64,000 bases of DNA from Dendrobates tinctorius (lineage: Eukaryota). The notes under the pieces are model-generated. The model made no database searches. It saw only the letters and a program-made list of their open reading frames with translations, and had not been told where the DNA came from. The stretch covers positions 60,326,001 through 60,390,000 of the forward strand of contig NW_027361687.1 in the NCBI RefSeq assembly GCF_039654945.1. Direction: 5' to 3'. Every line of letters begins with the position of its first letter. The stretch's first letter is position 1. Position numbers and translations under genes: made by a program. Of this stretch, positions 1 to 64,000 are shown piece by piece.

Positions 1-249
1 TGTCTCTGTCCCTTCACTTTAGCCCCTTCAACTCTAGGCCAGCCCAACTATTAACCCTAACAGTCCCTAATAGCTCTCTTTTGCTGGACAGAATACAATC
101 ACTAATAACACACTTTACTAAACATGTCACATAAAATACATTGCAACAATACACGTCTCTCAGGGGAAACGTGAGCAACACTTGCACCTTCTTACATACC
201 CAACATGATAGAATAGATTAGTAAATTGTATATTTTTTCAATTATTTCT

Positions 250-2040
250 AAACACTGTTTTTCGGTGATTACTTTGTATCTCCGTTCATACTGCACCCAC
301 ACACACAAATGATACACCATTTGAAAGGTAAACTTGCCCCCTTTAGCAAGAAAATAGCCAAACAAACCACATATCCATGATCACAAAATACATTTTAAAC
401 AATAATTTTCATAAACCTGAAGTATGGAAAAATGACCTGCAGGTGGCACCACAGTACCCCAAAGCACACTACCACAAAGCTGCTTACAGACATCACAAAC
501 AAATCCAAACATTTGCATTGGGGTCTTTCCAGCTTGCTAAACTGCTTGCCCAGCCTATTTTAGCCAAATTGAAGGATTGCACACTTCACTGCAGGTGAGG
601 CACATATGCAAACACATCTGTAAACATGCACTGCTTATTGAATTGCACACTTGCTCCGTTCATACTCCACCCACACAAACAAATGATTCACCATTTAAAA
701 GGTCAAATTACCTGCAGGTGGCAGCACACTACCACAAAGCTGCTTACAGACATCACAAACAAATCCAAACATTTGCCTTGGGGTCTTACCAGCTTGCTCA
801 AGTGCTTGCCCAGTGTTGTGAGCTCATTTTCGGGTTGGCCTCTGGCTTATGGTGAGGGCTATGGAGCTGGCTGTGCTGACAGAGGAGTAGTGAGTTCTCT
901 ATCTGGACTCCCTCTGTTGGTGAAGGGAGGTAATGAAGCTGATCTAAATGGCAGAGACCGGCCACCTGAGGAAGAGGACTGTGACTGGACATCAGGAATT
1001 TCTGATTGGATTTAAGGCAGCCGACTCCCTAGTTTCTTGCTGGTGATTTCTCCTGACTGTGGCTTCTGGTTTCCAGTTTGGTTCCTGCCTTCTTAAAGCT
1101 AAGTTTTATCTGCTATTGTTCATATGAGTTTTCATCTGGTTTACTTAGTTTTCGTCTTCAGCCAGCCCTGGCTGGGACTGGGCTGAATCCCCATTTTGTC
1201 TCTGATCAGTTGATCTCTTTTGCGCTGTCTTCAGAATATACCTGAGTGCTGATATAGGGAATTGAAGTCTAGCGACTTCAGGGCCTTTTTCTATCAGACG
1301 TGTTGGACATTTTTTAGCAGGGTTTTTTGCGTGATTGCAGACAGCAGCTTTTCTTTCCTGTCCTTTCTAGTTAGTGAGGGCCCCATCGTTTGCTCAGCCT
1401 ATCTTTCTATCTGTGTTTGTGTTTTCATCTTGTTTCACCGACAATACATGTTGGGGGCTATCTATTGCTCTGGGGTCTGCTCTGGGGCAGTTTAGGTTTT
1501 CCCTTTCTTTCTTTAGGCTTATTTAGTTCTCCGGCCGTGAGGAGGCATCTAGGACCACCGTAGGCACGCTCCACGGCTACTGCTAGTTGTGTGTATAGGA
1601 TCAGGGGTCTGCAATCCGCTAGTTACCAACCTCTCCGGTTTTCTGGGCTTAGCTTGCTTTTTGTCTTTTCCTCCTCGGTGACTCATTCATAACAGCCCAA
1701 CCTATTTCAGGCACATTGGAGGATTGCACACTTCACTGCAGGTGAATCACATATGCAAACACATTTGTATACATGCACTGCTTTTTCGGTGATGACTTCG
1801 ACCCACACACACAAATGGTGATTCACATATGCAAACACATTTGTAAACCTGCACTGCTTTTTTGCTCATTATTTCTCCCCACACACATACAAATGATATA
1901 CAATTTGATAGGTAAACTTGCTCCCTTCAGCAAGAAAAGAGCCAAACAAACCACACATTCATGATTTTATTGCTAAATACAGTTTAAACAATCATTTTCA
2001 TAAATCTGCAGAAAGACACAATGACCTGCAGGTGCACATT
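250..2040. repeat. Degenerate tandem (satellite-like) repeat with units of a few hundred bp, interrupted by the solo LTR at 814-1694
   Basis: Recurrent blocks ggattgcacacttcactgcaggtga, catatgcaaacacat, cactaccacaaagctgcttacagacatcac, ggtaaacttgc. Confidence 0.65.
814..1694 (+). mobile_element. Solo LTR, family A (TGTTGTGA...TCATAACA)
   Basis: TG...CA ends with short terminal inverted repeat; flanks GCCCAG/GCCCAA (6-bp TSD, 1 mismatch); homologous to 19638-20428 and 33063-33908. Confidence 0.75.
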
Positions 2041-2983
2041 AACCAGAAGACATTTTTTGGCCTCTACTTATCAAACTAATTTATTGTATTACCAATCAAC
2101 ATATATAAAATACCTGTCTGTGTTCATCATCTCATTAAATGCATTTACATTTGACCAGCTAGCTTTTTCTGAAATTGTCTGCGCCCCTGATGACCAATGT
2201 GCAAAAATTTTGCATGGACCAAGCTAGTATACATGAATTAACAAAACTCTGGATTTTGACAGGACCACAGAAGAGTTGGGGTTTATGTGAACATATCCAA
2301 ATGGGAGTCATCCTGCTCATTTTTGATCAGTCTCAAGGGTGGAGCTTAATCTGCTAACAATTAAGCATTGATATGTCAGTCTTTAACCCTACATCATTGT
2401 AAACATATGCTATTAAAGCTCCCACAATCAATCAGAAGGCTGGGGACTCCAAAAGACAAGACAAGTTGTTTGTTACCATAGCTTTCTTTTTTGCCAGCTA
2501 CTTAGCGCTCCATAAGTGCAACTTCTATAACTCTATTGGAGCCAACGATAAATACATGAAGTGTGAATAGCGTAATGGTTTTTGAAATTTAGGAAAAACT
2601 CATGAGATTCTTATCACAAAATTTGGCCAAAAAATGTGTGCCCATTCACCAATGTCAAGGTGATCTCATCGAATGGGTCCCTGACCTAACTGCCTAGTAT
2701 GAACACTTACCTCTGGTTAATAACTTGGTAAAGCCTACAGTGCTGTGCAAATTAATTGGGACAAAGCATTTTTTTTTTTAAGTAAAATCGTAAGTTGGTT
2801 ACCAGTCAGTGATTCAAACCAGTTTCAACTGCTTTGAACAGGTGTAAGTGTACAACCTTGAGTAACAAAATGTGGTTTGACTGGTTTTAGTCAGAAAATA
2901 ACAGCTAGCATCAGTTGAGAGCTTGTTTCTGTGAGGAGTGGTTTAGTGTACTTTTTCTCTCAGTGCGATTCGTGCCTGTAAAA

Positions 2984-3271
2984 ATGGATGTTACTCCACG
3001 GAAGAGGTCTAGAATTATTACTCTTAATGAACATACAAGTCTGACTGTAAGAGAAATCGCTTCCACCGTTGGTATTGGAAAATCTACCGTTTCAAGAATA
3101 ATTCGCAGACACAATGAAACTGGATCGTTTTCTCCAAAATGAAAAGAAAAATGTGGAAGAAAAAGGAAAATCGACACCAAGAACTGATAAAACACTTATC
3201 AGAAATAGTAAAATGAATGCAAGAAAAACAAGTAAAGACCTCCAAAGAGACTTGTTCGCTGCAGGTATTGA
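2984..3271 (+). pseudogene. Tc1 transposase, N-terminal HTH part (stop and frameshift)
   Basis: MDVTPRKRSRII...REIASTVGIGKSTVSRIIRRHNETG...CGRKRK/STPRTDK...DLQRDLFAAGID. Confidence 0.85.
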
Positions 3272-4294
3272 TGTGGCACCCCCAGGAGTATGGCCGCCAC
3301 AGTGGCTTTGCCTTCTTCCAGGGAGGGTAATGCCAGGCTTGGATGCAAGGAAGGGTCTCTCCAGCAGTTTATCTATGCATGCAACACAGTTCCACTCCAG
3401 GCCAGCAGGGGGGACTCTGAACCGGAATTAAGGGGAGGAGTGCTCTCTGAGGGCCAAGAGGAAGGAGTGGTTAGTTAGTCTGCGGAGGGTGAAGTGTGCA
3501 GACGTGGGGAAGAAGCGCAGAGATCGAGCGGAGAAGAAAGGCTCATCTCCAGTGAGAGCGCATGAACTGGACCCTGGTCTCCACGGTGGTATGGATACTA
3601 ATGGTCCTGCAACAGACACCAGAGGAGTAGGAGGCTGTAAATGCACTACTCCCATCTAAGACTTGAGAGCACGACAGCAACATTAATAGTAAGTCGGGAC
3701 TTAGGAGAAAGGAGTCCCCGAAACAGGCTATAGCTGTCTGCCGTACAAGTAGAGTTCTTGGGAACATCTGTCAGGAGGAACTTCAGTGTCACTCGGTACT
3801 GGAGACCCCTCAAATAAGCGCTAGGAAGGAGACTGCACAGCCCATCTGCTGAGAGAGAATCCCTGAGTTGCTTCCAGGCTAGCCTGCTCCGGTACCATCT
3901 GTAATCAGGACCCTGGACTGCAGTTGTCAAGTAAAGGTACAGAAACTGCACCCCGCTGTGTCTTTGTCTGCTTTCTACCTTACCGGCAGCGCTACATCCC
4001 CGTGCCAACCACATCTACACTGCCCTGGGACTACAGCTTCACCTGTGGGGAACTTTTACATCTTTGCTGCACCATACTATCAGTCCCAGCGGATCTGCAT
4101 GCAGCGTCGGCGTAACACCTCCCTTGCCGAACACCACAGGTGGCATCACAAACTATTCATTTAATCCTTCACATTCCAGCATTACAATTCCCCTTTTATT
4201 TGGGCGCCCAGGGCCACGGACCGGGTCACCGCTGCTGTGACATTTCCTTCTGAGAGACCGGCCCGGTACCCCACAGCCCTGGGAGGGCGACCCA
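3272..4294 (+). repeat. Gypsy 5' LTR
   Basis: TGTGGCAC...GGGCGACCCA; direct repeat of 15412-16428 (roughly 95% identical by eye). Confidence 0.92.
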
Positions 4295-4298
4295 AATT

Positions 4299-4317
4299 TG
4301 GCGTCACTAACAGGATT
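4299..4317 (+). promoter_or_regulatory. Primer-binding site complementary to the 3' end of tRNA-Ser(CGA)
   Basis: TGGCGTCACTAACAGGATT versus TGGCGTCACGAACAGGATT expected from vertebrate tRNA-Ser(CGA) as recalled; 1 mismatch; 4-nt spacer after the LTR. Confidence 0.7.
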
Positions 4318-4602
4318 ATGGAGGTACCGGGTCCTGTGTGCCATAGGCTGTGGTTGTGTAAGAGACTGTGTTGGCGCCATTGCCGCGCTGCTTGGCGCGC
4401 GAGGGAAACAAAAGAGGCGGGCCTTCGTTGGCGGAGCCCCTCCGAGAGCGCAAAGCAGTGAAGTCCCACGCGGGAAGAGGAAAAGCGCGCGAGAAGTGGG
4501 AGGAGCTGAGGCCTACAGCCTGGAGCGTCGGGCCTGCGAAGCGGCTGCTGATCAGCTCACACAACCCCCGGTCCTGGCTAACGTTAACAAGGGGGCGGGG
4601 GA

Positions 4603-5632
4603 ATGTCTGTGCCCCGCAGCAATGCAGCGGTGGACGCCGCCGCTAACCCCTCAGCGCCGCAAGGAGTAGCGCCCACCGCAGCGGTCCCCATAATGCCGCT
4701 GTCTATGCCCTACCTTCTGGGAGCTGCCTGGCTACCGCAGTACTCGGGTGAGTCACATATCCTGAGTGAATTCAAAGAGAGACTGTGCAGTTTGTTTGAA
4801 GTATACCCCTTGCCTGAAAGCCAGAAAGTGCACATCCTTATTGGACAGCTAACAGGTGCGGCACAGAGAGAAGTCAAAGCCTGGCAGGACACTGACAAAG
4901 ACTGTTAAAAAGATCCTAGCCAAGCTGAGAAGCACCTTTGACACCCAAACTGCAGCTGAAATCAAGATGCGATTCTTTGGATGCAAACAGAAGGCGCAGG
5001 ACAGTATAAGGGTCTATGCTCTTAACCTGCAGGAGGCGCTGCGAGCAGTTAAGCAAGTTGATCCTGACAGTGTGAAGGAGGAAGATAAGCTGTTAAAGGA
5101 GCAGTTCATTGAAGGACTCCTATCCAATACCCACAGAGGACAGTTGCGCATCATCACCCTGCAAAACCCTGATCTGGACTTTGCTGATTTCAAGGACAGG
5201 GCTATTCGGGTACTTCAGGAGCCAACTGACAGCCGTCCAGCGCACCCTAGGCGCCCAGCGATCACCTACCATCAGGAAGCAACATCTTTCCCTTGCATTC
5301 CTGTGGAGGCTGATGCACAGACTCTGGATAAAGATCCCACTGAAGAGCTGCGTCTTCAGGTCCAGGAGTTAACCAAAGGAATGGCTGCACTTACTAAAAC
5401 TGTGCAGTCCCTGCAAATGTCCTACAAGGAGAAGATCCAGCTTGCCTCCAGTCTAGAGGATGTCCCGTGGCTCCGGAAGAAGAGGATTCCACGACTCCGA
5501 GGAAGGAACAACGACCGCTATGACCAGGATGGACGTCCCATCTATCGTAACTGTCGCAGGCCAGGCCACATCGCCAGGTACTGTCATTTAAACAAGCAAC
5601 CCCTGGGGCAGAGGGCCAACCCCCAGGAATAG
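4603..5632 (+). pseudogene. Gypsy gag (PNMA-like capsid plus degenerate CCHC knuckle), frameshift near 4900
   Basis: WLPQYSGE...LTGAAQREV; FFGCKQKAQDSIRVYALNLQ; LKEQFIEGL; YRNCRRPGHIARYC. Confidence 0.8.
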
Positions 5633-5691
5633 GATCCTCAGGCCCAAGGAACTGGAGAGCCAAGTATGTTGGAGGGAGACCAATCCTTCCA

Positions 5692-6422
5692 GTGGTGATT
5701 GACGGCATCCCCATGAACGCTTTGATGGACACTGGCTCCCAGGTGACCACCATGCCGTACATTCTTTACAAGAGGTACTGGGCTGACTCTGAACTCACTC
5801 ATGGCCCAACTGATGATCTGACAGTAGTTGCCAGTAATGGCCAGTCTTTACCCCAAGTAGGATGTAAAGAAATTACTGTTAAAGTGGGTCGGGTAGAGCT
5901 AAAATCTCAAGGTCTGATGTGGATATTGATCGACGTGAATGTAATCCCATGATGACTCTTGGTACCAATGTAATTGAAAACTGTCTTTCCGAGGTTATTG
6001 TCTTGTTGCAACAGGTGGCTGAGACTGCTGGTTCCAGTGAACAATGAGACCTGCAGAAGGAGATCAGAGCCCTGATGCAAAGACAACAGGTAGAAATCTC
6101 TGGCGGAGAAATTAGCAGTGTCAGAGTGAGTGATGCTTTCCCCATTGCAATACCCCCCAGATGTGAAATGTTGATTTGGTGTCGGGCAGCTATGGGTCTC
6201 AGAGGAAAAGACTACCAGGCATTGGTAGAGCCAGTATACCCTGATAGCAGGCCCACTGTCCTGACAGCCAGAGGGGTGGTTGATGTACGTAAAGGGAGAG
6301 TACCTGTACACCTCTTGAATTGTGGGGAGGAGGAGGCCACAATACCTCGGTCTGCCACAGTTGCTAAGCTGCTTACTGTTAATAACAATTCATTGCAGGC
6401 AGCAGAGCCCTTGGTCTCAGCC
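5692..6422 (+). pseudogene. Gypsy aspartic protease and PR-RT spacer, 5' of the BEL insertion
   Basis: NALMDTGSQVTTM motif; in frame with DQVEGNG at 12468 after removing the BEL element and one TSD. Confidence 0.82.
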
Positions 6423-6836
6423 TATTCTGACTCATAGATATGTAGAACGTATGGTGCCTGGATAGACCTCTCTTTCTGGGCCCCTTCCGTATCGACCTGT
6501 ACTCACGTTCATACCGATTAATCAGACAGCTTAACTCAGCCACGATCTCATGTAAGAAGACTCCAAGAAAAGAGGGATGCTTTAACTGAAATTCTTGTAT
6601 TATGATGAAAGCAGCAGGTAAAAAGGAATATTCTTCAGAGGACATGTAGCAGGATGCATACAGATGGAGGGACGATCACAAAATGGAGAATGAAGGAGGG
6701 AACAAACATACATCACAGGACTACAGGGAGAGAGTTGGAACAAAATACAGGGAAAGGCAAACTTCTGCCTAGCAACAGATGATGCAACACAAACAATGCA
6801 AATATTAAATGATTTCCCAAGTCGTGGGACATGACA
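6423..6836 (-). repeat. BEL/Pao 3' LTR (TG...TA)
   Basis: Direct repeat of 12050-12462; preceded on the sense strand by purine tract GACGGGGAG. Confidence 0.92.
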
Positions 6837-7161
6837 CTCCCCGTCTGAAATCCTTGGATTTTATGATGTCCGTAATTCTTCGAAGTCGTTCGAACCTAAA
6901 AAACAAGAGAAAAGAGAAAAACATGTATGCAATAATAAACATCAAACATTTTTAAAGTCCAACTCATTGTTGTTGACCCGTAGATCACACCGGAAGATAA
7001 GTCCAAGACTATAAACCCATCTTCGGATTGGGGAAGCCGGAAACATGCCAACTCTTCCACCAACCCAGCAATCCAATGGAAAATGTCAATGTTCAATAAA
7101 AAACTGGGGAATGAGGAGGAATGCTCCCCGCCGTGAGCAACGTCCAGGAGCAATGTTCAGT

Positions 7162-9438
7162 TCATGTGACGTCCTCCTTTGGCAGTAGCAGCACGAGATC
7201 GGTGACCGGACGTAGGAAGGTTCGGGTAGAGCTCCCTTTTGTCGCCTTAACTTCTGTCTTACGAGTCTTTCCGTCCTCGCTGGGCATGACCTTGGTGATA
7301 AGACCCATTGGCCAGTCGTTACGATGAGCCTCTTTGTCTTTTAAGAGAACAAGGTCTCCTTCTTGGAGATTGGGACTGGGTGCCTGCCATTTGTGACGGT
7401 TTTGAAGCAGGTGCAAGTATTCGGTCTTCCAACGGTGCCAAAACACGTTGGCTATGTGTTGTACTTGCTTCCACTGACGTTTGTAAATGTCCTTGTTATC
7501 GAAATTCCTGGGAGGAACTGTAGCAGCTCCAATCTTCTGTGTAAGAAGTGTAGCTGGGGTAAGAATCATTGGAGAATAACAACGTGGGACTTGGAGTTGC
7601 TCTAAGAACTTCAAGGACTTCTTCCATGTCTCCCACCTTTGCTGTTTCTGAGTCGGAAGCGGGGTGTCCCAATCAGTGTTCTCGGCAGTGAGCTGTCTTA
7701 ACAGTATCTTGCCTTGAATAGTGATGGATGCTACAAACCCGAGAGGATCGTAGATGCTGTTTACGACAGATAGGACTCCTCGTTTGGTAAAGGGTTTGTC
7801 ACAGGGCGACACTTGGAAGGTGAAGGTGTCCTGTTTGATATCCCACAGTAGACCAAGCCTGCGCTGTGTGGGAGGAACATCAGAACCTAGGTTGAGGTCC
7901 TTTAGGTTCATGGCATGGTCCTCAGATGGAAACGCGCTCATTACTTCTTGACTGTTAGAGATGATCTTGTGGAGTCTGAGGTTTGATGTAGATAGCATTT
8001 CCTGTGTCCTGGAGAGTAGGTCAATTGCCTCTTCACTTGTGGGCAAGGACTTGACCCCGTCGTCTACGTAGAAGTTCTTCTCTACGAATTGACGAGCATC
8101 GGATCCATACTCTCTCTCACCTTCCTGGGCTGTCCGTCTCAGTCCGTAGATCGCCACAGCAGGTGAAGGACTGTTGCCGAAGACATGGACCTTCATCCGG
8201 TAGTCTATGACTTGATAGTTGACATTGTTGTCTTTGTGCCATAGGAACCTAAGATAGTTTCTGCCGTCTTCCTTCATGATGAAGCAATGAAACATCTGCT
8301 GGATGTCGGCCATTATAGCAACAGGTTCTTGTCTGAAGCAGATCAATACTCCAAGGAGACTGTTGTTCAGGTTGGGTCCAGTTAGTAGCAGGTTGTTGAG
8401 AGAGAGGCCTTCATACTGAGCACTGGAGTCAAACACCACTCTGATCTGGTTAGGCTTGCGAGGATGATAGACACCAAAGGATGGAAGGTACCAACATTCT
8501 TCTCCTTCCTTCAGTGGTGGCGCAGGTTCAGCATGATCTTTGTCAAAGATGTTCTGCATAAAGTCAATGAAATGCTTCTCCATTTCTGGTTTCCTCTTTA
8601 GGGTACGTTTTAAGGCTGAGAACCTTGCAGTTGCTTGCTGCAGGTTGTTTGGCAACCTCGCTCTTGGGAAACTAAAGGGTAAAGGAGCTACCCAACTGTT
8701 GGAGTCATCTTGAACAAATTCTTTGTCCATAACCTTTATGAATACTTTATCTTCCCTTGTGGGTGCTAGCTTGTTGTCTTCACTTGTGGAATCGAACACT
8801 GTTGACCCGAGGTTTTCGTCCCAGGGCTGGAGCATGTTCATGTTGTTGAAGGATTCCTGTTGCCTCTTGGTGTTGCTCACTTTCTCTTTCACCCAGTAAT
8901 GATGTGGGCATGGCTGAAAATGAGTGCTGCGACCATTTGGCAAGATGTGTGTTTTGTAAGAGGAGATGTTATTAGGTCTCTTCATCTTGTGTATGCAAAC
9001 ATCGCCTATAATTACCCAGCCTAGATCAAAGCGTTGGGCAAATGGTGCGTCGTGTGGTCCGTTAAATTGCTGACGTACCTTGTGCAGCCGGGGAATGTCT
9101 CTGCCAAGCAGAATCAGGATATCTGCGCTGTTGTTGAGGGCTGGTATCTTGTTTGCTATCCCCTTGAGATGTGGGTGATGAAGAGCAGCCTCTGGCGTTG
9201 GGATCTCTTCTCGATTGGAAGGAATCTGGTTGCACTCGACAAGTGTGGGTAAGGGTATCTCCACGGTGTTGTCGAGGGATGTCGCTATAAGACCACTGGC
9301 CCTTCTCCCAGAGACCTCTGTAACACCGCTGCAGGTACCTAAGGTGTAAGGGTAACCATTTCCCTTTAAGTTAAACATATCAAAGAGTTCTTTCCTTGCA
9401 AGTGACCGGTTGCTCTGATCATCCAAGAGGATGTACAC
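7162..9438 (-). pseudogene. BEL/Pao pol: protease-RT-partial RNase H fused in frame to the post-integrase C-terminal region
   Basis: ILLDDQSNRS; WYLP..GVYHPRKP..IRVVFDSSA; ADIQQMF; FGNSPSP; FYVDD; YDPLGF; then VPRCYSP|MILTPATLLTQK and W..VQ..ANVFWHRWKTEYL. Confidence 0.88.
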
Positions 9439-9439
9439 C

Positions 9440-11751
9440 TTCGCGGCTTTCTCTGGGTGACCGTTGGGATATGTTCACCAGGCAAATCTTCGCACAGGAC
9501 TTGTCCCAGAGACCTTCTCCGCAGACTTCTGTGCATGAAGAAGATATTGTGGTATGACTTGCAGTTTGAGCTGCGTCCTCCCCGCCATGGCTCGTGGTGG
9601 GGGAAGGAGTACGTGTAGAGTTAGGACGGTATGGGTGGAGTGCTTGTACGTGATCCTCACTGTCACACTCCATACACTTAATTGTAGTTTTACAGTCTTT
9701 AGCAAGGTGTTCAGTAGAAGCACAACATCTGTAGCATACCCCGAACTTCTTTAGAAGTTCCTTGCGTTCTTGGAGCGGTTTCTTCCTGAAGCCGATGCAC
9801 TATTTTAAGGGATGTGGCTTCTTGTGGATGGGACACTCACGATTTGGGTTCTCTATCTTTTCACCCTTGTTGCTCTTGCCTGGGGCTGATGTTGGTAAGG
9901 GAAGAATATCCGTCTTCTTCACCGAAACTGGACTCCTGCGGTTTCTGTCATTCGAGCGTGTGCTCACGTATTTAGAGGGAGGTGAAGCTGGGCCACTGGA
10001 TTCTCCGTAGGAAAAGCTTGGGTCGTTCTTACGCTCTGCAATGTCTTTTATAAACTCACAGAAGTAGGAGAATGCAGGAAATGACACTTGATGGTTTTTC
10101 TTGTATTTTGACTCTATTGCAGTCCACTTCTCTTGTACATTGTATGGTAGCTTGGAGATAATGGGGTTTACTCCACGAGCAGTGTCCAGGTAGCTAAGGC
10201 CAGGTAGGTGGGTGTCTGCCTTGGCCAGCTGGAGCTCTAACAGCAGGTCACTGAGCTCTAGGAACTTTGAACTGTCCTTGCTGGATATCTTTGGAAAACT
10301 CTGTAGTCGCTTGAACAGTGCATCCTCTATGGCTTCTGGACTGCCAAAGTTTCTCTCTAGTCTTTCCCATGCAGCCATGAGACCAGCCGTTGGATTACTG
10401 ATATGTACAGACCTGAGTCTCTTGACACGCTCTGTGGATTGTGGTCCTAACCATCTGATCAGCAGGTCCAGCTCTTCCGCAGCAGTGATACCGAGGTCAC
10501 CAGTTACGGTTCTAAAGGCACTTTTCCAACCTCTGTAATTTTCAGGTTGGTCGTCGAACCTTGTGAGACCGGTTTTAGTAAGTTCACGGCGAATCATGTA
10601 CCTTGCGAAGTCGGACATGTCTGTTCTTTCTGACTTAGGATGCACAATTGTAGGCTGAGCGGTGTTGTACATAGAGGTGGAGACGTCTTGGCCTTGAAAC
10701 ATGGGGAAGTATGGAGTGGCATATGCATTTAGTCCAGCAACTGGTTTGGTGGGTATAGTTTCTGCTACATGTGGAGGTGGCACTGTGTGGTTGTCGAGGG
10801 TATAATGACCTTGAATGCAGGATTCTGTAAGTGGATCGGCATCCTGGTGCTCTAGAGAAGCGTCAACACCATCAAGAGTGTTAGTGATGATCTGCGGTTC
10901 GCCATCTTGGCTTAGCACGTAGTCTCTTGTGCGTTCAATAGGGTCTTCTGCCTCCATTTCACACAAACTGACGCTGTCTCTTTGACTCCCACTGACAGCC
11001 TGCTCGAGTACCTTTAATTCTGCCATGGCTGTTGCATGCTCACATTCCTTCTCTAGAGCTTCCTTTTCCGCTTTCACGCGTGCCGCTTCTGCATCCATTT
11101 CTGCTCTATTTTGTGCAGCAGCTGCATCCATTTCTGCTCTCTTTTGTGCAACAGCTGCGTCCATTTCTGCTCTCTTTTGTGCAAAGGCAGCTTGTACCTT
11201 AGTAGTTTCAGCCTTAGCACGTGCTCTTATAAGCTGCTCAGTAAGAGTAGAATATATTGATGAACTTGACCTAGATGAACGTTTTGAGTGCTTACACGAT
11301 TTGGATGAGCGAGTTGATGCATCTGGTGTTCGTGCGATTCTAGCCTCTATCCTGGCTTTAATGTCACGTACAGTGCAGTCTCTTTCAGAATTAAGCTGCT
11401 GGAAACCTTGCAATTCATTTAAAGTCTCTGGGAGATTCAGTTTCTTCAGGAGAATAATGTATTGGTCACTCTTCTCCATGTACATTTGGTATGCTGTGCA
11501 TAATTGTTCTAGGACTCCCTCTGGTGGTAACTCATGAGAAGCAGGCCTTGATGTAGTGTCTATAGCACTTTCTTCCATACTGAAGACACATCACTATATA
11601 ATTCACATTTTGCAGTCTCTAAGTTCTCCATGACTTTCCATGTGGGTTTGACTGTACGTTTTCCCCTTTCGCTAGATGGTGGATGGGGGTCTGGGTCTCT
11701 TTCCTGTGCTTGTAAGTCTGGTAGGGACATTGTATTCCTTGCTTCAGACAT
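9440..11751 (-). pseudogene. BEL/Pao gag region (coiled coil, DUF1759-like capsid, Cys-His boxes), with frameshifts and a stop
   Basis: 592-aa ORF with FDDQPENYRGWK, LIRWLGPQS, AWERLERNFG, LPYNVQEKW, CPIHKKPH; further CECDSEDH..ALH-like box near 9660. Confidence 0.8.
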
Positions 11752-12014
11752 GATTAGATTGCAGGCAGGAAGATTTGATGATGGGGGTTATACTTCCCAC
11801 TGTTCAGCAACAGGAAATACACAGAGACTCTGCACAGAGTTGATACTTTGTATCTAATGCTGGAGCAGCTGCAGGGTCCTGTGTAATGATGGGAGTTATA
11901 TTCCTCTCTGTTCAGCTGCAGCGTGTGGCTTCTATGCACGCTGGGTTCTGGCTGGAACTGGGTTAGTCTATCTGGGAAATGTCCTTTTCCACTGAGATTT
12001 AGCACAGACCTTGA

Positions 12015-12049
12015 GTTACTGTCTCTGAAGGCAGGTTATTCCTTTTTAC
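12015..12049 (-). promoter_or_regulatory. Putative self-priming PBS of the BEL/Pao element (complementary to its own LTR, not to a tRNA)
   Basis: Sense GTAAAAAGGAATA (12049-12037) is the exact reverse complement of LTR-sense TATTCCTTTTTAC (12257-12245); further pairing between 12030-12015 and 12260-12277; no TGG-type PBS. Confidence 0.65.
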
Positions 12050-12462
12050 TATTCTGACTCATGGATATGTAGAACGTATGGTGCCTGGATAGACCTCTCT
12101 TTCTGGGCCCCTTCCGTATCGACCTGTACTCACGTTCATACCGATTAATCAGACAGCTTAACTCAGCCACGATCTCATGTAAGAAGACTCCAGGAAAAGA
12201 GGGATGCTTTAACTGAAATTCTTGTATTATGATGAAAGCAGCAGGTAAAAAGGAATATTCTTCAGAGGACATGTAACAGGATGCATACAGATGGAGGGAC
12301 GATCACAAAATGGAGAATGAAGGAGGGAACAAACATACATCACAGGACTACAGGGAGAGAGTTGGAACAAAATACAGGGAAAGGAAAACTTCTGCCTAGC
12401 AACAGAGATGCAACACAAACAATGCAAATATTAAATGATTTCCCAAGTCGTGGGACATGACA
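12050..12462 (-). repeat. BEL/Pao 5' LTR (TG...TA)
   Basis: Sense strand TGTCATGTCC...GAGTCAGAATA. Confidence 0.92.
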
Positions 12463-12467
12463 CAGCC

Positions 12468-14935
12468 GATCAGGTGGAGGGCAATGGCTCTGTGAAACAG
12501 CTGGAGAAGTGGTGCCAGCAACTGCAGGTGGGGACTGACTCTACACCTTCATACCAAAAGAATGGAGTTTACAGAGTGACACAAGAGTATGAGCGGGTAT
12601 TCAGTAAACACCCACTAGATTTTGGGCAGGCAAATTGGGTTCAACATCATATCCCCACTGGAGATCATTCACCCATTAAAGAAAGGTACCGACCTATACC
12701 CCCAACATAATACCAATGTGCTAAGAGTATGGTGAGAGAGATGAAGGAAGCTGGGGTTATCAGACAGTTGTAGCCCCTGGGCAGCTCCCATAGTTTTTGT
12801 AAAGAAAAAGGATGGTACCATGAGAATGTGTGTTGATTACAGGAAAATTAACAGCATTACACATAAAGATGCCTACCCATTACCTAGAATTGAAGAGTCA
12901 TTAGCTGCACTTAAAACTGCTAACTACTTTTCCACCTTGGATCTCACTAGCGGGTATTGGCAGGTTCCCGTGGCAGAGACAGACAAGGAGAAAACAGCAT
13001 TTACCACTCCAATGGGTCTCTGTGAGTTCAACTATATGCCATTCTGGCTCTGCACCGCTCCAGGAACATTTCAACGGCTGATGGAGTGCTGCCTGGAACA
13101 CATGAACTTTGAGACCGTCCTGTTGTACCTTGATGATGTAATTGTTTTCTCCAAGACGTATGAGGACCATCTGGAGCACCTGGCTGAGGTGTTTGAAGCA
13201 TTGTCCAACTTTGGCCTGAAGGTGAAGCCTTCCAAATGCCACCTCCTGAAGCCCAAGGTACAGTACCTCGGTCATGTGGTGAGTGCAGAAGGTGTGGCAC
13301 CAGATCCGGACAAAGTCACAGTCATCCGGGACTGGCCGAAGCCCAGCAACCTCCATGAAGTACGCCAATTCCTTGGACTGGTAGGCTACTACCGCAGATT
13401 CATCAAAGGCTTTACGGAAATAGCCACCCCTATGCAAAATCTTCTGGTGGAGCAGACTAAGACGACTAAACAGAAAAATTCCACCTTTGAATGGACTGAG
13501 GAGTTGGGGAGATCCTTCACTCGACTGAAGATGGCTCTCACAGGTGATGAAATTCTGGCCTACCCAGATTATGACAAACCATTTCTGTTGTACACTAATG
13601 CCAGCAACGTGGGACGTGGAGCAGTACTGTCACAGGTACAGAATGGAAAAGAAAGAGTGATCTCCTACGCCAGCAGGAAGCTGTGTCCCACTGAAAGAAA
13701 CCCTGACAACTACAGTTCCTTCAAGCTGGAGTTCCTTGCCATAGTCTGGGCTGTGACTGAAAGATTCAAGCATTAGCTAGCTTCAGCTAAGTTTACCAGC
13801 TTCACGGACAACAACCCGTTGACCGACTAGGAAACTGCAAAACTAGGTGCACTGGAGCAGCGGTGGATGGCTCGGCTGTCTACCTATGAATTTACCATCA
13901 AGTACCGAGCAGGGCACAAGAATGCCAATGATGATGCACGGTCTAGAATGCCTAATCTGCCAGATGCAGGAGAAGACCCTGAGGCTCTTGAAGAAATAGA
14001 GCTACCTCCCTTCCACCGGCCACTTGCGGCCCAACGTGCTCAAGGAGTGAGAAACAGACGGTCTGGCTTGTAGGAGGTCACCCTGAAGCAATTGCCCCAT
14101 CATGACTGGGCAGAAAGGCAAGATAGTGACCCTGCAGTCCACCTGGTGAAGGAGCTACTGTCACAAGCTGACTCACGTGCAGAGTCGGATGCTCCTGAAG
14201 AAACCCAGCAGTTGTGGAAGGAATGAGGCTGACTGTTCATCTATGAAGAAAAGCTGTGTCGGAGGAGTATCAAAGTATCAATGCCTGGACTCATGAGCTG
14301 GTCTGGCAGGTGATAGTCCCAAAGAGAGAGGCCTCAATGGTCTTGGAAGTATACCACAATGGAGCTGGACACTTCGGATGGAAAAAGTTGGAGGCCTTGT
14401 TCCGGGAGAGATTCTACTCTGCTGGTATGAGGAAAGCCATTGAAAAGTGGTGCCGGGAGTGTGGACAATGTAACCTGTGCAGAAAGGATCGAAACAGCCA
14501 GAGAGCTCCTCTGCAGCCAATAGTAACCAAACAGCCAATTGAGTTGGTCGCTCTGGACCATGTGAAGCTGGTCCCAAGCCGGTCTGGCTACATCTATGCT
14601 CTTACCATCGTGGACCACTACTCCAGATTCCTGGTAGCTGTGCCTGTCAAAGATCAAACAGCCAGGACAGCAGCCAGAGCATTCCAACAGCACTTTTGCA
14701 GACCACATGGTTACCCTGAAAGAGTACTTACAGATCAAGGTCCAGCTTTTGAAGCAGAAGTATTCCAGGAATTCTGTAACTTGTATGGTTGCAAGAAGAT
14801 CCGGACAACCCCGTTCCATCCACAGACCAATGGCATGTGTGAGAAGATGAACCAGGTAGTGATTGACCTACTGAAGACATTGCCTTTGGAGGAGAGAAAT
14901 CTGTGGCCAGAAAAGTTGCCAGATCTAGTAGACGT
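12468..14935 (+). pseudogene. Gypsy pol: RT, RNase H and integrase core (stops and frameshifts; integrase C-terminus lost)
   Basis: RMCVDYRKIN, LDLTSGYWQ, YLDDVIV, QFLGLVGYYRRFI, YSSFKLEFLAIVWA, GHFG..CRECGQC, LVALDH, TDQGPAFE, PQTNGMCEKMN. Confidence 0.92.
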
Positions 14936-15402
14936 ATGCTACCCAGTTCACACACAACACCAGTAGTTAGAACCAAACAGTCCAGTCCATAACAGCACCA
15001 GTGTTACGCAGGTCTACCCGCACTACACAAGGTATACCGCCCATCAGATATCGTGTATAAATAAGTAAATGTTGAAATTGTATGTATATATGTAACTGTT
15101 TTCAAGTTTTGTGCCTACAGGTAATCTGTACGAGTTTCCTTTGAATTTCCCAGTTTTACCGTGTTTCATGGACACTGAACCACAGGACTGTGTGTGGTCA
15201 AAAACTTACCTTTGTAAATAGTTTACCATTTGCCCCAGGAATGGACATTGATGCTGGACTTATCATCATAGGACTATTTTTGGACCTCTTGGTTTTTGTA
15301 CATTTTTCCTTTTTCAAATCTTGTGCAATTATAACTGTTCACCTTGCTTAACTGTTATATTTTTTTTATGTTTTGTTCAGCCCAGGAGTGCTGACTTGCA
15401 CT

Positions 15403-15411
15403 AGGGGGGAA
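15403..15411 (+). promoter_or_regulatory. Gypsy polypurine tract
   Basis: AGGGGGGAA directly upstream of the 3' LTR TG. Confidence 0.75.
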
Positions 15412-16428
15412 TGTGGCACTCCCAGGAGTATGGCCGCCACAGTGGCTTTGCCTTCCTCCAGGGAGGGTAAGGCCAGGCTTGGATGCAAGGAAGGGTCTCT
15501 CCAGCAGTTTATCTATGCATGCAACACAGTTCCACTCCAGGCCAGCAGGGGGGACTCTGAACCGGAATTAAGGGGAGGAGTGCTCTCAGAGGGCCAAGAG
15601 GAAGGAGTGGTTAGTTAGTCTGTGGAGGGTGAAGTGTGCAGACGTGAGGAAGAAGCACGGAGTGGAAAGGCTCATCTCCAGTGAGAGCGCATGAACTGGA
15701 GCCTGATCTCCACGGTTGTATGGATACTAATGGTCCTGCAACAGACACCAGAGGAGTAGGAGGCTGTAAATGCACTACTCCCATCTAAGACTTGAGGGAA
15801 CGACAGCAACATTGATAGTGAGCCGGGACTTAGGAGAAAGGAGTCCCCGAAACAGGCTACAGCTGTCTGCCATACAAGTAGAGTTCTTGGGAACATCTGT
15901 CAGGAGGAACTTCAGTGTAACTCGGTACTGGAGATGCCTCAAATAGGCGCTAGGAAGGAGACTGCACAGCCCATCTGCTGAGAGAGAATCCCTGAGTTGC
16001 TTCCAGGCTAGCCTTCTCTGATACTATCTGTAATCAGGACCCTGGACTGCAGTTGTCAAGTAAAGGTACAGAAACTGCACCCCGCTGTTTTTGTCTGCTT
16101 TCTACCTTATCGGCACCGCTACATCCCCGTGCCAACCACATCTACACTGCCCTGGGACTACATCTTCACCTGTGGGGAGCTTTTACATCTTTGCTGCACC
16201 ATACCATCAGTCCCAGCACATCTGCATGCAGCGTCGGCGTAACACCTCCCTTGCCAAACACCACAGGTGGCGTCACAAACTATTCATTTAATCCATCACA
16301 TTCCACCATTGCAATTCCCCTTTTATTTGGGCGCCCAGGGCCACGGACCGGGTCACCGCTGCTGTGACATTCCCTTCTGAGAGACCGGCCTGGTACCGAG
16401 TACCGCACAGCCCTGGCAGGGCGACCCA
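15412..16428 (+). repeat. Gypsy 3' LTR
   Basis: Direct repeat of 3272-4294, ends GGCGACCCA. Confidence 0.92.
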
Positions 16429-16432
16429 TTGA

Positions 16433-17140
16433 TATTAGAGATTCGACTGTACGGCGCAGGCTTCTGGAAGTTGGTCGGAGGACAATAAGGCGAGTAAAGA
16501 AACAACTTCTGACATCTCCAACGAAGGAAAACGACTCGCATGGGCAAAAAAATATAAATCTTGGACAACTAGCCAGTGGAAAAAGGTAATTTTCAGTGAG
16601 GAAACCCATCTTTTTGTTCAAGGGAACAGAGCAAGTGTTAGAAGAAGCAAAAATGAACCATTGCGAGCTGATCATATTCAACAAACTGTAAAACACCCTC
16701 AAAAACAGATGTTTTGGGGCTTTTTTTTTTTTTTTTTTACAGCTGATGGTACAGGGAGCTTATTTCATGTCAATGGTATGATGAATTCATCCAAATACTG
16801 TACATAGTCATTTTAAAACGATTTATTGTGCCATTCATGCATAAATTTGAAGGGATATTCCAACAAGATTTGGCTCCATGCCACAATTCCAAGTGTGTGA
16901 AGAAATTCCTGGAAGAAAATAAAGTAAAAGTGCTGGACTGGCCTGGCAATTCACCAGACTTAAATCCTATAGAAAATTTGTGGAGCATTGTGAAGAGACG
17001 TCTTGGCAAAATGGACTGTACAACCAAAGAACACATGATAAACAGTGCCATACAAGTGTGGTTCCATGATGAAGAATTTATGCAAAAACTTGGTTGAATC
17101 AATGCCAAAACGCATTGAAAATCTGCTAAAAGGATGACAT
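16433..17140 (+). pseudogene. Tc1 transposase, C-terminal DDE part (frameshifted)
   Basis: IRDSTVRRRLLEVG...KKQLLT; VIFSEET; IFQQDLAPCH-(34 aa)-WPGNSPDLNPIENLW. Confidence 0.88.
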
Positions 17141-17350
17141 TTCTTACTAAAATTTGTATGTAACAGTGCATTATAACATTTTATTATTAAATGTTCAAAA
17201 ATGTGTTTTTTTGCTTTGTCCCAATTAATTTGCCCCATACTGTATATTTGTAGGAAGGTCGGAACCAAAAGTGATTGAATGTAGCTAAAATCACATCATG
17301 GTGAAGGGTGGAGTGCTCAGTCAGAAAGCTAGCATACAAATAACAGAAAA

Positions 17351-17626
17351 CTGATGGCACATCAAGAACTAGTCTGAACAGGTGCATATCAAAAAACATC
17401 TTACATATCACAATGAGAAAATGGTTGCACACATTTTTTTGGCCAAATTTTGTGCTAAGTATCTCATGTGTTTTTCCTAAATTTCATAAGCCATTACGCT
17501 ATTCACACTTCATGTATTTCACATTGACACGCCTTAATGCAATTGAGTGCAACCATTTTCTCATTTTGATATGTAAGATGTTTTTTGGTATGCACTTGGT
17601 TGGACTAGTTCTTGATGTGCCGTCAG
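17351..17626. repeat. About 80-bp inverted repeat pair (17351-17430 / 17547-17626), fold-back element remnant
   Basis: ctgatggcacatcaagaactagt...gaaaatggttgcac versus gtgcaaccattttc...actagttcttgatgtgccgtcag. Confidence 0.7.
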
Positions 17627-17677
17627 CTCAGTCATACAGTCAGTCACTGTGTTGAAGACACACTGGGTGGAGAAATT

Positions 17678-18320
17678 GTGACAGTACCCCCTCTTCTAGG
17701 AGGGCAATTGGACTTTCAGGTTTCCCAGAAAACCTAAGATGGAAGGCCCTGACCAAACGAGTGGCCTTCACAGAACAAGACGGTACCCAGGATCTCTCCT
17801 CGTGTCCGTATTCCCTCCAATGAACAAAATATTGGAGGGAATTTCGGACCCTCCAATAATCCACGATCTTCTGCACCTTGTTCTTTAACCCTCCATCAAC
17901 AGAAACTAACACATTAGGGACACAAAAAGACTGAAAAAGTTTTGATCTGAAGGCAACCGGATTGACTACTTCCAAAACTCATACAAGCCAGCAAATTTAG
18001 GACCCAACTTTGCCAATGGTATTTTTAGCAGATAACCAAACTTATCGCTGACTTTGAAGACGAGACCCGCCAAATGTTTCCTGTTGGCCTTACGATTTTG
18101 AGACATCAGTATGGCCACCTTTACTCAAGGACATCCAGACCTCACCTAAGATAAATTAAAAAAAAAAAAACTCACCAAAATGAGGATGAAACCCATAATT
18201 TAAAAAAAAAAAAAGTTCCAATGGACTGATTGACCTGACTGTTAAAGGTGGACTCCGCAAGAGCTAAAAACGAGGACCAGTCCTCCTGCTGATCTGTCAG
18301 TTTTGCCTGGTTGGTTAGCA
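17678..18320 (-). mobile_element. Chromovirus (sushi-like Gypsy) fragment: integrase C-terminus, chromodomain and PPT
   Basis: KIVDYWRVRNSLQYFVHWREYGHEERSWVP chromodomain motif; AGAGGGGGTAC then TGTCAC LTR start; upstream KLGPKFAG-like GPY/F region. Confidence 0.75.
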
Positions 18321-19637
18321 AAAATACAGGGGAACCAAAGTCATTTTATTCATTTCATTTATTTATAGCGGAGGCTGATGAATACTCCCATCAGTTGTGG
18401 TCTGTTAACAGTTGAATAAAACTCTCAACATTGTCTCCTGCTGGCGCTGATCGCAGTGCGAGCAGGGAGAGAATGATACGAGCTGTCTTCAGCACCTGGG
18501 GCCATAAAACAACGCTAACAGTATCGCTGATTCCTAGGTGCCAGTGTATGTTATACTGATAACACATGGAGGTCATCCGTATGTCATCAGTGTGCGGAAC
18601 GTTTTGTGGCCCTTGCTGCTGTTAAAGAACGGACATTTCCGCGTGTTTTACCCATGGACACATGGTCCGTGGAAACACACTGACATGTGCATAGACCCAT
18701 TCACTTGAATGGGTCTACTTGTGTAAGTGTCTCTGGTACGTGTAAAAACAGTCAGCACACGTACAGGAAACTGACATCTGAAGGAGCCCTTAGTGTGTTG
18801 CTGGCTGTCTCAAAGTCATCAGGATCGTCGTGGGACATTATGGATTATCTTTTTACGTTGGACTGGTGAGGAATATTGTTGTTTATTTTAATTAATTTGC
18901 AGGGGACATTGGCTTCAGTGCACTGGGCGCAAGTACGGTTTAATTTAGAGTCAATCAGGGAGTCTGTCATTTGTTTAAATAAAGGACTTTATTCTCGGTG
19001 TTTTTTTATACAATATCAGTATGGTGTTAGTAATGGGGACATCTTATTGTCACCTCTCCACTACTAACCTCTGGGCTTAATGTCACCTGACAATAAGAAG
19101 GTGACATCAACCCCCCAATTATCACCCCACTTGCCACTGCACCATGGCAAGTGGGAAGAGCAAGGCTAAGTGCCAGATTTGGCGCATCTTATGGATGCGC
19201 CATTTCTGGGGTGGCTGAGAGCTCATTTGTTTTTAGTCTGGGATGTGGCCAATATCCATGGCCCCTTCATTGACTATTAAAATCAGCCCACAGCTGTCTG
19301 GCTTGCCTTTGCTGATTATTAATTATAGGGAGACCACATGTATTTTTTTCGGGGTCTCTTATTTTAAGGAAAGGCTAAGAATACAGCTGTGAGCTGATAA
19401 CTTGGAAAGCTCCATGTGTATTACCCCCTTCCCAGGCTATAAACATCTGCCCTCAGCTGTCCCTCTCTTTCTGCTGGTTAATAAAATGTTTGGGATCCCA
19501 CAATATTTTTTTCAGAAAATAATTTATTTAGTAATAAAATACATGTATACTATTTTATGTGTATTTATCCTATTCTGTCAGGTCACGCTGTGATTTTACT
19601 GTACGCAACAATGAAAGGTCTGGTTTTCAAGGACATG

Positions 19638-20428
19638 TGTTATGATAGAGTCACCGTAGGAGGCAAAAACAGAAATACAAGTCCAGAAAACCAGAGAAGT
19701 TGGCAACTATCAGATTGCAGACCCCTGAACCTATCAACACAACTAGCAGTAGCCGTGGGGGGTTCCTACGATGCCCTAGACCCCTCGATCACAGCCGGAG
19801 AATTAAATAGGCCTAAAGAAAGAAAGGGGAAATCTAAACTGCCCCAGAGTAGACCCCAAAGCAATAGGCAGCCCCCAACATATAATGACGGTGAAGCAAG
19901 ATGAAAACACTAACACAGACAGAAAGATAGACTGAGCAAAGCCGGGGCCCAAAACTACCTAGATAGGAAAGGACAAGAAGGATGCTGTCTGCAATCTGCC
20001 AAAACCCTATCAAAGACATAAGCCAACAAGCTGATATGAAAAAGGCCCTGAAGCAGCTAGGCTTCAAAAACTAAACCAGCACTCAGGTATTTTCAGAAGA
20101 CAGAGCTAAAGGAATTCAGCACACCCCAGCAGGGAATGGCAGAAATCCAGAAAAACAAAGCAAAACAAAGTCAAAGCACAAATGCAAAAAGCCGAGCAGC
20201 AAACTTAGCTTTAGAGGAGCAGGAATTCAGACTGGTCTCCAAGGATCCCACAGAGAAGTCACCCGCAGGGCAGAAGGGCGTCGGCAGCCTTATATCCAGT
20301 CAGTAACTCCACTCAGCCAGTCATCATCATCAGCCTCAGGTGTTTGATAATCAGGCTCACTACCTTTGTTTACCAGAAGAGGGAGTTCCTCGGGCCTCAG
20401 TAGTGAAGGGGAAAATGAACTCACAACA
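19638..20428 (-). mobile_element. Solo LTR, family A
   Basis: TGTTATGA...TCACAACA on the plus strand; perfect 6-bp TSD GACATG (19632-19637 and 20429-20434). Confidence 0.82.
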
Positions 20429-20756
20429 GACATGGGTGTGTAAAACTCAGACAGCGCTCGCATGGTCCATACATTTCCTGGTGTCTGCCCCTAATTTTAT
20501 CTGTTTTGGCAGCTTTTAGGCCCCTCTTAAGGTGTTGGTTATGCGTTTGGTTTTACCTCCCATTGAATTCAATGTGGTTCGTATACGTTCAGCGAACATC
20601 GGCAAGTTCGCCAATCTCAGCCAAACCGAACCTTAAAAAGGTACGCTTATCTCTAGTTATGAATGACTTTAGTGCGTGCGCAATGTTTCACAAGTGGATA
20701 CAAAATTCTTAATATCATTATACATGGATAACCACCAAAACAGTCTAGCAATAGCT

Positions 20757-21100
20757 TTAAGTGTAGCAGTATGAAATATGAAACTCCAGCAACATACACA
20801 ATCTCAGGTACACCAGCACAAGTAACTTGGAACCTGGAGTAGCAGAAGGGGTCAACAGCTGGGCTTTACGGATCTCCGCATCCTGCTCTGAGGAAACTAT
20901 AGAATCCGCAATACACTGAGGAAGATTGGATGATGGGGGTTCTTGAGGAGAAATTGAATCAAGGTTGCATGATAAAGCATCAGACATCACATTTTAGGAC
21001 CCATGCATGAATGTGATTGAAGAATTGTATCTGGAAAAAAAAACAAGGACCACATGGCCTGTCTTGGGCTTAAAGGTTTGACCGATATGAGATGCGTCCA
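20757..21100 (-). mobile_element. Degraded Gypsy RNase H-integrase linker fragment
   Basis: GSxNVMSDALS-like motif followed by a TPGSKLLV...LEFH segment. Confidence 0.5.
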
Positions 21101-21599
21101 CCACTTTTGAGCCCTGATGTACAGCTTTCTATTATTCTGTATATGCTGCCCCCAACCCACCCTGAAAGGTAAGAAAAAGAGCTTTTATAATACTCACCAG
21201 CAGGGCTGTCCAGCGCCACCCTTCTTCTTGCTTCGTTCTAATGACACGTCTCTGCGTCATCCAGTTTCCTCGGCATTGCGCTCCTGCTTTATGGTAATTC
21301 CCACACAGCTTTTACCATAAAGTGAGACTAGGGACTTTTTTTTTTTTTTAAGTGGCGGAGGAATACAGTGTGGAAGGATACCTACCTTCCGTCATTGGAT
21401 TCCTGCAGCCCATAGAGACCGGCAGCATCAGCTGATGCTGCACTTCTCTACCCAAGATCATCGTGGGACACACTCGTGGACTGCTTCGGATCATGGGTGA
21501 GTATTTTTGTGGTTTGTTATGTTAATATTTATTCCGTAGACGACAATGGCTTCGGGGAACAATGTGACAAGTATTGGTAAGTATGTTACTCTGTTATAT

Positions 21600-22385
21600 G
21601 TACTGTATGTCTATGTATGTATTGTATGAATGTATTGTATGTAGCATGCATGTAGTATGTATGTAGCATGCATGTAGCATGCATGTAGCATGCATGTAGC
21701 ATGCATGTAGCATGCATGTAGTATATATGTAGTATGTATGTAGTATATATGTAGCATGTAGTATGTATGTAGTATGTATGTAGTATGTATGTAGCATGCA
21801 TGTAGTATGTATGTAGCATGCATGTAGTATATATGTAGCATGCATGTAGTATATATGTAGTATGTATGTAGTATGTATGTAGTATATATGTAGCATGTAG
21901 TATGTATGTAGCATGCATGTAGTATGTATGTAGCATGTATGTAGCATGCATGTAGTATATATGTAGTATGTATGTAGCATGCAGTATGTATGTAGCATGC
22001 ATGTAGTATGTATGTAGCATGTAGTATGTATGTAGCATGCATGTAGTATATATGTAGTATGTATGTAGTATGTATGTAGTATATATGTAGCATGTAGTAT
22101 GTATGTAGCATGCATGTAGTATGTATGTAGCATGTAGTATGTATGTAGCATGTAGTATGTATGTAGCATGTAGTATGTATGTAGCATGCATGTAGTATAT
22201 ATGTAGTATGTATGTAGTATGTATGTAGTATATATGTAGCATGTAGTATGTATGTAGCATGCATGTAGTATGTATGTAGTATGTATGTAGCATGTAGTAT
22301 GTATGTAGCATGCATGTAGTATATATGTACTATGTATGTAGCATGTAGTATGTATGTAGCATGCATGTAGTATGTATGTATGTAA
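21600..22385. repeat. Complex low-complexity microsatellite (ATGT/ATGC/ATGTAGT/ATGTAGC units)
   Basis: About 780 bp of mixed 4-, 7- and 11-bp units; produces spurious H/T/Y-rich ORFs. Confidence 0.92.
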
Positions 22386-22534
22386 TATTTTTTTTTTTTT
22401 TTTTTACATTTAACACATTAGCCGGATGATGGGACTACTACTGTCCCATCATTGGCTAATGTGTCAATCACTGTCATGGTAGCAGGCATCGCCCGATGGG
22501 ACTTGTAGTCCCATCGGACGATGCCTGCACAGAC

Positions 22535-22635
22535 CCCCGGACATCAGCACAGCCCCCCGGCAGGCCGGCACAGCCCCCCGGCAGGCCGGTACAGACCCCC
22601 GGAAGGCCCGTACAGACCCCCGAGAGGCTGTACAA
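22535..22635. repeat. Short GC-rich minisatellite (about 21-bp unit) inside a non-autonomous DNA element ending near 22792
   Basis: cagccccccggcaggccggca repeated; element ends ...cgctcaactctag. Confidence 0.6.
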
Positions 22636-23241
22636 GGGCAGGAAAGGGTTTTTCCAATTCCGATACCGGAAGTCTCATAGACTTGAATGGGACTTCCGGT
22701 ATCGGCATCGGCGATACCGATACTTTTTTTAAAGATCGGCCGATCCATTCCGATCCGATATTTTGAAGTATCGGACGGTATCGCTCAACTCTAGTTGGGG
22801 CAGATAAACAACATTATAGAATGTTGTATATCAGGACTGAAAGGTGGTGGTCTTATCTAATGTTGGTCAAACCAGGCCAAACAGGTGACGAGGAAGATAG
22901 TGGACCAGAGCAAAAGGGTTATGCAAACGGATGGTCAAAACAAGGTCCAAGGTCAGGCAGCAAAAGATCACCAAACACCATGGGAATATAATGCAAACAT
23001 GTGCCACTGTGCAAATACATTGATTTGCATATATTTGGGACTGACAGTTTAGTTATGTAGCTGGGTAATCACTTAGAACAAGGAATACCTGAAGGAAGTT
23101 CAGCACCTCACAGTCTCAGATTTAACGACTTAGCGGTCTATCAAAATACTCACAGCTCAGCATGCCCCTGCACTAGATTGGATGACTGAGCTGTTAGTCA
23201 CTGTGTCCAGGACTCACCGAACGGTGGAATCATGACAATTG

Positions 23242-24498
23242 TGGATCGCCCTCCCAGGGCTGGTGGGGTACTCGGAGCCGGGCCCGTTGGTTTCAATGGG
23301 TGTTGTCACAGTGGCAGTGACCCTGGGCGTCCATTGTAAAAGGGGAATGTCGAGCTTGTGGGTGATGCTTAAAGTTTATGAATAATGAGTCGTGAAGCCA
23401 CCTGTGGTGTTCGGCAAGGGAGATGTTAAGCCGACGCTGCAAGCAGATCCTCTGGGACAAATGGTATAGTGCAGCAATGGTGGTGTAGCGCTCCACAGGT
23501 AGGGCTGTAGTCCCAGGGCAGAGTAGGTGAAGTGACAGTGAGGGGAGACGTGGATGGTGCAGTGTTAGGCACAAAGATGTAGCAGTGCCGAGTGTGTTGC
23601 CGCAGGAATAAGCTGAGGACACCAGGGCATGTAGTTCCAAAGCTTTACTCACATACTGTTGTGCGTACAGGTGCCCGCATCCGTGCCGTGTTCTCCAGGT
23701 CAGGAGCTCAGCCAACTTCCAGGCAAGATGAAGCACTCCTTTCCAACACTCCGCCAACATATGCCTTTTCTGAACATCTCCCTTATTGCGCCTATAGTGA
23801 AGTACTCACAGTACTGAGTTACACTGGAGTTCTTCCTGTCAGATGTTCCTATGAACTCTACTTGTACGGCAGACAGCTGTAGCCTGCTTCGGGGACTCCT
23901 TGCTACCAAGTCCCAGCTCACTCACGTTGCTGTTGTGCCCCCATGTCTTGTGTGAGAATAAAGTGGTGACAACTTCTATTCCTCCGGTGTCTTCTGCAGG
24001 ACCATTAGTATCCATACAACCACGGGGACCGGACCCCGGCCTTGCGCTATGAACTTGGGAAGGGTTCTGCTCTAACCCTAATCCTTAGTCCTCCTCTCCT
24101 TAGATTCCGTACTAATCCTTATTTCTTATGGAGAGAGTCAGGCTTTCCATCAATGTCCCTTTCCTGTGCCAGCGGACCCAGGTCACTGAAGTCTACTGCA
24201 GCACTTCCTTCATCCATCCCACTCAGGGGATCTTCTCTCTCTCACTGACTCTGTCAGACTGACCAAATCCTAAACTCTTCCCGCTCTTTTGGTGTAAACT
24301 AAACTCCACCCGCCTCCCAGCACACTTCGTGTTCCAAGCAGGTAGCCACCAAAGGGTGCTTTGCTACACTAATGTGTTGTGTGGGATGCAGGTGTTGGAG
24401 CGTGGTCAGGTGTCTCCACCTTACCTGGATAGTGGGGTACCACACCTCAGGAGGAGGTGCAGTACCTCTGTGGCGACTGAACCCTCAGGGGCGCCACA
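23242..24498 (-). mobile_element. Solo LTR related to the Gypsy LTR at 3272
   Basis: Sense TGTGGCGCC...GGGCGATCCA; perfect 4-bp TSD ATTG (23238-23241 and 24499-24502); shared core aggctacagctgtctgccgtacaagtagagttc. Confidence 0.85.
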
Positions 24499-27453
24499 AT
24501 TGCATTATAGTATTTGCATTGCAAAAAAATTAAAAAATATTCAGTGAACAGTGCTGTGTCTGAAAGGGGCTGGCTGACTATTCATTTCACTAGCTAAGCT
24601 ATCTCCTTTCCTTGTCTCATCCAATTTATGGACAGAAGGGGGTTGGCTTAGCCATAGAAATCAGCAGCCAGCTCTCGTTATACTCATCACTGATCAAAGG
24701 ATGGGAAAGGAAACCTCTCTCCTGTGTCAAACACAGGCCAGAAATAAAACTGCCAGGAGCAGCACCAAAATCTGGAGCACATTTTGTAGATTAGCTAGTT
24801 GAATAGAATCAGAATTTAAGGATATCTAAAAGATATTTTTTAGACAGCCCCCTTACTCCATTCCAGACATTACATACTGAGTGTGGGTGTATGGAGCTGA
24901 GCTTACTCTTCACATTGGGTTTGCCAGCTGTGTTATACAGCCAGCATCTTCTATCAGTATAGAACAGAGCTAACGCCTATCACTGCTGTTTGACACCATG
25001 AAAGACCAAAAGAAAGCAGAATTGGTGCCAAAGTGTAGGAGAAGATCACTATAAAGTGTTAAGTGTCCAACCACATAATTTACATAAGAGACAAATTCAA
25101 TCTGAAATGGTCCATGAATTGTTTTAATAAAACAAAAAAGTTAAAAAATAGCTCTGGAAAGAACAAATTTTTGAGATTTACACAACAAACGCAATAGTGT
25201 TACACATGCAGAGCAATGAGCTACACTGTGTGGAAAGCAGGACTATGTAGAGTCAGGAGGTTGGAGGGTTCAGAGCCGCAGCTAGTGCTAGACTCATGAT
25301 CCCACATCACTTTCATATCAGACCCCCTACAGCTTTCATAAACAGTCTGGGGTCTAGGAAAGGGTCCAACTGATATGTCAACCTCCAGGCAAAATGAATC
25401 AGTGTTACATCTAGGCCTGGGCCTAAGGAGGCAGAGCCTGACCAGGATCCCCCCTAATGCCACATTCATACACAAGTGTGCCACAGTCAGAGCACAGTCT
25501 GTCCACAGGTCTCCTGACCAGAACATATCTGTCTTAGCCATATACGAGGCTGTCGGGAGACCCATGAACAGTCCACGCATCATGGTCAATGCTTGGACTG
25601 TGACATATAGTTGTGTGAATATGGCATTAGTCATAAGTCCTCCCCCTCAGGCCCTACGTTAGTCCAAAGCGAGTTTCTTTAAAACATTACTGTTGAGTAG
25701 AGATGGGAGAATTGGTTGACCCATCAGCCTACTAATCCGATTAGTAGGATCCATCGGCTAGGTCAGTAATCTCTGACTACTGGAGAGTCGGCCAATGAAT
25801 CTCCTTCCTCCTGATATTCCTGCCTATTCTTTTTATTAGCCGGGATGGCACTATGTCGTGTATCTGCATTACACCATAATGATGATGTTGCATCAGCCCA
25901 GCAAATCAAAAAAGAAGCCGATAATGTTGGGAGGTAAGGAGTTTTGCAGTCCTCCTGTCCAGAGGCCATGGAGTACTGCAAATAGATTGTTCCATCTCTA
26001 CTCTTGTCAGACATTGGTCCCAGCATCACCATGTTCTGCCTAATGTAAGGCCTGAGGGGGATGATGCCGACCCAGTAATGCTCAGCCGCCTGAGGCCCAG
26101 GCTTTGATATATCAATATATTTCACTCATTTGGGGTTTTTCCGATCCAAAGTGTTAGAATAGAAGGGGCCAATGCTAGATTTCCCCTTGTAGTGGAGGAA
26201 GGGTAGCATGACCCGTTTAGATCTCAGTTTTGTAATTGCTACTAGATGTGGATCCTGTCTTTATGATATAGAACAAAGTCAATTTTAAAGGTGAAAAGAA
26301 AATACAAAGAGTAAAATAGTAATAGAAATCAACAATAGTCTTGAAAATGCTGTATGTTGAGCCTCTTTGGGCATATCATCGCTACTTTACTGGCTTGTAG
26401 TATGATTAAAGTGCAGAAAAAAAAGTTTTCAGTTAGAGACTGCAGCAGGCCAAGGTGGGTTTCAGGAGTCCCCATCTTCCGGTAACAGTTGAAGGCTCCT
26501 CAATAAGACAACTGGCTAAGTTTTGAGTTTGAAGGAAGCCCCATTAGCTTTTAAACTATTAAAAAAAACTAGTGGAAAGAATAAAAAATCATGAGGGTCC
26601 CATTAGGGTCTCTTGATGGTCCATGAGATATATGTACATAGTGGAGCTGTGTGTACAAAGCCTGAAGAATACCAATGCAGCCTCATACTATGAAGCCATG
26701 GGCTTTTGGTATGCATTTTGGATAAATTCGACTCCAGATTAGCTGCTTATTAGGATATCAGAAAAACCCTTGGGTTAACAATTCTTTAGATTTTCAGCAC
26801 TAGTCTATCCTTAAAATAACATTTCTGTAAAATCATCCAACAAATACTTATTAGGACGTCAAGCTGCCTAAAGTGCCATTTTAAGAAGGTGGCCATTACC
26901 TTCGTCTTTGACATCTTTCCCAATGAATTTGCAAAAACCATGCGCTAAAGTGACGGCATAATCATCACACAAAAACCTCTAACCGGATAATACAAAAATA
27001 GGACATAAATAAAATGTGGGACATTCCTGAGAATCGATTAGAAAACACTGAGCTGTGGTGGGATAGAGGGATCAGACCAGATTAGGGACCAGGTGGGCAA
27101 AACATCAGTCCTTTATCATCTAGAACTTTATAATATTTTTGAAGGTCTATTTTACATAAAAAGTATCTTGTGCTCAACCAAAGTCCACGAGCTCACATCA
27201 ATAAGTCTATAATAGTGGAGTCGGCTGTACAACCACCTTGTAAAGACTCCACTCGACCCTCAGAATCACAAGGGGATTCTTCTCATGATTAAAAATGCAT
27301 GTAATTTGAGTAATCAAATTCCATCTCTTAACCAGACTGTCGACAGTAAGAAGACCACCGAGATAATTGCACTTCAGTCCGGTCATACTATTTCAGTACT
27401 CTGGTAGAGTCTCACATGGGAATTTTGTAATGACCCTCAAAACTTTGAGACTT

Positions 27454-63675
<36,222 letters not shown>

Positions 63676-64000
63676 CTGGAAGACAACGGGAAAAATGGAT
63701 TACGAGTTGGAGATATGGGGATTGACGTATGGACCAAGAACAAGTCATCTGCTAAAGTCTGAGGGGCTTACAATATCCACCTAAAGCCAAAGATTTCATA
63801 CTAAGATATTTACTGTGGACCTTATACATTTGCCACCAAAAATAGCCTACACCTTCAGATGCCCTGTTATGGAGACATCCCCATGAGCATTTTTTTTTCT
63901 TTAAGGACACCTAACTAGGAAATTTACATTGTACATCAGATAATGAAGCCTTGTTTATAGAAACACAAGTGTTTTCTCATTGTAACAAGTAGGACGCGCA

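What the first reader, a model, noticed from the sequence alone, without database searches (positions are those of the whole stretch)
12015..12277. BEL/Pao retrotransposon that appears to self-prime reverse transcription without a tRNA
Seen: no TGG-type tRNA PBS follows the 5' LTR. On the element's sense (minus) strand the LTR end ...CAGAATA is followed with no spacer by GTAAAAAGGAATA (12049-12037). This is the perfect 13-nt reverse complement of TATTCCTTTTTAC in the middle of the LTR (12257-12245; also 6630-6618). Pairing continues after an internal loop: leader CTTCAGAG-ACA-GTAAC (12030-12015) pairs with LTR GTTAC-a-TGT-c-CTCTGAAG (12277-12260), giving 29 bp in total. The 3' C of the LTR segment pairs with the first base after the LTR, so a cut there would leave a primer positioned exactly to copy U5. 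Established: S. pombe Tf1 and related sushi-type Gypsy elements self-prime this way, with the transcript 5' end annealing to a PBS flush with the LTR and being cleaved by RNase H. BEL/Pao elements are generally described as tRNA-primed. Inference: this lineage independently evolved self-priming. I do not know of a description for BEL/Pao but could not search the literature.
Basis: partly seen in the sequence, partly recalled or inferred. Interest (0 to 1): 0.9.

Follow-up and report, generated by a model that had tools for sequence, protein, structure and literature searches.

The report
Self-priming signature in BEL/Pao retrotransposons
A frog jumping gene of the BEL/Pao type has, at the spot where such elements normally bind a host tRNA to start copying themselves, a stretch that pairs with the element's own RNA; relatives from toads, a tick and a mussel show the same self-pairing with matching changes, which suggests that a third major group of these elements can start reverse transcription without a tRNA.

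Summary
A BEL/Pao LTR retrotransposon lies on the minus strand (LTRs 12462-12050 and 6836-6423, 5-bp target duplication GGCTG). The 13 nt that follow the 5' LTR (12049-12037) are the exact reverse complement of an LTR-internal segment (12257-12245). Pairing continues to 29 bp and closes the predicted RNA fold.

This is not chance. None of 4000 control start positions reaches 13 bp. In 12 related elements (three frog families, fishes, lamprey, ray, tick, mussel, oyster, priapulid), the first base after the LTR always starts a helix with an LTR-internal ...TTTTAC-like motif. In nine of ten elements checked, that motif lies upstream of a poly(A) signal. Five young elements have 10-13 bp plus an extension, each with its own sequence. 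Both-sided compensatory changes occur at eight helix positions. Seven elements have only 6-8 bp.

The best reading is Tf1-like self-priming, with an RNase H cut after ...UUUUUAC. The transcription start, the cut and a host tRNA set could not be tested. Seven full-text searches found no description of this for BEL/Pao.

The window copy lacks RNase H and integrase and must be mobilised in trans. The scan's first readers flagged self-priming LTR elements elsewhere in this genome; those notes are unchecked.

The parts
12050..12462 (-). 5' LTR (413 nt, TGTCATG...CAGAATA)
   Evidence: Direct repeat with 6423-6836, about 99% identical.
6423..6836 (-). 3' LTR (414 nt)
12463..12467 (-). Target-site duplication GGCTG, upstream copy
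   Evidence: The same 5 nt flank the element at 6418-6422.
6418..6422 (-). Target-site duplication GGCTG, downstream copy
12245..12257 (-). Proposed self-primer core in the LTR (TATTCCTTTTTAC). The predicted cut is after C12245, between 12245 and 12244.
   Evidence: Exact complement of 12037-12049. Homologous ...TTTTAC motifs in 11 relatives pair with their own leaders.
12037..12049 (-). Primer-binding site (GTAAAAAGGAATA), flush with the end of the 5' LTR
   Evidence: None of 4000 control starts reaches 13 bp.
12260..12277 (-). Extension of the primer strand (GTTACaTGTcCTCTGAAG)
   Evidence: Pairs with 12015-12030. The extension alone is -25.4 kcal/mol, reached by 0 of 500 shuffles and 0 of 288 natural control windows.
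12015..12030 (-). Leader strand of the extension (CTTCAGAGACAGTAAC)
   Evidence: In the L001 copy of the same family, both leader changes inside the helices keep pairing as G.U.
12223..12228 (-). Candidate poly(A) signal variant AATACA, 16 nt downstream of the predicted cut
   Evidence: AATAAA, ATTAAA or AATACA lies 12-101 nt downstream of the motif in 9 of 10 elements examined. This places the motif in R. It is inferred, not shown.
6618..6630 (-). The same primer motif in the 3' LTR
6837..6846 (-). Polypurine tract AGACGGGGAG directly before the 3' LTR
   Evidence: Nearly the same tract precedes the 3' LTR in all relatives.
9800..11578 (-). gag-like ORF (592 aa), with 33-nt tandem repeats at 11058-11183
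   Evidence: Weak DUF1759 match, below the Pfam cut-off. Repeats.
7162..9438 (-). pol ORF (758 aa) holding PR-RT and then the integrase C-terminal DUF5641. About 573 aa (RNase H and integrase core) are deleted in frame near residues 622-629.
   Evidence: Pfam. Alignment to Ascaphus P0002 covers its residues 1-565 and then 1139-1273. The L001 copy aligns over this region without a large gap.

Best explanation
This is a young, non-autonomous BEL/Pao LTR retrotransposon whose minus-strand DNA synthesis is most likely primed by its own RNA, as in Tf1 of fission yeast. Each step is labelled shown, inferred or inferred by analogy. (1) Inferred: transcription starts in the 5' LTR upstream of 12277, so the segment 12277-12245 lies near the 5' end of R. 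(2) Shown as sequence and as a predicted fold: this segment folds back over about 195 nt of R-U5 onto the leader. It forms a perfect 13-bp helix whose last pair (C12245:G12049) abuts the last U5 base, plus 16 further pairs. (3) Inferred by analogy with Tf1: the RNase H of a reverse transcriptase supplied in trans cuts the primer strand after ...UUUUUAC. (4) Inferred: the new 3' end is extended through U5 and R down to the cut, and the strong-stop DNA transfers to the 3' R. That R is available because a poly(A) signal follows the motif. (5) Inferred: plus-strand synthesis copies the attached primer back into the PBS, so the PBS is re-templated from the LTR motif each cycle. This would explain why each lineage has its own perfectly matched pair.
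For: The 13-bp flush complement and the 29-bp duplex are present. None of 4000 control starts equals the 13-bp helix. Among relatives, the Watson-Crick helix from leader nt 1 is 11 bp in Bufo, 10 bp (12 with one G.U) in Ascaphus, 11 bp in the tick Ornithodoros and 11 bp in Mytilus. Each has a different sequence, with control fractions of 0 to 0.0005. Both-sided compensatory pair changes occur at helix positions 3, 5, 6, 7, 8, 9, 10 and 11. The extension beyond helix 1 is separately significant in the three frog elements (0 of 500 shuffles) and marginal in tick and mussel. Folds of all five elements close with the duplex, with pair probability near 1. Seven further elements keep a 6-8 bp flush helix at the same LTR position, with control fractions of 0.002-0.07 each. 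The motif lies 78-203 nt before the LTR end and upstream of a poly(A) signal in 9 of 10 elements. No TGG-type PBS is present, whereas a retrovirus-like element nested in L001 shows a canonical TGGCGCCCGAACAGGGAC-type PBS under the same inspection. The family spread despite lacking RNase H and integrase, since two copies share the layout, so its cis signals must work. The Tf1 mechanism and the prediction criterion come from PMC7175516, PMC5341516 and PMC6317226.
Against: No transcription start, RNA cut or strong-stop cDNA was observed. The public runs were available only as assembled contigs that run straight through the LTR. Seven of twelve relatives have only 6-8 bp, shorter than Tf1's 11, so the mechanism may not hold across the whole clade, or the short helix may need other contacts. 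No host tRNA or small-RNA set could be searched; ARAGORN found none in the sequences held. If the primer must be the extreme 5' end of the RNA, as in Tf1, the significant extension up to 45 nt upstream fits less simply. The literature check is limited to open-access full text.
Confidence: 0.72

Rival explanations
1. The LTR-leader duplex is real and selected but serves another purpose, such as packaging, dimerisation, translation control or masking of the PBS. Reverse transcription is primed by a host RNA (a tRNA fragment or other small RNA) that binds the conserved purine-rich GTAAAA(A)G start of the leader.
For: The first 6-8 nt of the leader (GTAAAAAG or GTRAAR) are conserved from oyster to frog. 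Seven elements have only a 6-8 bp self-complement. Described BEL/Pao elements such as Achilles carry a tRNA PBS (PMC4580426).
Against: Past position 6-8 the leaders differ between lineages, and each is matched by its own LTR, so no single conserved host RNA could pair with more than about 7 nt of all of them. No TGG follows the LTR. The helix always starts at the first base after U5, which is the geometry of a primer, not of a packaging stem.
Confidence: 0.14
2. The leader start GTRARR is a 5' splice site and the LTR motif ...UUACC(UG) is a U1-like decoy or regulator of that site. The pairing controls splicing rather than priming.
For: From memory only: GTAAGA, GTGAAG and GTAAAA resemble the GURAGU donor consensus, and UUUUACCUG resembles the U1 snRNA 5' end ACUUACCUG.
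Against: The exon side (CAGAATA) does not fit a donor. The pairing extends 11-13 bp, and up to about 30 bp, with lineage-specific sequence, which a splice site does not need. No acceptor or second ORF was identified.
Confidence: 0.03
3. The match is a chance or mutational by-product, such as an inverted partial duplication of LTR sequence in the leader, with no function.
For: At the DNA level the leader looks like an inverted copy of the LTR segment with small indels.
Against: The chance expectation is about 1e-5 for 13 bp at a fixed start, and 0 of 4000 controls reach it. The arrangement recurs at the same two positions with different sequences in 12 elements from several phyla.
Confidence: 0.01

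Closest known systems
Tf1 / Tf2 / Tj1 of fission yeasts and the Tf1/sushi group of Ty3/gypsy elements (fungi to vertebrates)
   Same: There is no tRNA PBS. A segment of R in the 5' LTR is complementary to the sequence flush with the end of U5. In Tf1, 11 nt pair and RNase H cuts between nt 11 and 12 (PMC7175516, PMC5341516, PMC4600332). Here 10-13 bp pair in five elements, with the same geometry.
   Different: This element belongs to a different superfamily: BEL/Pao by Pfam and by its relatives, not Ty3/gypsy. In five elements the duplex continues for about 30-45 nt upstream of the predicted cut, so the primer may be cut out of a longer 5' arm rather than being the first 11 nt. A GTAAAA/UUUUAC core is conserved across phyla. 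Nothing is shown experimentally.
Predicted self-primers in plant Tcn1 chromoviruses and the TAR lineage of Ty1/copia (Houba, Osr-1)
   Same: They were recognised by the same in-silico criterion: at least 10 bp of 5' LTR complementary to a stretch starting 0-5 nt after the LTR (PMC6317226). They show that self-priming is predicted in more than one superfamily.
   Different: They come from plants and from other superfamilies. That paper reports no covariation analysis of the kind done here.
Described BEL/Pao elements with a tRNA PBS, such as Achilles of the olive fruit fly (tRNA-Tyr)
   Same: Same superfamily and the same overall LTR-gag-pol layout (PMC4580426).
   Different: Achilles has 18 nt complementary to a tRNA 3' end right after the LTR. 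The window element and its 11 relatives have no TGG-type PBS and pair with their own LTR instead.

Membership tests
Self-priming LTR retrotransposons (mechanistic class defined by Tf1) | No tRNA 3'-end PBS (TGG...) next to the 5' LTR | tested here: met
   The leader starts GTAAAAAGGAATAACC with no TGG. The same holds for the 11 relatives. The tRNA-type PBS of the element nested in L001 serves as a positive control.
Self-priming LTR retrotransposons (mechanistic class defined by Tf1) | At least 10 nt starting 0-5 nt after the 5' LTR are complementary to a segment inside the 5' LTR (criterion of PMC6317226) | tested here: met
   13 nt at offset 0. Four relatives have 10-11 Watson-Crick pairs at offset 0. 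Seven relatives do not reach 10 (6-8 bp).
Self-priming LTR retrotransposons (mechanistic class defined by Tf1) | The primer segment lies at the 5' end of the transcript (start of R) | tested here: inconclusive
   The motif lies upstream of a poly(A) signal in 9 of 10 elements, consistent with R. The transcription start could not be mapped because only contigs were available.
Self-priming LTR retrotransposons (mechanistic class defined by Tf1) | RNase H cuts the RNA duplex and the new 3' end primes minus-strand strong-stop DNA | not testable with these tools
   This needs RNA end mapping or an enzyme assay.
Self-priming LTR retrotransposons (mechanistic class defined by Tf1) | The complementarity is maintained by compensatory change among relatives | tested here: met
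   Both-sided changes occur at helix positions 3 and 5-11 across 10 elements.
Tf1/sushi group of Ty3/gypsy (phylogenetic family) | Ty3/gypsy-type pol | tested here: not met
   Pfam gives Pao-type Peptidase_A17, DUF5641 and a weak DUF1759. All close relatives are BEL/Pao proteins.
BEL/Pao (Belpaoviridae, Semotivirus) | Pol with the Pao-type PF05380 region, integrase followed by DUF5641, and DUF1759-type gag | tested here: met
   In this copy the RNase H and integrase core are deleted; intact relatives carry rve plus DUF5641.
BEL/Pao (Belpaoviridae, Semotivirus) | LTRs with short inverted ends and a 4-6 bp target duplication | tested here: met
   The LTR runs TGT...ATA and the duplication is GGCTG. 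Relatives also have 5-bp duplications.
BEL/Pao (Belpaoviridae, Semotivirus) | tRNA-complementary PBS, as in described members such as Achilles | tested here: not met
   This is a usual trait of described members rather than a defining one.

The most novel reading that the evidence does not exclude
An old clade of BEL/Pao elements, spread over vertebrates, ticks, molluscs and priapulids, starts reverse transcription with a primer cut from its own R region at a conserved ...UUUUAC^ site. Self-priming would then exist in all three LTR-retrotransposon superfamilies and may be ancestral rather than a Tf1/sushi oddity. The primer would be released from a 30-45 bp RNA duplex, not simply from the first 11 nt of the RNA.
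Probability: 0.55. Interest if true: 0.72.

Novelty: new variant of a known kind. Interest (0 to 1): 0.62.

Why it matters
Self-priming has been shown for Tf1 and predicted for the Tf1/sushi, Tcn1 and TAR lineages. BEL/Pao elements, the least studied LTR superfamily, are described with tRNA primer sites.

If confirmed, a conserved and covarying self-primer in BEL/Pao would matter in four ways:
- It would extend tRNA-independent priming to the third superfamily.
- It would bear on the proposal that the first LTR elements were hairpin-primed (PMC3601003).
- It would explain why tRNA-based PBS detectors fail on these abundant animal elements.
- Such elements would presumably not be targeted by tRNA-fragment silencing that acts on tRNA primer sites.

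Young copies with identical LTRs, such as the Bufo gargarizans element, make the question directly testable by RNA end mapping.

Tried and rejected
RNA evidence: the one run search found only runs kept as assembled contigs, and their 'RNA' label is a guess. Laid on 6480-12475, the contigs run from the 3' internal part through the whole LTR into the leader. The joint 12276->6650 reflects the two LTRs being collapsed into one. This gives no start, end or strand.

More relatives:
- The Xenopus tropicalis locus was withheld.
- A metagenome scan for CAGAATAGTAAAAAG gave 120 chance hits, none BEL/Pao by tblastn.
- A viral-contig scan with a pol alignment found nothing.

Host tRNAs: ARAGORN found none in the window or in 11 loci, so the leader could not be tested against host tRNAs.

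Promoter: the LTR regions around the motif are too diverged to align, and TATA-like boxes are inconsistent between elements.

Alternative pairing: a second inverted repeat between U5 12149-12165 and leader 12012-12028 involves a U5 motif conserved in 11 of 12 elements. Its pairing with the leader is not conserved, so I dropped it as part of the mechanism.

Boundary errors: the first BLAST-based LTR limits for Oreochromis and Misgurnus were wrong and were corrected by eye.

Literature: seven full-text searches found no self-priming report for BEL/Pao. Two Lin and Levin papers (the 1997 RNA letter and the 1998 Mol Cell Biol paper) were requested and are not held. Frame et al. 2001 and Butler et al. 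2001 did not turn up in the searches and were not read.

Full report
**Anatomy.** On the minus strand the window holds an LTR retrotransposon.
- The 5' LTR is 12462-12050 and the 3' LTR is 6836-6423. They are 413 and 414 nt long, about 99% identical, and run TGTCATG...CAGAATA.
- The element is flanked by the 5-bp duplication GGCTG (12467-12463 and 6422-6418).
- A polypurine tract AGACGGGGAG (6846-6837) precedes the 3' LTR.
- Pfam finds Pao-type Peptidase_A17 and DUF5641 in the 758-aa ORF 9438-7162, and a weak DUF1759 in the 592-aa ORF 11578-9800.
- The closest proteins are BEL/Pao pol proteins of frogs: Dendrobates tinctorius 87%, Bufo gargarizans 74%, Bombina 66% and Ascaphus 63%. Fishes, lamprey, a ray, ticks and molluscs follow.
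- A D. tinctorius locus (L001) holds a copy of the same family at about 97% nucleotide identity, so the window comes from that species or a close relative.
- Aligned to the intact Ascaphus protein, the window ORF covers its residues 1-565 and then 1139-1273. RNase H and the integrase core are therefore deleted in frame.
- The L001 copy aligns over this region without a large gap. The family is therefore non-autonomous and spread with proteins supplied in trans.

**The observation.** It is correct to the base.
- The first 13 nt after the LTR (12049-12037, GTAAAAAGGAATA) are the perfect reverse complement of LTR positions 206-218 (12257-12245).
- After a 2/6-nt internal loop, leader 12030-12015 pairs with LTR 12277-12260, giving 29 bp in total.
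- The minimum-energy fold of the RNA 12285-12005 closes with this long-range duplex. Its pair probabilities are 0.73-1.0.
- No TGG-type PBS is present.
- The 13-mer occurs only in this element, 3 matches against 0.12 expected.
- None of 4000 other start positions in the element forms a helix of 13 with the R/U5 part of the LTR; the maximum is 9.

**Comparative test.** I fetched the genomic loci of ten relatives by their pol proteins and delimited their LTRs by self-comparison, target duplications and the conserved polypurine tract. One further element turned up inside L001. In all twelve elements, the first base after the 5' LTR begins a Watson-Crick helix with an LTR-internal motif ending in ...TTTTAC, or in TTTCAC, TCTTAC or CTTCAC.

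Five young elements, with LTRs 98.7-100% identical, have long helices:

| Element | Leader start | LTR partner | Helix |
|---|---|---|---|
| Window | GTAAAAAGGAATA | TATTCCTTTTTAC | 13 bp |
| Bufo | GTAAAAGAACG | CGTTCTTTTAC | 11 bp |
| Ascaphus | not listed | not listed | 12 bp with one G.U |
| Ornithodoros turicata (tick) | GTAAAAAGACA | TGTCTTTTTAC | 11 bp |
| Mytilus trossulus | GTGAAGAGATT | AATCTCTTCAC | 11 bp |

- For these five, 0 to 0.0005 of 4000 control starts do as well.
- Across ten elements, positions 3 and 5-11 of the helix show two or more different Watson-Crick pair types, meaning changes on both strands.
- The pairing beyond the first helix was tested on its own. It is significant in the three frog elements (0 of 500 shuffles, 0 of 288 natural windows) and marginal in tick and mussel.
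- All five folds close with the duplex.
- In the L001 copy of the window's family, the two leader substitutions that fall in the helices both keep pairing as G.U.
- The other seven elements have only 6-8 bp at the same place: Ostrea 8 (plus 6 after a bulge), Hypanus 7, a second D. tinctorius element 7, Priapulus 7, and lamprey, Oreochromis and Misgurnus 6 each. Individual control fractions are 0.002-0.07.
- Covariation is still visible among the short helices. For example, GTGAAAA/TTTTCAC in Hypanus corresponds to GTGAAAC/GTTTCAC in the second D. tinctorius element.
- On a pol tree, long-helix elements lie on both sides of the midpoint root. The arrangement is therefore a trait of the clade, not of the frog family.

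**Position in the LTR.** The motif lies 78-203 nt before the LTR end. In 9 of 10 elements examined it is followed 12-101 nt later by AATAAA, ATTAAA or AATACA. That is the place expected for the 5' part of R, and it leaves a stretch of R beyond the predicted cut for the first strand transfer.

**Mechanism.** The geometry is that of Tf1. In Tf1 the first 11 nt of the RNA pair with the PBS, and RNase H cuts between nt 11 and 12 to make the primer (PMC7175516; PMC5341516; Tj1 in PMC4600332). I therefore propose the following sequence, all of it inferred:
1. Transcription starts upstream of 12277.
2. The R arm folds back onto the leader.
3. An RNase H supplied in trans cuts after C12245.
4. The new end is extended through U5 and R.
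5. The attached primer is later copied back into the PBS. This would keep each lineage's pair perfectly matched.

What is shown is the sequence, the fold prediction, the statistics and the covariation. The transcription start, the cut and the cDNA are inferred.

**What could not be tested.**
- The only public runs holding the sequence are kept as contigs of uncertain type. These run through the LTR as a collapsed repeat and say nothing about RNA ends.
- No tRNA genes occur in the sequences held. A host primer is therefore argued against only indirectly: the leaders diverge after 6-8 nt while each matches its own LTR.
- Extra scans of metagenome and viral contigs gave no further elements.

**Comparison with the known.**
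- Self-priming is established for Tf1.
- It is predicted for the Tf1/sushi group, for plant Tcn1 chromoviruses and for the TAR lineage of Ty1/copia. The criterion used there is at least 10 bp starting 0-5 nt after the LTR (PMC6317226). The window element meets it.
- By its proteins it is not a Tf1/sushi element. It is BEL/Pao.
- A described member of BEL/Pao, Achilles, has a tRNA-Tyr PBS (PMC4580426).
- Two broad BEL/Pao surveys do not mention primer sites at all.
- Seven full-text searches found no report of self-priming in BEL/Pao. Subscription papers are not covered, so priority cannot be excluded.
- It differs from Tf1 in three ways: the superfamily, the long extension of the duplex upstream of the cut, and the GTAAAA/UUUUAC core conserved across phyla.

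**Verdict.** The self-priming reading is the best-supported one (confidence about 0.7). The rival that keeps a host primer stands at about 0.14. I rate this as a new variant of a known kind and of moderate to high interest, because it extends a rare priming mode to the third LTR superfamily and can be tested directly by RNA end mapping.

The deletion is only described.

Noticed in passing
window 7162-9438 (junction near 7550-7575); L001:11017-15421: The window copy has an in-frame deletion of about 573 aa (RNase H plus integrase core). The junction falls between two similar SP.(I/S)LT.A peptides. The D. tinctorius copy in L001 aligns over this region without a large gap, so a non-autonomous derivative has been amplified.
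   Followed up: partly
L001:2772-9496: A retrovirus-like element (390-nt LTRs, target duplication ACCT) is nested in the 5' LTR of the family copy, three bases after the predicted primer cut site. Its PBS, TGGCGCCCGAACAGGGAC, is a canonical tRNA-type site; from memory it is the tRNA-Lys3 type.
   Followed up: partly
L007 (Ornithodoros turicata) 7300-14323: The tick element is 60% identical in pol to the frog element and groups with frog and lamprey elements on the pol tree, apart from the mollusc and priapulid ones. This could reflect horizontal transfer between vertebrates and ticks.
   Followed up: no
window 12149-12165; the same region of U5 in L002-L011: A U5 motif like GTTA(A)GCTRTCTG is conserved in 11 of 12 elements across phyla, 41-112 nt before the LTR end. 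In the window it is complementary to leader 12012-12028, but that pairing is not conserved. Its function is unexplained.
   Followed up: partly
window 6837-6847 and the relatives: The polypurine tract CAGACGGGGAG is almost invariant from oyster to frog, as is the start of the leader (GTAAAA). Both are sites where RNase H is expected to define a primer.
   Followed up: no
window 11058-11183: There are three 33-nt tandem units inside the gag ORF. Contigs of two public runs skip 60 nt here (11063->11124, with 15 other letters between), so repeat number varies among copies.
   Followed up: no
L001:22745 onward: A second, different BEL/Pao element of D. tinctorius has the leader GTGAAACAGCGG and a 7-bp partner GTTTCAC, 122 nt before its LTR end and 24 nt upstream of AATAAA.
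   Followed up: yes
window 12037-12049 and 12241-12250: The leader start GTRARR resembles a 5' splice-site consensus, and the LTR motif UUUUACCUG resembles the 5' end of U1 snRNA. Both resemblances are from memory and were not tested.
   Followed up: no
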